64,000 nucleotides of DNA from Dokdonella sp. (GCF_036518555.1 NZ_DATDMY010000003.1:2626-66625); one strand, 5' to 3'; counted from the stretch's first letter, positions 1 to 64,000 are shown. Made by a program: numbers and translations. Notes: a model not told the origin generated them from the sequence alone.

Positions 1-958
1 AGATGCCGAGATGGCGATCATCCGGCGTGGCGATGTCGAGGCTCAACGCGGTCGTGTTCGCGGCGCCCCTCGCGTTGTGGCAGTGGCCGCAATTGATGTC
101 GAGGTAGGCGCGTGCACGGGCGTCGAGCGGCTGCGCGGCGTCGCTCCAGACCGCGTTGCGCGGCGCCGCCGCGGGCGCGGGCGCGCCGGCGAGATAGCCG
201 ACGCGGGCGAGTTCGGCGAGCTGGTTGCGTACGCCGTCGGCGTAACGGAAATCGCGGTTGAGGTGGCGCGCCTTCGGCCCGATAGGGCCGATCTCGCGCG
301 TGATCCAGTCGCGCGCGTGGCAGCTCGCGCACTGACCCTCGTCGGGTACGACGTAGTTGAACGCCTCGCGCGCGCCGCCGGCGTCGACGAGTTCGAGCGG
401 GATGACGTCGCCCGTGCGCGCGAGGTTCGCGTCGGTCTGCGCCGCGTTCCACACGTAGGGGAATGCGACCCAGCCGTCCTCGCGACGCACGAGCAGGCGC
501 GTCTCGACGAGTCGCACGTGATCGAGGTCGACGCCGGAGGGGCCGTAGTCGTGTGCCGCGTCGTAGGTGCGCGCGACGGCGACCGCCGACCTCGCGGCGC
601 CGTCGGGCAGCGGGTAGTAGAACGTCTTGCTGATGATCGTGCCGACCGGAAAGTCGAATGCGTCGGTGGCCGAGTAGTTCGCCGACGTACCCTTGGGCAT
701 CCAGATCGTGCGCAGCTTGTGCGCGTAGTCGGTGAATAGTGGCGTGTTGAGATCGTACGGCACGACGCCGTCGTTCGGTACGAGGCGCTTCCCGGCGACG
801 TCGAGCACATGCCAGTCGCTGAGCCGTTGCGGTCGGCCGTCGGCATGGAAGGCGACCGGTGGCGGCGCGCGGTGGCATGCGCCGAGGGCGAGCAGCGCCG
901 CCGCGACGACGATCGCGCGCGCGAGCGACGAAGCCTTCGCGAAGCCGCGGCCGATCAT
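1..958 (-). CDS. SO2930/HNE_0200-family diheme c-type cytochrome lipoprotein (partial, runs off window start)
   Basis: Not in the ORF track because it has no stop in the window. Manual translation from ATG 958 gives MIGRGFAK...LLALGAC (lipobox), YDLNTPLFTDYAHKLRTIWMP, and heme motifs CASCH and CGHCH. The ATG overlaps the upstream TGA (ATGA). Confidence 0.85.
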   Translation of the reverse strand, partial: MIGRGFAKASSLARAIVVAAALLALGACHRAPPPVAFHADGRPQRLSDWHVLDVAGKRLVPNDGVVPYDLNTPLFTDYAHKLRTIWMPKGTSANYSATDAFDFPVGTIISKTFYYPLPDGAARSAVAVARTYDAAHDYGPSGVDLDHVRLVETRLLVRREDGWVAFPYVWNAAQTDANLARTGDVIPLELVDAGGAREAFNYVVPDEGQCASCHARDWITREIGPIGPKARHLNRDFRYADGVRNQLAELARVGYLAGAPAPAAAPRNAVWSDAAQPLDARARAYLDINCGHCHNARGAANTTALSLDIATPDDRHLGI

Positions 959-2190
959 GCCTTGCCCGGGAGGGCGACCGGCGGCAGCTTCTCGAGCGTG
1001 CACCGGTACGGCTTCGTGTCGGTGCTCGGGTTCTTGTAGCTGCCGGGGCCGTCCGCATTGAGCACGCCGACGTCGCCGTTCTGCACGCAGATGCGGTCGG
1101 CCGGGGGCGGCAGGCCGTCGACGAGCGCCTTGGTGTCGACGTAGCCGTCCCAGACGATGTCGGGGAAATGACCGGTCACGCCATAGACCGCGCTCTTGAG
1201 GATCTTGAGGTCCATGCCGTCGGGCGAGTCGCCACCGCCCTTGAAGCGGTTGTCGTAGATGAAGATGCCCTTCGGGTACGGGTTGTAGTTCGGGTCGACG
1301 CCCGTCTTGTTGTAATAGTTGGTCGAGAAGTAGCTCGACACGATCACGTTCGCGGTCCGGTGGTCGGCGATGTCGTTGTCGAAGATCTCGACGCGATCGT
1401 TCGAGTTGACGATCACGCCGGACCCGGCGGGCACGCTCGCGACCGCGGCGCCCTTCGCGGCGAAGTTGCCCGTGTTGTTGTCGAACACCCTGTTCTTGAA
1501 CACGCGCGCGTTGCGCCCGGCCTGCGACAGGTTCGGCATGTTGAACACGAGGATGCCGCCGGTGTTCTGCGTCGCGGTGTTCTCGTAGACGTCCGCGTCG
1601 ACCGAGTTCTCGATCTCGATGCCGGCGACGTTGCGCTCGGCGCGGTTGCGCCGCACCACGATCGTCTTCGACTGGCCGACGTAGATGCCCGCGTCGGATG
1701 CGCCGATGACCACCGAGTCCTCGATGAGCACGTTGCTGGTCTTGACCGGGTAGAGGCCGTAGGCGCCATTGGTCGTCTTCGGGCCGCCGGTCCATTCGAC
1801 GCGCACCCCGCGGATCGTGATGTTCGAGCCTTCGTTGATCTTCAGCGCATCGCCCTTGGTGTCTTCGAGTGCGAGGTTCTCGATCGTGAAGTCGCTCGCA
1901 TTGACGAGCAGTCCCTCGGGACCGACCACCTGGCCCCTGAACGAGAGCACGGTCCTGTCCATGCCGGCGCCGCGGATCGTCACGCCGTTGCTGCGCAGGC
2001 TTAGACCGCGGGTCATCGCGTAGTGGCCGGCGGGGATCTCGATCACGCTGCCCGGCCTGGCGTCGAGGAGCCTCTGTTGCAGGTCGCTCTGGAAGGCGGC
2101 ATCAGCGCCGCTCTGCGCGGGCGGCGGCGCGGTTTCGCTGCAGCCGCAGAGGGCGGCCGCGACCATGATCGTGGCAAGGCTGAGGCGCAT
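955..2190 (-). CDS. Parallel (right-handed) beta-helix repeat lipoprotein
   Basis: MRLSLATIMVAAALCGC lipobox; repeats such as GASDAGIYVGQS and NVAGIEIENS. The ORF track start at 2526 overlaps AraC, so ATG 2190 was chosen. Confidence 0.85.
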   Translation of the reverse strand: MRLSLATIMVAAALCGCSETAPPPAQSGADAAFQSDLQQRLLDARPGSVIEIPAGHYAMTRGLSLRSNGVTIRGAGMDRTVLSFRGQVVGPEGLLVNASDFTIENLALEDTKGDALKINEGSNITIRGVRVEWTGGPKTTNGAYGLYPVKTSNVLIEDSVVIGASDAGIYVGQSKTIVVRRNRAERNVAGIEIENSVDADVYENTATQNTGGILVFNMPNLSQAGRNARVFKNRVFDNNTGNFAAKGAAVASVPAGSGVIVNSNDRVEIFDNDIADHRTANVIVSSYFSTNYYNKTGVDPNYNPYPKGIFIYDNRFKGGGDSPDGMDLKILKSAVYGVTGHFPDIVWDGYVDTKALVDGLPPPADRICVQNGDVGVLNADGPGSYKNPSTDTKPYRCTLEKLPPVALPGKA

Positions 2191-2286
2191 GACGTCGGCT
2201 CCCTTGGAATCCCCGGGGTGCGGCGGCTGGAACGTCCATGCCGCGGCGTATTGCCGCACTCTCGGTGAACTCGTCGCGATCCGCGA

Positions 2287-2324
2287 GGGGGGGATTTTCC
2301 GCCAATGGGGGGTGAATCGGCCAA
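2287..2324 (-). promoter_or_regulatory. Tandem imperfect 19-bp direct repeat, candidate AraC operator
   Basis: gggggggattttccgccaa / tggggggtgaatcggccaa (13/19 identical), lying between the AraC stop and the beta-helix gene start. Confidence 0.3.
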
Positions 2325-2335
2325 CCCGTGCGTGG

Positions 2336-3406
2336 CTAGGCGATCGCCTGGCGCGCCGCTTGCGGTGGCATGCCGGTCCAGCGCTTGAACGCGCGACGGA
2401 ACTCGCGCGGATCGCTGAAGCCGAGCTCGTTGCCGATCTCCGCGACGCTGAGGGGGCCGCGTTGCAGCAGGTCGAGCGCGCGCTCGGCCCGCACGCGGTC
2501 GTGGATCTCGCGGAAGACGCAGCCACGGTCGGCGAGGCGTCGGCGTAACGAGCGTTCGCTGAGGTTCAGGGTGCGGGCGACGTCCGGCAGTCGTGGATGC
2601 TCGCGCAGGCGGTTGCGCAGCAGGTGCTCGACCGAGGTGACGAGCTCGTCGCCGTGCGTGCCCGCATTGGCGAGCTGCTGGCGGCACAGCAGCAGCGCCT
2701 GCGTCGCCGTGAGGGGGTTGTGGCTCGCGAGCGGATGCGAGAGCCAGCGCGTGTCGATGATGGCCCGGTTGCCGTTCGCGCCGAAGCGCAGTTCGCAGCC
2801 GAAGAACGACGCATAGTCGCCGCGGTACGCGGGCGCCGGATACGCCAGCTCGAGTCGCTGCACGGCGAACGACGGACCGACCAGGCCGCGCGCGACCGCG
2901 AACGAACTCGCGAACAGCTCCTCGCAGAGGAACGGCAGCAGGTCGGGATCGCGGAAGCGCGGCCAGGCCGCGAGCGCGACTTCGCGCTCGTCGATCGCTT
3001 CGAACGTGACGTCGAGCAGGCTGCCGCACACGCGATGATGTTCGATGCCCACGCGCATCGCGTCGCCGAACGTCCGTGCGGTCATCATCGCGAGGCCGAG
3101 CAGGCCGAAGCTGCCGACGGTTTCGTTGCAGCCGACGCGCAATCCGAGCGCGGGCTCGTCGAGTGCCTTGAGCGCGCGCCGGATGACGATGCTCGCCTGG
3201 CGGTACGACACGCGCAGCGCGGGATCGGTCAATTGTGCGACGCCGAGACCGAGACCGGCGAACCAGCGATCGCAGGCGATCCCACGCGCCTTGGCGAGCT
3301 CCGTGAGGTGCACGAGCACGTTCGGCGGGATGTCCGCGAGCGTGTAGCGTGCATCCGCGTTGCGTACGGCGTCCGCATTCGCGTCCGCATCGGCGTGCTG
3401 CATCAT
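2336..3406 (-). CDS. AraC-family transcriptional regulator (OruR/arabinose-binding-like N-terminal domain)
   Basis: C-terminal double HTH (LPDVARTLNLSERSLRRRL...SVAEIGNELGFSDPREFRRAFKRWTG). Confidence 0.9.
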   Translation of the reverse strand: MMQHADADANADAVRNADARYTLADIPPNVLVHLTELAKARGIACDRWFAGLGLGVAQLTDPALRVSYRQASIVIRRALKALDEPALGLRVGCNETVGSFGLLGLAMMTARTFGDAMRVGIEHHRVCGSLLDVTFEAIDEREVALAAWPRFRDPDLLPFLCEELFASSFAVARGLVGPSFAVQRLELAYPAPAYRGDYASFFGCELRFGANGNRAIIDTRWLSHPLASHNPLTATQALLLCRQQLANAGTHGDELVTSVEHLLRNRLREHPRLPDVARTLNLSERSLRRRLADRGCVFREIHDRVRAERALDLLQRGPLSVAEIGNELGFSDPREFRRAFKRWTGMPPQAARQAIA

Positions 3407-3485
3407 CGGTGGAACCCGCGCCTCGTGGCCAAGCCGCTATCTAGCACGCGCGTCGTCGCCGTGCTTCACGCAGCGCAGCATCCGC

Positions 3486-6035
3486 TCACGGCAACAGGTC
3501 CACCGCCGCGACCACGGCACGCTCGAAGCGCGCATCGAGGCTGGCGTCGCCCGGTGCGCCGCCATCGCTCCAGCGCTGCAGCAGCCGCGCGAGTTCTTCC
3601 GCGGGCCCGATCGTGGGGCCCCCGCCCATGCGCGCGGACAGGCGGCCGATCTGCACGGCGCGGCGGCGCTCGAGGTCGTGGGCCGGCGATTCGAGGCCGG
3701 CGAGCAGCTCGAGTTCGACCAGCGTGTCGCGAAGCTGTTCATCGAGATCGGCGTCGCCTCGCGGCGGCGCGCCGGACTGCGCCGCATCGAAGCGCGCTTG
3801 CAGCGCCTGCGCCGCGACGTCGGCGGGCGGGACGGGCTGCCAGCGATCGCGGGCGGTGTCGGCGGAGATCGTCGCCGTCTCGAGCGCACGGCAGGCGCGA
3901 TAATTGTCGAGCCATGCACGGAAGCGAGCGTGACGCCGGGCGCGATCCTCGCGCTGCGCCAGCTCGCGTAGCCGCTCGCGTGCCTGGGCATGCCGTTGCG
4001 CCAGCGCCTCGTCGCGCGGGCGCAACGCGTCCCATGCCGCCTGCAGGCGACCGATCGCGCCGCGATCGGGTGGCGCGCCGGCGGCAGCGAGCGCTTCCAG
4101 CTCGACGCAGATGTCTTCCGCCTGCCGCCGCGCATCGAGGTCGCGGGCGTCGCGCTCGCTGCGCTCGGCGTCGAGCTTGCCGAACACGCGATCGATCGCC
4201 GCGCGGAACGCGGTCCACTGGGCCTGGTCGCGTGCGCGACGACCCTGGCCGGCGCGTTGCCAGCGTTGCTGCAGTTCGCGCGCGGCGGCGACCGCGCCGC
4301 GCGGCAATGCGTCCGCGAGCGCCTCGGCTTCCGCGACGAGCGCCGCCTTCGTGCGCTCGACGTCGGCATCGCGACGCTCGATGCGAGCGTCGAGTGCGGC
4401 CAGCGCCGACTTGAGCGCCTGTGCGAGCGCCTTGCGTTCGCGCGGCTCGACGCGATCGAGCGCACGCAGCGCATCGATCGTCTCGCGCCGCAGAGTCGCG
4501 ACCGTGGCCGGAGCGTCGCCGTCGTCCGCCAGCGCGGCGACGCGATCGAGCACGCCACGAATGGCGACGGCCTGCGACTCGCGCAATTCGTGGCGCTTCT
4601 TGAAGTAGCCTTGCGCGGGCGCGAGCGCGGCGCGACAGCCCGCATGGAAACGGCGTGCGAGGTCGCCTGCGCGCGCGCTGCCGCCTTCGAGCGCATCGAG
4701 TCGGCTCCATGCGGCTTGCGCCTCGCGCACCTTGCTGGCGACTGCGTCCGGATGCAGTCCGCTGCCGGGCAACGCCTCGATCGCTTCGCACAGTTGCTGG
4801 CGGTGCTGGTTGTCGGCCCACCGCTGCCAGCGGCTCAGTTCGCCGTAGCGCGCCTCGATCGCGGCGAACTGCGTCGCGAGCGCCTTCGGGAGCGGCGCCT
4901 CGATGCGCCGGCGGACCTCGTCGGTGCGAGCCTTCGCCGCATGCGCCGACGCGCTTTGGCCGGCGTCGAGCGCCGCCGAGCAGTCGCGCAAGGCTGCTTC
5001 GAGTTCGCCGAGCAGCGCGCGCTGCTGTTCGGCCTGCTGCCGGCGCGCGGCTTGCGCTTCATCGAGCGAAGCCGCGAAGCGCGCCTGGGCGATCAGTGGT
5101 GCGACCACCGCATCGGCGTCGGTCGCCTCGGCCGCTCCGGCTCCGACCGGCGCCTCCGTCGGCGCGGTCGTCGTCGCGTCCGTCGTTGCCGCGTGCGTCG
5201 CTGTGGTGGCCGGTGCGCTTGCCTCGTTCACGGTCGCGGTCGCGCGCTCGCGCGACGTCGCCGGTTCGCGACTCGCCGCGAGCAGCGCACGCGCGGCCTG
5301 GAAGCGCTGCCGCAACAGCGGCGTCGCGGCCGGTTCGATCGTAGCCCACTGCTCGACCAGCTCGCGCTCGGCGTCGGCGTGGTCGGGCACGCGCAGCAGC
5401 TGTTCGGCGCGCTCGCACAGCTGGCGCACGCGCCGCTCGAGCATGGCTTCGTCGCCGCGCTCCATGCGCAGCGCCTCGATGCGCTCGCGCGCGCGACGGC
5501 TCACCTGTTTGTCGGACTTGCGCGCGCGTTCGGCGAGCCGCTCGAGCATGGCTTCGTCGGAGAGGCGATCGACGAGGGAAAGGCGGATCGCGGCATCGCG
5601 GTCGGCGAGCGCGCGTTCGAGCAGCAGCGCCGGTCGCGTGACCTGATCGAGGGCCGCGCGCCGCAGTTCGGGTTCGCGCGCGTGCGAGGCGATCCGCTCC
5701 GCGAGCTCGGGGTCCTCCTGTGCCTTGAGCAGGCGCAGGCGCTCCGCCAGTGGCGGAGCGGCTGCGTGGCTGCCCGTGAGCAGGTCCAGCCAGAGCGTGC
5801 GCGCCTCGCTGCGCACGCCGGCGTCGGCATCGTCGCGCGAGAGCCCCTGCGCGATCCCGGGATCGGCCAGGCGCTTCGCGGCGGCAATGCGCACGCCGGC
5901 ATCGGCATCCTCGCGCGCGAGGCGACCGAGGCTTGCGACGAGGTCGGCGTCATGGTCGTGCGCGACCGCGCTGCGCCGCTGCGCGGGATCCTTGGACTGC
6001 CAGCGCGGCTTGCTGAGGAATGCGGGCAATTTCAT
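3486..6035 (-). CDS. DUF349 domain-containing helical protein
   Basis: N-terminus FLSKPRWQSKDPAQRR, HEAT-like and coiled Ala/Arg/Glu-rich repeats, WQRAG...QWTAFRAAIDRVF repeat typical of DUF349. Confidence 0.75.
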   Translation of the reverse strand: MKLPAFLSKPRWQSKDPAQRRSAVAHDHDADLVASLGRLAREDADAGVRIAAAKRLADPGIAQGLSRDDADAGVRSEARTLWLDLLTGSHAAAPPLAERLRLLKAQEDPELAERIASHAREPELRRAALDQVTRPALLLERALADRDAAIRLSLVDRLSDEAMLERLAERARKSDKQVSRRARERIEALRMERGDEAMLERRVRQLCERAEQLLRVPDHADAERELVEQWATIEPAATPLLRQRFQAARALLAASREPATSRERATATVNEASAPATTATHAATTDATTTAPTEAPVGAGAAEATDADAVVAPLIAQARFAASLDEAQAARRQQAEQQRALLGELEAALRDCSAALDAGQSASAHAAKARTDEVRRRIEAPLPKALATQFAAIEARYGELSRWQRWADNQHRQQLCEAIEALPGSGLHPDAVASKVREAQAAWSRLDALEGGSARAGDLARRFHAGCRAALAPAQGYFKKRHELRESQAVAIRGVLDRVAALADDGDAPATVATLRRETIDALRALDRVEPRERKALAQALKSALAALDARIERRDADVERTKAALVAEAEALADALPRGAVAAARELQQRWQRAGQGRRARDQAQWTAFRAAIDRVFGKLDAERSERDARDLDARRQAEDICVELEALAAAGAPPDRGAIGRLQAAWDALRPRDEALAQRHAQARERLRELAQREDRARRHARFRAWLDNYRACRALETATISADTARDRWQPVPPADVAAQALQARFDAAQSGAPPRGDADLDEQLRDTLVELELLAGLESPAHDLERRRAVQIGRLSARMGGGPTIGPAEELARLLQRWSDGGAPGDASLDARFERAVVAAVDLLP

Positions 6036-6045
6036 CGGGCGTGGA

Positions 6046-7254
6046 TCACAGGAGGTTCGTGATGATGTGGAAGCCGGCGACATACTCGCCGACGATGGTG
6101 CCGAGCGTGACGAACATGAAGTTCAGCAGCGTGCGCGCGATGCGATTCTTCCACCAGCCGGTCCAGTGCGCGACATCGTCGCGCAGGCTGTCGAAGTCGG
6201 CGACGCGCGGTTTGCGCAGCCACGCCTCGACGCCGGCGCTGAAGGCCGACGCGGGCACGCCGGGCCGGAACGGCTTGAGCGGCGCGGCGATGAATGCCGC
6301 GATCACGCTGAGCGGGTGGGCCGCGGCGACGATCGCGCCGAGCGCGGCGGCGCCGCCCGTGAACAGCGTCCAGGCGAGCAGCGCGTCGGTACCCGCGCGC
6401 GCGCCGCGCGTGAATGCGAAGCCGATCGCGCCGGCGATCACCACGAACACGCCGAACGCGAGCCACTTAGGCCAGCGCGAGGGCGGCGGCACCTGCGACA
6501 GCTTCTCGACCAGCGGGCGCGGCATCTCGGTCTGGTTCGACAGCTCGCGCTGGATGCCGGCGAGGTGGCCGGCGCCGATCACGACGAGCACGCGACGCGC
6601 CTCGCCCGAAGCGGCCTGCTCGCGCAAACGTGCGGTCATGTAACGGTCGCGCTCGCCGATCAATGCGTCGTAGAGCGGCGGCGACTCGCGCGCGAACTCG
6701 CTGAACATGCTGCCGAGCAGGTCGCCGCGCTTGAGCTTCTCGATCTCGTCCTCGCTGACGTCCTCGCGCGTGAGCACGCTCGCGCCGAGCCCTCCGACGA
6801 TCGACAGGCGGTCGAGGAAGCCGACGCTGTGGTAGGCGCGCTTGAGCGTGACGCCGATTTCGCGATCGACGAGCCAGATCGGCAGCCCGCGTTCGTCGGC
6901 GCCGTCGATCGCGGCCTTCATTTCGGCGCCGGGCTCGATGCCGAACTGCTCGGCAAGCCGGCGCTGGAACGCCGACAAGGCGAGGTTCGCCGCGACGAGC
7001 CCGACCTTGCCCTGGCGAATCACCTGGAACAGGTCGAGGCGGCGGAACGCCTCGGGGTCGCGTATCGACTGGTAGCGCGGCTCGCACAGTTCGACCGCGA
7101 CGGCGTCGAAGGCTTCGCGCTGCAGGATCTCGCGCACCGCGTCGGCGCTCACGCGCGACACGTGCGCGGTGCCGAGCAGCACGTACTCGACGTCGCCACG
7201 GCGCACGCGGGCCACGGGTTGCCCGGCGAGGGCGTCGGTGGGGTGGGTGTTCAT
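6046..7254 (-). CDS. TraB/GumN-family protein (PrgY-like)
   Basis: LLGTAHVS, VAVELC, ERDRYM, VIGAGHLAGI motifs plus C-terminal transmembrane segments. Confidence 0.85.
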   Translation of the reverse strand: MNTHPTDALAGQPVARVRRGDVEYVLLGTAHVSRVSADAVREILQREAFDAVAVELCEPRYQSIRDPEAFRRLDLFQVIRQGKVGLVAANLALSAFQRRLAEQFGIEPGAEMKAAIDGADERGLPIWLVDREIGVTLKRAYHSVGFLDRLSIVGGLGASVLTREDVSEDEIEKLKRGDLLGSMFSEFARESPPLYDALIGERDRYMTARLREQAASGEARRVLVVIGAGHLAGIQRELSNQTEMPRPLVEKLSQVPPPSRWPKWLAFGVFVVIAGAIGFAFTRGARAGTDALLAWTLFTGGAAALGAIVAAAHPLSVIAAFIAAPLKPFRPGVPASAFSAGVEAWLRKPRVADFDSLRDDVAHWTGWWKNRIARTLLNFMFVTLGTIVGEYVAGFHIITNLL

Positions 7255-7280
7255 CGGCTCATGGCCCGCGGCGTCGGCGT

Positions 7281-8168
7281 TCAATCGCGATACCGTCGCG
7301 TCAGATCGGCATAGGCGTCGATGCGGCGGTCGCGCAGGAACGGCCAGATGCGCCGCACGTGCTCGCTGCGCGCGAGATCGATGTCGGCGAACAGCAGCTC
7401 GCGACCTTCGCTGCGCGCCCGCGCGAGGAACTCGCCCTGCGGTCCGGCGACGAAGCTCGAACCCCAGAAGTCGATCCCGCGCGCGCCATCCGGCGCGGGC
7501 TCGAAGCCCGTGCGATTGCAGGCGAGCAGGGGAAGGCCGTTGGCGACCGCATGGCCGCGCTGCACGGTGATCCACGCATCGCGCTGGCGGTCCTTCTCGT
7601 CCTGCGCGTCGGCCGGGTCCCAGCCGATCGCGGTCGGGTAGAGCAGGAGATCGGCGCCCGCGAGCGCCATCAGGCGCGCGCCCTCCGGATACCACTGGTC
7701 CCAGCAGACGAGCACGCCGAGCCGCCCGACCGAGGTCGATATCGGCTCGAAGCCGAGGTCGCCCGGCGTGAAGTAGAACTTCTCGTAGAATGCCGGATCG
7801 TCCGGAATGTGCATCTTGCGGTACCGGCCGGCGATCGCGCGGGCGCAATCGAACACCACGGCCGTATTGTGGTAGAGGCCGGCGGCACGGCGTTCGAATA
7901 GCGACGCGACGACGACGAGACCGAGCTCCTCGGCGAGTCCGCCGATGCGCTCGGTGCTCGGGCCCGGGATCGCTTCGGCGCGATCGAATTCGCCGACGTG
8001 CTCGTGCTGGCAGAAGTAGGGCCCGTTGTGCAGCTCCTGCAGCAGGACCAGGCGCGCACCGCCCGCGGCGGCCTCGCGCAGGCCGGCCTCGATCGCGTCG
8101 AGGTTCGCCTCGCGGCTGCCGCGATCGGTCTCCTGCAGCAGGGCGACCTTGAGGATTTTCGTGGGCAT
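7281..8168 (-). CDS. aguB: Carbon-nitrogen hydrolase, probable N-carbamoylputrescine amidase
   Basis: Nitrilase triad: QELH (Glu), YRKMHIPDDP (Lys), VCWDQWYPE (Cys); near aguA. Confidence 0.85.
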   Translation of the reverse strand: MPTKILKVALLQETDRGSREANLDAIEAGLREAAAGGARLVLLQELHNGPYFCQHEHVGEFDRAEAIPGPSTERIGGLAEELGLVVVASLFERRAAGLYHNTAVVFDCARAIAGRYRKMHIPDDPAFYEKFYFTPGDLGFEPISTSVGRLGVLVCWDQWYPEGARLMALAGADLLLYPTAIGWDPADAQDEKDRQRDAWITVQRGHAVANGLPLLACNRTGFEPAPDGARGIDFWGSSFVAGPQGEFLARARSEGRELLFADIDLARSEHVRRIWPFLRDRRIDAYADLTRRYRD

Positions 8169-8282
8169 GATCTCGGGACGGTGATCCAAACCGGGGATGT
8201 TAGCGCGGATCGCGGACGGGGGAACGAGCATGGGGGCGGTGCGCCAGTTGTGGAAGAGGTCGCGGCAGTGTAGGAAGGCGGC

Positions 8283-10322
8283 ATGAACGCACAACGCGGG
8301 GCGGATGCCGCACTCGAGGTCCTCGTCGTCGTCGGCAGCGCCGACGAAGCGGGCCTGCGCGCGCTGCTCGCCGATGCCGGCGTCGCGATCACGAGCTGCC
8401 CCGGGACGCACGAGGCGGTCGCACGCCTCGTGCACAAGTCGTTCGACGCCATCGTTCTCTACGTTGCCGGCGCGCGCCAGCTCGAATCGGTGGCCAAGTT
8501 GCGCGCGCGCGCGCCCGATGTCGCGATGGTCGCGCTGGTCGGGCGGCAGGACCGCACGCTGTGCGAGCTCGCGACCGCGCGCGGCGCGAACGACGCGCTC
8601 GAGTTGCCCGGGCTGCAGCCGCTCGTGCTGCAGTATGCGCTGCGCCTCGCCGTGCAAGGGGTGCTGCGCGAGCGCGAGCAGCGCACGCAGAGCCTCGGCC
8701 TCAGGACCGTGTTCGACCTCGACGCGCATCCGGTCTGGATCTGCGACCCGAACACGCTGCGATTCATCGGCGCGAACCGGGCGGCGGTGGAAACCTACGG
8801 CTATTCGGAGGCGGAGTTCGGCGATCTCAGCGTGCCCGATCTGCGTCCTCGCGACGGCAGTACCGGCCCCGACCTGCCGCCCGCGGGGCGCACCGCGTTA
8901 GGCCGGCACCGCACGCGCGACGGCCGCGAGCTCGAAGTGGAGTGCTTCGCCGAGCGCACCGTCCTCTCCGGGCGCGAGGTGCTGCTGCTGCGCGCGCGCG
9001 ATGTGACCGCCGAGCGGCGCGCGATGCGCGCGCTCGAGGCGAGCGAGCGGCGCTTCCGCGACTTCTTCCAGCACAGCACGGGCTTCATCTGGATCCACGA
9101 GCTCGACGGCACCCTGTTGTCGGTGAATCCGGCCGCGGCGAGCGCGCTCGGCCGCAGCGTCGCCGAGCTGCTCGGCACGCCGCTGCGCGACCTCGCGCCG
9201 CCGCACCTGCGGTTCCTCATCGACCAGTACCAGCAGCGCATCGCCCGCGCAGGCGAGGACGCGGGCTTGCTGCGCGTGCAGAACCGCGACGGCGCCGAAC
9301 TCGTCTGGCAGTACCGCAACCGCCTTTACACCGACGCCGACGGTTCTGCGTACGTGATGGGCTACGCGCAGGACATCACCGCGATGCGCGCGGTCGAGCA
9401 GGCGCTGCAGCTCAGCGAGCAGCGCCTGCGCACGGTCGCCGACACCTTGCCGGTGAAGATCGCCTACGTGGACGCGCAGCTGCGCTTCGTGTTCGCGAAC
9501 CAGGCGTTCCGTCGCGCGTATGCGGCCGACGCCGACACGATCGTCGGCGAAGACGTGCGCAGCGTGCTCGGGGAGGCGCGTTTCGCGCGACGGGAACCCT
9601 ATCTCGGCCGCGCGCTCGCCGGCGAGCGCGTCACGTTCGAGGACGAGGAGGGCGACGGCGACGACTACCAGTGCGTCGAGATCACGTTCATCCCGGAGAC
9701 GGCCGAGAAGGACGGCAGCGTGATCGGCGTGCACGCGATGGTGCAGGACATCACCTCGAAGAAGCGCGAGGAGCGGCGCCTGATCCACCTCGCGCGGATC
9801 GATCCGCTGACCGGCCTCATGAACCGCGCCGGGTTCCACGAACGGCTCGAAGCGGCGATCGCGCGCTCGCGCGAGAAGGAATGGCTGTTGTCGGTGTTCT
9901 ACCTCGACGTCGATCGCTTCAAGCAGGTCAACGACACGCACGGCCACGCGGTCGGCGACGCGCTGATCCGTGCGTTCGCGACCCGGCTCGGCGAGAACGT
10001 GCGTGCCTCGGACGCGGTGGCGCGCCTCGGCGGCGACGAGTTCATCGTCGTGATGGAAGGCATCCCCGACGTCAAGCGCGTGCGCACGATCGCGACCAAG
10101 CTCGTGATGGCAATGTCGCGTCCGTTCGAACTGCGCAGCGAGGGCCTGACCCTCGCGATCGGCACGAGCATCGGCGTGGCCGCGTGCCAGGCGTGCCCGC
10201 TGCCGCCTTCGCAGCTCGTCGCGCGCGCCGATGCGATGCTCTACGAGGCCAAACAGGCCGGTCGAGGCACTTACCGGCTCGAACTCGTCGCGCCGATCTC
10301 GCCGGACCAGGCCAACGCCTGA
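8283..10322 (+). CDS. Diguanylate cyclase: pseudo-receiver, three PAS domains, GGDEF
   Basis: DPLTGLMNR, FKQVNDTHGHAVGD, RASD I-site, intact GGDEF; PAS motifs (ANRAA, VNPAAA, ANQAF). Confidence 0.9.
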   Translation: MNAQRGADAALEVLVVVGSADEAGLRALLADAGVAITSCPGTHEAVARLVHKSFDAIVLYVAGARQLESVAKLRARAPDVAMVALVGRQDRTLCELATARGANDALELPGLQPLVLQYALRLAVQGVLREREQRTQSLGLRTVFDLDAHPVWICDPNTLRFIGANRAAVETYGYSEAEFGDLSVPDLRPRDGSTGPDLPPAGRTALGRHRTRDGRELEVECFAERTVLSGREVLLLRARDVTAERRAMRALEASERRFRDFFQHSTGFIWIHELDGTLLSVNPAAASALGRSVAELLGTPLRDLAPPHLRFLIDQYQQRIARAGEDAGLLRVQNRDGAELVWQYRNRLYTDADGSAYVMGYAQDITAMRAVEQALQLSEQRLRTVADTLPVKIAYVDAQLRFVFANQAFRRAYAADADTIVGEDVRSVLGEARFARREPYLGRALAGERVTFEDEEGDGDDYQCVEITFIPETAEKDGSVIGVHAMVQDITSKKREERRLIHLARIDPLTGLMNRAGFHERLEAAIARSREKEWLLSVFYLDVDRFKQVNDTHGHAVGDALIRAFATRLGENVRASDAVARLGGDEFIVVMEGIPDVKRVRTIATKLVMAMSRPFELRSEGLTLAIGTSIGVAACQACPLPPSQLVARADAMLYEAKQAGRGTYRLELVAPISPDQANA

Positions 10323-10335
10323 GGCGCCCTCAGGC
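10317..10335. terminator. Short hairpin formed from the two convergent stop codons
   Basis: gcctgagg-cgc-cctcaggc (8-bp stem, no U-tract) contains TGA 10320-10322 and the aguA stop 10330-10332. Confidence 0.3.
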
Positions 10336-11364
10336 CACGAGCACGCCTGCGGGCAGTTGCATCGTGAGGCAATGCACGCTGCCGTTCTGCCAGATCAGCT
10401 CGCGCGCGTCGATCGCGACGACGTCGCGACCGGGGTGGGCGGCGGCGATCACGCGCGCAGCCGCCGCATCGGACGGATCGCCGTACGCGGGCACGACGAC
10501 GCCGCCGTCGACGACGAGGTAATTCGCGTACGACGCCGCGAGGCGCCGGCCTTCGTCGACGATCGCGCGCGCCCACGGCAGCGCGTGCAGGCGATACGGC
10601 GCGCCGTCGGGCGTTCGCAGCGCGGCGATCTCCTCGTGCATGCGCGCGAGTTCGGCATGATGCGGATCGGCCGGGTCGTCGCAGGCCTGCAGCACGATCG
10701 CGTCGCCGGGCGCGAAGCGCGCGAGCGTGTCGACGTGCGCGTCGGTGTCGTCTCCCTCGAGGTAGCCGTGTTCGAGCCATAGCACGCGCTCGACCGCGAA
10801 TGCGTCGCGCAGGCGCGCGTCCATCTCGTCGCGGCTCATGTGCGGGTGACGCTGGTGCAGGCAGCGCCAGGTCGTCAGCAGGCTGCCCTTGCCGTCGACT
10901 TCGATCGCGCCGCCTTCGAGCGCCCAGTCGATGCGTCGATGGCGGGCCGCACCGAACAGCCCGCGTTCGCGCAAGGTTTCGACGAGGCGGTCGTCGCGAC
11001 CACCTTCGTACTTGCCGCCCCAGCCCGTGAAGCGGAAGTCGAGCAGCTGGAAGCCGTCGGCGCCCGCCAGCGTGAGCGGGCCCGAGTCGCGCAGCCAGGT
11101 ATCGTCGTACTCGACGTCGACGAACCGCAGCCGGTCGCGCGCGACGCCGGCTTCGACGAGCAACGCGCGCGCGCGCTCGCGCACCTTCGCGTCGGCGACG
11201 CAGACGACGAGCGGCTCGAAACGTGCGATCGCTGCGGCGAGACCGACGTAGGCGCGTTCAACACGCGCGAGGCGCGGGCCCCAGTCGGTGTCCGCGTGCG
11301 GCCACGCGATGATCACGCCGGCCTGCGGTTCCCACTCGGCAGGCAGGCGCCAACGCGAATCCAT
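10330..11364 (-). CDS. aguA: Agmatine deiminase (peptidyl-arginine deiminase family)
   Basis: LPAEWEPQ, DTWLRDSGP, LEGGAIE, DTDAHVD, GSVHCLTMQ motifs. Confidence 0.9.
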   Translation of the reverse strand: MDSRWRLPAEWEPQAGVIIAWPHADTDWGPRLARVERAYVGLAAAIARFEPLVVCVADAKVRERARALLVEAGVARDRLRFVDVEYDDTWLRDSGPLTLAGADGFQLLDFRFTGWGGKYEGGRDDRLVETLRERGLFGAARHRRIDWALEGGAIEVDGKGSLLTTWRCLHQRHPHMSRDEMDARLRDAFAVERVLWLEHGYLEGDDTDAHVDTLARFAPGDAIVLQACDDPADPHHAELARMHEEIAALRTPDGAPYRLHALPWARAIVDEGRRLAASYANYLVVDGGVVVPAYGDPSDAAAARVIAAAHPGRDVVAIDARELIWQNGSVHCLTMQLPAGVLVA

Positions 11365-11367
11365 CGA

Positions 11368-11706
11368 TCAGGACTTCGGCGCCGGCGGCGCCTCGTCGAC
11401 GACGCTGTGGAGCACGCGGTTACGCTCGAAGTAGACGGTGTAGCCGTCGTAGCGCCAGCGGTTGATCGTCGGGTGGCGCGGCGTATCGCCGCCCGCCGGG
11501 GCGAGCTTCTCCACCGGTGCCCCGAAACGCTTCTCGACCTGGCCCATCGTCATCCCGCGCGCGGGAACGTTGCCGCCCGCGTGGGTCATCGCACGGTCGT
11601 GGCGCTTCGCGGCCTTGGTGTCGAGGGTGTCGGCGTGCGCGGCCGGGGTGACCAGGGCTGCCGCTGCCAGGCCGGTCGCCGTTGCGAGAACAAGCTTTAC
11701 AAACAT
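11368..11706 (-). CDS. Small secreted conserved hypothetical protein
   Basis: Signal peptide ending AHA; PARGMTMGQVEKRFGAP...RWRYDGYTVYFE resembles small BamE/SmpA-like domains; 3 bp upstream of aguA. Confidence 0.65.
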   Translation of the reverse strand: MFVKLVLATATGLAAAALVTPAAHADTLDTKAAKRHDRAMTHAGGNVPARGMTMGQVEKRFGAPVEKLAPAGGDTPRHPTINRWRYDGYTVYFERNRVLHSVVDEAPPAPKS

Positions 11707-11836
11707 GGCTCAAATCCTTGTCGGAAAAGGAGGAACTGCCTCAGGTCCACACCCGCAGCCGCCTTTTTAGCAGAACCCTGCCGGCGGTTCCATGACCGCC
11801 CCGGCAGATGCGTGCGCGGCACGTGTCGCGCAATGA

Positions 11837-11861
11837 AAAAGGGCCGCAGAGCGGCCCTTTT
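11837..11861 (-). terminator. Rho-independent terminator downstream of rpmJ
   Basis: aaaagggccgc-aga-gcggccctttt hairpin with T-runs on both strands. Confidence 0.8.
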
Positions 11862-11887
11862 CCTCGAATCCGGGAGCGACGCTCCGC

Positions 11888-12013
11888 TCAGCGCTGACGC
11901 GCCTTGAAACGCGGGTTGCTCTTGCAGATCACGAACACCTTGCCACGACGACGCACGACCTTGCAGTCGCGATGGCGCGCCTTGGCGGACTTGAGGGACG
12001 ACAGCACTTTCAT
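11888..12013 (-). CDS. rpmJ: 50S ribosomal protein L36, type B (zinc-independent, YkgO-like)
   Basis: [41 protein letters not shown] (41 aa). Confidence 0.95.
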
Positions 12014-12182
12014 GGGAACGCCTCGCAACGGTTTCTGAACGCGGAAAGCGCGGAATTGTAAAGGGATTTTCGCGGGATTGGAAGCGGGTCCGCGGCGCGG
12101 ACGGCGCAGGCCACGAAACCGCGCGTGATCGCCCTCCCTCGTGCGCCCGATCGCGCCCGCCGCTCGCGTCGCGGCGCCCCGC

Positions 12183-12590
12183 TCAGTCGATCGAGAACGA
12201 CTGCAGGTCGACCGGGTTCGTGACGCTGATCGAGCCGACCATGCCCGACGCTTCGTGGGCTTCGCAATGGAACCCGATCGAGCCGTGCGCGGCGGCAGCG
12301 GTAATCGTGATCGTCGCATTCCACGAGGCGTTGCTGACATTGCCGTTGCCGCCGCTGCCGTCGCATCCGTTCGCGCAGCGGAACGAAAGCGGCGAGCCCG
12401 CGTCGGACGCGACGTTGTGGAAGCCACCGTCGTTGACGAACGTGACCGTATCGCCGACCAGCGCTTCGATGTTCGACGGCGTGAACACGAGGCCGGCGCC
12501 ACCGACGTGGATCGTATGGTCCATCGCGCATGCCGGACCTGCGGCGGTGGCGAGGACGGCCAGGACGAGCGACGAGAATGCGGTGCGCAT
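12183..12590 (-). CDS. Secreted plastocyanin/azurin-type blue copper protein (cupredoxin)
   Basis: Signal peptide; [15 protein letters not shown]; type-1 Cu ligands HNV and C-x2-H-x4-M (CEAHEASGM); C-terminal tail [10 protein letters not shown]. Confidence 0.85.
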
Positions 12591-12676
12591 GGGGGCAACT
12601 CCTTCAGTGAGTGGACGATGGACGGGTGTCGCGGTGCTGCGCGCGGGACCGCCGTGGCGCCGGCCCGCGGTCGCGC

Positions 12677-13372
12677 TCACGGCGCGCCGGCTTCGAGCCA
12701 GCGGCCGATCGCGTCGGCGGACGCGGCATCGAGGGTGCGCGCGATCGGAGCCATCACGTGCTGCGTGCTCGTGCGTGGCGCGGCGTCGCGGGCGAGGTCG
12801 GCCAGTCGGTTCGCGACGTACGGCGCGTGCTGGCCACGCAGCGCGGGATAGAGGCGCGCGTGCCCGTTGCGATCGACGTCGGTGCGGCCGCGCGCATCGG
12901 AGCCGTGACAACCCTGGCACGGAGGTATGCCACGCGCGGGATCGCCGTCGCGGTAGATCGTCGCGCCCGCCATCGTGGCGTCGTCCGTCGCATGCCCGGC
13001 CGCGGGCGGCAGGCTCGCGAAATAGGCCGCGAGGTCGCGCATCGCGACGTCGTCGAGGCTCGCCGCCTGCGCGGTCATCGGCGAATCGGGATCGACCCCG
13101 CGCTTGAACGCGACCAGGCGCCAATAGACGTACTGGGCGTTCTGGCCGGCGAGGTTCGGGAACGTCGGCACGAGCGCGACGCCCGCCGGGCCGTGGCAGG
13201 CGCTGCAGACGGTCGCCTTCGCCTTGCCCGCGGTCGCATCGCCGTGCACGCGCCCGACCGAACGCAGGTCGATGACGTCTCCGCTCGCGCAGGCGAGCGG
13301 GCAGCCGGCCAGCATGGCCGCGAACAGGATCCGGCGCAGGGTTTCGATCGCGGTCATGTCCGTCTCCGTCAC
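12677..13372 (-). CDS. Diheme cytochrome c4-type periplasmic cytochrome
   Basis: CSACH and CQGCH, each followed by P.L.GQ.A.Y and a distal Met. GTG 13372 overlaps the mtrB stop; alternative ATG at 13357. Confidence 0.9.
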   Translation of the reverse strand: MTETDMTAIETLRRILFAAMLAGCPLACASGDVIDLRSVGRVHGDATAGKAKATVCSACHGPAGVALVPTFPNLAGQNAQYVYWRLVAFKRGVDPDSPMTAQAASLDDVAMRDLAAYFASLPPAAGHATDDATMAGATIYRDGDPARGIPPCQGCHGSDARGRTDVDRNGHARLYPALRGQHAPYVANRLADLARDAAPRTSTQHVMAPIARTLDAASADAIGRWLEAGAP

Positions 13373-15927
13373 AGGCGGATGTCGAGCAGGATGCCGACGA
13401 GATGGGCGTCGTAGCCCTCGGGTCCGCCGTCGGTGTACACGCGGTGATCGAATGTGCGGGTCGCGCCGAAACCCAGGTAATGCCAGTCGCTGATGCGGCC
13501 GCGCTCGTACCTGTCGAATACGCGCAGCGCGATCCGCTCATGCAGCGGTACGCGCACGCCGATGCCGAGCGAATGGACCCGCCAGGTCATCGGCGGGAAC
13601 GCCCCCGAGCCTGGGCCGTCGCCGCTCACGGTGTCTGCCCAGGCGAGCGCGAGCGGCGATGCGAAGCGGTAGGCGGTCATGCCGCGCGCGTACAGGTAGT
13701 TCCAGCTCGCGTCGACTCGCACGCGGCCGAACGCATGCCCGATCATGGCGCCCGCGGTGTGGTTGCGTTGCGTGTCGTCGGCCCACCAGCGGCCGATGTC
13801 GGGGTAGGTGCCGCCGCCGAGGCGCGGGTCCGAGCCGCTGTCGAGGATCTCATTGATGTTGGCCAGGCGGAGCCGGGAGCGGTCGTAGGCGTAGTAGATG
13901 CTCGCATTGCTGCCGGGCGCGGGCTGCCATTCCCATTGCACGGTCGCCCCGAGCGTGTCGTAGCCGCGACGGCCGAGCACGGCGTCGTAGTCGTTGTCGT
14001 CGCCACGGAGCGAAGCCGTGATCGTCATGTCCTCGCGAGGCATGAAGGTCGCCATGAGGTCGAGCTTGTTCTCGCTGCGGCTCGCGACGTCGTACTTGCG
14101 CAGCGCATCGACGGTGTGGGCAGGCACGCCGTTCGGCGGAGCGATGAAGCCGGGCAGGTCGATCGAGTAGGTGAAATCGTACGGATCGTAGTCGTAGCGG
14201 TCGCCATCCTGGCGCAGCCAGGTGTAGTTCGCGCGCAAGGTCAGCCAGTCGAGCGCGCGGTTCGTCCAGGTCAGTTTCACGCTGCGGTCGTCGACGCTGC
14301 GGCGTTCGCGGTGCGTCGGTTCGTAGCGGCTGAACGCGAGCGTGGCGCCGAGCGTGTCGTGCGCGCCGGCCCTCCAGTCGGCACCGACGTTCGCCTCGGT
14401 CGTCTGCATGTCGAGCGGCAGGCTGCGCACGCGCGTGATCGCGGACGGGTCGGACGCGTCCCAGATGCCCGACTCGCCGGGCACGACGCTGCCTTGCGCA
14501 CCGTTCTCGCTGACGTAGCCGTACTGGCCGGTGAGCGGGTTGTAGGCGAGATAGACGCTGCGATAGTCCTCGCGCTCGTGGCGCACGCCGCCACGCACGG
14601 TGAGATCGGCGCCCGGCTGCAGCACCATGCGCGCGTCGAGCAGGCTCGTGTCGATGCGCATGTCGGCGGTGCGCCGCGACAGCGCCGCCGGCGTGTTCCA
14701 GTTCGCACAGTCGTACAGGAACGGGTTCTGCGGACCGGTCTGCAGGCTGCCGCCGAGGCCGATGCCGAACACGCCCTCGCATGCGATCGGGGCGATCAGC
14801 GTGTCGTCCTGCGTCATGCGGCCGCCGGAGGCGGTGAGCGAGAGTTCGCCGTTGAGCGGCAGCTTGCGCGTGAACGCGGCCTTGAGGTTGTGGTAGTCGT
14901 TGTCGGGCTCGGTCGCGAACTGGCCGGTCGTCAGCGGCGCCGATACCGCACCGGCGACGAGCGGACTCAGCGCGAACGGCATCGCGTAGGTGTAATGCGT
15001 GTAGCGGTCGCGGTAGAACGAGCCGCTGTAGCCGAAATCCATGCGCCAGACGTTGCCCGCATAACGGAAGCCGCCGTCGAGGTTGATCGTCGAATCGTCG
15101 ATCGGCTTGACCGTCTCGAGCACGCCGCCGTCGTCGGGGAACGGGAAGTTGAAGAAGAACGGGCCGCCGAACGGCCGGGCGCCGTGGCGCCGTTCGTCGG
15201 TCGCGTTCGCGTAGGCGGTCCATTGCGGCGTGAGGAAGACGCTGAAGCCGAGTCCCTGCTTCTCGCGCGTGACCCCGAGCGTGCGCGCGGGGGTCGCGGC
15301 CGACAGCGCCGAGATCGCGGCGGGCGAACTCGCGCCGGCGACGTAACCCGCGGGCAGCGTCAGGCGATCGGTACCGACGCCGTTCCAGATCGGCTTCGCC
15401 GTATTCGTGACGAGGTTCGGCATGGTGCGCAGGAATGCCTGCACCTTGTAGCTGCCGGCGCGCCCGAACACGGCCTGGTAGTACTCGTCGTCGTCGCTGA
15501 CGCGGCTCGCGCGCACGCTCGCGTAGCTGCCGTCGACGGGGCGTTCGGCATCGAACGCGAGCAGCGCGAGGACGATGCCGCTGTCCCAGTCGGCGTAGCG
15601 GTTCCACAGCGCGTTGTCGTCGTCGCCGCCCGTCGCGACGGCGCCGATGCTGAGCACGCCGGACGTTTGCCAGTTCCCGTGCGGGGTGACTGCAGGCGAC
15701 GGCGGCGGGCACGCGTAAAGGTGGCCGGTCGGGCTGCGGTGTACGCCGGCTTCCAGCCAGCTCGTGCCGCGATCGTCGCACCCGCCGATGGTCGCCCCCG
15801 CATTCGGGTCGAGTTCGTTCGCGCGCCAGGTATCGACGCCGACGCCGCTGTCGGCGTGTGCGTTGGCCGCGACGGCCGCGATCGCGACGGCGAGCGGCAG
15901 CCGGCGGAACAGGCGAGACGTGGACAT
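13369..15927 (-). CDS. mtrB: MtrB/PioB-family decaheme-associated outer-membrane beta-barrel
   Basis: 852 aa, signal peptide, alternating aromatic beta-strands, TVKPIDDST and EPDNDYH motifs; directly downstream of a decaheme cytochrome. Confidence 0.9.
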   Translation of the reverse strand: MSTSRLFRRLPLAVAIAAVAANAHADSGVGVDTWRANELDPNAGATIGGCDDRGTSWLEAGVHRSPTGHLYACPPPSPAVTPHGNWQTSGVLSIGAVATGGDDDNALWNRYADWDSGIVLALLAFDAERPVDGSYASVRASRVSDDDEYYQAVFGRAGSYKVQAFLRTMPNLVTNTAKPIWNGVGTDRLTLPAGYVAGASSPAAISALSAATPARTLGVTREKQGLGFSVFLTPQWTAYANATDERRHGARPFGGPFFFNFPFPDDGGVLETVKPIDDSTINLDGGFRYAGNVWRMDFGYSGSFYRDRYTHYTYAMPFALSPLVAGAVSAPLTTGQFATEPDNDYHNLKAAFTRKLPLNGELSLTASGGRMTQDDTLIAPIACEGVFGIGLGGSLQTGPQNPFLYDCANWNTPAALSRRTADMRIDTSLLDARMVLQPGADLTVRGGVRHEREDYRSVYLAYNPLTGQYGYVSENGAQGSVVPGESGIWDASDPSAITRVRSLPLDMQTTEANVGADWRAGAHDTLGATLAFSRYEPTHRERRSVDDRSVKLTWTNRALDWLTLRANYTWLRQDGDRYDYDPYDFTYSIDLPGFIAPPNGVPAHTVDALRKYDVASRSENKLDLMATFMPREDMTITASLRGDDNDYDAVLGRRGYDTLGATVQWEWQPAPGSNASIYYAYDRSRLRLANINEILDSGSDPRLGGGTYPDIGRWWADDTQRNHTAGAMIGHAFGRVRVDASWNYLYARGMTAYRFASPLALAWADTVSGDGPGSGAFPPMTWRVHSLGIGVRVPLHERIALRVFDRYERGRISDWHYLGFGATRTFDHRVYTDGGPEGYDAHLVGILLDIRL

Positions 15928-15939
15928 CGTTCCTCCGGC

Positions 15940-16992
15940 CTATTCGTGGAACTTCGGACCCGACGGCGCGTTCGAGCCGTGGATGTTCGCGTGGCATGTC
16001 ACGCATGCGCGCCCCATCGCGCGTTCGTCCGGATGCGCACCGTTGCCGAGCGAACCGGGCGTGTGCAGGTCGTTCGGATGGCGCAGGCCCGAATGGCATT
16101 GCTGGCACAGGAACGGCAGCGGCGTCACCAGCAACGTCTGCTGGTTGGACCCGTGCGGCGTATGGCAGTTGAGGCAGCTTTCGCGAACGGGCGCGTGCTC
16201 GAACAGGAACGGGCCGCGCTTGTCGGCGTGGCACTGGTAGCACGTCTCGTTGACGGTGTTCGTCTTGAGCAGCGGAGAGGTGATCGAGCCGTGCGGGTTG
16301 TGGCAGTCGTCGCAGCTCATCTGGCCTTCGGGCAACGGCATGTGCGAGCGCCGGTCGAACTGCAGTCGCACGTCGCGATGGCATTGGGCGCAGGTATCGT
16401 TGATCGACGCCTTCGCCATCAGGCCTTCGGCCGAGAACTTCGCCATCGGGTTGTGGCAGTCGCTGCAGGAGAGCCCGTTGCGCTGATGGACGGACCCGAG
16501 CCAGTGGTCGCGTGCGCCGCCCTCGTGGCAGGCGAGGCACGTCTTCGCCTGCGTCTCGATCGACGTGCCCGAATCCTTCGTGTAGCCGATGATGAGGCCC
16601 TTCGCGCCCGGATCCTTCGCGTGCGCCGATCCCGGGCCATGGCAGGTCTCGCAGACGGGGATCGACGCATCGGCCTTGTTCGCGGCGTGCAGGCCGAGTG
16701 CGTGGAAGGTGTGCGTGAAGTGCTCGCTCTCGAGCTGATGGCAGGCGATGCAGGTACGTTCGCCGACCGCAGTCGCCTCGTGGGCAGCGGGATTGTCCGC
16801 GACGCGTGCCTTCGCGAACCCCGGTGCGACGCCCGTCATGGCCGTGCCGGGCTGCACGTCGCTGCCGGCCAGGCCCGTCGACGGCAGCGATCTGGACAGT
16901 TCCTCGCGGGTCTGCTGCGCCAGCACCGGTGCGAGCATCGCGCACCCGAGCAGGAACGCGAGCACGGGTCGAAGCGCGTCAGTGCCTCGCAT
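15940..16992 (-). CDS. mtrA: Decaheme c-type cytochrome (DmsE/MtrA/PioA/MtoA family)
   Basis: Ten CxxCH counted: CIACH, CETCH, CLACH, CSDCH, CAQCH, CDDCH, CYQCH, CLNCH, CQQCH, CVTCH; KRGPFLFEHAPV and HGSN motifs; signal peptide. Confidence 0.95.
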   Translation of the reverse strand: MRGTDALRPVLAFLLGCAMLAPVLAQQTREELSRSLPSTGLAGSDVQPGTAMTGVAPGFAKARVADNPAAHEATAVGERTCIACHQLESEHFTHTFHALGLHAANKADASIPVCETCHGPGSAHAKDPGAKGLIIGYTKDSGTSIETQAKTCLACHEGGARDHWLGSVHQRNGLSCSDCHNPMAKFSAEGLMAKASINDTCAQCHRDVRLQFDRRSHMPLPEGQMSCDDCHNPHGSITSPLLKTNTVNETCYQCHADKRGPFLFEHAPVRESCLNCHTPHGSNQQTLLVTPLPFLCQQCHSGLRHPNDLHTPGSLGNGAHPDERAMGRACVTCHANIHGSNAPSGPKFHE

Positions 16993-18349
16993 GGGCAGGC
17001 CTCGTCGCCACGATGGTGGGGTCGCAGACTTCGTTCGTGCGCGCGAGCGTGCGTGCCGCCGCGCACGCGTCGATCGACGCGTCCGGACGGTGGCTCGTGC
17101 GGTCGAGCAAGGCGAACAGCGCCTTCGCGTCGAGTCGCGGGTCCAGTTCGAGCAGCAACGCGATCGCGCCGGTCACGTGCGCGGTCGCGAGCGAGCTGCC
17201 GGATGCGTAGTCGTAGTGCCCGCCGGGCTCGAGCGTGAGGATGTCGCGCCCGGGCGCGGCGAGCGTCGGCCGCGTCGTCGCGGGCGCATCACTGCTGCGC
17301 ACGCCGATCACCCCCGCGACGTCGACCGGGAAGCCGTCCGTGTTCCCGTCCGGAGGGACCGCGCCCACGACGATGACGCCGCGCTCCACCGCATTCGCGA
17401 GCAGCTGTTCGAGCAGCGGGTCGGACGGGCCGCCGAGGCTGAGGTTGATCACGCGGGCGCCGGAGGCGATCGCGTCGGCGAGTGCCTGCGCGAGCGTGAA
17501 CGTATCGCAGCGCGCGGCGCCGCCGTCCGCTTGCACGGGCCAGCATGCGCGCAGCGCGCGGATACGCGTGGCCGGCGCGACCCCGACGATGCCGACCCCG
17601 TTGTTCGCGACCGCGGCGATCACGCCGGCGACTTCGGTGCCATGGCGGTCGCGCGCGGCGGGCGCGGTCGCTGCGGTCGTGAAGTCGCGCTGCGCGACGA
17701 TGCGGCCGGCGAGGTCCGGGTGCGACGCGTCGATGCCGGCGTCGACGACCGCGACCTCGACCCGCGCGCCGCTCGCCCAACGCTGTGCGGCGGCGGCGCC
17801 GATACGGGAGAATCCCTGCTGCAAGCCGACATACGGATCGTTGTAACCGGACGCGTCGTGGCCCTCGGGGGCTGTGGCCGGCCCCATCGGGGCCGCTGCG
17901 TCGCCCGACTGCGCGTAGGTGCGGAATTCCTGCAGCGGCTGCGCCAGGCTCACGCGCCGGTCGCGGTGCAGGCGCGCGAGCGTGTCGTCGCGATCGATGC
18001 CTGCCGGGAGTTCGTAGAGCATGCAGCGCAGGCGAAGCGCCTGGATCGTCCACGCGGACACTTCGCGCAGCGAGTAGTCGCTCGCGATGCGACGCGCGAG
18101 CGCGCGCGTCCGTTCGCTGCCGCCCGCGTAATCGGGCAGGCCCGCGTAACCGCGCGGGGTCCCGGCGGCCTGTGCCGCGGGGTCGGCCCTGTCGGCGATC
18201 GCGACGACGATCATGCGCGGCGCGGCGGCGACGTCCGCGTCCGGCTGTTCGATCGCGCGCACCGGCGCCGGCGCGAGCGCACTCCCGCACGCGAACGCGA
18301 CGACCGCGCATCGCAGCGCATGGATCGAACCGCGGGTGCGCGCGCGCAT
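16979..18349 (-). CDS. Secreted S8 (subtilisin-family) serine peptidase
   Basis: Catalytic triad VVDAGID / HGTEVAG / SGSSLA; signal peptide; 3' end overlaps the mtrA start by 14 bp. Confidence 0.9.
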   Translation of the reverse strand: MRARTRGSIHALRCAVVAFACGSALAPAPVRAIEQPDADVAAAPRMIVVAIADRADPAAQAAGTPRGYAGLPDYAGGSERTRALARRIASDYSLREVSAWTIQALRLRCMLYELPAGIDRDDTLARLHRDRRVSLAQPLQEFRTYAQSGDAAAPMGPATAPEGHDASGYNDPYVGLQQGFSRIGAAAAQRWASGARVEVAVVDAGIDASHPDLAGRIVAQRDFTTAATAPAARDRHGTEVAGVIAAVANNGVGIVGVAPATRIRALRACWPVQADGGAARCDTFTLAQALADAIASGARVINLSLGGPSDPLLEQLLANAVERGVIVVGAVPPDGNTDGFPVDVAGVIGVRSSDAPATTRPTLAAPGRDILTLEPGGHYDYASGSSLATAHVTGAIALLLELDPRLDAKALFALLDRTSHRPDASIDACAAARTLARTNEVCDPTIVATRPAHARH

Positions 18350-18356
18350 CGTGCGG

Positions 18357-18986
18357 TCACCTGTCCGAGGCATTCGCGATCGGTTCGACGAGCAGCACTC
18401 CCGGCGCCGCGCGCAACCGTGCGACGACGTCCGGATCGGCGCGCCCCGGCGCGACCGGCGCGAGCGTGTAGATGGTGCCGCCGTCGTTCGTGCCGACGAT
18501 GCGCAGGCCCCGCTCACCGAGCAGACGCTGCAGTTGGCCGACGCTGAGTTCGGGCGACGGAACGAAGCGAAGGCTCGCGCGCGCGGGCAGCGTTTCGGGA
18601 GCGCTCAGCGTACGGTAGGCGGGTGCATCGTCGGCGCGATGGCGCTCGATCGCCCACGTCGCGAGCGCGACGAGTCCGATCGCCTGGATCGCGACCGTGG
18701 CGGCGAGTGCGCGCAGCAGGTGCCGCGGTCGCGCGGGGCCGGCGTCGATCGCCTGTTCGGCGTCGATGCGTGCGAGAAGCCGATCGAACGCGGGCCGCAC
18801 CTCGCCGACGACGCGGGTGTCGACGTCGAGTCCCGCATGCACGCGCGACTGGAACGCGTATTCGTCGCGGCAGTCCGTGCACGCGGCAAGGTGTGCTTCC
18901 GCGAGCGAGCGGTCGGCAGCGGAGGCGGTGCCGTTGATGAGCCACGGGATGAGGTCCCAGGTCCGGCGATGCTGTGGAGACGGCAT
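18357..18986 (-). CDS. Zinc-binding (zf-HC2/ZAS) transmembrane anti-sigma factor
   Basis: H...LIPWLING...HLAACTDC motif, one TM segment, small C-terminal extracytoplasmic domain; 2 bp after the sigma stop. Confidence 0.85.
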   Translation of the reverse strand: MPSPQHRRTWDLIPWLINGTASAADRSLAEAHLAACTDCRDEYAFQSRVHAGLDVDTRVVGEVRPAFDRLLARIDAEQAIDAGPARPRHLLRALAATVAIQAIGLVALATWAIERHRADDAPAYRTLSAPETLPARASLRFVPSPELSVGQLQRLLGERGLRIVGTNDGGTIYTLAPVAPGRADPDVVARLRAAPGVLLVEPIANASDR

Positions 18987-18988
18987 GG

Positions 18989-19606
18989 TCAAGCCCGTGC
19001 GATATGGGAGGGGAGTGGAGCGTCGCCGCCGAGTGCGGGCAGGGTGTTGCGCAGGCGCAGGCGCGCATGGAACATGCGCGCCTTCACCGTGCCGACCGCG
19101 CAGTTCATGATCGCGGCGATTTCCTCGCACGACTGGCCGAGGAAGTACGCGAGCTCGATCGTCATGCGTTGCTCGTCGGGGAGCAGCGCGAGGCCGTGCC
19201 GCAACCAGTCGCGCAATTCGGCCTGGCGCGCGTCGGACTCGTCGGGCGCCGGATCGTGCAGCGCCTCCTGGTCGCGCTCGCCGGCGCCGTACGTCGGCTC
19301 GAGCGGGTGATCGCGCAGATGCTTCATGAGACAGCGGTAGGCGATGCCGATGATCCACGTCCGCACCTTCGACTCGCCGCGGAAGCTGCCCGCGGTGCGC
19401 CAGACGACCCAGAGCGTCTCGTTGACCATCTCCTCGATGACGTCGCGGCGGGCGGTGAAGCGCGAGAGGAAACGCGAAAGCAGGCCGTGGTAGCGCCGAT
19501 ACAGCTGCTCGAACGCGGCGCGATCCTGGCGCGCGATCGCGCGCAGCCAATCGAGCTCCGTCGCGGAACCCGAGGCAGGGTCGTCGTCTGTCCTTGTCTG
19601 TTCCAC
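18989..19606 (-). CDS. ECF RNA polymerase sigma factor
   Basis: DRAAFEQLYRRY, VWRTAGSFRGESKVRTWI, SCEEIAAIMNCAVGTVKARMFHAR; GTG start chosen because GGAG lies upstream. Confidence 0.9.
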   Translation of the reverse strand: MEQTRTDDDPASGSATELDWLRAIARQDRAAFEQLYRRYHGLLSRFLSRFTARRDVIEEMVNETLWVVWRTAGSFRGESKVRTWIIGIAYRCLMKHLRDHPLEPTYGAGERDQEALHDPAPDESDARQAELRDWLRHGLALLPDEQRMTIELAYFLGQSCEEIAAIMNCAVGTVKARMFHARLRLRNTLPALGGDAPLPSHIARA

Positions 19607-19770
19607 GCGATCCAGGCTCCGCCGGTGGCCGTACTCGATCGTGGGTACCCGCTGCGTGCCAAAAGGTTGCGCCACGAGCCGTCCAGGTGCAATGGTGGCG
19701 GCCGCCGATGGACCACGGACGCGATCGGAGGGTTGGATCGCAGGCCGCCACTGCCCGGGAGTGACAGCGC

Positions 19771-20538
19771 TTGCGGCACTTTCGCCGAAAATCGAATGCG
19801 TTCGTGGCCCGCGCGTGCCTGGTCGCGGTGGGCGCGGTCCTGCTCGACGCGCATGCCGGCGCGCACGCGTCACCTGCGTGCGGCGGCGCCGTGGGCTTCT
19901 CCTCCGACAACGTCTATCGCGGCATCAGCCTGACCGATGGTCGCCCGTCCGCGCTCGCGGACGCCCACTGCTCCTTCGGCGACGGCTGGGTCGCCGGCGC
20001 CGGGTTCGCCTCGGTCCATCTTGCAGGCCGTTCGCGCAATGCGCAGCTCGGCGCCTACCTCGATCGACGCTGGCAGATCGACGACGACTGGAGCGCGAAG
20101 CTCGGCATCGTCCACTACGACGCCTTCCGCCACGGCCGCGAGGACGGGCTGCGCTACGACGAGGTCAACGCCGTGCTCGGCTACCGCGGCTCGTGGCGCG
20201 CGACGATCGCCTGGTCGCCCAACGCGACCGACATGTACTTCGGCGGCTCCGGGAAGACGCATCGAACCGCGTGGGCCGAGACCACGTTCCACCGCGCGCT
20301 CGTCGACCGGCTGTCGCTCGACGTCGGCCTCGGCATCGCACGGCCGGGAGGCCGCGGCGAGCGCAGCTATCGCTACGGCAGCATCGGCGCAAGTTACGGC
20401 ATCGGCGATGTCTATCTCTACGCGAGTCGCATCTGGACCGACTCGGTGGCCTGGTCGTACGCCTACCTCGGCCAGGAGTTCATCGCGACGTTGCCGTCGC
20501 AGGCGCGTTGGGTCGGCTCCGTCGTCTGGACCTTCTGA
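19771..20538 (+). CDS. TorF-family putative porin (TIGR02001-like)
   Basis: SSDNVYRGISLTDGRP motif, beta-strand pattern, C-terminal Phe; start codon uncertain. Confidence 0.7.
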   Translation: MRHFRRKSNAFVARACLVAVGAVLLDAHAGAHASPACGGAVGFSSDNVYRGISLTDGRPSALADAHCSFGDGWVAGAGFASVHLAGRSRNAQLGAYLDRRWQIDDDWSAKLGIVHYDAFRHGREDGLRYDEVNAVLGYRGSWRATIAWSPNATDMYFGGSGKTHRTAWAETTFHRALVDRLSLDVGLGIARPGGRGERSYRYGSIGASYGIGDVYLYASRIWTDSVAWSYAYLGQEFIATLPSQARWVGSVVWTF

Positions 20539-20565
20539 TCCGCCGGCGGCGTGCCCGCCGGCGGA
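20539..20565. terminator. Hairpin between convergent genes
   Basis: tccgccggcgg-cgtgc-ccgccggcgga (11-bp perfect stem) immediately after the porin stop. Confidence 0.5.
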
Positions 20566-20764
20566 AGTCGATCGCATCGACGCGGCGCAACCGCCGGGCG
20601 GGGCCAGCGGTCCACGGCGCCGACGCGGGAGCGACGCTTGCGGCCGGCGACGGTCAAGCATCCGGGCCCACGGGCCCGGCATCCACCAGGGTGGATGCTC
20701 CGGAACACGGGAACGCGCCGCGCGGTCGCCGGGAGGGCGGCCGCGCGGCGGACCGGCATGGTCT

Positions 20765-21757
20765 TCAGGACGTCGCGAAGGCGAGCAGGTCCGGGTTGAC
20801 CACCTGTGGATGCGTCGTGCACATGCCGTGCGGCAGGCCCTTGTACGTTTTCAGCGTGCCGGCCCGGAGCAGCTTGGCCGAGAGCAGGGCGGAGTCCGCG
20901 ATCGGCACGATCTGGTCGTCCTCGCCGTGCATGACGAGCGTCGGTACGGCGATCTTCTTGAGGTCCTCGGTGAAGTCGGTTTCGCTGAAGGCCTTGATGC
21001 AGTCGTAATGGGCCTTCGCACCGCCCATCATCCCCTGGCGCCACCAGTTCCAGATCACGCCCTGGTCGGCCTTCGCGCCAGCGCGGTTGTAGCCGTAGAA
21101 GGGGCCGCTCGGCACGTCGAGGTAGAACTGCGCGCGATTGGCGACGAGCGCATTGCGGAATCCGTCGAAGACCTCGAGCGGCAAGCCGCCCGGATTGGCG
21201 GCCGTCTTCAGCATGATCGGCGGCACCGCACCGATCAGGACCGCCTTGGCGACGCGACCCGGCTTCGCGCGCGCGACGTAGCGCGCGACTTCGCCACCAC
21301 CGGTCGAATGGCCGACATGGATCGCACGCTTGAGATCGAGATGATCGGCGAGCTCCTGCACGTCGGCCGCGTAGGTGTCCATTTCATTGCCGTCGTCCGT
21401 CTGCGTCGAACGGCCGTGCCCGCGACGGTCGTGCGCGATGACGCGGAAACCCTTCGACAGGAAGAACAGCATCTGGTTGTCCCAGTCGTCTGCGCTCAGC
21501 GGCCAGCCGTGGTGGAACACGATCGGCGTGGCGTCCTTCGGGCCCCAGTCCTTGTAGAAGATCTGCACGCCGCCCTTGGTCGTGATGGTCGAGTTCATCG
21601 GGAATGCTCCTGCGGGAGGGGAAGGTGAGTGCGTTCGCGGCGACGCGCTGCCGAGCAGAGGCGTCAGCGCGATGCCTGCGCCGATCGCGGCGCCGGCCGC
21701 GAGCATGCGTCGCCGCGAGGCGTCGGGCGTGCCAACATCATCGACGGGATCTTTCAT
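20765..21757 (-). CDS. cpo: Non-heme chloroperoxidase/perhydrolase (alpha/beta hydrolase) with twin-arginine-like leader
   Basis: [27 protein letters not shown] (Ser), HGEDDQIVP (Asp), HGMC (His); leader [11 protein letters not shown]; second in-frame ATG at 21598. Confidence 0.85.
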
Positions 21758-22081
21758 GCGAGGGCCTCCTCTCGACCCAGGGTGGCGGGGAATGGCGACA
21801 TCGTCTTCGCACGACAGGGTGACGCGACCGATCGACACCTCGGATCTTGCCGCACGTCCCCGATGCCTGCCGTGAGCCGCGATCGTGCCGCATGCATGAC
21901 CGCGCGCCAATCCCGATCGGGGGGTCGCCGACTTGCCCGATCGGGTAATGGTCGCGCGCACATCGCCGGCGCGGCCGCGCGACCACTGCGCGGACGCGAA
22001 TCGAGGTGCTGCCCGGCGCAAGGCGTCGACATCGGCCGCGGTCACCTCCCCGTGCGCGATGCGGGCCCAGGCCGACGGCGG

Positions 22082-22753
22082 CTAGAGCCCGACCAGCGGC
22101 TGCACCGCGCGCGCGAACCAGCCCGGGAAGCGCAGCGGCGCGTCGAGGGCGGCGACGCAGATGCACGGGCCACCCGGCGACGTGACGGGGCGATGGGTCA
22201 CGTCCGGCCCGAGGTCGGCGACATCGCCTGCACTGAAGTGCCCGAGCTCGTCCTCGTACGCGCCGCGCAGGATGTGGGTGAGTTCCGTGCTTCCGTGGCC
22301 GTGCACCGGCATGCCTTTGCCGGGACCGATCCTGAGCAGGATCAGCGTATCGCCGCTGGTCCTGGCAGCGCGAATCATCTCCACGCCCGGACCCATCCAG
22401 CGCCATTTCAGCGCGCGCCATGAGCGACCGAAGTACGCATGCAGCGGCTTTGGAAGGCCGTCGGGATCGGCGGGGAGATCGGGAGCGTCGCGCACGAATC
22501 CGCCGCGTGCCGGCGTGGCGTCGAGGCGCTCGGCCATCGCATCGCGCAGCCGCCGCTCGCGATCCACGTCCACCGGTCGCGGCTTCTGCTGCCCCAGCAG
22601 CGCGCCGCCGACGCGCTCGGCGGATGCGAGCACGGCGCGGCAATGGTGGCACAGCTCCAGGTGGGTGGCGGCTACCGCGGCCATTTCCGGAGAGAGTGCG
22701 CCCGTCGCATAGCTCACGACGGTGGCTTCATCGAGGTGGTGGCGTGGTGTCAT
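22082..22753 (-). CDS. chrR: ChrR-family anti-sigma factor (ZAS plus cupin)
   Basis: MTPRHHLDE...YATG...HLELCHHC; cupin PVHGHGSTELTHILRGAYED; ATGA overlap with rpoE. Confidence 0.9.
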   Translation of the reverse strand: MTPRHHLDEATVVSYATGALSPEMAAVAATHLELCHHCRAVLASAERVGGALLGQQKPRPVDVDRERRLRDAMAERLDATPARGGFVRDAPDLPADPDGLPKPLHAYFGRSWRALKWRWMGPGVEMIRAARTSGDTLILLRIGPGKGMPVHGHGSTELTHILRGAYEDELGHFSAGDVADLGPDVTHRPVTSPGGPCICVAALDAPLRFPGWFARAVQPLVGL

Positions 22754-23295
22754 ACCGAGTCCTGCATTCGCGACTGCAGCTTCAGGAACGCACGCCGCAG
22801 GTAGGATTTGACCGTGCCGAGCGGCATGCCGAGTTCGTCGGCGATCTCCTGATGGGATTTCGCCTCGAAGTACGACATGCGGATGAGGCGGCCCTGAACC
22901 GCCGGCAGGCTTTCGATGCGCGCACCGAGGTCGACGCAATCGGCATGGCTTTCGGCGGACGTACCATAACCTTCGCGCTCCTCCGGCTGGTCTTCCGGCA
23001 TGAGGTACCACTCCGGTTCGCGACGGATGCGATCGATGTGAAGGTTGCGCGCGATCCGGAACAGCCAGGTCGAGACGCTGCCGCGTGCCGCGTCGAAGCC
23101 GGCGGCGTTCTGCCACAGGCGAAGGAACGCTTCCTGGGTCAGCTCCTCCGCGACCGCCTCGGGCGACCCCAGCCCCTTGAGGTAGAGCCGCACCCGGGGC
23201 GCGAAGTGGTCGTAGATGCGCAGGAAGCCCTCGCGGTCGCCCGTACGCGCGACCGCCGTCATCTGCCAGGACCAATAGCGAGCATCCTCGCTCAT
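22750..23295 (-). CDS. rpoE: RpoE-type ECF sigma factor (ChrR-paired, singlet-oxygen group)
   Basis: GDREGFLRIYDHFAPRVRLYL, FDAARGSVSTWLFRIARN, SHQEIADELGMPLGTVKS. Confidence 0.9.
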   Translation of the reverse strand: MSEDARYWSWQMTAVARTGDREGFLRIYDHFAPRVRLYLKGLGSPEAVAEELTQEAFLRLWQNAAGFDAARGSVSTWLFRIARNLHIDRIRREPEWYLMPEDQPEEREGYGTSAESHADCVDLGARIESLPAVQGRLIRMSYFEAKSHQEIADELGMPLGTVKSYLRRAFLKLQSRMQDSV

Positions 23296-23404
23296 GGCGG
23301 GCTCCGGTTTCGATCGGGTCTGCGTCGGCCGAATCGGCGTCACGCGCGGCGTCATCGTCATGCTAGTGCAAAGGCGGGCCGAAGTGGGCCTCATGAGCAG
23401 CCTT

Positions 23405-23431
23405 TACGGGACGCGGTGCCGATCGGATGCA
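23405..23431 (-). promoter_or_regulatory. Predicted RpoE promoter for rpoE-chrR (autoregulation)
   Basis: Minus strand TGCATCC-N16-CGTA. Confidence 0.75.
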
Positions 23432-23482
23432 TCTGCGCGCCGGAAGGCGCCTGCGCATGTCGCGCCGGTCCGCGCGGCGTGC

Positions 23483-25006
23483 CTACAGATCCTCGAGTCG
23501 CGCGACGAGGTCGGCCGCGCGCGCGCGGATCGCAGCCATGTCGGGCTGCTTGTGGTCGAGCTGGCGGTACGTCGGCTGCAGGCGCGGATTGCCCTCGAGT
23601 GCGTCGCGATGGCGCGCGAAGAAATCCCAGTACAGCGCGTTGAAGGGGCACGCATCGACCGAGGAGTGGCTGCGCCGGTCATAGGGACACCGGCTGCAGT
23701 AGTTGCTCATCCGGTGCATGTAACCGGACGTGCTCACGTACGGCTTGGAGGCGAGCCGTCCGCCGTCCGCGTACTGGCTCAAGCCGAGCGTGTTGGGAAG
23801 TTCCACCCATTCGAACGCATCGATATAGACGCCGAGGTACCACCGGTGCAGCGCGTGCGGATCGATCCCGGCAAGCAAGGCGAAGTTGCCGATGACCATG
23901 AGTCGCTGGATGTGATGAGCATGTGCGTGGTCGAGCGACTGCCGCAGCGACGAGCGCAGGCACTCCATGCGCGTGGCGCCGGTCCAGAACCAGGCCGGCA
24001 ACGCGGCGGCGTGCCCGAACGCGTTGCGGTCCTCGTAACCGGGCATGACGCTCCAGTAGTAGCCGCGCACGTACTCGCGCCAGCCGAGGATCTGCCGCAC
24101 GAAGCCTTCGCAGGCGGCGATGTCGACGCGACCCGCGGCGAAGGCCTGCACGGCCGCATCGACGACTTCGCGTGGCGACAGCAGCTTCACGTTGAGCGCG
24201 AACGAAAGCAGGGAATGGAACAGCCGCGTCGCATCGGCGTGCATCGCGTCCTGGTACCTGCCGAAGTTCGCGAGGCGGTGGCTCACGAAATCGCGCAGGT
24301 CCGCGAGCGCCTCCTCGCGATCGAGCGGCCACGGGAACCGTGCGGCGCACGGCTCGCCGAACGTGCGCACGCCGGCCGCCTGGATCTCCTGCCACAACGC
24401 CGAGTGGTCATGGCGGGTGCGTGCGTCGGCAGGCTCGGGCGGGCTGCCCTTCCACGCCGAGCGGTTCTCGCTGTCGTAGTTCCAGCGCCCGCCGACGGGT
24501 CGCCCGTTCGCGTCGACGAGGACGCGATGGCGCACGCGCATCCAGCGGTAGAAGCGTTCGAGCAGCCAGCGTCCTTCGCCGAAGAACGTCGTCGCGTCGT
24601 CGCGGCCGCCGAGGAAATGCTCGGTATCGGCGCGATGGACCGGGATCCGCAGCGTGCCCGCGAATCGCGCGAGCTGGTCGTCGAGGCGCCATTCGTCGGG
24701 CGCCTGGTATTCGAACGCGAACGCGACGTGGAACGCGAGCAGCGCCTCGAGGTTGCCCGCCAGATCCTGCGTGTTGCGAGGATCGCCGATGCGCAGGTAG
24801 TGGACGCGATGTCCGCGCCCGCGCAAGCGGTCGGCAAACGCGCGCATCGCGGCGAACACCGCGATCACCTTCTGTGCGTGGTGCAGGACGTAGTCCGTCT
24901 CCTGCCTCATCTCGATCATCACGTAGACGACGCGATCGTCGACCGTGGAGAACCACGAGTGCCCGTCGTTGAGCTGGTCGCCGAGCAGCAGCCTGAGCGT
25001 CGTCAT
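23483..25006 (-). CDS. cryB: Cryptochrome/photolyase-related protein, Fe-S bacterial clade (CryB/PhrB type)
   Basis: LLLGDQL, HHAQKV, HAHHIQRLMV, WVELPN, SKPYVSTSGYMHRMSNYCSRC...CPFNALYWDF (4Fe-4S cysteines). Confidence 0.9.
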   Translation of the reverse strand: MTTLRLLLGDQLNDGHSWFSTVDDRVVYVMIEMRQETDYVLHHAQKVIAVFAAMRAFADRLRGRGHRVHYLRIGDPRNTQDLAGNLEALLAFHVAFAFEYQAPDEWRLDDQLARFAGTLRIPVHRADTEHFLGGRDDATTFFGEGRWLLERFYRWMRVRHRVLVDANGRPVGGRWNYDSENRSAWKGSPPEPADARTRHDHSALWQEIQAAGVRTFGEPCAARFPWPLDREEALADLRDFVSHRLANFGRYQDAMHADATRLFHSLLSFALNVKLLSPREVVDAAVQAFAAGRVDIAACEGFVRQILGWREYVRGYYWSVMPGYEDRNAFGHAAALPAWFWTGATRMECLRSSLRQSLDHAHAHHIQRLMVIGNFALLAGIDPHALHRWYLGVYIDAFEWVELPNTLGLSQYADGGRLASKPYVSTSGYMHRMSNYCSRCPYDRRSHSSVDACPFNALYWDFFARHRDALEGNPRLQPTYRQLDHKQPDMAAIRARAADLVARLEDL

Positions 25007-25050
25007 CCGCGAAGATCCTCCCGATCCGGGGCCAACCCGAGCCGGGGCTT

Positions 25051-25077
25051 TACGCGCGAGCGAGGCGACCGGATGCA
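25051..25077 (-). promoter_or_regulatory. Predicted RpoE promoter for cryB
   Basis: Minus strand TGCATCC-N16-CGTA. Confidence 0.75.
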
Positions 25078-25122
25078 GGCGAATGCGCGATCGCGTACGT
25101 CGATGGCGGCAACGCACGCATC

Positions 25123-25149
25123 TGCATCCGGACGCGTCCTTCGCGCGTA
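25123..25149 (+). promoter_or_regulatory. Predicted RpoE promoter for the DUF4397 gene
   Basis: Plus strand TGCATCC-N16-CGTA. Confidence 0.75.
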
Positions 25150-25211
25150 GAGCGTGGGCAGCCCATCGTCAAGGCAGGGTTGCTCCTGTCCCCTCGACTC
25201 CGGAGGTTTCA

Positions 25212-26063
25212 ATGAAGACCGTTCTTTCGACGGCGCTCGCCGTGGCCCTGCTCGCGGCGACGTCCGCAAGCCACGCCGATACCCGCGTACTCGCGGCACA
25301 TTTCGCGCCGTTCGCGCCGACGCTGCCCGGCACGGCCGTCTCGATCAACGTCAACGGCGGCGAAGTGCTGACTGGCGTGCAGTACAATCAGGTATCGGGA
25401 TATCTCACGCTGAGCGGGCCCGGTGTCGCGCCTGGCAGCACGCAGGTCGACGTCTACGCGCCGCCTGCGACACCGCCGCCCGCGATCTCGCTCACCGCCG
25501 ACCTCGCGGCCGATACCGACTACACCCTCGCGGCGATCGGCGACGTCGTCAACCAACCGCTCGCGTTGCTGCCGCTCGTCGACGACAACAGTGCGCCGGC
25601 CGCGGGCAACGTCAAGCTTCGCGTCGTTCATGCGGCGCCGTTCGCGGCGAGCCTCGCCGCGACCGCGGTCTCGATCCGCACCCAGGACGGCACCGTGGTG
25701 GCGGGCCTCTCGAACGTGCAGTTCGGGCAGGCGTCGAGCTACTTCGAAATTCCGGCCGGCACCGTCGATCTCGAGATCGACACGCCCGACGGCACGACGC
25801 GGCTGATCGATCCCGCGCCGGTGGCGCTTGCAGCCGGCACGGTGGCGACGTTGTTCGCCGTCGGCGATGGTTCGCAGCAGCCGCTCGGCGTCACCGCGGT
25901 GTTCGCCGACGGAACTGCCAGCTCGCTTCCGCTCCAGCCTACGGGTGGCGCGGCGCCGCATCCGGCACCGACGCTGTCGACGTGGGCAATCCTGTTGCTC
26001 GGCGCGGCGCTCGCGATGGTCGTCGCTTCGCGCATGCGTCGTATCCAGCGCGTCCGCTCGTAA
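25212..26063 (+). CDS. Secreted DUF4397-type protein with IPTL-CTERM-like C-terminal sorting signal
   Basis: Signal peptide; two repeats (RVLAAHFAP, KLRVVHAAP); tail PAPTLSTWAILLLGAALAMVVASRMRR; GGAGG RBS. Confidence 0.75.
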   Translation: MKTVLSTALAVALLAATSASHADTRVLAAHFAPFAPTLPGTAVSINVNGGEVLTGVQYNQVSGYLTLSGPGVAPGSTQVDVYAPPATPPPAISLTADLAADTDYTLAAIGDVVNQPLALLPLVDDNSAPAAGNVKLRVVHAAPFAASLAATAVSIRTQDGTVVAGLSNVQFGQASSYFEIPAGTVDLEIDTPDGTTRLIDPAPVALAAGTVATLFAVGDGSQQPLGVTAVFADGTASSLPLQPTGGAAPHPAPTLSTWAILLLGAALAMVVASRMRRIQRVRS

Positions 26064-26073
26064 GTTCATCGTT

Positions 26074-26106
26074 CGGTCGAGGTCCGCGCATCGCGGACCT
26101 CGACCG
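26074..26106. terminator. Perfect 15-bp inverted repeat between convergent genes (terminator or REP-like)
   Basis: cggtcgaggtccgcg-cat-cgcggacctcgaccg. Confidence 0.6.
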
Positions 26107-26155
26107 TTGTCGCATCAGGCCGGGCGCACGTCGCCGGCGACGCCACTGGGATACA

Positions 26156-26737
26156 TCAGTCGCCCGCCGCCGGGGCCGACGACGTCGAGACGGCCTCGGG
26201 CCACTGCTGCGGTACCCGGCGCAGTGCATCGGTCGCGTATCCGAGCGACTGCAGCTGCGAAACGAGCCGACGATAATCGGACTCCGGAATGGTCGGCGTT
26301 CGGGCCATGATCCATGCGTAGTCGCGCGCGCTGCGCGCGATGATCGTTTCGCGGTAGTCCGCATCGAGGTAGGCGACCACGTATTCCGCGCGGATCGGCC
26401 AGATGAACTGCATACCCCATACGGCGTTACCCGTGCCGGGCCGCACGTAGCCGCGCGCATGCATCGTTTCCAGCGGCGCGTCCGCGCGGCCGCTGCGATA
26501 GCGGAACGTCGTCCCGACCGTGCCGTCGTCCGCGAGGCGATAGCTCTCCACCGCATTCCACGCATTGCGCTCCGGTCGGCTCGGGATGTGCGCGATCACG
26601 TACCAGTCGCCCATGAAGCGCGACAGGTCCACGTGGCCCACTGAAGGCATCGGCGTGCCGCGACTGCAACTGGCGGCCGTGAGCGTGAACACGCTGGCGC
26701 CGGCGATGGCCGCGACGAGCAACGGGCGCATGCTCAT
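26156..26737 (-). CDS. blc: Lipocalin (Blc-like lipoprotein)
   Basis: VDLSRFMGDWYVIA, YLDADYRETII, YAWIMARTP motifs; lipobox-like TAASC. Confidence 0.9.
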   Translation of the reverse strand: MSMRPLLVAAIAGASVFTLTAASCSRGTPMPSVGHVDLSRFMGDWYVIAHIPSRPERNAWNAVESYRLADDGTVGTTFRYRSGRADAPLETMHARGYVRPGTGNAVWGMQFIWPIRAEYVVAYLDADYRETIIARSARDYAWIMARTPTIPESDYRRLVSQLQSLGYATDALRRVPQQWPEAVSTSSAPAAGD

Positions 26738-27819
26738 GCGGGCCTCCGCATGCGGTAGTGGGCGACCATCCATTCTCTGCCGCCCGCATGGCCGAACAGC
26801 TCCGCGCACGCCATCCAGAACATGCGCCAGCGCTGGGTCCAGAGCCTGGCCGCCGGACCGTAGGTCGCCTGCATCAGTGGCTCGATCTCGTCCCGGTGGT
26901 GGTCCTGGTTGGCGAGCCAGTGTTCGGCCGTGCGCTGGTAATGCCGCCCGTCGACGAGCCAGCGGCGCTCGAGCCGGAGCGCATCCTGGAACCACAGCAA
27001 GGTGTCCGCCGCCGGCATGAGGCCGCCCGTGAAGAAGTGACGGCCCATCCAGTTGTCCTCGCCCTCCGTCTCGAACGGATACATCGCCGTGCGGTGACAG
27101 AAGATGTGCACGAACAGCGCACCGCCGGGGCGCAGCCACGAAGCGATGCGCGCGAGCAGGACTTCGTAGTTGCGCATGTGTTCGAACATTTCGATCGATA
27201 CGCAACGATCGTAGGCCGACGGAGCGAGCTCGAGGCGGTTGACGTCGCAGGTGATCACGTTCACGTGGCCGAAGCCGCGTTCGCGGCACCGCTCCTCGAT
27301 CCAGGCGCGCTGGGTGCGCGAGTTGGACACCGCGGTGATGCGCGCATGCGGATAGCGCTCGGCCATCCAGAGCGTGAGCGAGCCCCAGCCGCAACCGAGT
27401 TCGAGGATGTCCTGGCCGTCCGCGAGTTCGGCGCGTTCGCCGTACAGCTCGAGCATCGCCGATTCCGCCTGGGCGAGCGTCTCGTCCCCGCGCGCGTACC
27501 AGCAGGCCGAGTACTTGAGGCGCGGGCCGAGGCAGCGCTGGAAGAACTCGGCAGGCAACTCGTAGTGTTGCCGATTGGCCGCGTCGGTATGGATCGCGAG
27601 CGGGCTGGCGCGCAGTTGCGCGATGCCCTGCTGGAACGCGTAGGCCGTCGCTTCGACACCCCGATCGCGTTCTTCCTTCAAGCGCGTCGCACACAACCGT
27701 CGGATGCCTGCGCGGATGACCGCGTCGGGCAGCAGCCCGCGCTCGGCCAGGCCGAGCAGGCCCGGTGCCGGTCGATCGGCGGGCAGTTCGAAGCCGCCGG
27801 ATAGCGCTGGTGCATTCAT
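26734..27819 (-). CDS. SAM-dependent methyltransferase, CFA-synthase-like (second copy)
   Basis: ANRQHYELP, KYSACWY, ILELGCGWGSL, VSIEMFEHMRNY, FFTGGLMP. Confidence 0.85.
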   Translation of the reverse strand: MNAPALSGGFELPADRPAPGLLGLAERGLLPDAVIRAGIRRLCATRLKEERDRGVEATAYAFQQGIAQLRASPLAIHTDAANRQHYELPAEFFQRCLGPRLKYSACWYARGDETLAQAESAMLELYGERAELADGQDILELGCGWGSLTLWMAERYPHARITAVSNSRTQRAWIEERCRERGFGHVNVITCDVNRLELAPSAYDRCVSIEMFEHMRNYEVLLARIASWLRPGGALFVHIFCHRTAMYPFETEGEDNWMGRHFFTGGLMPAADTLLWFQDALRLERRWLVDGRHYQRTAEHWLANQDHHRDEIEPLMQATYGPAARLWTQRWRMFWMACAELFGHAGGREWMVAHYRMRRPA

Positions 27820-28595
27820 CGTTCTCTCCTCGGAAACCACGGGAACAGCATCGGCGTGCTGCGTTGATAGGCTCGGTAGTCCTCGCCGCGCGTGCGCAGC
27901 GCCTGCGCTTCGGTAAACGGAATGCCGCTCAGCCAGCGCAGGAACACGTACATGAGCAGCGGACCCGACCACGCCATCCACGCGAGCGGGGAACCGACGG
28001 CGAGGAAGACGTACGCGAACCACTGCAGCCACTCGAAGAAGTAGTTCGGATGGCGCGAGTAGCGCCACAGGCCCACGCGGCATGTCCTGCCGCGGTTCGC
28101 AGGGTCGGCGCGAAAGCGCGCGAGCTGCGCGTCGGCGATCCACTCGCCGAGCGTCGCGACGAGCCACGTGCCGACGCCGGCGGCGATCCAGCCGGGGACC
28201 GTGCGCGCGTTGGCTGCGACCGCCGCGAACGGCAGCGCGAACAACGCGACGAGGAACGCCTGGAACTGGAAGAACGCGAACCACCGTCGCTGGTCGTCGC
28301 CCCAGCGGCCCCTGAGGTACGCGTAACGACCGTCTTCGCCCTCGTGCCGCACGCGCGACCACAGGTGCAGCGCGAGGCGCGCTCCCCATGCCGCGCCGAG
28401 CACGGCGAGCGCGATGCGCGGCGCGATCGCCCCGGGGCCGAGGGCCGCGATCACGACGCTTGCGGCACCAAGGCCTGCAGCCCAGGTCACGTCGACGATG
28501 CCTGCGTTGCGATGGCTGCGCTGCCACCACCACGCCGCGGTCTGCGCGATCGCCGCCAACGACCACACGATCGCGAGCGAAGCGAGCGCGCTCAT
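27816..28595 (-). CDS. DUF1295 / steroid 5-alpha-reductase-like membrane protein
   Basis: NAGIVDVTW, EDGRY, GLWRYSRHPNYFFEW, YQRSTPMLFPW. Confidence 0.85.
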   Translation of the reverse strand: MSALASLAIVWSLAAIAQTAAWWWQRSHRNAGIVDVTWAAGLGAASVVIAALGPGAIAPRIALAVLGAAWGARLALHLWSRVRHEGEDGRYAYLRGRWGDDQRRWFAFFQFQAFLVALFALPFAAVAANARTVPGWIAAGVGTWLVATLGEWIADAQLARFRADPANRGRTCRVGLWRYSRHPNYFFEWLQWFAYVFLAVGSPLAWMAWSGPLLMYVFLRWLSGIPFTEAQALRTRGEDYRAYQRSTPMLFPWFPRRER

Positions 28596-29107
28596 GCCGC
28601 GCGCTCCCGTACGGCGCGGCGATCGCGCGCGCACGTCGCGAGCAGGGGCATCGCGAGCGTCCACGCGAACGCGACCGCGATGAGCCCCGGGCGCTCGAAT
28701 GCGACGGCGCCGAGACGCGCGGCCCCGAGGTAGGCGAGCGGACCGCCCGCGGCGCCGGCGACCGCCGCGAGCCACGGCCGCCGCTGGAGGAACGCGAGCG
28801 AATGCGCGAGCGTGAGTCCGAAGGCGACCCAGATCGAGAGGATCCACACCGGCGCCGCGAGCGCCGGGCCGGGCGAGGCGTATCGCACGATGCCGCCGAG
28901 CGCCATCGTCCCGTCGACGACGACGCCGACCGCGAGGCACGTCGCGATCAGCTTGGCGTCGAGACGCAGGTGCGGCGATCGCCGCAGCTCGATCGCCGCG
29001 AACACCGCGGCTGCCGCAGGGCCGGCCCAGGCGAGGCCGCATGAGGCGCCGAGCACGGCGGCGAACCATACGCACTGGTAACCGATGATGTTGGCGAGGT
29101 TGCCCAT
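28592..29107 (-). CDS. DUF2878 membrane protein
   Basis: NIIGYQCVWF, PVWILSIWVAF, GGPLAYLGAARLGAV; operon context. Confidence 0.8.
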   Translation of the reverse strand: MGNLANIIGYQCVWFAAVLGASCGLAWAGPAAAAVFAAIELRRSPHLRLDAKLIATCLAVGVVVDGTMALGGIVRYASPGPALAAPVWILSIWVAFGLTLAHSLAFLQRRPWLAAVAGAAGGPLAYLGAARLGAVAFERPGLIAVAFAWTLAMPLLATCARDRRAVRERAA

Positions 29108-30382
29108 TCACGCCTCGACGCGATCGAGGCCCGCGAAGTAGCCGACGTCGCGGCACCCCGGCTTGGCGAGCAGCAGTTGGGAGACGCCGATCGAACGTTC
29201 GCGGAAGCCGCCTTCGCAGTAGGCGAGGTAGAACTCCCACAGGCGAATGAAGCGCTCGTCATAGCCGAGCGCTCGCACGTCGCCGAGGCGCGCGAGGAAG
29301 CGGCGTCGCCAGGCCTCGAGCGTGGCCGCGTACGAGGCACCGAAATCCTCGAGGTGGGTCAGCGCGAGGTCGCACGCGCGCGCCTTGGCGGCGACGAGCG
29401 CCGCGATCGAGGGAATGAACGAGCCCGGAAACACGTGCCGCTTGATGAAATCGACCGAGTGCAGCGCCTGTTCGTAGCGATGGTCTTCGATCGTGATCGC
29501 CTGGACGACGCCGAGCCCGTGCGCGGCGAGCAGGTTGCCGAGGGTGCGGAAATAGGTGTCGAGCCAGCGGGCGCCGATCGCCTCGACCATCTCGATCGAG
29601 ACGAGCTTGTCGTAGCGCCCGCGCAGGTCGCGATAATCCTCGAACAGGACGGTCACGCGGTCGCCGAGGCCCGCGCGCGCGACGCGCTCGCGCGCGAGAT
29701 CGTACTGCTCGCGCGATATCGTCGTCGTCGTCACATGGCAACCGTGGCGCGCGGCCGCGTGCAGCGCGAAGCCGCCCCAGCCGGAGCCGATCTCCACGAC
29801 GCGGTCGCCCGGGGCAAGGCGCAGCTTGTCGCAGATGCGGTCGAGCTTGCGTCTCGAGGCGAGTTCCAGGGCTTCGTCGGCGCGCGCGAACAAGGCCGAC
29901 GAGTACATGAGGTCGTCGGACAGGAACAGGCTGAAGAACGGATTACCGAGGTCGTAATGCGCCGCGATGTTGCGCCGCGCGCCGCGACGCGTGTTGTCGC
30001 GCAGCCGGTGCATCGCGCGCATGGCCCATCCGCCGATACGCGCGGCGCCGCCGTCGACGCCGTCGAGCAGCGCGCGATTGCGCAGCAGCAGCCGCACGAG
30101 CCCGACGAGATCACTGCAGCGCCAATGGCCGTCCATGTACGCTTCGGCCGCGCCGACCGTGCCGTTCGCGGCAACGGCGCGATAGAACGCGGGGTCGTCG
30201 ACGTGCACCTCGACGACGCCGAAACCGCCGTCGGCGCTGCCGAGGTCGACGTCGCCGCAGGCATCGCGGATCGCGAGCACGCCGTGGCGGAGCGCTGCCA
30301 GGCGCGCGAGCAGCCGCTCGCGCAGGAAGCGATCGAATGCGCCCCAGTCGGCGCGCGTGACGGGGTGGGTCGCTTCGCTCAT
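29108..30382 (-). CDS. cfa: Cyclopropane-fatty-acyl-phospholipid synthase-like methylase (UfaM-like)
   Basis: GAAEAYMDG, NIAAHYDLGN, MYSSA, EIGSGWGG, SIEMVEAIG, FIKRHVFPG, WEFYLAYCEGGF. Confidence 0.9.
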   Translation of the reverse strand: MSEATHPVTRADWGAFDRFLRERLLARLAALRHGVLAIRDACGDVDLGSADGGFGVVEVHVDDPAFYRAVAANGTVGAAEAYMDGHWRCSDLVGLVRLLLRNRALLDGVDGGAARIGGWAMRAMHRLRDNTRRGARRNIAAHYDLGNPFFSLFLSDDLMYSSALFARADEALELASRRKLDRICDKLRLAPGDRVVEIGSGWGGFALHAAARHGCHVTTTTISREQYDLARERVARAGLGDRVTVLFEDYRDLRGRYDKLVSIEMVEAIGARWLDTYFRTLGNLLAAHGLGVVQAITIEDHRYEQALHSVDFIKRHVFPGSFIPSIAALVAAKARACDLALTHLEDFGASYAATLEAWRRRFLARLGDVRALGYDERFIRLWEFYLAYCEGGFRERSIGVSQLLLAKPGCRDVGYFAGLDRVEA

Positions 30383-31152
30383 GATGCTCCTCGAGACTGC
30401 GTCGGATGGTCGTAGACCGGATTGCGCTTGAGCCAGAGGCGCAACGCGTGCCAGTGGATCGCGCCGAGCACCTGGACCGTCATCGCCGGGTAGCGCACGA
30501 GCACGCGCGCGAGCGAGCGCCCGTCGAGCGACCTGCGTCGAAGCGCCAGATCGGCGTCGAACTCGCGCTGGCCGTCGCGCACGACGTCCATGCGCACGCG
30601 CAGGTCCGCGTCCGGCGGCGTGAACGTCCAGTGATAGCGGCGGTCGAGCGGCAGGAACGGCGAAACGTGGAAGCGCTTGTCGAACTCCCAGCGCAGCGCG
30701 CGGCCGCGGCGCTCGGCGTCGGCGACGGGGAGCACGTAGGCGTGCCGCTCGCGCCACGGCGTGTTGGTGATCTCCGCGAGCACGACCTCGAGCGCACCGG
30801 CGTCGTCGTGGCAGTAGTAGAGGCTCACGGGGTTGAAGACGTGGCCGAAGTAGCGCAGGTGGGTGAGCACGCGGATTGCACCCTGCGGCGGCGCGAAGCC
30901 GTGCGCCGCGATGCGCCGGCGCACCGCTTCCGCGAGCGGGATGTCCGTCGGCGCGAGGTAGTCGCTGCGTCGGAACTGCGCCAGATTGGCGTGCCGCGTG
31001 GACCAGAACCAGCGATCGTCGAATACGCGGTCGAGCTCGTCGAGGTCGAGGAAGAGCTGGGCCATTCGATGGCGGAACGCGTACGGCGAGGGCGCGTGCC
31101 GGCGATGGCGCACGACGCCTTCGTAGACGCAGCTCGCGAGCGCCGCGCTCAC
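30379..31152 (-). CDS. DUF1365 protein (UfaO-like)
   Basis: YEGVVRHRR, LTHLRYFGHVFNPVSLYYC, EITNTPWRERHAY, KRFHVSPF, IHWHALRLWLK; GTG overlaps the upstream TGA. Confidence 0.9.
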   Translation of the reverse strand: MSAALASCVYEGVVRHRRHAPSPYAFRHRMAQLFLDLDELDRVFDDRWFWSTRHANLAQFRRSDYLAPTDIPLAEAVRRRIAAHGFAPPQGAIRVLTHLRYFGHVFNPVSLYYCHDDAGALEVVLAEITNTPWRERHAYVLPVADAERRGRALRWEFDKRFHVSPFLPLDRRYHWTFTPPDADLRVRMDVVRDGQREFDADLALRRRSLDGRSLARVLVRYPAMTVQVLGAIHWHALRLWLKRNPVYDHPTQSRGAS

Positions 31153-32456
31153 GTCGGCACGCTGCCCGCGTGCGCGAACGCCGCCGGCGCATTCGCGGCC
31201 GCGCGCGAACCGACTCCCCAGCGCACGCCGAGTGCGTCGGCGACCTCGACCGCGCTGCGCATGCCGTCTTCGTGGAAGCCCCAGCCCCAGTACGCGCCCG
31301 CGAACCAGGTGCGCCGCTGGCCCTGGATCTCCGCCTTGCGCCTCTGCGCCGCGACCGCGGCATGCGTGAACACCGGATGGTGGTAGCGCATGCGCCTGAG
31401 CACCCGCGCCGGATCGATCTCGGCGGCACGGTTGAGGCTCACGACCAGCGGCATCGGCGCATCGATCCGCTGCAGCAGGTTCATGCAGTAGCTCACCGTG
31501 CACGGCGCGCGTTCCTCGGGCCGCACCTGCGCGTTCCAAGCCGCCCAGGCCTTGCGGTTGCGCGGCAGCAGGCGCGCGTCGGTGTGCAGCACGACGTCGT
31601 TGGGCTGGTAGCGGATCGAATCGAGGATGTCGCGCTCGCGTTCGCTGGCGTCGTCGAGCAGGCCGAGCGCCTGGTCGCTGTGGCACGCGAGGACGAGCGC
31701 GTCGTGATGCTGCCGCTCCCCGTGCAGGCGCAGTTCGACGCCGGCGTCGTGGCGGCGGACGCCTTGCACGGGCGCACCGGTGCGCACGCTCACGCGCCAG
31801 CGCGCGGACATCGCGTCGATGTAGCTGCGCGATCCGCCGCACACGACCCGCCATTCGGGCCTGTTGGACAGTTCGAACATCGCGTGATTGGCCATGAACT
31901 CGGCCAGGTGGCGGGCCGGGAACGCGAGTGCGTGAGCCGCCGGGGCCGACCAGAGCGCCGACGTCATCGGCAGGATGTGGTCGTCGCGGAACGCGCTGCC
32001 GAAGCGGTGCCGGCGCAGGAATTCCTCGAGCGTCGGACCCTCGGCCTCGTCGGCGAGCAGCTGCGGCGCGAGGCGATAGAAGCGGACGAGGTCGCGCAGC
32101 ATGCCGAGGAAGCGCGGCGAAACGAGGTTGCGCCGCTGGCAGAACAACGTGTCGAAGCTCGCCGGGTTGTACTCGAGTCCGCTGCGCTCGTTGCGAACCG
32201 AGAAGCTCATCGTCGTCGGCTGGGTGGCCACGCCGAGCTCGGCGAACAACTGCGTGAGCAGCGGGTAGTTGGCGCGGTTGTGCACGATGAAGCCGGTATC
32301 GACGCGGTAGTGGCGCCCGCCGACGCCGACGTCGTGCGTGTGCGTATGGCCGCCGAGGCGCGTGTCCGCTTCGTACAGAACGACGTCGTGCTCGCGCGAG
32401 AGCAGCCATGCCGACGCGAGGCCCGAGATGCCCGATCCGACGACGGCGATGCGCAC
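31149..32456 (-). CDS. FAD-dependent oxidoreductase, amine-oxidase family (UfaD-like)
   Basis: RIAVVGSGISGL, GGHTHT, VDTGFIVHN..NYP, YHHPVF, WFAGAYWGWGFHEDG. Confidence 0.9.
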   Translation of the reverse strand: MRIAVVGSGISGLASAWLLSREHDVVLYEADTRLGGHTHTHDVGVGGRHYRVDTGFIVHNRANYPLLTQLFAELGVATQPTTMSFSVRNERSGLEYNPASFDTLFCQRRNLVSPRFLGMLRDLVRFYRLAPQLLADEAEGPTLEEFLRRHRFGSAFRDDHILPMTSALWSAPAAHALAFPARHLAEFMANHAMFELSNRPEWRVVCGGSRSYIDAMSARWRVSVRTGAPVQGVRRHDAGVELRLHGERQHHDALVLACHSDQALGLLDDASERERDILDSIRYQPNDVVLHTDARLLPRNRKAWAAWNAQVRPEERAPCTVSYCMNLLQRIDAPMPLVVSLNRAAEIDPARVLRRMRYHHPVFTHAAVAAQRRKAEIQGQRRTWFAGAYWGWGFHEDGMRSAVEVADALGVRWGVGSRAAANAPAAFAHAGSVPT

Positions 32457-32457
32457 G

Positions 32458-33405
32458 TCAGCGCTCCGCCCGCGCGAGCACCCATGCGGGCACGGGCTTG
32501 AGGTCGTGCACGAGGCCGAGTGCGGCGAGGAGGCGCAGGCCGTACCACGTCAGGTCGATCTCCCACCAGCGGAAACCCTGGCGCGCCGAGCCGGGGAAGA
32601 AATGATGGTTGTTGTGCCAGCCCTCGCCGAAGGTGAGCAGCGCGAGCCACGCGTTGTTGCGCGAATCGTCGCGGGTCGCGTACCGGCGCGTGCCGAAGCG
32701 GTGCGCGAGCGAGTTGATCGTCACGGTCGCATGGAACAGCACGGTGGTCGAGACGAAGAAGCCCCAGACGAGCATCTGCGCACCGCTGGTGCCCGAAGCC
32801 GGCGCGAATGCGTGCAGCAGGGCACCGGCGACGTACAGGCACAGCGCGAGCAGCGCCGGCGCCACGACGTCGTAGCGGTCGAGCCAGCGCAGTTCGGGAA
32901 AGCGGCCGAAGTCGCCGATGCGCGCGAAGTCGGTGCGGAACGCCTTCGGCGTGAGGAACCAGCCCATGTGGCTCCAGAGGAAGCCACGCAGGCCGGGGGA
33001 GTGCGGATCGAGCGCCGTATCGGCGTGCCGATGATGGTCGCGGTGGTGCGCGGCCCACCACAGCGGACCGCGCTGCGCGCTCGACGCGCCGAGCAGCGCG
33101 AATCCGAACTGGACCGCGCGCGACGCCCGGAACGTCCGATGCGCGAAGTAGCGGTGATAGAACGCGGTGATCGCGAACATGCGCACCACGTACAGCGCGA
33201 GCGCAGTCCACAGCGCGACCGGGGAGACGCCGACGAAGAGGACGCCGATGCATGCGGCGTGCATGGCAAGGAAGGGAACGGCGCGGACCCAGTCGACCCG
33301 GCCCTCGTCCGCGCCCGGCTCGAGCGGCCGGCTGCCGGAATCCACCCACGCGCGCACGGAGCGAATCTTAGGAGTATTCGGGATGCGCGCTTCGGTGTCG
33401 CTCAT
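32458..33405 (-). CDS. Delta-9 acyl-CoA/lipid desaturase
   Basis: His boxes YHRYFAHR, WAAHHRDHH, SLAH, GEGWHNNHH; EIDLTWY. Confidence 0.9.
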   Translation of the reverse strand: MSDTEARIPNTPKIRSVRAWVDSGSRPLEPGADEGRVDWVRAVPFLAMHAACIGVLFVGVSPVALWTALALYVVRMFAITAFYHRYFAHRTFRASRAVQFGFALLGASSAQRGPLWWAAHHRDHHRHADTALDPHSPGLRGFLWSHMGWFLTPKAFRTDFARIGDFGRFPELRWLDRYDVVAPALLALCLYVAGALLHAFAPASGTSGAQMLVWGFFVSTTVLFHATVTINSLAHRFGTRRYATRDDSRNNAWLALLTFGEGWHNNHHFFPGSARQGFRWWEIDLTWYGLRLLAALGLVHDLKPVPAWVLARAER

Positions 33406-33436
33406 GGATCGACGATCTTGCATTGGATGCCTTCAG

Positions 33437-33463
33437 TACGCGCGATGGCGTCCGCTGGATGCA
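33437..33463 (-). promoter_or_regulatory. Predicted RpoE promoter for the desaturase-to-blc operon
   Basis: Minus strand TGCATCC-N16-CGTA. Confidence 0.75.
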
Positions 33464-33479
33464 ACGCGACCGAACCGTG

Positions 33480-34247
33480 TCACAGCCGGCAGGTGCCGTC
33501 GAGCGGCGCGCGTTCGGCGGCTTCGACCTCGTCGCGGCTCGCCGGCTGCAACAGGGGATCGGCGGGGAACCGTATGACGACGCCGAGGTTGCGCCCGTGG
33601 CGGTCGCGGACAGGGCCGATGCCGCGGAACTCGCGCAGCGTCCGCTGGGCGTCGTAGACGAGCGACAGCGCGGGCAGCGCGAAGGCGTACCACGCATCGA
33701 GCTGGACGCTCATGCGGCGCAGGTCCATGCGCCGATCGGACGGGCTCGTGACGTCCGAGATGCGCACGCCGATTGTCCCCAGGCGGCTCGGCAGCAGCAG
33801 TCGGGCCGACAGCGGCGCGCCGGCCGCAAGGGCGTCCCAGTGCGCGCGGACATAGGCGTCGAAACCCGCGTCGATCACGGTATCCGGCGCGACGGACAGC
33901 GGCCGTTCGGCGCGGTCGGTGCCCTCCCGGTCCTGCCAGTAGACGTCGCGCCGCCCGGCCATCGACCGAACACCCTCGCGGTGTCCGTCGCGTGCGTCCG
34001 TGAACTCGAAATCGGGCGCGTGCGCGACACCGATTTCGGTGACCCGCTTGCGCGCGAACGGCGTTCCGTCAGGGCATCGATAAAGGACCAGCCGTTCAGG
34101 CTCCTCGTCCGCGTAGATCCAGTGCGTCTCGCGGTAGAGCAGGCGGGTGCCGTCGGGCGTGTACGCGTACCCTTCATAGCGTTCGACGGCGAACGCGGGG
34201 TTCGCAACGGCCAAGGCGACCAGCAGTACGCATCGACGGACGTTCAA
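33480..34247 (-). CDS. Secreted conserved hypothetical protein
   Basis: Signal peptide ending PAFA; YEGYAY...LYRETH, PDFEFTDARDG, VIDAGFDAYVRAHW; TTG start after GGAG chosen. Confidence 0.7.
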   Translation of the reverse strand: MNVRRCVLLVALAVANPAFAVERYEGYAYTPDGTRLLYRETHWIYADEEPERLVLYRCPDGTPFARKRVTEIGVAHAPDFEFTDARDGHREGVRSMAGRRDVYWQDREGTDRAERPLSVAPDTVIDAGFDAYVRAHWDALAAGAPLSARLLLPSRLGTIGVRISDVTSPSDRRMDLRRMSVQLDAWYAFALPALSLVYDAQRTLREFRGIGPVRDRHGRNLGVVIRFPADPLLQPASRDEVEAAERAPLDGTCRL

Positions 34248-34279
34248 TGGCAGGGGCTCCGGGCATCCACGACGATGCT

Positions 34280-34306
34280 TACGCGGGTCGGCGCCGGACG
34301 GATGCG
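34280..34306 (-). promoter_or_regulatory. Predicted RpoE promoter for the hypothetical gene
   Basis: Minus strand CGCATCC-N16-CGTA. Confidence 0.7.
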
Positions 34307-34411
34307 GTCGGTTGTGCGGGCATCGCGCGCGTCGCGCCGCGAGCGAAGGAATGGCGCCGAACCGTCGGCCGACAAGCCGTGCAGGTAGAGGGTCGCCTGC
34401 GCGATGCCGGA

Positions 34412-34849
34412 TCAGCGATACACGAGCACCGGCACGGTACCGTGCGCGAGAACCTTCTGCGTCTCGCTGCCCAGCAGCAGTCCGCGCAACCCGCGGCGAC
34501 CGTGCGACGCCATCAACACGAGATCGCAATGCTTGCGCTTGGCCGTGCGCAGGATGGCGAGGTAGGGATGGTCGCTCGACACGTAGACTTCGTCGCAGTC
34601 GACGCCGGCGAGTCGCGCGTCGGCGGCCACGTCGCCGAGCAGCTTGCGCGCTCGCACGATGCACGCGGCGCGATAGCTTCTCGCCGTGTCCGCAAGCATC
34701 GGCGCCTCGAACGCGAACGTGCGGAATGTCGGCGCGGCATGGAAGGCGACGAGGCGGGCACCGGTTTCGGCCGCCAGTCCGATCGCCGCCCGCGCCGCTT
34801 TCGTCGACAGCGGCGAACCGTCTACGGGCACAAGGATGCGCTTGAACAC
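34412..34849 (-). CDS. Universal stress protein (UspA family)
   Basis: FKRILVPVDGS, DLVLMASHGRRG...LGSETQKVL. Confidence 0.9.
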   Translation of the reverse strand: MFKRILVPVDGSPLSTKAARAAIGLAAETGARLVAFHAAPTFRTFAFEAPMLADTARSYRAACIVRARKLLGDVAADARLAGVDCDEVYVSSDHPYLAILRTAKRKHCDLVLMASHGRRGLRGLLLGSETQKVLAHGTVPVLVYR

Positions 34850-34919
34850 GGGGATGTCTCCATATCGCGGCCTGCGGCGGGGCGCCTGTCGCCGGATGGG
34901 CGCCCCGTCGTGCGTGGCG

Positions 34920-35366
34920 TCAGCTGATCGCGATCTTGCGGCTCTGGCCGTTCGCCTTCTTCGGCAGCGTGATCGACAGCACGCCCTTGTCGTAGCGCGC
35001 TTCGGCCTTCGATCCGTCCACCTCGCCTGGCAGCGAGAACATGCGGCGCGCCTTGCCGTAGTAGCGCTCCGCGTACAGTTCCGTCTCGCCGTCCTTGCGT
35101 TCCACGTCGCGCTTGATCTCGGCGCCGATCGTCACCTGGTTGCCGTCGATCGACAGCTCGATGTCGTTCTTGTCGACGCCGGGCATCTCCGCTTTCACGC
35201 GATAGCTGCCCGTATCCTCGCTGACGTCGATGCGGATGTCGGGCTGCAGCTCGAAGTCGCGCCACGCGGACCGAAGCGGAAAGGCACGGAACAGGTCGTC
35301 GAACTCGCTCGGCGCGTCGAAGCGCGCCAGCGGCTTGAAGGGATTCCAGCGTGTCAGTGAACTCAT
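34920..35366 (-). CDS. Small heat-shock protein (Hsp20/alpha-crystallin)
   Basis: DIRIDVSE, AEMPGVDK, ERYYGK..R...LP, ARYDKGVLSITLPK. Confidence 0.9.
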   Translation of the reverse strand: MSSLTRWNPFKPLARFDAPSEFDDLFRAFPLRSAWRDFELQPDIRIDVSEDTGSYRVKAEMPGVDKNDIELSIDGNQVTIGAEIKRDVERKDGETELYAERYYGKARRMFSLPGEVDGSKAEARYDKGVLSITLPKKANGQSRKIAIS

Positions 35367-35441
35367 GATGGGTCTCCTCGCATCCGGGATGATCAACCCC
35401 CACGGGGGCAATTCACGATACGCGCGAAGGCCCATGATGCA

Positions 35442-35455
35442 TTGATGCAGATCAA
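35442..35455. promoter_or_regulatory. FNR/Anr/FixK-type box upstream of hsp20-usp
   Basis: TTGATgcagATCAA, perfect match to TTGAT-N4-ATCAA. Confidence 0.8.
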
Positions 35456-35499
35456 TCCTCGCGCGAACGCGTCTGCGCCCGCGTCGGAGCGCGCGCCCC

Positions 35500-38139
35500 T
35501 CAGGCCGGCATCGGATCCGGGAAATGCGCGAGGAGCCGCTTGGCCCCCTCGACCAGTCCGAGGTAGGTCGCGGTGGCGCCGGCGAGGAACGCGTAGTACG
35601 CCGCCGGCAGGGGCACGAAGCCGAGGTCGTCGGCGAGCGGGGAGAGCGGCAACAGCAGCGCGACGGCGACGACCGCGAACGCGGCGGCGGCGAGCGGCAG
35701 GCTCGGGAGGCTGCGCAGCGGATTGCGCTGGGTGCGGATCACGAACAGCACGAAGGTCTGCGTCGCCAGCGATTCGACGAACCAGCCGGTATGGAACAGG
35801 GCCTCGCCCGCGTGGAGCCAGTGCAGGAGCGCGAAGAAGGTCAGGAAGTCGTACAGCGTGCTCACCGGGCCGATGACGAACATGAACCGGCGTATCGCGG
35901 CGACGTTCCAGCGTCGCGGTCTGCGGATCTGGTCCGCATCGACGTGGTCGCTCGGGATCATCGTCTGCGACAGGTCGTAGAGCAGGTTGTTGAGCAGGAT
36001 CTGCGTCGGCAGCATCGGCAGGAACGGCAGGAACGCCGCGGCCGCCGCCATGCTGAGCATGTTGCCGAAGTTCGAGCTCGTTTCCATCATGAGGTACTTC
36101 ATGACGTTGGCGAATGCTTGCCGCCCCTGCAGGACGCCCTCGTGCAGCAGCGCGAGGTCGCGGCTGCCGAGCACGATGTCGGCCGCATCGCGTGCGACGT
36201 CGACGGCGTTCATGACCGAGATGCCGACGTCGGCCGCGTGCAGCGAAGGCGCGTCGTTGACGCCGTCGCCGAGGAATCCGACGACGTGCCCGCGGGCCTT
36301 CAATGCGAGCACGATGCGCAGCTTCTGCGCCGGCGACACGCGCGTGAACAGGTTGGCATGCTCCGCGAGGGGGCCGAGTGCGACGTCGCTGGTATCGTCG
36401 AGGGCGTCGCCGCTGGCTGCGCTGGCGACGTCGATGCCCGCCTGCGTGCAGACGCTGCGGGCGACGCTCGCGTTGTCGCCGGTGAGGATCTTCACCACGA
36501 CGCCGTCCGCGGCGAGCGAACGCAGCGATTCCGCCACGCCTTCGACGAGCGGGTCGGCGAACGCGACGAATCCGACGAGGACGAGCCCGGTTTCATCGGC
36601 GGGCGAATAGCGCTCCTGCACCTCCACCCGTCGACGCGCGACGGCCAGCACGCGCTCGCCGCGCTCGCCGAAGGATTCGTAGGCGCGCGTGCAGCGCGCG
36701 CGCGATTCGTCGTCGAGCGCGCGATCGCGCGCATCGTCGTCGATGCGGCTGCATTGGAGCACGACCGCCTCCGGCGCGCCCTTGACGACGATGACGCGTT
36801 CGCCGGCCGATTCGACGATGACGCTCGAGCGGCGGCGCTCGAAGTCGAACGGAACTTCGTCGACCTTGCGATGCCCGGCTGGCGCACAGCGCGGATCGCG
36901 CAAGAGCGCCGCATCGAGCGCGCTGCGGATCCCGGTTTCGAACAGGCTGTTGACCGCGGCGAGGCGTATCGTCGCGTCCGAAGCCCGCCCGAACGGATCG
37001 GTGCTCGCCACCACCGACATCTCGCCGGTCGTGAGCGTGCCGGTCTTGTCGCTGAGCAGCACCGTCATGCTGCCGAAGTCCTCGATCGCAGCGAGGTGCT
37101 TGACGATCACGTTGCGCGAGGCCATGCGTACGGCGCCCCGCGCGAGCGTCACGGTCGTGATCACGGGCATGAACTCCGGCGTGAGGCCGACCGCGAGCGC
37201 GAGCGCGAACATCAGCGACTGCAGCGGCGGCCGCCCCAGCGCGAGCGTGACGAGCAGCACGAACAGCAGCAGGAACAACACGGTCTGCATGATCATGCGC
37301 GCAAAGGCCGCCAGCCCGAGTTCGAACTCGGTCGGTGGCGGCCGTTGCGTGAGCGCGTCGGCGACGTCGCCGAATGCGGTGGCGCGACCGGTGGCGAAGA
37401 CGAGCGCCTCCGCCGAGCCGGCGACGACCGACGTGCCGAGGAACACGAGTTGCGGCGCGTTCGCGTCGTGCGTGCAGCCGGATGCTCCATCGACGGCGCG
37501 TTTTTCCGCCGGCATCGACTCGCCGGTGAGCGCGGCCTGCTGGACGTGCACGCGGCCCGACACGATGCGGGCGTCAGCCGGCACGCGGTCGCCGGCGCAC
37601 AGGCGGATCGTGTCGCCGGGTACGAGCGAGGAGCGCGGCACGTCGATCCAGGCGCCGTCGCGCAACGCGGTGGCCGACGGCGTCACCCGTTCGCGCAGTC
37701 GCGCGGCGGCGCGCTGCGAGCGGGCGCCGATCGCCGTGTTGAGCAGGATGCCGAGCGCGACCATCAGTGCGATCAAGGATGCCCCGACGAGGTCGCGCAG
37801 GTAACCGGAGACGGCCGCGGCAGCGAGCAGGATGAGCACGAGCGGGTTGCTCGCCTGCGCGATCAGCGACGACCACACGCCGTCGCGCGAGGTCGACACC
37901 GGCTCGTTCGGGCCGTAGCGTCCGCCGCGCCTCGCGGCTTCCGCGGCGGACAGTCCGCCCGCATCCGCTTCGAGGCGGCGACGCAGTTCGTCCGCCGTCG
38001 ACTGCGCGGCCCGCCGCGCCGCGATTTGCGGCGCCCGCTGCGCCGTGCGGGCGCGATCCAGCCAGCCCAGTGGACTGCGCGCGTTCCGCGCCGCCGTCGT
38101 GCTCGTGCGACCGCCGGGCCGCGTTCCGCGAAACGCCAT
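35500..38139 (-). CDS. mgtA: Magnesium-translocating P-type ATPase
   Basis: LTGES, AVGLTPEFMP, DKTGTLT, TGDN, GDGVNDAP; MgtA-type C-terminus (NLLYD, WFVESLATQ). Confidence 0.9.
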   Translation of the reverse strand: MAFRGTRPGGRTSTTAARNARSPLGWLDRARTAQRAPQIAARRAAQSTADELRRRLEADAGGLSAAEAARRGGRYGPNEPVSTSRDGVWSSLIAQASNPLVLILLAAAAVSGYLRDLVGASLIALMVALGILLNTAIGARSQRAAARLRERVTPSATALRDGAWIDVPRSSLVPGDTIRLCAGDRVPADARIVSGRVHVQQAALTGESMPAEKRAVDGASGCTHDANAPQLVFLGTSVVAGSAEALVFATGRATAFGDVADALTQRPPPTEFELGLAAFARMIMQTVLFLLLFVLLVTLALGRPPLQSLMFALALAVGLTPEFMPVITTVTLARGAVRMASRNVIVKHLAAIEDFGSMTVLLSDKTGTLTTGEMSVVASTDPFGRASDATIRLAAVNSLFETGIRSALDAALLRDPRCAPAGHRKVDEVPFDFERRRSSVIVESAGERVIVVKGAPEAVVLQCSRIDDDARDRALDDESRARCTRAYESFGERGERVLAVARRRVEVQERYSPADETGLVLVGFVAFADPLVEGVAESLRSLAADGVVVKILTGDNASVARSVCTQAGIDVASAASGDALDDTSDVALGPLAEHANLFTRVSPAQKLRIVLALKARGHVVGFLGDGVNDAPSLHAADVGISVMNAVDVARDAADIVLGSRDLALLHEGVLQGRQAFANVMKYLMMETSSNFGNMLSMAAAAAFLPFLPMLPTQILLNNLLYDLSQTMIPSDHVDADQIRRPRRWNVAAIRRFMFVIGPVSTLYDFLTFFALLHWLHAGEALFHTGWFVESLATQTFVLFVIRTQRNPLRSLPSLPLAAAAFAVVAVALLLPLSPLADDLGFVPLPAAYYAFLAGATATYLGLVEGAKRLLAHFPDPMPA

Positions 38140-38195
38140 GGCCGATCCCTTGCATCGCCGGTGCCGCCACGCTAGCGCCGGCATCGGCAAGGCGA

Positions 38196-38251
38196 TTGAC
38201 CCACGTCAACCGGGCCTCGCTTCACGACGGAAGCGAATTGACATCGATCAA
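38196..38251. promoter_or_regulatory. Two FNR-type boxes in the divergent mgtA/phasin intergenic region
   Basis: TTGACccacGTCAA (38196-38209) and TTGACatcgATCAA (38238-38251). Confidence 0.75.
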
Positions 38252-38309
38252 TGCGTGTTGCCGGACCCGCGACTAGCCTCGTGCACGCATTCCATCGGGC
38301 CCGAGCGCC

Positions 38310-38606
38310 ATGACAGACCCATCCGACGCCGCGGCGGCGGCGATGCAGACGCCCTTCGACCTCTGGTCGGCGTGGTACGTCAACGCGACCGGCATGCAGG
38401 CCGAGTGGCTGCGTTTCGCCACTTCGGTCTGGCTCAAGGACGCGCGCGCGGTCGCGCGCCTGGCGACGTGCGCGACGCCGATCGAACTCGCGTCCGCGCA
38501 GGCCGCGCTCGCGCAGGAGGCGCTCGCCGACTGGTTCGAACTCCAGCGCAAGGTGTTCGGCGAGTTCGACCCGGACATCGCGGGGAGCGCGCTCGCGGTC
38601 GCCTGA
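38310..38606 (+). CDS. Phasin-family small protein
   Basis: Helical 98 aa with [14 protein letters not shown], typical of phasin-like (Phasin_2) proteins. Confidence 0.55.
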
Positions 38607-38632
38607 TCGCCGCCCACCAGCAGGAGGATGCC

Positions 38633-38839
38633 ATGAGCAACGTGGCGAAGGTCATCGAGATCAACGCGGGTTCGAAGAAGAGCTTCGACGACGCGGTGCG
38701 CACCGGTCTGTCGAAGGTCGCCGAAACGATCGGCAATGTCCGTGGCGCCTGGATCAGCGACACCAAGGTGGTCACGACGCCCGACGGCGACATCGAGGAA
38801 TGGCGCGTCTGCATGCGCGTGACGTTCGTGGTCGAGTAG
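38633..38839 (+). CDS. Dodecin-family flavin-binding protein
   Basis: [22 protein letters not shown]...[12 protein letters not shown]; AGGAGG RBS. Confidence 0.9.
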
Positions 38840-38844
38840 CGGCC

Positions 38845-39714
38845 GTGCCGTCGCGCGTACTGTTCCACCTCGCCGCACGCGAGAAGATCCTGCGCGGGAC
38901 CAGCCAGCTCGCCGACGCGGTTCGGGTCACCCTCGGGCCGAAGTCGAAGTCGGTGCTGATCCAGCAGAAATGGGGCGCGCCGATCGTCTGCAACGACGGC
39001 GTCACGATCGCGCGCGAACTCGACCTTGCCGATGCCGAGGAGCGCCTCGGCGCGCAGATGCTCAGGCAGGCGGCGGAGAAGACCGGCGAATCGGTCGGCG
39101 ACGGTACCAGCACGTCCACCTTGCTCGCCCATGCGATCTTCGCGGACGGCCTGCGCAACGTGGTCGCCGGCGCGGCCGCAGTCGACATCAAGCGTGGCCT
39201 CGACCGGGCGACCGCCGCAGCGGTGGTCGCACTGAAGGCGATGGCGCGACCGGTGGGGACGCGCAAGGCGAGGGCGCAGGTCGCGTCGATGTCCGCGCAC
39301 AACGACGCGGCCATCGGCGAACTCGTCGCCGCCGCGATGGAGCGGATCGGCGACTCCGGCGTCATCACGGTCGAGGAATCGAAGACGACCGATACCGTGC
39401 TGGACGTCGTGGAGGGGTTGCAGTTCGACCGCGGCTACACGTCGCCGTACTTCGTGACCCATCCGGACAAGATGGAGGCCGTGCTCGAGGACGCGCTCGT
39501 GCTCCTGTGCGACCAGCGCATCGGCGCGCTCCACGACATCGTGCCGATCCTCGAGCAGGCGGCGAAGTCGGGCCATCCGATCCTCATCGTGGCCGAGGAC
39601 GTCGAAGGCGAGGCGCTCGCGACCCTGATCGTCAACCACCTGCGCGGCGTGCTCAAGAGCATCGCGGTGAAGTCGCCCGCATTCGGCGATCGGCGCAAGG
39701 CGATGCTCGAGGAC
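38845..39714 (+). pseudogene. groL: Chaperonin GroEL, 5' half only (290 codons)
   Basis: [47 protein letters not shown]; homology then stops abruptly and no groES is present. Confidence 0.85.
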
Positions 39715-39841
39715 CGTTCGTGCGCTCCATCACCACGAGCATGCCGACGTGGCGGCGACGCATCTCGCGTGCGGCTTCGCGCACCGAGACGTCCTCGAAC
39801 ACGCAGATCGCGTCGCTCGTGCACAGGTCCCGAACTCGCAT
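39713..39841 (-). pseudogene. CBS-domain protein, 5' fragment
   Basis: GGAGG RBS then [43 protein letters not shown]; the frame then runs into antisense groEL and stops at 39653. Confidence 0.75.
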
Positions 39842-39857
39842 GTCGCCTCCGGAGGGC

Positions 39858-41705
39858 TCAGGTTTCGACGGGCAAGGCCGCCGCCGGCTGCGCCCGCGCG
39901 GCGAGCATGTCGACGAGCTCGTCGCCCGATAGGGTTTCGCGTTCGAGCAGGGCCGCGGCCGCGCGGTCGAGTACCGCCCGCTCGGCGGCCAGGATCGCTC
40001 GCGCGCGCTCGAACGCAGCGTCGAGCAGCTCGCGCACCGCGTCGTCGACGGTCGTCGCCGTCGCTTCGCCGTACAGGCGCGGTCGCCATGCGTCGGCCGG
40101 CTGGTCGAGCAGCGGGCTCGCGGTCGGCTCGTAGCTCACGTGGCCGATCTGCGGCACCATGCCGTAGCGCAGGACCATGCTGCGGGCGATGCCGGTTGCC
40201 TTCGCGAGGTCGTCGGCGGCGCCGGTCGAGGTGTCGCCGAAGACGAGCGATTCCGCCGCGCGCCCCCCGAACAGGACGGCGAGGCGGTCGCCGAGTTCGC
40301 GGCACGACATCAGGAAGCGGTCTTCGGTCGGGCGCTGGATCGTGTAACCGAGCGCCGCGATGCCGCGCGGGATGATCGAGACTTTTTGCACGCGGTCGGA
40401 GCCGGGCAGCGCGAGGGCCACGAGCGCATGGCCGATCTCGTGATACGCGATCGTGCGCCGCTCGCTCGCGGACAGGATGCGCGTCTTCTTCTCGAGCCCG
40501 GCGACGATGCGTTCGATCGCCTCGGCCAGGTCCCTCTGCTCCACTGCGACCGCATGGCGGCGCGTCGCGAGCAGCGCCGCCTCGTTGACGAGATTGGCGA
40601 GGTCGGCGCCGGTGAAGCCGGTCGTGAGCGCGGCGACGTCTTCCAGCGAGACGTCGCCGCCGAGCACGACCTTGCGTGCGTGCACGTGCAGGATCGCGAG
40701 GCGGCCCGTCTTGTCCGGTCGGTCGACGAGGATCTGGCGATCGAAGCGGCCGGCCCGCAGCAGCGCCGGATCGAGGATCTCCGGACGGTTCGTCGCCGCG
40801 AGGAGCACGACACCGCTGCGCGTGTCGAACCCGTCGAGCTCGGAAAGCAACTGGTTGAGCGTCTGCTCCTTCTCGTCCTGGCCGCCACTGATCGGCATGG
40901 CGCCGCGGGCGCGGCCGAGCGCGTCGAGTTCGTCGATGAAGATGATGCACGGGGCCTGCTCCCTCGCGCGCTCGAACAGGTCGCGTACGCGCGAGGCGCC
41001 GACGCCGACGAACAGTTCGACGAACTCCGAACCGTTGATCGAGAGGAACGGCACGCCGGCTTCGCCCGCGACCGCGCGCGCGAGCAGCGTCTTGCCCGTA
41101 CCCGGAGGCCCGACGAGCAACACGCCCTTGGGCACGTGCGCGCCGAGGCGCCCGTGGCCCTCGGGGTCGCGCAGGAACGCGATGACTTCCTGCAGTTCGA
41201 CCTTCGCCTCGTCGACGCCGGCGACGTCGGCGAACGTCGTCGGGATCGACTTCTCGACGTAGACCTTCGCGTTGCTCTTGCCGATCGTCATGAGTCCGGA
41301 ACCGCGCCCGCTTCCGAGCCGACTCGCGAGCAGCAGCCAGATGCCGACGAACACCAGCGGTGGCAGCAGCCAGCCGACGATGCCTTCGAGCCAGCCGGAG
41401 GACGCCTGTCCGCCGTAGCTGACGCCGGCCGCGGCGAGCTGCGCGGCGACGGCCGGGTCGACGCGGACGGTTTCGAAGCGACGCGGCCGCGCCGAGGCAT
41501 CCTTCGCCTTGAAGGTGCCGTGGATCGCGTCGTCGCCGACGACGACGTCTTCGATCTCGCCGGCCTTCAGCGCGGTTTCGAAGCGGCTGTAGGGAATCGT
41601 CTCGACGTCGACGAGCGATACCGCGTAACGCTCCACCGCGACGAGCACGGCCAATGCGAAGACGCCATACCAGATCGAGAATCGGAGCGGTCGCTTCATG
41701 CGCAT
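39858..41705 (-). CDS. ftsH: ATP-dependent zinc metalloprotease FtsH (accessory paralogue)
   Basis: [47 protein letters not shown]; two N-terminal TMs. Confidence 0.95.
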
Positions 41706-41760
41706 CCGGGACGCGTACGGTGGCCTCGACGGAGCATCCCGCAATCCCGTTCGCGCCGGA

Positions 41761-41859
41761 TTGATCTGCGTCATCCGCACGATCGATTCGAAGCCGGCAT
41801 GCATCACGCCACGTGCGACGCACGTGCTGCGCGCGGTCGGGTCAATTGACGTGCATCAA
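41761..41859. promoter_or_regulatory. FNR-type boxes between ftsH and a divergent hypothetical gene
   Basis: TTGACgtgcATCAA (41846-41859) and weaker TTGATctgcGTCAT (41761-41774). Confidence 0.7.
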
Positions 41860-41910
41860 GGCGCGGTCGAGCGTCGCGCGTAGAGTCGACTTGCCGGCCC
41901 GGAGACGTGC

Positions 41911-42360
41911 ATGAAGGCGACAGGTTCGATGCAGCTCGCATTCGCGCTCGCGTCCTGCGCGCCGATGACGGCGCATTGCGCCGATCTCGGTTGCCACCTC
42001 AGCTTCACGACCACGGCATGGTCCGCGCTGTACTCGAGCGCGCAGGGCGAAGGCATCGTGTTCTGCGACGACGGCTCGGCGATGCGCGTGGACATCGTCG
42101 AGGGCGGGCTCGGCCTCGCGGCCGGACGGTGGGCGATCACGGATGGGAGGGGTGCCTTCTCCGGCGTCCAAGGCATCGACGAAGTCGTCGGCGAATACGT
42201 CGCGGTGAGTGCGAACGTCGGCCTGATCAAGGCCGCCACCGTGCATGTTTTGGCCAAGGGCGGGATCTCGCTCGCGCTTGCCGGGCAGGGCGCGGGCTTC
42301 GACATCGGCCTGTGCATCGGCCGCTTCGAAGTCCGCAAGTCGGCCCAAGGGCGGAGGTAG
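41911..42360 (+). CDS. Small secreted conserved hypothetical protein (Gly-rich beta protein, two or more Cys)
   Basis: GGAG RBS; CHLSF...W...Y...G.G...C.DG pattern; C-terminal ISLALAG.GAGFDIG. Confidence 0.6.
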   Translation: MKATGSMQLAFALASCAPMTAHCADLGCHLSFTTTAWSALYSSAQGEGIVFCDDGSAMRVDIVEGGLGLAAGRWAITDGRGAFSGVQGIDEVVGEYVAVSANVGLIKAATVHVLAKGGISLALAGQGAGFDIGLCIGRFEVRKSAQGRR

Positions 42361-42423
42361 CACATGCCGCCCGATCTCACCGCGCCCGAGCACGAACGAG
42401 CGTGCGCCGCTGTCGCGGTTGCG

Positions 42424-42765
42424 TCAGGTGCAATCGCGCCCACCGCCGCAGTAGATGTCGTGCAGCACGCGCACGATGCGTTTCGCCGGGCCGGGCGCGA
42501 GAGCGTAGTAGATCGTCTGCGCATCGCGCCGCGTGACGACGAGTTCCTCCTCGCGCAGCACCGCGAGATGTTGCGACAGCGCGGGCTGGCTGAGGTCGAG
42601 GTTCGCATTGATCTGCGACACGGAACGTTCCCCGCCGGCGAGCAGGCAAAGGATCATCAGGCGGCTCTCGTTGCCGAGCGCCCTGAGCAGCCGGCTGGCG
42701 TCACCGGCGTGGGCGCGCATGCGTTCAGGGTCGAGCACGGATCTCGGCGTTCGTGGGCGGCTCAT
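42424..42765 (-). CDS. ArsR-family persulfide-sensing repressor (SqrR/BigR type)
   Basis: LRALGNESRLMILCLL, SQPALSQHLAVLR, RRDAQTIYY, IYC; both sensing-position Cys present. Confidence 0.85.
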   Translation of the reverse strand: MSRPRTPRSVLDPERMRAHAGDASRLLRALGNESRLMILCLLAGGERSVSQINANLDLSQPALSQHLAVLREEELVVTRRDAQTIYYALAPGPAKRIVRVLHDIYCGGGRDCT

Positions 42766-42843
42766 CGAAATCTCCTTGCACCAAAGCGTGGGTACCGATG
42801 CGGCAGGCCGGCGGCGTGCGTCCGCCGATGCGCACCCGCGCTA

Positions 42844-42885
42844 CAATATAAGTTGACGTGCATATAAAGAACACCTAATATATTG
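42844..42885 (+). promoter_or_regulatory. Sigma70-type promoter of sqr inside an AT-rich inverted repeat (candidate operator)
   Basis: TTGACG (42853-42858), N17, TAATAT (42876-42881); flanked by CAATATA (42844) and TATATTG (42879-42885). Confidence 0.65.
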
Positions 42886-42909
42886 CCACGAAAGCGGGTG
42901 AGGTGGAAC

Positions 42910-44196
42910 ATGGCCAGGATCATCGTCGTCGGCGCGGGTTTGGCGGGCATGAGCGCCGCCTACGAACTGCGCGAGGTGCTCGGGTCCTCGCACGAGGTCA
43001 CGCTCGTCGGGCAAGGAGACACCTTCGCGTTCACGCCGTCCAACCCGTGGCTGGCGATCGGCTGGCGCAGGCCGGAGGACATCACGCTCCCGGTCGCACC
43101 GCACGTCGCGCGGCGCGGCATCGCGTTCCGCGGCGACGGCGTCGCACGGATCCTCGCGCAGGAGCACGTCGTCGTGACCGGCGACGGGACGCGCCTTCCG
43201 TACGACTACCTCGTCCTGTGCACCGGGCCTCAGCTCGCGTTCGACGAGATACCGGGCCTCGGCCCCGACGGGCGGACGCAGTCGGTCTGCACGGCCGCGC
43301 ACGCGCAAGGGGCCTGGCAAGCCTATGAGGCCTTCCTCGCCGATCCCGGGCCGGTGGTCGTCGGCGCCGCGCAGGGCGCGAGCTGCTTCGGCCCCGCCTA
43401 CGAGTTCGCGATGATCCTCGATGCGGACCTGCGCAAGCGCCGCCTGCGCGACCGCGTCCCGATGACGTTCGTGACCTCCGAGCCCTACCTCGGCCATCTC
43501 GGCCTCGGCGGCGTCGGCGACTCCAAGTCGCTGATGGAATCGGAGTTCCGCAAGCGCCACATCAAATGGATCGAGAACGCGCGCATCACGGGCGCCCGCG
43601 AAGCAGGGCTCGACGTCGAGCAGCTCGACGCGCACGGGCGCGTCGCGGCGACGACCGTGCTGCCGTTCCGCTATGCGATGGTGCTGCCGTCGTTCCGCGG
43701 CGTACCCGCGGTCGCGGCCGTGGAATCGCTGTGCAACCCGCGCGGCTTCGTCATCGTCGATGCACACCAGCGCAGCCCGGCCTATCCGCGCATCTTCGCC
43801 GCGGGCGTCTGCGTCGCCATACCGCCCGTGGAGGCGACCGCGGTGCCGACCGGCGCGCCGAAGACGGGCTTCATGATCGAATCGATGGTCAGCACGATCG
43901 TGCGCAACATCGATGCCGAGCTCAAGGGCGAGGCGCCCGAATACGAGGGCACGTGGAACGCCGTCTGCCTCGCCGACATGGGCGACACCGGCGTCGCGTT
44001 CGTCGCGCTGCCGCAGATCCCGCCGCGCAACGTGACCTGGACGGCGAGCGGCAAGTGGGTGCACCTGGCCAAGGTCGGCTTCGAGAAGTACTTCCTGCAC
44101 AAGATGCGCAGCGGCGTCTCCGAGCCGATCTACGAGAAGTACATCCTCTCCGCGCTCGGCATCGAGCGCCTGAAGGAGCGCCGCGCTCACGAGTAG
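42910..44196 (+). CDS. sqr: Sulfide:quinone oxidoreductase, type I (SqrA-like)
   Basis: GAGLAG FAD motif, FTPSNPW, QSVCT, GASCFGPAYEF, PKTGFMIESM, WNAVCLADMG, KVGFEKYFL. Confidence 0.9.
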   Translation: MARIIVVGAGLAGMSAAYELREVLGSSHEVTLVGQGDTFAFTPSNPWLAIGWRRPEDITLPVAPHVARRGIAFRGDGVARILAQEHVVVTGDGTRLPYDYLVLCTGPQLAFDEIPGLGPDGRTQSVCTAAHAQGAWQAYEAFLADPGPVVVGAAQGASCFGPAYEFAMILDADLRKRRLRDRVPMTFVTSEPYLGHLGLGGVGDSKSLMESEFRKRHIKWIENARITGAREAGLDVEQLDAHGRVAATTVLPFRYAMVLPSFRGVPAVAAVESLCNPRGFVIVDAHQRSPAYPRIFAAGVCVAIPPVEATAVPTGAPKTGFMIESMVSTIVRNIDAELKGEAPEYEGTWNAVCLADMGDTGVAFVALPQIPPRNVTWTASGKWVHLAKVGFEKYFLHKMRSGVSEPIYEKYILSALGIERLKERRAHE

Positions 44197-44262
44197 GCGT
44201 CGAACGTCCCGCGCCGGCGGCGCGGGGCGCGGATTTTCCCCTCTTTCGAAGGAGTCTTCACC

Positions 44263-44469
44263 ATGAACCTCGACCGTGCGGTGATGGCATTCGCGGGCGT
44301 GATGGTCCTCGTCAGCGTGCTGCTTGCGTATTACGTCTCCCCCTGGTGGCTGCTGCTGACGGTGTTCGTCGGGCTCAACCTCATCCAGGCGAGCATCACG
44401 GGCTTCTGCCCGGCCGCGATCGTGTTCCGGAAATTCGGCGTGCGCGGAGGCGGTTGTGCGTTCAAGTAG
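44263..44469 (+). CDS. DUF2892 (YgaP-like) small membrane protein
   Basis: FVGLNLIQASITGFCPAA motif, two TMs. Confidence 0.85.
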   Translation: MNLDRAVMAFAGVMVLVSVLLAYYVSPWWLLLTVFVGLNLIQASITGFCPAAIVFRKFGVRGGGCAFK

Positions 44470-45547
44470 TCGATGGCTGCCGCTCGCGGCCGCGGCGGCA
44501 CTCGCCGCGTGCAGCGGCGAGCGGGCGACCAGTCAGCTGCCGCCGTTGCCCGATCTGCCGATCCTCGAAGTGACGCCTGCGGGCGCTTCGCGGGGGCAGG
44601 GCTGGGATGGCGTCGTCGAAGCGATGCGGCGCGCCGACCTCAGCGCGCAGACCGCCGGCACCGTCGACGCGGTCGAGGTCGACGTGAACGATCGCGTCGA
44701 CGCCGCAGCGGTGCTGGTGCGCATCAGCGCAGTCGAGCAGGATGCCGTCGCGAACACGGCGCGCGCGCAGCTGCGCGCGGCCGAAGCGTCGGCCGTCGTG
44801 GCCGAGCAGAACTTTCGCCGCTTCTCGACGCTGTCCGATGCCCGGTACGGGTCGCGCGCGCAACTCGACCAGGCCCGCGCCGAGCGCGACGCCGCGGTCG
44901 CCGCGCGCGACGCGGCACGCGCACGCCTGGCGCAGGCGGCGCAGCAGGCCGGGTACACCGTCGTGCGCGCGCCGTTCGCGGGCGTGGTCGCGCGCCGCGA
45001 CGTCGAGCCCGGTGAAACGGTGGCGCCCGGTCAGCCGCTGCTCTCGGTCTACGCACCGCACGATCTCCGCATCGAGGTGTCGGTGCCGCAGACGCGCGCG
45101 GAGGCGATCCGGCGCGATCCGCGCGCGCGCGTTCGATTGCCCGACGGGCGCGAACTGGCGCCGACGCAGGTCGTCGTGTTCCCGGCCGCCGACGACCTCA
45201 GCCATAGCGTGGTCGTGCGACTCGCGTTGCCCGCGACGGCGGCGCCGCCTGCACCCGGCACGACCGCCAAGGTCGTGTTCGATGCCGCGGCCCCGGAAGG
45301 TGAAGCGGAGGCGCAGCCGGTGAGCATTCCGCGTGCGTCCGTCGCCCAGCGCGGAGAGCTCAGCGCTGTCTACGTCAGGCAGGGCGATCGGATCCTGCTT
45401 CGCCAGGTGCGCCTCGGAGCGCACCACGGCGACGACGTCGACGTGATCAGCGGGTTGCGCGCGGGCGACGCGATCGTGCGCGATCCCGTCGCTGCCGTGC
45501 AGGCCCTCGCTGCCCAGCGACGCGCGGTGGGTGCGGCGCATGAGTGA
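44456..45547 (+). CDS. RND efflux periplasmic adaptor (lipoprotein)
   Basis: Lipobox LAAC; LSAQTAGTV..V.VDVNDRV; VVRAPFAGVV; VISGLRAGD. Confidence 0.9.
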   Translation: MRSSSRWLPLAAAAALAACSGERATSQLPPLPDLPILEVTPAGASRGQGWDGVVEAMRRADLSAQTAGTVDAVEVDVNDRVDAAAVLVRISAVEQDAVANTARAQLRAAEASAVVAEQNFRRFSTLSDARYGSRAQLDQARAERDAAVAARDAARARLAQAAQQAGYTVVRAPFAGVVARRDVEPGETVAPGQPLLSVYAPHDLRIEVSVPQTRAEAIRRDPRARVRLPDGRELAPTQVVVFPAADDLSHSVVVRLALPATAAPPAPGTTAKVVFDAAAPEGEAEAQPVSIPRASVAQRGELSAVYVRQGDRILLRQVRLGAHHGDDVDVISGLRAGDAIVRDPVAAVQALAAQRRAVGAAHE

Positions 45548-48500
45548 GGTCGTGCATACGCGCTTCGGCCTCGCGGGCCGGCTCGCCGCGGCATTCCAGT
45601 CCAATCCGCTCACGCCGATCCTCGCGATCACGGGGCTCCTGCTCGGCCTGCTCGCGGTCGCGATCACGCCGCGGGAGGAAGAGCCGCAGATCGACGTGAC
45701 GATGGCGAACGTGATCGTGCCGTTCGAGGGCGCGGCGTCGCGCGACGTCGAACAACTGGTGTCGACGCCGCTGGAGCAGAAGCTGTCGGAGATCGAGGGC
45801 GTCAAGCACGTCTACTCGATCAGCCGCCCGGGCGCGGCGGTGGTGACGGTCGAGTTCGAAGTCGGCGTGGATCGCCAGGCGGCGCTCGTGCGCCTGTACA
45901 ACCAGGTGTTCTCGAACCAGGACGGGTTGCCGCGCGATGCCGGCGTCGGCACGCCGCTGGTCAAGCCGAAAGGCATCGACGACGTGCCGATCATGGCGCT
46001 CACGCTGTGGAGCGACGATGCGTCGACGGACGCGGGCCGGCTCGCGGACGTCGCGCATACGCTCGAAGCGGAACTCAAGCGCGTCCCGGGCACGCGCGAC
46101 GTGTACACGATCGGCGCGCCGGACCGCACCGTGCTCGTGACCCTCGACGTCGCGAAGCTCGCCGCGTATCGCCTCGCGCCGGGCGACCTGGTGGCGGCTC
46201 TGCAAGCCGCGAATGTCGTGCACCAGCCCGGCGAACGCGTCGACGCGGCGGGCGCGGTGCCGGTGACGGCCGGCCGTTTCCTCGCCTCGTACGACGACGT
46301 CGCATCGCTCGTGATCGGTAGCGCGGGCGGCAAGCCGCTGCTGCTTTCGGACGTCGCGACCGTGGAAGCGAAGGGCGACCTGCCCACGCGTTACGCGTGG
46401 TACGGCGCGCCGCCCGGGCGAGCCGGTCCGGCGGCGGGCATCGCGCCGGCCGTGACCATCGCCGTGGCGAAGAAGCCCGGCAGCAACGCGTCCGACATCA
46501 CGACCGCGATCGCCGCGCGCATCGGTGAACTCCGCGGCGAGATGATCCCGGACGGCGTCCATGTCGCGGTGACGCGCGACTACGGGCGCACCGCCGCGGA
46601 CAAGGCGCGGAAGCTGATCCAGAAGCTGCTCTTCGCGACCGCGTCGGTGGTCGCGCTGATCCTGTTCTCCCTCGGCTGGCGCGAAGCGATCGTCGTCGGC
46701 AGCGCCGTGGTGCTGACGCTCGCAGTCACGTTGTTCGCCTCGCATGCGATGGGCTTCACGCTCAACCGCGTGTCGCTGTTCGCGCTGATCTTTTCGATCG
46801 GCATCCTCGTCGACGACGCCGTCGTCGTCGTCGAGAACATCCATCGGCATCTCGCCATGCCGGGTGACGACGGGCGACCTCGCCGGCTCCTCGACGTGAT
46901 TCCGCGGGCCGTCGACGAGGTCGGCGGACCGACCATCCTGGCGACGTTCACCGTGATCGCGGCGTTGATGCCGATGGCGTTCGTCTCCGGGCTGATGGGG
47001 CCGTACATGCGGCCGATCCCGGTCAATGCATCCGCGGGCATGCTGCTGTCGCTCGCGATCGCATTGACGGTCACGCCGTGGCTGTCGCTGAAGCTGCTGC
47101 GGCGCCACGGCGATGCCGACACGGAGTGGCCCGACGATGCGCCGCGGCGGGGGAGGCTGCATCGGGTGTTCTCGCGCGTGATGCTGCCGTTCCTCGCCGG
47201 AGAGCATGCCGGTCGCAAGCGCGTCGCGCTGCTCGGCTCGATGGTCGCTCTCGTGGTGCTGGCGGCATCGCTCGTCGCGGTCGAGTGGGTCGTGCTGAAG
47301 ATGCTTCCGTTCGACAACAAGTCGGAAGTGCAGGTCGTCGTCGACATGCCCGAGGGGAGCTCGCTCGAACGAACCGATGCGCTGCTGAAGGAACTCGCCG
47401 CCGAGGTCGACACGATCCCGGAAGTGCTCGACTACCAGGGCTACGCGGGCACCGCGGCGCCGATCAACTTCAACGGACTCGTGCGGCAGTATTACCTGCG
47501 CAGCGGCAGCAACGTCGGGGACCTGCAGGTCGACCTCGTCGACAAGCACCTTCGGTCGCGCCAGAGCCACGCGATCGCGCGCGCAATGCGTCCCGCGCTC
47601 GCCGCGATCGGCGAGCGCTACGGCGCGTCGGTGAAGGTGGTCGAGGTGCCGCCGGGCCCGCCGGTGCTCGCGCCGCTGGTCGCCGAAGTGTACGGGCCGG
47701 ACTACGCCGGCCAGCGGCGCATCGCGCGCGCGCTCGCGTCGGAACGGTTCGCACGCACCGAAGGCCTCGTCGACATCGACACGAGCGTCGAGAGCGACGC
47801 GCCGCGCGAGGTCTACGTGCTCGACCGCGAACGGGCCGCGCGCCTCGGCGTGACGCAAGCGGCCGCGTCGGACGCGCTCGCGCTCGCGGTCGCGGGCAAG
47901 GATGCGACGTTCATCCAGGACGGCCGGTCGAAGTACCCGCGCCCTGTCCGCCTGCGTCTGCCGGCCAGCGAACAATCCGCTTCATCGTCGCTGCTCGCGA
48001 CGCGCGTCCGCGGCGAGGACGGTCGGCTCGTGCCTCTGTCGGAACTCGTGACCGTGCATCGCGACGCGTGGGATGGCGCGATCCACCACAAGGACGGCCT
48101 TGCGGTCGCGTACGTCACCGGCGACGAGGCCGGCAGACTCGACAGCCCGCTGTACGGGATGTTCGCCGTGGTCGGCGATCTGCGCCGTGCGCCGGTCGAC
48201 GGCCAGCTGCTCGAGCAGACCTTCATCACCCAGCCCGACGACGCGAGCCGGTACGCGATCAAATGGGACGGCGAATGGCAGATCACGTACGAAACGTTCC
48301 GCGACATGGGCATCGCCTATGCCGCGGGCATGGTGCTCATCTACCTGCTCGTGGTCGCGCAGTTCCGCAGCTACGTCGTGCCGCTCGTGATCATGGCACC
48401 GATCCCGCTCACGGTCGTGGGCGTCCTGCCGGGGCACGCGTTGCTCGGTGCGCAGTTCACCGCGACGAGCATGATCGGCATGATCGCGCTCGCGGGCATC

Positions 48501-48803
48501 ATCGTGCGCAACTCGATCCTGCTGGTGGATTTCATCGACCACGAAGTCGGCCGCGGAGTGGCGCTGCAGGACGCGGTGATCGACGCCTGCGCGGTGCGCG
48601 CCAAGCCGATCGTGCTCACCGGCGTCGCGGCGATGCTGGGCGCGTTCTTCATCCTCGACGACCCGATATTCAACGGCCTCGCGATCTCGCTCGTGTTCGG
48701 CATTCTCGTCAGCACGATCCTGACGCTGGTCGTGATTCCGGTGCTGTACTACGCGATCAGGCGCCGCAGAGCGCACGGTGGCGCGCTGCAGGCGGGCGCA
48801 TAG
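45540..48803 (+). CDS. RND efflux permease (AcrB/AcrD/AcrF family)
   Basis: PREEEPQI, GILVDDAVVVVENI, GIIVRNSILLVDF, RAKPIVLT; 1087 aa. Confidence 0.9.
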   Translation: MSEVVHTRFGLAGRLAAAFQSNPLTPILAITGLLLGLLAVAITPREEEPQIDVTMANVIVPFEGAASRDVEQLVSTPLEQKLSEIEGVKHVYSISRPGAAVVTVEFEVGVDRQAALVRLYNQVFSNQDGLPRDAGVGTPLVKPKGIDDVPIMALTLWSDDASTDAGRLADVAHTLEAELKRVPGTRDVYTIGAPDRTVLVTLDVAKLAAYRLAPGDLVAALQAANVVHQPGERVDAAGAVPVTAGRFLASYDDVASLVIGSAGGKPLLLSDVATVEAKGDLPTRYAWYGAPPGRAGPAAGIAPAVTIAVAKKPGSNASDITTAIAARIGELRGEMIPDGVHVAVTRDYGRTAADKARKLIQKLLFATASVVALILFSLGWREAIVVGSAVVLTLAVTLFASHAMGFTLNRVSLFALIFSIGILVDDAVVVVENIHRHLAMPGDDGRPRRLLDVIPRAVDEVGGPTILATFTVIAALMPMAFVSGLMGPYMRPIPVNASAGMLLSLAIALTVTPWLSLKLLRRHGDADTEWPDDAPRRGRLHRVFSRVMLPFLAGEHAGRKRVALLGSMVALVVLAASLVAVEWVVLKMLPFDNKSEVQVVVDMPEGSSLERTDALLKELAAEVDTIPEVLDYQGYAGTAAPINFNGLVRQYYLRSGSNVGDLQVDLVDKHLRSRQSHAIARAMRPALAAIGERYGASVKVVEVPPGPPVLAPLVAEVYGPDYAGQRRIARALASERFARTEGLVDIDTSVESDAPREVYVLDRERAARLGVTQAAASDALALAVAGKDATFIQDGRSKYPRPVRLRLPASEQSASSSLLATRVRGEDGRLVPLSELVTVHRDAWDGAIHHKDGLAVAYVTGDEAGRLDSPLYGMFAVVGDLRRAPVDGQLLEQTFITQPDDASRYAIKWDGEWQITYETFRDMGIAYAAGMVLIYLLVVAQFRSYVVPLVIMAPIPLTVVGVLPGHALLGAQFTATSMIGMIALAGIIVRNSILLVDFIDHEVGRGVALQDAVIDACAVRAKPIVLTGVAAMLGAFFILDDPIFNGLAISLVFGILVSTILTLVVIPVLYYAIRRRRAHGGALQAGA

Positions 48804-48829
48804 GCGCACGCGCTTCGAGGAGCAGCGAC

Positions 48830-49975
48830 ATGACCAACCCCAGGACGAACGCGAGGATCACCGTGGTCGGCGCCGGCTTCGCCGGCCTCACCGCGCTGCG
48901 CACCGTGCGGGCGTCGGCGCCCGAGGCCGAGCTCACGCTGGTCGCGCCCGCGGCGGAGCTGCATTACCTGCCCGGGACGATCTGGCTCCCGTCGGGCAAG
49001 CGCACGCGCGAACAACTCGTCGTCCCGCTCGGCAATTTCCTGCGGCGCCAGCGCGTGCGATTCCACGGCGCGCGGGCGATCGGCCTTTCGCCGGACGCAC
49101 GCACGCTGCACACGAGTGCGGGCGACGTCGCGAACGACGGCCTCGTCATCGCGACCGGTGCGCGTTTCGGCCGCGGCGTAGCCGGTCTCGAGCATGTGAT
49201 CGTACCGTGCGAGGGGATCGCGGCCGCCGAGGCGATCCGTGAGCGGCTCGCGGCGATCGCGCAGGGAACGATCTGCTTCGGCTTCGGATCCAATCCCGCC
49301 GAACCGGTCGCGATGCGCGGGGGGCCGATCTTCGAGTTCGCGCTCGGCATCGACGCGCTCCTGCGCAGGCAACGCCGTCGCGATCGCTTCCGCCTCGTGT
49401 TCTTCAGCGCGTCGGAGCGGCCGGGGCAGCGCCTCGGGCAACATGCCGTGGACCGTCTCTTGCGCGAGATGCGCGCGCGCGGCATCGAGGCCATCCTCGG
49501 CGAGAAGCCGTTGCGCTTCGAGGCGGACGCGGTGCAGCTCGAACGCACGCGCATCGCCAGCGACATGACCCTCTTCATGCCGGGCCTGACCGGGGCGGCG
49601 TGGCTCGACGGGGCGTCGCTGCCGCGCTCCCCCGGCGGCTTCGTCGAGGGCGACGCCGGCTGCCGCGTCGCTGGCGTGTCGCGCACCTACGTCGCCGGCG
49701 ACGGCGGCAGCTATCCGGGACCGGAGTGGTTGCCGAAACAGGCGCACCAGGCCGACCTGCAGGCGACTGTCGCCGCGCGCAACCTCGTGCGCGAGCTCCG
49801 CGGCGATGCGCCCGACGAAACGTTCCGCAGCGAACTCGTCTGCATCATCGACGCGCTCGATCGCGGACTGCTCGTCACGCGCGGCGAGCGCGGCGGATTC
49901 TCGCTGCCGCCGCTGCGTGCGATGCACTGGGCCAAGGCCGCGTTCGAGCGCGCCTACCTGCGGCGGTACCGCTGA
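48830..49975 (+). CDS. Second SQR-family flavoprotein, probably type VI (SqrF-like)
   Basis: GAGFAG, YLPGTIW, PCEGI, AMRGGPIFEF (no Cys at the SCFGP position), KQAHQADLQA, LVCIID, KAAFERAYL. Confidence 0.75.
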   Translation: MTNPRTNARITVVGAGFAGLTALRTVRASAPEAELTLVAPAAELHYLPGTIWLPSGKRTREQLVVPLGNFLRRQRVRFHGARAIGLSPDARTLHTSAGDVANDGLVIATGARFGRGVAGLEHVIVPCEGIAAAEAIRERLAAIAQGTICFGFGSNPAEPVAMRGGPIFEFALGIDALLRRQRRRDRFRLVFFSASERPGQRLGQHAVDRLLREMRARGIEAILGEKPLRFEADAVQLERTRIASDMTLFMPGLTGAAWLDGASLPRSPGGFVEGDAGCRVAGVSRTYVAGDGGSYPGPEWLPKQAHQADLQATVAARNLVRELRGDAPDETFRSELVCIIDALDRGLLVTRGERGGFSLPPLRAMHWAKAAFERAYLRRYR

Positions 49976-49996
49976 TCGCGACGCTTCGTCGGCCCG

Positions 49997-50464
49997 CTAG
50001 GCGAGGACCGAGCGCGGTACGCTCGGCTCGAGCAGGTGCACGACGCGTTCGTGGATGCCGGTCGCCGTCAGTGCGGTGAGGTCGCGATGGATCTCCGCCA
50101 CGATGCTGTCGCTCAGCGGCTTGCCGCATTGACCGTGCAGGAGCCCGACGAACCTGGCCGGCGCGCACACGACGAGCCGTTCGAAACGCTGCTGGGTGCG
50201 GCCGTGCTCGAGCGCGGCGGCCAGCGTCTTCGCGAAGCGCGTGGCCTGCTTGGTCCGTAGCGTCGTGTGCGGCTCGATCGAATGGCGGGCGAAGCCCATG
50301 CTTTCGTTCACGGTCGGCGCATGGTCGGTGGTGAAGGCCTGCCCGCTCTCGCGCGCGTCGGGATTGGCGAAGCTCTCGATCTGCCGCAACGGCTCGTCGC
50401 GGCGAGTGCTCTCGAACACGCGCGCGCGTGCGCTGTCGGCTACGAGGATCCAGGTGACCGCCAT
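49997..50464 (-). CDS. Host-attachment-family (release-factor-like) protein
   Basis: TWILVADSARARVF, FAKTLA..LE, RLVVCAPARFVG.L, DLT. Confidence 0.8.
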   Translation of the reverse strand: MAVTWILVADSARARVFESTRRDEPLRQIESFANPDARESGQAFTTDHAPTVNESMGFARHSIEPHTTLRTKQATRFAKTLAAALEHGRTQQRFERLVVCAPARFVGLLHGQCGKPLSDSIVAEIHRDLTALTATGIHERVVHLLEPSVPRSVLA

Positions 50465-50521
50465 GGCATGCTCCTTCGGGGATCGGTGAAGCCATGGTCC
50501 CGCGCGCCCCGGGCGGCGGCA

Positions 50522-50572
50522 TTGACGTGGATCAAATGCGTTGGGGGCGAACGGAGCATTGACCTGCATCAA
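50522..50572. promoter_or_regulatory. Two FNR-type boxes in a divergent intergenic region
   Basis: TTGACgtggATCAA (50522-50535) and TTGACctgcATCAA (50559-50572). Confidence 0.8.
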
Positions 50573-50629
50573 CTCGCCGGCCCGCGTGCGCGCCTATGTT
50601 CGCCTTGCGTGACCAACCCGGAGGCAAGC

Positions 50630-51283
50630 ATGAAAACCGATCGGCAATTGCAGCAGGACGTGATCGAGGAATTGCGCTGGGACGCGTCGATACAGTCGGC
50701 GCACATCGGCGTCGAGGTTCGCGACGGCGTAGTCACGCTGTCCGGCCAGGTCGACAGCTACGCGGAGAAGTTCGCCGCGGCCGACGCGGCGAAGCGGGTC
50801 GCCGGCGTCAAGGGCGTCGCGATGGACCTCGAAGTAAGGCTGCCGGGCAGCAGCAAGCGCACGGACTCGGACATCGCGAAAGCCGCCGTCACCGCGCTCG
50901 AGTGGAACGTGTCGGTACCGATGGGCGCGGTGCAAGTGAAGGTGGACGACGGCTTCGTGACGTTGACCGGCGAAGTCGACTGGGAATACCAGCGCGATGC
51001 AGCGGCGTCGTCGGTGCGCCCGCTGCTCGGCGTCAAGGGCGTGAACAACGCGTTGACATTGCGTCCGCACGCCGCGGTCAAGGACGTCAAGGGCAAGATC
51101 GAGGCGGCGCTGCAGCGACTCGCGCACGAGGACACGAAGGACGTGACGGTCGCCGTCAAGGACGGCACCGTCACGCTGAGCGGAACGGCCCATTCCTACC
51201 TCGAACGCGACACGATCGAGGCGGCGGCATGGAACGCGCCGGGCGTGCACCAAGTGGTCGACCGCATCATCGTCGCGCCGTGA
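50630..51283 (+). CDS. Triple BON-domain protein (OsmY-like)
   Basis: Three GVVTLSG/GFVTLTG/GTVTLSG repeats; no signal peptide. Confidence 0.9.
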   Translation: MKTDRQLQQDVIEELRWDASIQSAHIGVEVRDGVVTLSGQVDSYAEKFAAADAAKRVAGVKGVAMDLEVRLPGSSKRTDSDIAKAAVTALEWNVSVPMGAVQVKVDDGFVTLTGEVDWEYQRDAAASSVRPLLGVKGVNNALTLRPHAAVKDVKGKIEAALQRLAHEDTKDVTVAVKDGTVTLSGTAHSYLERDTIEAAAWNAPGVHQVVDRIIVAP

Positions 51284-51347
51284 GGAACGCGCCGCCGCGC
51301 GTGCGCAGGAGCGAGCCCGCCGGCACGCCCGGCGGGCCCGGGAACGC

Positions 51348-52316
51348 GTGATGGCCGGCAGCTGGGCTGCGGCCGCGTTCGCCGCCGTTGTCGCCGTGCG
51401 GGTCGCGACGGGCGTCGACGACGCGACGTCGCACCCGAATGCCTCGTGGCACCCGCAGGCGGCGCCGGACGGCCCGGTCGTGATCGTCGTGAGCCTCGTC
51501 GAACAACGCGCCTACGTCTACCGCAACGGCATCGCGATCGGCACCAGCGCGATCAGCTCGGGCAAGCGCGGGCATTCGACGCCGGCCGGCGTGTTCACGA
51601 TCCTGCAGAAGGAGCGCGAACACCGTTCCAATCTCTACGACGACGCGCCGATGCCGTTCATGGAACGGCTGACGTGGGACGGGATCGCGATCCACGCGGG
51701 TTCCCTGCCGGGATATCCCGCGTCGCACGGATGCATCCGTCTGCCGCATGCGTTCGCCGAGCGCCTGTTCGAGGTGACGCATGGCGGCGACACCGTCGTC
51801 GTGTCCGACCAGGATGCGGTCGATCCGCGGATCGTCCATCCGTCCGTGCTCGCACCCGTGACACCGGGCGGGGTCGCGAGCGGGACGACGACGCTCGAAG
51901 GCGCCTCGTCGTCCTGGTGGGACGACGAAGCTACCGCGGACGGACCCGTGAGCATCCTCGTGAGCCTCGCCGATCGCCGCGCCTACGTGATGCGCAATGG
52001 AGTGCGCATCGGTGCAGGCGCGATCGACGTCGCCGAAGGGTTCGATGGTCGCGGTGCCGTCGTCTACGTCGCGCAGGAGGAGGAAGGGAGGGGCGCCGGT
52101 CGCCCGCGACGATGGCTCGCTTATCCGCTCGGCGGCGAGCTCGGACGCCTGTCGATGGATGAACTCGCGCGCAACCTGCACGTGTCCGACGACTTCGCGG
52201 CCCGCGTGCGCGCCGTGGTCGCCGCGGGCACGAGCGTGCTCGTGACCGATCAACCCGCGCAGGGCGGCGAAGCCCGAGAATCGATCCTGCGCTCGGATCC
52301 GGGGCGCGGGCCGTGA
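51348..52316 (+). CDS. L,D-transpeptidase (YkuD family)
   Basis: SSGKRGHSTPAG, HAGSLPGYPASHGCIRL catalytic motif. Confidence 0.9.
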   Translation: MMAGSWAAAAFAAVVAVRVATGVDDATSHPNASWHPQAAPDGPVVIVVSLVEQRAYVYRNGIAIGTSAISSGKRGHSTPAGVFTILQKEREHRSNLYDDAPMPFMERLTWDGIAIHAGSLPGYPASHGCIRLPHAFAERLFEVTHGGDTVVVSDQDAVDPRIVHPSVLAPVTPGGVASGTTTLEGASSSWWDDEATADGPVSILVSLADRRAYVMRNGVRIGAGAIDVAEGFDGRGAVVYVAQEEEGRGAGRPRRWLAYPLGGELGRLSMDELARNLHVSDDFAARVRAVVAAGTSVLVTDQPAQGGEARESILRSDPGRGP

Positions 52317-52368
52317 ACCCGGATCGCCGCGTGCAGGGCGCGGTGCGCTGCGGACGGCGGCGGCGCGC

Positions 52369-53193
52369 ATGAAGTTGGCCCGCCTGCACGTGAGTGGACG
52401 CGTCGTCGCGATGTTGTACCTGTGCGTCGCCGTGATCGCGCCGTCGCTGGTCGGCGTCGCCGTCATGCGCGATGCAGCGGTGCGCGACGAGGCGGAAGGC
52501 GATACCTCGCGCATGCTCTTCGCGCAGGCGGTCGCGAGCGGCATGGCCCGCTCGGCCGCCTCGACCGAGGCCGTTCTCGCGATGCTCGCGGTGGACGACG
52601 CGACGATCGAAGCGCTCGGCGGCGGCGACTACGCCGGCCTGCACGCGCGCTTCGAGGGCGCAATGGAGGCGGCCGGCATCCAGCGGCTCGCGTTGCACGA
52701 CGTCGCGGGCCACGAGGTCCTCGGCATCGCGAAGGACGGCGCGGCGTCGAAGCCGGGCGGCGGGGCGACCGTGCGCTTCCACCGCGCCGTGATGCGCGGA
52801 GGCGTCGCGATCGGCGAGCTCGAGGCGTCGATGCCGATCTCCGCGCTCGCCGACGCGACGTCCTACCCGGGAGCGGGACGCGTGGTGCTGAGCTCGCTCT
52901 CGGGCCGTCTGCTCGCCGACGCGGAAGCGGGCGAGGGCGGCGAGATCGTCGACGTTCCGCAAGGCGTGGCGGGCGCCGCGCGTGTCCCCGTCGAGGCTGG
53001 CGTGAGCGGGTCGAACGCGGGCCACCCGATCGCGTTCGCAGTGCCCGCCGGCCTGCCGATCATCGTCACGGTGACCGCGTACGAGGCGGCGGCCACGGCC
53101 TGGCCTTGGTGGGACCTCGTCGTGCTCGACGTACTCCTGCTCGCAGTCGGTTGGCTCGTGGTCGCGCATGCGGCGCGCGACGACGTCCGCTGA
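52369..53193 (+). CDS. Two-TM membrane protein with a Cache-like extracytoplasmic region and no output domain
   Basis: N-terminal TM, about 200-aa region with ALHDVAG and LSSLSGRLL motifs, C-terminal TM, only about 8 residues after it. Confidence 0.45.
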   Translation: MKLARLHVSGRVVAMLYLCVAVIAPSLVGVAVMRDAAVRDEAEGDTSRMLFAQAVASGMARSAASTEAVLAMLAVDDATIEALGGGDYAGLHARFEGAMEAAGIQRLALHDVAGHEVLGIAKDGAASKPGGGATVRFHRAVMRGGVAIGELEASMPISALADATSYPGAGRVVLSSLSGRLLADAEAGEGGEIVDVPQGVAGAARVPVEAGVSGSNAGHPIAFAVPAGLPIIVTVTAYEAAATAWPWWDLVVLDVLLLAVGWLVVAHAARDDVR

Positions 53194-53202
53194 CGAGCCG
53201 GA

Positions 53203-54027
53203 TCAGTGCCGCAGGAACACCGGGATGCGCGCTTCGGCGAGCACGTGCCGCGTCGCGCCACCGAAGATCCACTCGCTGAAGCGCGTGCGGCCGTACGCAC
53301 CCATCACGAGCAGGTCGGCGCGACACTCCGCGGCGGCTTCGAGCAGCGAGGCGCCGGCCTGTTCGTCGCTCGCGTCGAGTTCGCGATCCTCGACGGTGAG
53401 CCCGTGCCCGCGCAGGTAGGTGCCGAGATCGAACTCGGGCTTCCAGCCGGTCGTGAGGGGTTGCTCGCGACGCTTGCCCGAGAGGACGACGATGCGTCCG
53501 GCCGCGGCGAGGATCGGAAGCGCCGCATGGACCGCACGGATCGCCTCCGGCGAATGGTTCCAGCCGATCGCCACGCACTGCGCGCGTGCGGTCGAGCATG
53601 CAGGCGGAGTCACGATGCAGGGCAGGTGGCTGCGCAGCACGAGGCCGCCCAGCGCTTGCGGTGCGCCCCAGTTGCTCCGGGCGTCGCGACCGAGCACGAC
53701 GACGTCGTGCCAGTTGCCCATCTGCGCGAGCACCTCGGGGACTTCGCCTTCGGCGACCTGCCAAAGCGCGGAATGCGTGCCGAGTTCGCGCGCGCGCGTC
53801 TCGAACGCGCTGCGCCGGGCGCAGGCTTCATCCTTGATCTGGCGCAGGTCTTCGACGATCCGCGACAGCAGCAGCGGCGCATCGTAGGGCGACACCATCA
53901 TGTACGGCGAGGCGACCACGTGCACGCCCGTGAGGTGTCCGGAGAAAGCGGCCGCCATGCTCGCGGCGTACTCCATGCTCGGGGTCCAGGACGAGTAGTT
54001 GTCGGCGTAGGCCAGGATGTCTTTCAC
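53203..54027 (-). CDS. Tandem universal stress protein
   Basis: MKDIL...; WNHSPEAIRAV; DLLVMGAYGRTRFSEWIFGGATRHVL. Confidence 0.9.
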   Translation of the reverse strand: MKDILAYADNYSSWTPSMEYAASMAAAFSGHLTGVHVVASPYMMVSPYDAPLLLSRIVEDLRQIKDEACARRSAFETRARELGTHSALWQVAEGEVPEVLAQMGNWHDVVVLGRDARSNWGAPQALGGLVLRSHLPCIVTPPACSTARAQCVAIGWNHSPEAIRAVHAALPILAAAGRIVVLSGKRREQPLTTGWKPEFDLGTYLRGHGLTVEDRELDASDEQAGASLLEAAAECRADLLVMGAYGRTRFSEWIFGGATRHVLAEARIPVFLRH

Positions 54028-54082
54028 GACGATGCTCCGCGGATGTCGGGGTGCACACTACCGCCGGGAATGCTTGCGGGTG

Positions 54083-54096
54083 CTGATCTGGATCAA
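54083..54096. promoter_or_regulatory. FNR-type box upstream of tandem USP
   Basis: CTGATctggATCAA (one mismatch). Confidence 0.6.
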
Positions 54097-54113
54097 GCGC
54101 GAGCCGGCGCCGG

Positions 54114-55124
54114 TCATCCGGGCACGATCACCGCTGCTCCGTGCAATCCGCCGTCCCTGAGTGCCTGCAGTGCGCGGTTGGCGTCCTGCAGCGCGAACGT
54201 TCGCACGCACGTCTCGATGCGATCGCCGCCGGCGTCGAAGTACGTGCGCGCATCCTCGCGCGTGAGGTTCGCGACCGACACGACGTCGCGTTCGCCCCAA
54301 AGCCGCTCGTAGGCGAACGACGGGATGTCGCTCATGTGGATGCCCGCGCAGACGACGCGACCGCCCTTGCGTACGCGACCGAGCGCGACGGGTACGAGAG
54401 CACCGTCGGGTGCGAACAGGATCGCCGCGTCGAGCGGGCGCGGCGGCGCCTGGTCGGATCCGCCGGCCCAGCACGCGCCGAGCGAGCGCGCGAACGCCTG
54501 CGTGGGCACGTCGTTCGGGCGCGTGAACGCATGCACCGCCACGCCGCGTGCCACTGCCATCGGGCAAAGGATGTGCGCTGCGGCACCGAAGCCGTACAGG
54601 CCGAGCTGCCGGCATGGTCCTGCCGCGCGCAACGCGCGCCAGCCAATGAGCCCGGCGCACAGCAACGGCGCCAGCGACGCGGGCTCGGCGCGCAAGCCTT
54701 CCAGCCGGATGCACCAGGCGGCATGCGCGAGCATGTGGGTCGCGAATCCGCCGTCCATCGTGCAGCCCACGAACTCCGGCGCATCGCAGAGATTCTCCCG
54801 TCCGGCGCGGCAGAAATCGCAGTGGCCGCACGATCGACCGAGCCACGGAACGCCGACGCGTTCGCCGACGGCCGGCGCCTGCACGTTCGCGCCGAGCGCG
54901 TCGACGACGCCGACCACTTCGTGCCCGGGGACGATCGGGTAGTGCGCCTGCGGCAGGTCGCCGTCGGCGACGTGGAGGTCGGTGCGACAGACGCCGCACG
55001 CCTCGACGCGGACGCGCACCTGGCCCTCGGCGGGGCACGGCAGCGGCCGCAGCGCCGCCACCAGTGGCGTACGCGGCGCGGCGAACTGCATCACGCGGCA
55101 CGCGTCGTCCATCGCCGCGCCCAT
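54114..55124 (-). CDS. Zinc-binding alcohol dehydrogenase family protein
   Basis: CGVCRTDLH, GHEVVG, structural Zn CGHCDFC...ENLC, LLCAGLIG, GLYGFGAAA. Confidence 0.9.
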   Translation of the reverse strand: MGAAMDDACRVMQFAAPRTPLVAALRPLPCPAEGQVRVRVEACGVCRTDLHVADGDLPQAHYPIVPGHEVVGVVDALGANVQAPAVGERVGVPWLGRSCGHCDFCRAGRENLCDAPEFVGCTMDGGFATHMLAHAAWCIRLEGLRAEPASLAPLLCAGLIGWRALRAAGPCRQLGLYGFGAAAHILCPMAVARGVAVHAFTRPNDVPTQAFARSLGACWAGGSDQAPPRPLDAAILFAPDGALVPVALGRVRKGGRVVCAGIHMSDIPSFAYERLWGERDVVSVANLTREDARTYFDAGGDRIETCVRTFALQDANRALQALRDGGLHGAAVIVPG

Positions 55125-55127
55125 CGT

Positions 55128-56366
55128 TCAGACGCCGAACGGATACGTGTCCGGCGGTTCGTGGCGCACCCAGTGCTCGCCGACGTCGATCGGTTCGACC
55201 GCGCTGGTTTCCTCGAGATGGAACACCGCATCGAACTGCGCGCCGAGCAGCGCGGAGAAATAGTGGCTCTCGAGTTCGGTTTCCGGCCGGTAGACCACGC
55301 CGATCGCGCGCTCGAGCGCGGGGCTGTCGATCGTGGCGACGACGTCGTCGCGCAAGGGCAGGAAGAAGCGATCGAGGTTCGTCGCGTAGAACGCATGCTC
55401 GTAGCTGTCGCGGCGAGCCGGACGCACCCAGCGCCGTTCGGCGGGCTGGTCCCAGTCGCGCGCGGCGGTGACATGGCCGGTGTAGGTCGTGAAGCCGACG
55501 AGCAGCGCGTTCTCGCGACCGACCTCCTCGCGCACGAGCTGGCCGACGTTCCACTCGCCGCGCTTGCTCATGGCCGTCGCGCGCGCGTCGCCCATATGGG
55601 AGTTGTGCGCCCACACGACGATGCGCCCATTGCGTCCGTTGTCGCGCACGTGGCGGCGCAGTGCGAGCAGGGTGTTCACCATGTGGGCGTCGCGCAGGTT
55701 CCAGGTGTTGGCCCGGCCGGCGAACATCGCGCGGTAGTAGTGTTCGGCATTCAGCACGACGTATGCGTTGCGTTCGGCGACGAACTGCTCGTCCGACTTC
55801 GCGCGGCCGTCGTCGGCGCGATACTCGGGCGCCTTGCGCACGAGGTCGACGAGGAGCCTCGCCGCGGCATCGCGGCACGGTGGGCGCAGCCCGGCCGCGG
55901 CCGCGTAGCCGTAATCCTGCGGATCGCGCACGTGGTCGAGGCAGGCGTAGAGGCGCTTCGCTGCTTCCACCTGGCCGGGGTCGACCTGTTCGAGGTAGGC
56001 GATCACGGCCTCGGCGGACCGATAGAGGCTGTAGAGGTCGAGTCCATGGATGCCGATCCTCGCGGCCTCCGGCAGTGCGGCGTTGTGGGCGTGCAGCCAT
56101 TGCATGAAATCGCGGACGACGCGGTTGCGCCACATCCAGGTCGGGAATCGCCGGAACTCGTCGAATGCCGCATCGAGCGTCACCGAGCCGCCGTTGCACG
56201 CGTAGCGGTTCAGGCGAAGCGTGTCGGGCCAGTCGCCCTCGATCGCGATGGCATCGAAGCCATGCTCCTCGATCAGGCGTCGCGTGATGCGCGCGCGCAT
56301 CTCGTAGAACTCGTGGATGCCGTGGCTCGCCTCGCCCAGCAACACGAACGCACGCTCGCCGACCAA
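55128..56366 (-). pseudogene. Erythromycin-esterase-family protein lacking its 5' end
   Basis: VLLGEASHG, EGDWPD, FPTWMWRN, WNLRDAHM, VWAHNSH, ERAIGVVY, TYPFGV; no start or RBS and no N-terminal leader before LVGERAFVLLGEASHG. Confidence 0.7.
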
Positions 56367-57962
56367 GACCGGTGGGCTCGCCGACGTCTGCGGCGCGCTG
56401 CCGAAGGCGCTCGTCGCGGCCGGTGCCGACGTGCGCGTGATCATGCCCGCATATCCGTCGACGCTCGATGGCGTGGCCGATCTTCGACTCGAGGTCGAGT
56501 TCGGCGAGGTGCTCGGCGCGCATCCGGTGCGCCTCCTGCGCGCGACCCTGCACGGCTCCGGGATCGTGGTCTGGCTGGTCGACTGCCCGACGCTGTACCA
56601 GCGACCCGGCACGCCCTACCTCGATGCGAACGGCGACGAGTGGCCGGACAACGCGATCCGCTACGGCGTGCTCTGCCACGTCGCGAGCCGCGTCGCGCTC
56701 GGCTGCACGGGCAGCGCGTGGACCCCGGACGTCGTGCATTGCCATGACTGGCACACGGGTCTCGTGCCGCTCCTGCTTCGGCGCGCGCACGCGCGTCCGC
56801 GCAGCGTGTTCACGGTGCACAATGCGGCATTCCAGGGCAATTTCCCGTTGGCGACGGCCGCGCTGCTCGAGTTGCCGCGCGACGGCGCCGCGTTCGAGGG
56901 TTTCGAGTTCTACGGCCAGCTCTCGTTCCTCAAGTGCGGCCTCGCCTTCGCCGACAAGGTGACCACGGTCAGCCCCACCTATGCCCGCGAGCTCGCCACG
57001 GCGGAATTCGGCTGCGGACTCGAAGGCCTGTTCGCGAGTCGTGGCGCCGATTTCGTCGGCATCATGAACGGCATCGACACCGAGGTCTGGAATCCGGCCA
57101 CCGATCCGTTCCTCGTCGACCGCTACTCCGCCGGCGACCCTTCCGGCAAGTTCGCGTGCAAGGCCGCGCTGCAGGACGAACTCGGCTTGCGCAGGGACGC
57201 CGAGGCCCCCGTCGCGATCTTCGCGAGTCGCGTGACGACGCAGAAGATGGCGGACGTGCTGCTCGGCAGGTTGCCCGTGCTCATGGAGCGCAACCCCCGC
57301 TTGCAGTTCGCAATGCTCGGCCACGGCGACCGCTCGCTCGAATCCGCCTATGCGGAGTTCGCGCGCGCGCACGCGGGGCGCGCCGCGGTGGACATCGGCT
57401 ACCGGGAATCGAGCGCGCACCGCCTGCATGCGGGGGCCGATTTCCTGCTGCACGGCTCGCGCTTCGAACCGTGCGGACTCGCCCAGCTCTATGCGATGCG
57501 CTACGGCGCGATCCGATCGTGCGTCGCGTCGGCGGGCTTGCCGACAGCGTCGTCGACGCCGGCAGCGGGAGCGGAGGCCGGGCGACCGGTTTCGTGTTCG
57601 AAGCGGCGACCGGCGACGCGCTCGAGGACGCCGTGCAGCGCTGCCTCGATCTGTACGCGACGCGTGGCGAAGCGTGGCGCGCGATGCGCCTGCGCGCGAT
57701 GGCTTCGGACTTCGGCTGGACGCGATCCGCGCAAGCGTACCTCGACCTGTACGCGCAGGCGCTGCAGGCCTGCGCGCCCGTGTCGGACGGCCGCGCGGCG
57801 GCGGAGCGGGGCACTCGCGCGCACCTTCGCGACGGCGCCCGGTCGCTCGTCCACGGCCGCAGCGCTTACGAATGGAGTCGGCGCCTTCCGTCCCCCATCC
57901 AACGCGCCAGCGCGCACGCCGGAGGTTCCCATGAAACTCACGCTCAGCGTGATCAAGGCTGA
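56365..57962 (+). pseudogene. glgA: Glycogen synthase, 5'-truncated and frameshifted
   Basis: Begins at KTGGLADV with no upstream Met; HCHDWH, TVHNAAFQG, TTVSPTYA, SRFEPCGLAQLYAMRYG; 1-nt loss near 57514, after which IVRRVGGLADSV continues in another frame. Confidence 0.85.
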
Positions 57963-59067
57963 CATCGGTTCGGTCGGCGGCCACATCCGCCCGTCCGCGG
58001 CACTGCTCGATCGCGTGCGCGAGCGCATCGAGCGCTGGCGTGGCCGACTCCTGATCGATGCGCGCGTGAGCGCGACCGGCGACGACATCGCGATCCTCAT
58101 GACGCACCGGCAGGGCATCGGCGCCGAAGCCATCCATCGGCTCGCCTGGGACGCGTTCGTCGCCGGCACCGAAACCGCGCGCAAGCAGGGGCTCTACGGC
58201 GCCGGCCAGGATCTGCTCAAGGACGCGTTCTCGGGCAACGTGCGCGGCATGGGACCGGCCGCCGCCGAGATGGAGATCGAGGAGCGGCCTGCGGAGCCGT
58301 TCCTGTTCTTCGCCGCCGACAAGACCGACCCCGGCGCGTTCAATCTGCCGCTCTACCTCGCGTTCGCCGACCCGATGAACACGCCGGGCTTGCTGCTTTC
58401 GCCGGAACTGGCGAAAGGCTTCCGGTTCGTGATCATGGACGTCGGACACAGCGAGGGCGACCGCGTGATCGAACTGGAGGCGCCGGCGGACCTTTACGCG
58501 ATCGCCGCGCTGCTGCGGGACACGGAGCGGTACGTGGTCGAATCGGTGTACTCGCGCGCGAGCGGCGAGCAGGCGGTCGCGGCGTGCACGACGCGACTGC
58601 ACAACATCGCGGGCAAGTACACCGGCAAGGACGATCCGGTGATGCTCGTGCGCGTGCAGAAGGATTTCCCGGCGACCGGCGAAGTCGTGGCTCCGTTCGC
58701 GATGGACCCGCTCGTCGCCGGCGGCATGCGCGGCTCGCACAACATGCCGCTGATGCCGGTGCCGCTCGAGAGCGGGATCAGCTACTTCGACGGCCCGCCG
58801 ATCATCACGTGTGCGGCGTACTGCGTGCACGACGGCTCGCTCACCGAAGCCGAGGACGTGTTCGCCCACCCGTTCTGGCAGCGGGTGCGCCACCATGCGG
58901 CCGACAAGGCGATCGAGCTGCGCCGCCAGGGATTTTTCGGCGCAGCGATGCTGCCGATGAACGAGCTCGAATACACCGGCATCACGAGCATGCTCGCCGC
59001 GCTGGAACCGCGCTTTCGCGTGCGCGCGACGGATTCGGCAGCCGTACCGAAGTCTGCCGCGCACTAG
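57931..59067 (+). CDS. fbp: Fructose-1,6-bisphosphate aldolase/phosphatase (class V, archaeal-type)
   Basis: SVIKADIGSVGGH, GDDIAILMTH, LYGAGQDLLKDAFSGNVRGMGP, DKTDPGAFN, KYTGKDDP, GGMRGSHNMPLMP; GGAGG RBS. Confidence 0.9.
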   Translation: MKLTLSVIKADIGSVGGHIRPSAALLDRVRERIERWRGRLLIDARVSATGDDIAILMTHRQGIGAEAIHRLAWDAFVAGTETARKQGLYGAGQDLLKDAFSGNVRGMGPAAAEMEIEERPAEPFLFFAADKTDPGAFNLPLYLAFADPMNTPGLLLSPELAKGFRFVIMDVGHSEGDRVIELEAPADLYAIAALLRDTERYVVESVYSRASGEQAVAACTTRLHNIAGKYTGKDDPVMLVRVQKDFPATGEVVAPFAMDPLVAGGMRGSHNMPLMPVPLESGISYFDGPPIITCAAYCVHDGSLTEAEDVFAHPFWQRVRHHAADKAIELRRQGFFGAAMLPMNELEYTGITSMLAALEPRFRVRATDSAAVPKSAAH

Positions 59068-59161
59068 TCACGCCGGATTCCACGGCTTCGCTGGAGTCCA
59101 TGCCGGATGCGCGCGCCCACCCGCAGCACCGTCGCCGCCGCGGAACCGCGGGCGCGCAGCA

Positions 59162-59860
59162 TCACGATTCGGCCCGGACCTCGTCCGCGCGCTTGTCCCC
59201 GGTGATCATCGCCCGCACGAGGTTCTCCCGGTGCGCGACGCTCGCGACGATGACGCCGGCGATGTGCAGCGCGACGAGCACGAGCACGATGTTCGCGAGG
59301 ATCTCGTGGAGTTCCTCCATCGAACTTTCGCGGTGTTCGCCGGTTGCGCTCGCCGGGGCGGGCCGCGCACGGTCCTCGTCGTCGTCGCCGTCGCGGTGCT
59401 CCGCCATCGCCGACGCCGATGTGCCGCCGAAGAAGGGCGCCAGCGGACCCTGGTTCTCTTCCGTCGCGAGCGTCACCAGGCCGGTCAGCACCGTTGCGGT
59501 GAGCGCCGCCAGCAGCAGGTAGACCATCCAGGCACCCGCCGGGCTGTGGCCGAGATGGCGTTTCGATCGGCCGCGCACGAGGTTGCCGAGGTAGGCCAGG
59601 GCGCGGAATGGGCCGAACGCGAAGTCGCTGAAGCGCGCGTGCCGGGAGCCGATGAAGCCCCAGATCACGCGCAGGACGATCAGCCCGCCGACGAAATATC
59701 CGGCCCAGACGTGCACCGACAGCGTGGCATCTTCGGGTTCGGTGAAATACGCGACGAAGAAGGCGATCACGAGCGACCAATGGAACAGTCGAACGAATCC
59801 GTCCCAGACCCTGACCTCAAGCACCGACATGGGCATCACCTCGTTGGGAACCTCGTGCAT
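59162..59860 (-). CDS. Membrane diheme cytochrome b (Ni/Fe-hydrogenase-b/b561 type)
   Basis: VWDGFVRLFHW, HVWAGY, HSPAG, ELHE, LHIAGV, ENLVRAMITG; TGATG coupling to ccp. Confidence 0.85.
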   Translation of the reverse strand: MHEVPNEVMPMSVLEVRVWDGFVRLFHWSLVIAFFVAYFTEPEDATLSVHVWAGYFVGGLIVLRVIWGFIGSRHARFSDFAFGPFRALAYLGNLVRGRSKRHLGHSPAGAWMVYLLLAALTATVLTGLVTLATEENQGPLAPFFGGTSASAMAEHRDGDDDEDRARPAPASATGEHRESSMEELHEILANIVLVLVALHIAGVIVASVAHRENLVRAMITGDKRADEVRAES

Positions 59861-60900
59861 CACTCGAGCATGTCGCCCGGCGTCGGCGGCAGGCGCGGCA
59901 TCGTCTGCTGCGGGAACTCGCCGCTCAAGGCGTCGAGGAACGCGACGATGTCCGCGACGTCGGCGTCCGTCGGCGACTTGTCCAACTGCGTCTTCGCCAT
60001 CACGCGCACGGCCTCGGGCAGGGACTTGACCAGGCCGTTGTGGAAGTACGGCGCGGTGAAGGCGAGATTGCGCAGGGTCGGCACGCGCCAGAGGTTCTGG
60101 TCCTCGCTCTTGCCCGTCTGCACGGCCTTGCCGCCGTCGTCGAGCAGGTGGTAGCGCGCGACATAGGGATTGTCGAGATACGTCGGGAACTTCATGAAGA
60201 ATCCGGTGCCCGGCGGGAGGGCGGGGCCGCTGAAGTTCGCGCCGGAGTGACACGCCGTACAGCCGATCGAGGCGAAGGCCTGCATCCCGCGTTGCTGCTG
60301 CGCGGTCAGCGCGGCCTTGTCGCCCTTGACGAAGCGGTCGTACGGGCTGTTCGGCGTGATCAGCGTGCGTTCGTACGCGGCAATCGCCTTCGCGATCGAG
60401 TCCTCGTCGATCTTCACCCCCTTGCCGAACGCACGCTCGAAGGCGGGCGCGTACCCGGAGATCCGCCGGATACGGTCGACGGCGAGATCGAGTTTCGGCA
60501 TGCCCATCTCGATCGGGTTCACGATCGGTCCCTTCGCCTGCGCCTCGAGACTCGGTGCACGGCCGTCCCAGAACTGCACGGAATGGAACGCCGCGTTCCA
60601 TACCGTCGGCGAGTTGCGGCCGCCGAGCTGGCCGTGCACGCCGATCGAGGTCGGCCGATGATCGTCGCCGCCTTCCATCACGTTGTGGCACGAGAAGCAC
60701 GACACCGTGCCGGTCGACGACAGGCGCGGATCGAAGTACAGCATCTTGCCGAGCTCGATCTTCGCCGGCGTCGTCGGATTGTCCGCGGGCGCCGGTGCTT
60801 GGTTCGGCAATGCCTGCCAGTCGGCAGCCGTCGCGCCGGTCGGCGCGAGCGATGCGATGAGCGCGAGCGCGACGAGCAGCCAATGCGTGGGCGAAGTCAT
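59860..60900 (-). CDS. ccp: Diheme cytochrome c peroxidase (CCP/MauG family)
   Basis: LGKMLYFDPRLS, CFSCH, RNSPTVWN, QFWDGRA, CTACH, VPTLRN...APYFHNG; signal peptide. Confidence 0.9.
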   Translation of the reverse strand: MTSPTHWLLVALALIASLAPTGATAADWQALPNQAPAPADNPTTPAKIELGKMLYFDPRLSSTGTVSCFSCHNVMEGGDDHRPTSIGVHGQLGGRNSPTVWNAAFHSVQFWDGRAPSLEAQAKGPIVNPIEMGMPKLDLAVDRIRRISGYAPAFERAFGKGVKIDEDSIAKAIAAYERTLITPNSPYDRFVKGDKAALTAQQQRGMQAFASIGCTACHSGANFSGPALPPGTGFFMKFPTYLDNPYVARYHLLDDGGKAVQTGKSEDQNLWRVPTLRNLAFTAPYFHNGLVKSLPEAVRVMAKTQLDKSPTDADVADIVAFLDALSGEFPQQTMPRLPPTPGDMLE

Positions 60901-60972
60901 GATCGATCTCCTCTGGGACGCCGTAGGTACGACCACCGCAGCGGAATTCTCGCCCTGACGACGCGGGGCCAA

Positions 60973-60986
60973 TTGATGTCGATCAA
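60973..60986. promoter_or_regulatory. FNR-type box between ccp and the AI-2E transporter
   Basis: TTGATgtcgATCAA, perfect consensus. Confidence 0.8.
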
Positions 60987-61066
60987 TTGGGCATGGCACG
61001 CCGGCCGGCTACGATCCGCGCGGAGGTCGTCGAGACGCGATGCGACCCGTGTAATCCGCGCCCGCC

Positions 61067-62161
61067 ATGCCGATGGGTCCGACCATGCAGTCCCCGCTGC
61101 CGCCAAGCCGGATCATCCTGCGCACGACGTTCGCCTTGCTGCTCGTGTACGGTTGCTGGCTCGTGCTGGCACCGTTCGCACCGGCGATCTTCTTCGCGAT
61201 CGCGATCGTCGTCTCCACCTGGCCCGTGCACGCGTGGCTGCTGTCGCGGATAGGGCAACGGCGCACGATCGGCAGCCTCCTGTCCTGCAGCCTCGTCGCG
61301 ATCGCGGTCATCGTCCCGATCGGGATGCTGTTCGTCGCGTTCCGCGACGCTGCCGCATGGCTGCTCGCATGGTTGGACGAGTGGAATGCAGGTTCACACG
61401 CGCGCTGGCCGGCCTGGCTGCAGGCCATTCCCTGGATCGGCGGCCACCTCGAGTCGTGGGGCAATGCTTCCTCCGCCGGCCTCGCCGCGTGGGTGACGTC
61501 GTTCGGCGACGGGACACGCAGGATCCTCGTGGCAACCGTGAGGGCGTTCGGGAGCGGGATCGGGCAGATCGCGCTGGCCGCGCTGCTCCTGTTCGCATTG
61601 TACAAGGACGGAGATCGCGTCGGCCGGCGACTCGCCGCGTTCGTCGCCGACGTCGGCGGCGAGTGGGGGCGCGAATCCCTGCAGACCGTGCACCGCACGA
61701 TCGTCGCCGTGATGCTCGGCGTGCTCGGTACCGCGTTGGCGCAGGCGGTCGTCGCAATCGGCGGCTTCGCGCTCGCGGGCGTGCCCAATGCCTTCCTTCT
61801 CGGCGCACTCACGTTCGTGCTTTCGATGGCACCGGTCGGTCCACCCCTCGTCTGGGGCGGCGCCGCGCTCTGGCTGATGCGGGAAGGACAGCCAGGGTGG
61901 TCGATCTTCATGTTGGCCTACGGCGTGCTCGGGATCAGCCTCATCGACAACGTCATCAAGCCGCTGCTGATCAGCCGATCGAGCCGGCTTCCATTCGCGA
62001 TGACCCTCATGGGCGTCGTCGGCGGAATGCTCGCGTTCGGGGTCGCGGGCATCTTCATCGGACCCGCGCTGCTCGCGGTCGCGATCGATCTCGGCCGGCA
62101 GTGGGCGCACGCGGGGGGCGACGTCACCGCGGATTCGCCTCCACGCGAGCCCCTTCGCTGA
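61067..62161 (+). CDS. AI-2E (UPF0118/PerM) family transporter
   Basis: Multiple TMs; DNVIKPLLI, GGMLAFGVAGIFIGP motifs; start may be a downstream Met. Confidence 0.9.
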   Translation: MPMGPTMQSPLPPSRIILRTTFALLLVYGCWLVLAPFAPAIFFAIAIVVSTWPVHAWLLSRIGQRRTIGSLLSCSLVAIAVIVPIGMLFVAFRDAAAWLLAWLDEWNAGSHARWPAWLQAIPWIGGHLESWGNASSAGLAAWVTSFGDGTRRILVATVRAFGSGIGQIALAALLLFALYKDGDRVGRRLAAFVADVGGEWGRESLQTVHRTIVAVMLGVLGTALAQAVVAIGGFALAGVPNAFLLGALTFVLSMAPVGPPLVWGGAALWLMREGQPGWSIFMLAYGVLGISLIDNVIKPLLISRSSRLPFAMTLMGVVGGMLAFGVAGIFIGPALLAVAIDLGRQWAHAGGDVTADSPPREPLR

Positions 62162-63329
62162 GGTTCGAGCCCGGATACACGACGACGAGCTCGCCTTCCC
62201 GCAGGCCGCTTCCGACCAGCGCATCCTGCGACCCTCGCGCTTCCAACTCCACCGCGCGTTTGCGCGCCCGGCCGTCGGTCGCGACGAACGTCGTCCATTG
62301 CGATCCTTCCCGGAACAGGGCGCTGACGGGTACCGTCAGCACGCCCTTGCGCTCGTCGACGATGATGCGGGCATCCACCCGGTAGCCGTCGCCGACCGCG
62401 CGCCATCGCTCGCCGACGGACGTGGGATCGATCACGACGTTGACGCGCTGCTCCTCGACGCCCAGCGCCGAAATCTTCGTGAACGCCGACGGCTCGACGC
62501 GTCGGACCCGACCTTCCGCCGTGCCGTCCTCGCCCCAGTGCTCGAACTGCACGCGGTCGCCCGGCTGGATCGACACCGCGTCGGAACTCAGGACATCCAC
62601 GATCACCTCGAGATCGGCGGGATCGCCGAGCTCGAGCAACGGCGTACCCGTGAGTACGCCACGCTCGCTTTCCTGCAGCACGCGGAGCACGACGCCGGCA
62701 GCGGGCGCCTTGACCGGCCAGGGCTTCGCCGCCGCGCCCTTCGCGCCCGACATCGCCTGCGACAGCGCGGCGCGCGCCGCGTCGAGTGCATGGGACGCCG
62801 CATGACGCGCCTCGCGCGCCGCCTCGAGTTCCTTTTCGCGAGCGCTCAGCAGCAAGGTCGCGCTGTCGCGTTCGGCGGCGGTGACGAAGCCCTTCGCGGC
62901 GAGGTTGCCGATGCGGGTCGCGTCCGCGCGGGCCAGATCGACCGCCGCCTCCGCGCGTCCGATGTTCGCCGCGGCACTGAGGACCTCGGCGTCGGCCGCT
63001 TCCAGGCGTGCGGTCAGTTCCCGTTCGGTGCGCGCATCGAGCAAGGCCGGAATCGCGGGCACGATGTTCGCGAGTACGTCGCCGGGAGCGACGCGATCGC
63101 CTTCCCTGAGAACGATGCGTTCCAGCGTCCCGGCAAGCGGGGACGAAATCGTGAATCGGTTGCGCACGCGCGTCTTGCCGTCCTCTTCGACGGTGCGCTG
63201 GAACGTACCGCGCGCGACGCGCGCGGTGTCGACCCGGACGGCCGCGAGCATGAATGCCCAGGCCAGCAGGCCGGCCGCAGCGGCGACGAACGCGCCGGCG
63301 ATGGCGAGGCGCTTCAGGGACATGCTCAT
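62124..63329 (-). CDS. HlyD/MFP-family periplasmic adaptor of an ABC exporter
   Basis: VEEDGKTRVR, SSPLAG.LERI, VEPSAFTKISALGVEEQRV; ATGA overlap with the permease. Confidence 0.85.
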   Translation of the reverse strand: MSMSLKRLAIAGAFVAAAAGLLAWAFMLAAVRVDTARVARGTFQRTVEEDGKTRVRNRFTISSPLAGTLERIVLREGDRVAPGDVLANIVPAIPALLDARTERELTARLEAADAEVLSAAANIGRAEAAVDLARADATRIGNLAAKGFVTAAERDSATLLLSAREKELEAAREARHAASHALDAARAALSQAMSGAKGAAAKPWPVKAPAAGVVLRVLQESERGVLTGTPLLELGDPADLEVIVDVLSSDAVSIQPGDRVQFEHWGEDGTAEGRVRRVEPSAFTKISALGVEEQRVNVVIDPTSVGERWRAVGDGYRVDARIIVDERKGVLTVPVSALFREGSQWTTFVATDGRARKRAVELEARGSQDALVGSGLREGELVVVYPGSNLSEGARVEANPR

Positions 63330-64000
63330 TCCCTCGTCTTCAGTACGCCCACGAGATCGAGTCGCTCGACGCGCCGTCGCACGATCGACGCGCTCGCGAC
63401 ACCGGCCGCGACGACCGCGACGGCCGCGAACGCGTACGTGCGCGCCGACACGATCACGGGGATTTCGATCAGATCGGAATGGGTCAGCTGGACCACGAGC
63501 CAGGACAGACCGTAGCCGAGCGTGCAGCCCACGGGAAGGGCGAGTGCAAGCTCGATCGCGAGTTCCCACAGCAGCAATCCCGACACCTCCATGCTCGTGA
63601 AGCCGAGCACGCGCAGGCTCGCGAGTTCCCACGCGCGTTCGGCCAGCGCGATGCGCGCGCTGTTGTAGACGACGCCGAGGGCGATGACGAGCGCGAATGC
63701 GGTGAGGATTCCCGTGAACACGAGCACGTTACGCGCCATGGTTGCGCGGAAGTTGTCGAGCATGGAGCGCTTGCTCGCTGCCGTAGCCACCCGCGGCAAG
63801 CCCCTCAAGGCGGCGAAGAACGCGTCCGCACGGGCCCGGTCGACGCTGACCGAGGCGAGGTTGGACGAATCGCCCTCGCGCAGGAGGCGGTTCAATGCGC
63901 CGACGTTCATGTAGGCGGACATGCCGATGGGGTCCTGCACGGTGCCGGCCACCTGGACCTGGCGCATCGCGCGATCGCCCTCGAGCAGCTCGACGACGAC
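63326..64000 (-). CDS. ABC transporter permease, FtsX/MacB-like (partial, 3' end only)
   Basis: GVVYNSARIALAERAWELASLRVLGF, VRRRVERLDLVGVLKTRE. Confidence 0.85.
   Translation of the reverse strand, partial: VVVELLEGDRAMRQVQVAGTVQDPIGMSAYMNVGALNRLLREGDSSNLASVSVDRARADAFFAALRGLPRVATAASKRSMLDNFRATMARNVLVFTGILTAFALVIALGVVYNSARIALAERAWELASLRVLGFTSMEVSGLLLWELAIELALALPVGCTLGYGLSWLVVQLTHSDLIEIPVIVSARTYAFAAVAVVAAGVASASIVRRRVERLDLVGVLKTRE

Follow-up and report, generated by a model that had tools for sequence, protein, structure and literature searches.

What does an RND efflux pump do when its genes lie between two genes of sulfide oxidation? The question is raised by a locus of a soil Dokdonella-like bacterium, a heterotrophic member of the Xanthomonadales, which was studied in a window of 64,000 nucleotides (the whole stretch of DNA that was analysed). 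We know of no established route by which zero-valent sulfur leaves the inner membrane of Gram-negative bacteria and crosses the outer membrane, nor, to our knowledge, is there an explanation why sulfide-detoxifying heterotrophs should need more than SQR, persulfide dioxygenase (PDO) and rhodanese. The locus is interpreted here as a sulfide-stress operon with an SQR-linked pump, and this chain as a whole, short of the exact substrate, is considered somewhat better than an even bet.

Gene order, promoter and repressor

The six genes named in an earlier note on this DNA were found at the coordinates given there. Five of them are on the plus strand, in the order sqrA-DUF2892-MFP-RND-sqrF, and the ArsR gene is divergent on the minus strand; GC3 is high in all six (0.83–0.93). 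The features are:

42424..42765, minus strand: SqrR/BigR-type two-Cys ArsR repressor, 113 aa (PF01022; match to 6o8l)
42853..42881, plus strand: sigma-70-like promoter TTGACG-N17-TAATAT, overlapping the AT-rich operator-like element
42862-42881: AT-rich operator-like element ATATAAAGAACACCTAATAT, overlapping the promoter
42910..44196, plus strand: sqrA, type I SQR, 428 aa (match to A. ferrooxidans SQR)
44263..44469, plus strand: DUF2892/YgaP-like two-helix membrane protein, 68 aa (PF11127)
44456..45547, plus strand: RND periplasmic adaptor (MFP), a lipoprotein, 363 aa (TIGR01730)
45540..48803, plus strand: RND permease, 1087 aa from ATG 45540 or 1090 aa from GTG 45531 (PF00873)
48830..49975, plus strand: sqrF, probable type VI SQR, 381 aa (residue pattern, Chromatiaceae orthology)

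Translation of sqrA probably starts at ATG 42910, less probably at TTG 42883. The intergenic spacings are, in order, 66, -14, -8/-17 and 26 nucleotides, as expected for a single operon. Between 42300 and 50200 just one promoter-like site was detected, which is strong, and no convincing internal terminator was found; judged by the single promoter, the lack of such a terminator and the short gaps or overlaps, the five plus-strand genes would appear to constitute one operon. The window also has the character of a stress island, with genes for Usp, Hsp20, an FtsH paralogue, a P-type ATPase and BON-domain proteins.

The repressor scored above the cut-offs of both PF01022 (57.8 bits, 9.6e-16) and NF033788 (87.8 bits), and its best match in the PDB was SqrR of R. 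capsulatus (6o8l, E 2e-23). In a phmmer alignment with 6o8l, C40 (MILC40LL) and C106 (IYC106GG) fall on Cys41 and Cys107 of SqrR, so that the divergent two-Cys ArsR of the earlier note has both sensing cysteines at homologous positions. Since the score with the BigR equivalog NF040642 was 94.5 bits against a cut-off of 155 bits, the protein is not a member of that group and is filed as SqrR/BigR-like, not as BigR. As in the SqrR/BigR regulons, a two-Cys winged-helix repressor is divergent from its presumed target genes, with sqr as a target; compared with the regulons of SqrR (R. capsulatus) and BigR (Xylella, Acinetobacter), a TauE or Blh gene is missing here.

The published operator of SqrR, ATTC-N8-GAAT, is absent from the intergenic region, where a different AT-rich repeat, of the type TAAT(A/T)TAAG-N6-CTAAT(A/T)T, is conserved. 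Orthologous intergenic regions have TTGAC...TAAT(A/T)TAAG-N6-CTAAT(A/T)T in common, irrespective of whether the downstream gene is sqr, DUF2892 or pdo, and in one orthologous locus (L021) the motif is a perfect 10-nt inverted repeat. A loose version occurs a single time in the 4.04-Mb genome, at the sqrA promoter. The left half-site is degenerate in the window, and the element is therefore called operator-like and no more.

The two SQRs and the DUF2892 protein

SqrA is about 65% identical to the enzyme of A. ferrooxidans, which it matched over its full length with an E value of 3.7e-160 (3sz0/3t2z); the match to the A. aeolicus enzyme was 3e-105. Its segments SVCT, SCFGP and AVCLADMG align to Cys128, Cys160 and Cys356 (A. 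ferrooxidans numbering), and the three cysteines of type I, which had been read from the sequence beforehand, are thus all present. The second SQR-family gene had been described as lacking the SCFGP cysteine. This is indeed so: its product, which matched the structures of type I SQR at only E 2e-17, has Arg at the position of Cys160 and retains the equivalent of Cys356.

Invariant residues in the family of the second SQR are C127, C278, C338, V337, I339 and F372. C278 corresponds to Cys272 of SqrF, a residue reportedly described by Duzs et al. in 2021. C127, V337-C338-I339 and F372 lie at a constant offset of +6 from residues published for TrSqrF, namely the FAD-linking Cys121, the catalytic Cys332 flanked by Val and Ile, and Phe366 in the quinone site (PMC9666304). 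[quoted passage not shown] The Thiohalocapsa orthologue has cysteines at 121, 272 and 332 only, together with I333, F366 and W369, that is, in the numbering of TrSqrF. The protein had been called SqrF-like in the earlier note, and the residue pattern and the best matches assign it, as far as such typing goes, to type VI (SqrF). Those residues and the identity to the Chromatiaceae proteins rule out an NDH-2- or CoA-disulfide-reductase-like flavoprotein other than an SQR.

The catalytic cysteines and the quinone-site residues of type I SQR of A. ferrooxidans (3T2Z) and of SqrF of Thiocapsa roseopersicina (TrSqrF) and Chlorobaculum tepidum are conserved here; what differs is that types I and VI share one operon, in which they flank an efflux pump, and that the host is a heterotrophic member of the Xanthomonadales. 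The suggestion that the two enzymes cover low and high ranges of sulfide is consistent with the SqrF literature, where such a division of labour was described for organisms with several SQRs (PMC9666304, PMC3368242). The window contributes a clean example of an operon in which SQRs for the low and the high range are combined.

The small protein encoded after sqrA belongs to DUF2892 (PF11127, 46.1 bits against a cut-off of 25.3 bits, 5.4e-12) and aligns to the transmembrane domain of YgaP (2mpn). Its Cys49, in the motif GFCP, had been noted as conserved, and it is kept in ≥90% of the 47 homologues linked to a pump. By the positive-inside rule, the basic C-terminal tail would place Cys49 at the cytoplasmic face. 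The YgaV-YgaP pair of E. coli offers a likeness, since the DUF2892 protein corresponds to a stand-alone YgaP transmembrane domain (2MPN) and is likewise paired with a two-Cys ArsR; however, YgaP has a fused rhodanese domain, which is missing here, and the position of Cys49 is held by Ser in the YgaP construct of known structure. AcrZ of E. coli is also a small membrane protein associated with a pump, whereas DUF2892 has two helices and is unrelated to AcrZ. An obligatory, always adjacent subunit was considered for DUF2892: its gene adjoins those of the pump in 47 of the 82 loci surveyed, and one pump clade is without an adjacent copy, but all ten genomes checked there carry 1–5 copies elsewhere.

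The pump family and its linkage to sulfide genes

Both pump genes of the earlier note were recovered with domain models: the adaptor, whose gene overlaps the RND gene, scored 171.9 bits with TIGR01730 (cut-off 94.9) and has a lipobox LAAC at residues 16–19, and the permease scored 496 bits with PF00873 over residues 28–1076. With the named NCBIfam RND models the permease never reached the cut-off, the best score being 451 bits vs 1250, and its identity to OqxB-like, MexK and AcrB entries was about 25%; it was thus not placed in any of the named characterised subfamilies (AcrB, Mex, Mdt, Oqx, CusA/CzcA). Its own family forms a tight clade, distant from paralogous RND pumps, with members in three proteobacterial classes which are 55–87% identical.

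With AcrAB-TolC the system shares a lipoprotein adaptor, a 12-TM RND protein, an outer membrane factor (OMF) encoded elsewhere, and equivalents of D407/D408, R971 and T978: D428/D429 correspond to the Asp pair of TM4, and R1023 (the Arg of TM11) and T1030 are also invariant. AcrB differs, apart from the low identity, in its TM10 Lys, K940, where 81 of 83 family members have Arg993 and the paralogues K, K, E and K, and in its Phe-rich pocket, whose positions are occupied here, in an alignment of about 25% identity, by an invariant, partly charged set (R349, D664, K702, E50). No fewer than 278 of 1090 positions are invariant at ≥97%. The invariant and partly charged pocket argues for one defined substrate.

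The enrichment of this RND clade near sulfur genes, on which the proposal in the earlier note depended, was confirmed in a survey of the neighbourhoods of 82 loci of the family. SqrR-like ArsR genes were found near the pump in about 37 of them, type I sqr in about 22 and PDO in about 10; genes for rhodanese, Trx, OsmC and DUF442 also occurred. Neighbouring sqr, DUF2892 and ArsR genes were found again in many families, and the gene order varies among them. An OMF gene lies inside the operon in at least six loci of the Beta-clade and in 6 of another 20 regions. Sixteen regions added from other families had been chosen for having sqr near RND; all 16 of them also contain a DUF2892 gene. At the genome level, the family was found in 88 of 106 proteobacterial genomes with type I SQR vs 86 of 294 without (odds ratio 11.8, p 3e-22, kinship being ignored in this calculation); when one over-sampled family was left aside, 42 of 43 genomes with type I SQR contained it. 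The family is thus nearly universal in the sampled proteobacteria with type I SQR, and at least 40 of these 106 genomes have the RND gene within 10 kb of sqr. There is also a clade, rich in Chromatiales and Thiotrichales, which consists of bare MFP-RND pairs with neighbours unrelated to sulfur.

An orthologous operon has been studied in Azospira suillum PS, where Dsui_3440-3443 rise in expression from log2 values of about 1–4 to about 9–11 with H2S (Mehta-Kolte et al. 2017, mBio, PMC5358917). These genes were located here by means of the two deletion primers of that publication. The four core genes are common to both loci: RND (57.5% identical), type I SQR (60%), MFP (35%) and DUF2892 form one cluster, in Azospira in the order MFP-SQR-RND-DUF2892, with DUF2892 annotated as "hypothetical". 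SqrF is absent from that locus, and a SqrR-like ArsR was not detected in the 20 kb covered there. The Dokdonella-like locus is thus a new member of a module which was described in 2017 and is as yet uncharacterised, and the window contributes a direct sequence tie of the RND family to the sole published expression data. Strong sulfide induction, which the earlier note had named as a check, is on record in this way for Azospira (PMC5358917). Deletion of the whole Azospira operon left the rate of sulfide oxidation unchanged; oxidation is performed there by perchlorate reductase (PMC5358917). RND pumps were also listed among the likely targets or neighbours of two-Cys ArsR sensors in a survey by the Dahl laboratory (PMC12423496). 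Taking repressor, operator-like element and orthologue together, the operon is very probably under SqrR control and responsive to sulfide.

An alternative is a general stress or multidrug pump which is merely co-regulated or hitch-hiking and has no chemical connection to SQR. The position in a stress island, the clade without sulfur neighbours and the further RND pumps which were likewise induced by sulfide in Azospira (PMC5358917) are in its favour. Yet a multidrug pump would hardly show such extreme conservation, sqr, DUF2892 and ArsR genes adjoin the pump in family after family and in varied order, and the genome-level odds ratio is high, and we regard such a pump as quite improbable. An action of the pump on a product or a consequence of SQR activity appears probable.

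The authors of the Azospira study understood their pump as part of a response to metal-sulfide stress (PMC5358917); the substrates would then be chalcophilic metals or metal-sulfide complexes, which become toxic during a massive influx of sulfide. The numerous invariant Met and His residues of the TM helices or their vicinity (M489, M493, M591, M955, H969, M981, M984) could be read in this way. However, TM4 carries the DD pair of the HAE type, the CusA/CzcA model gave only 251 bits against a cut-off of 701, below the multidrug-type models, the regulators are SqrR-type persulfide sensors and not metal sensors, and the statistical association is with SQR. Clearance of metals is accordingly given little credence.

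Candidate substrates and mechanism

The earlier note had proposed that sulfane sulfur is exported instead of being routed through PDO and rhodanese. Its observation that PDO, rhodanese, TauE and OMF genes are missing from the window holds for the whole contig of the window; a search beyond it, as the note had recommended, changed the picture. A type II PDO (E 1e-90 to 9g8t) is encoded on another contig (C213), unlinked and without the operator motif, six rhodanese loci are present on other contigs, and at least six TolC-like genes were located elsewhere in the genome. The argument that an alternative route must exist because PDO is lacking is thereby refuted. In the sister genera Marilutibacter and Thermomonas, PDO is located beside the same repressor gene, in Marilutibacter together with rhodanese, and these genes have the divergent promoter region in common with the pump operon. 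Since PDO and rhodanese are present elsewhere in the genome and clustered in the sister genera, the pump would appear to supplement the canonical route, not to replace it.

No TauE-family gene was found in the whole genome (98% complete), and the window thus contributes a case of a genome without any TauE gene; 13 of 14 control genomes contain one. The pump could therefore be thought to export the sulfite or thiosulfate formed by PDO and rhodanese, in place of the TauE-type exporters of BigR/CstR operons, and the common promoter region in the sister genera as well as the invariant, partly basic pocket are compatible with this view; in the 25%-identity alignment, R349, D664, K702 and E50 would seem to fit an anion better than hydrophobic S8. 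On the other hand, linkage to sqr and DUF2892 far exceeds that to pdo, and no operator motif accompanies the unlinked PDO gene of this genome. Loading from the periplasm would, moreover, leave unsolved the step at the cytoplasmic membrane which TauE performs, and small anions pass the outer membrane through porins. Export of sulfite or thiosulfate is therefore thought improbable, if a little less so than the two preceding alternatives.

Returning to the SQR-linked pump, the following sequence of events may be envisaged. Incoming sulfide would raise sulfane sulfur in the cytoplasm, whereupon the two cysteines of the repressor would be bridged and the protein released from the AT-rich operator overlapping the -10 region; sqrA-DUF2892-MFP-RND-sqrF would then be transcribed as a single unit. 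Both membrane-bound flavoproteins would form zero-valent sulfur from sulfide, with quinone as the electron acceptor, SqrA perhaps at low and SqrF at high sulfide, roles which are borrowed from the literature. Adaptor, RND protein and a TolC-like channel encoded elsewhere could carry a product of this oxidation out of the cell, taking it up in the inner membrane or in the periplasm, the likeliest cargo being polysulfide, S8 or a low-molecular-weight persulfide, and leftover sulfane sulfur would go to the unlinked persulfide dioxygenase and the rhodaneses. DUF2892 may act as a small Cys-bearing partner of SQR, of the pump, or of both, either as a membrane carrier of persulfide or as an accessory subunit similar to AcrZ. 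The identities of the genes, their arrangement in an operon, the conserved promoter and operator region and the linkage of the pump family to sqr, DUF2892 and ArsR are shown by the data above, and H2S induction of the orthologue by a published experiment; substrate, direction of the hand-off and role of DUF2892 are in this scheme what we infer.

Zero-valent sulfur is our best guess for the substrate, at odds which we put clearly below even. The specific version, in which MFP-RND, DUF2892 and a TolC-like channel form a dedicated envelope exporter of SQR-made polysulfide or S8, and the DUF2892 cysteine is an acceptor or gate at the membrane face coupling SQR turnover to pumping, is more doubtful still. 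As RND pumps as a rule take up their substrates in the periplasm or the outer leaflet, the predicted cytoplasmic position of the DUF2892 cysteine fits poorly, which counts against the SQR-linked pump in general; so do the 86 genomes which contain the pump family without type I SQR, the clade of bare MFP-RND pairs, and the unchanged rate of sulfide oxidation after deletion of the Azospira operon. A relay from cysteine to cysteine through the pump is impossible, since there is no conserved Cys in the RND family and the sole Cys of the adaptor is that of the lipobox; for the hand-off via the DUF2892 cysteine which the earlier note proposed, the pump would thus offer no conserved cysteine as acceptor.

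The near-universal occurrence with type I SQR, the control by a putative persulfide sensor and a conservation beyond that of drug pumps make the family a concrete and cheaply testable candidate. If it exports sulfane sulfur, this would matter for models of sulfide detoxification, for the deposition of extracellular sulfur, and for the link of H2S and persulfide signalling to efflux-mediated tolerance. The dedicated envelope exporter, if true, could provide a missing step for those Gram-negative sulfide oxidizers which place sulfur outside the cell.

Organisation and control of the operon

Genes in the window (G+C content about 70%; closest protein relatives in Dokdonella/Xanthomonadales; part of contig C3 of a 4.04 Mb assembly, 98% complete) were called from open frames of high GC3 and from profile searches, which confirmed the gene set recorded in an earlier note:

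42424–42765, minus strand: ArsR-family gene
42910–44196, plus strand: sqrA
44263–44469, plus strand: DUF2892/YgaP-like gene, 68 aa
44456–45547, plus strand: RND adaptor lipoprotein (MFP)
45540–48803, plus strand: RND permease
48830–49975, plus strand: second SQR homologue

Intergenic gaps or overlaps are short, the sole sigma-70-like promoter in 7.9 kb (TTGACG-N17-TAATAT, 42853–42881) lies ahead of sqrA, no convincing internal terminator was found in the operon region, and the gene that follows runs the other way. On these sequence features, sqrA through the second SQR gene are read as a single operon of five genes that diverges from the repressor gene.

The best solved relative of the repressor is SqrR of R. 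capsulatus, with both sensing cysteines aligned; its score is below the curated BigR cut-off. In the orthologous intergenic regions of about 20 relatives, a -35 element TTGAC is followed by the AT-rich repeat TAAT(A/T)TAAG-N6-CTAAT(A/T)T, which is a perfect 10-nt inverted repeat in one locus and is present with any of sqr, DUF2892 or pdo as the first gene. The window copy has a degenerate left half, and its right half overlaps the -10 element. A loosened form of the motif had no other occurrence in the whole genome, so the regulon in this genome may consist of this operon alone.

The operon is surrounded by a stress or dormancy-type island (34400–56600) with genes for two Usp proteins, Hsp20, a P-type cation ATPase, an FtsH paralogue, a triple-BON protein, a baeRF/host-attachment protein, a YkuD transpeptidase, a zinc ADH and an erythromycin-esterase-like protein. 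Glycogen synthase and class V FBP aldolase/phosphatase are encoded just past it (56317–59067). A second, unrelated MFP-type adaptor (62172–63182, minus strand), 28% identical to that of the operon, adjoins a partial transporter gene.

The two SQR enzymes

SqrA matched the type I SQR structures of A. ferrooxidans with E 4e-160, the three type I cysteines being aligned. The second homologue reached E 2e-17 at best against type I structures and has Arg at the Cys160 position; in its own family, cysteines C127, C278 and C338 and F372 are invariant. The type VI enzyme TrSqrF possesses an FAD-linking Cys121, Cys332 between Val331 and Ile333, and Phe366 and Trp369 at the quinone site (PMC9666304). 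All of these are present in the window protein with a constant offset of +6, except Trp369, whose position is taken by Ala375 beside an invariant Tyr376. Chromatiaceae reportedly contain two SQRs, one of type IV and one of type VI (PMC3368242); in two Chromatiaceae genomes searched with the window protein, one strong match each was obtained (53–54% identity), and the Thiohalocapsa match has cysteines at 121, 272 and 332 only, besides I333, F366 and W369. The residue pattern and these matches therefore show the former label, "SqrF-like", to be right. The absence of the SCFGP cysteine is a trait of type VI SQR.

A conserved pump family associated with sulfide oxidation

The permease is HAE-1-like, reaches no curated subfamily cut-off and shares about 25% identity with any solved pump. 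Its relatives, in more than 599 species-level genomes among the matches listed, are unusually conserved (55–87% identity across Gamma-, Beta- and some Alphaproteobacteria; 278 of 1090 positions at least 97% invariant) and group tightly in a tree, on a long stem apart from the other RND pumps of the genome. Residues were mapped onto E. coli AcrB through an alignment of 25% identity. Equivalents of D407/D408, R971 and T978 are retained; K940, the TM10 Lys of the proton relay, is replaced by Arg in 81 of 83 members (R993 in the window, 48507–48509, counted from GTG 45531), and in paralogous RND pumps of this genome the residue is mostly Lys (K, K, E and K). Where AcrB has the Phe cluster of its drug pocket, invariant and partly charged residues are found (P153, R349, Y638, F647, D664, Q666, K702). 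By this mapping, which depends on a distant alignment, the permease appears to serve a single defined substrate. At least six Beta-clade loci have an outer-membrane factor (OMF) gene 3' of the pump gene, which makes the system tripartite; in the Dokdonella genome at least six TolC-like channels are encoded elsewhere.

In a sample of 400 genomes of the phylum, the wider pump family (E at most 1e-150, identity from about 39% upward) occurred in 174 and type I SQR in 106, with both in 88 (odds ratio 11.8, Fisher p 3e-22, not corrected for phylogeny). The pump was present in 42 of 43 SQR genomes once one over-sampled family was left out, and in 25 of the 26 families having SQR; of the 106 type I SQR genomes, 40 or more had sqr and pump genes at most 10 kb apart. 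Among 82 loci, the pump genes are adjoined by DUF2892 in 47, by a SqrR-like ArsR gene in about 37 and by type I sqr in about 22; genes for persulfide dioxygenase (PDO), rhodanese, thioredoxin, OsmC, CMD and DUF442 also recur. The proposed enrichment of this RND clade near sulfur genes is thus upheld. In the Xanthomonadales clade DUF2892 precedes the adaptor gene; in the Beta clade it follows the pump gene. Marilutibacter maris has the order PDO-ArsR-rhodanese, divergent from SQR-DUF2892-MFP-RND-OsmC-Trx-DUF442; this core recurs in Thermomonas brevis, there without rhodanese and OsmC but with a CMD-family gene and a terminal SqrF gene.

A clade rich in classical sulfur oxidisers (Chromatiales/Thiotrichales; loci L020–L065) contains bare MFP-RND pairs with unrelated neighbours; no DUF2892, ArsR or sqr gene adjoins the pump there, e.g., in Thiohalophilus (L025), Allochromatium (L052) and Thioalkalivibrio (L065). 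All ten genomes checked from this clade carry one to five DUF2892 genes elsewhere. Twenty further regions were fetched from other families, with more distant pump subfamilies (39–46% identity); 16 had been picked because sqr lay near the pump, and all 16 contained DUF2892, usually with ArsR and rhodanese genes. Six of the further regions had an OMF gene. In many genomes DUF2892 is found beside sqr and not beside the pump.

In Azospira suillum PS, Dsui_3440-3443 (hypothetical protein, RND pump, SQR, MFP) are among the most H2S-induced transcripts, and their deletion left the rate of perchlorate-dependent sulfide oxidation unchanged (Mehta-Kolte et al. 2017, PMC5358917). An exact match to one published deletion primer was obtained in one of 401 Rhodocyclaceae genomes. 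Between both primers lie, on the minus strand, an MFP (35% identical) and genes for type I SQR (60%), RND (57.5% over 1092 residues) and DUF2892 (41%); therefore the "hypothetical protein" is DUF2892, and the sulfide induction seen in Azospira applies to the pump family. The window operon is a new member, with SqrF added, of a module already described and shown to be sulfide-induced. Another DUF2892 gene, Dsui_0042, not linked to this operon, is the top sulfide-induced gene listed in the differential-expression table (PMC5358917). The 20 kb retrieved around the Azospira operon yielded no SqrR-like ArsR, and the module there may be under another regulator. In Li et al. 2025 (PMC12423496), RND pumps are listed as likely targets of two-Cys ArsR sensors. 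In Azospira the adaptor gene is about 790 nt from the upstream primer used for the deletion (L110:16022-16808, Azospira-type genome).

Possible function and the canonical sulfur route

In the mechanism proposed, the SqrR-type repressor would be released by persulfide, sulfide would be oxidised at the membrane by SqrA and SqrF, and a product of the SQR reaction would be cleared from membrane or periplasm by MFP and RND together with a shared TolC-like channel. DUF2892 could be a thiol-bearing partner of SQR and/or pump. Zero-valent sulfur appears to be the most economical substrate, since it would explain the pump in nearly every type I SQR genome, the control by persulfide sensors and the need for an outer-membrane channel. 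Export of sulfite or thiosulfate is a live rival in view of the charged pocket and of the complete absence of TauE/SafE-family genes (PF01925) from the 98%-complete genome (13 of 14 control genomes were positive). A metal-sulfide role is likewise alive in view of conserved Met and His residues in the pump; Mehta-Kolte et al. 2017 (PMC5358917) attributed pump induction to metal-sulfide stress.

For sulfane sulfur, the earlier note had inferred a hand-off from the DUF2892 cysteine to the pump. Such a transfer would have gene adjacency as its one basis. The basic C-terminal tail of DUF2892 places this cysteine, by prediction, at the cytoplasmic face. No conserved cysteine was found in the pump, and in the adaptor only that of the lipobox; the pump holds no cysteine able to receive a persulfide.

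The same note had export replacing PDO and rhodanese. The genome encodes a type II PDO (contig C213; E 1e-90 to 9g8t, 2e-73 to P. putida PDO 4ysk), rhodanese at six loci elsewhere, a Trx2-type thioredoxin and a DUF442 protein, and in sister genera genes of these PDO/rhodanese/Trx/DUF442 types share a divergent promoter region with the pump. Therefore the pump is an addition to these enzymes and no substitute; of the earlier interpretation, the SqrF assignment and the sulfur-gene enrichment stand, and efflux instead of PDO/rhodanese does not.

The only type II PDO gene (C213:23802-27535) lies between an S1/P1 nuclease-like gene, with an OmpW-like gene beyond, and GAPDH; the two flanking genes were named by eye, not by Pfam. 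The same three gene kinds, in non-identical order, flank the full PDO-ArsR-SQR-pump cluster of Marilutibacter maris; therefore the cluster may have been split in this genome, and its SQR-pump portion transferred to the stress island. An open frame of 149 aa that begins like a signal peptide (41911–42360, plus strand) lies tail-to-tail with the repressor gene and had no Pfam or NCBIfam match. Its paralogue (C213:30563-31030; 42% identical, E 1e-29) is about 4 kb from the PDO gene, so that both copies are near sulfur genes.
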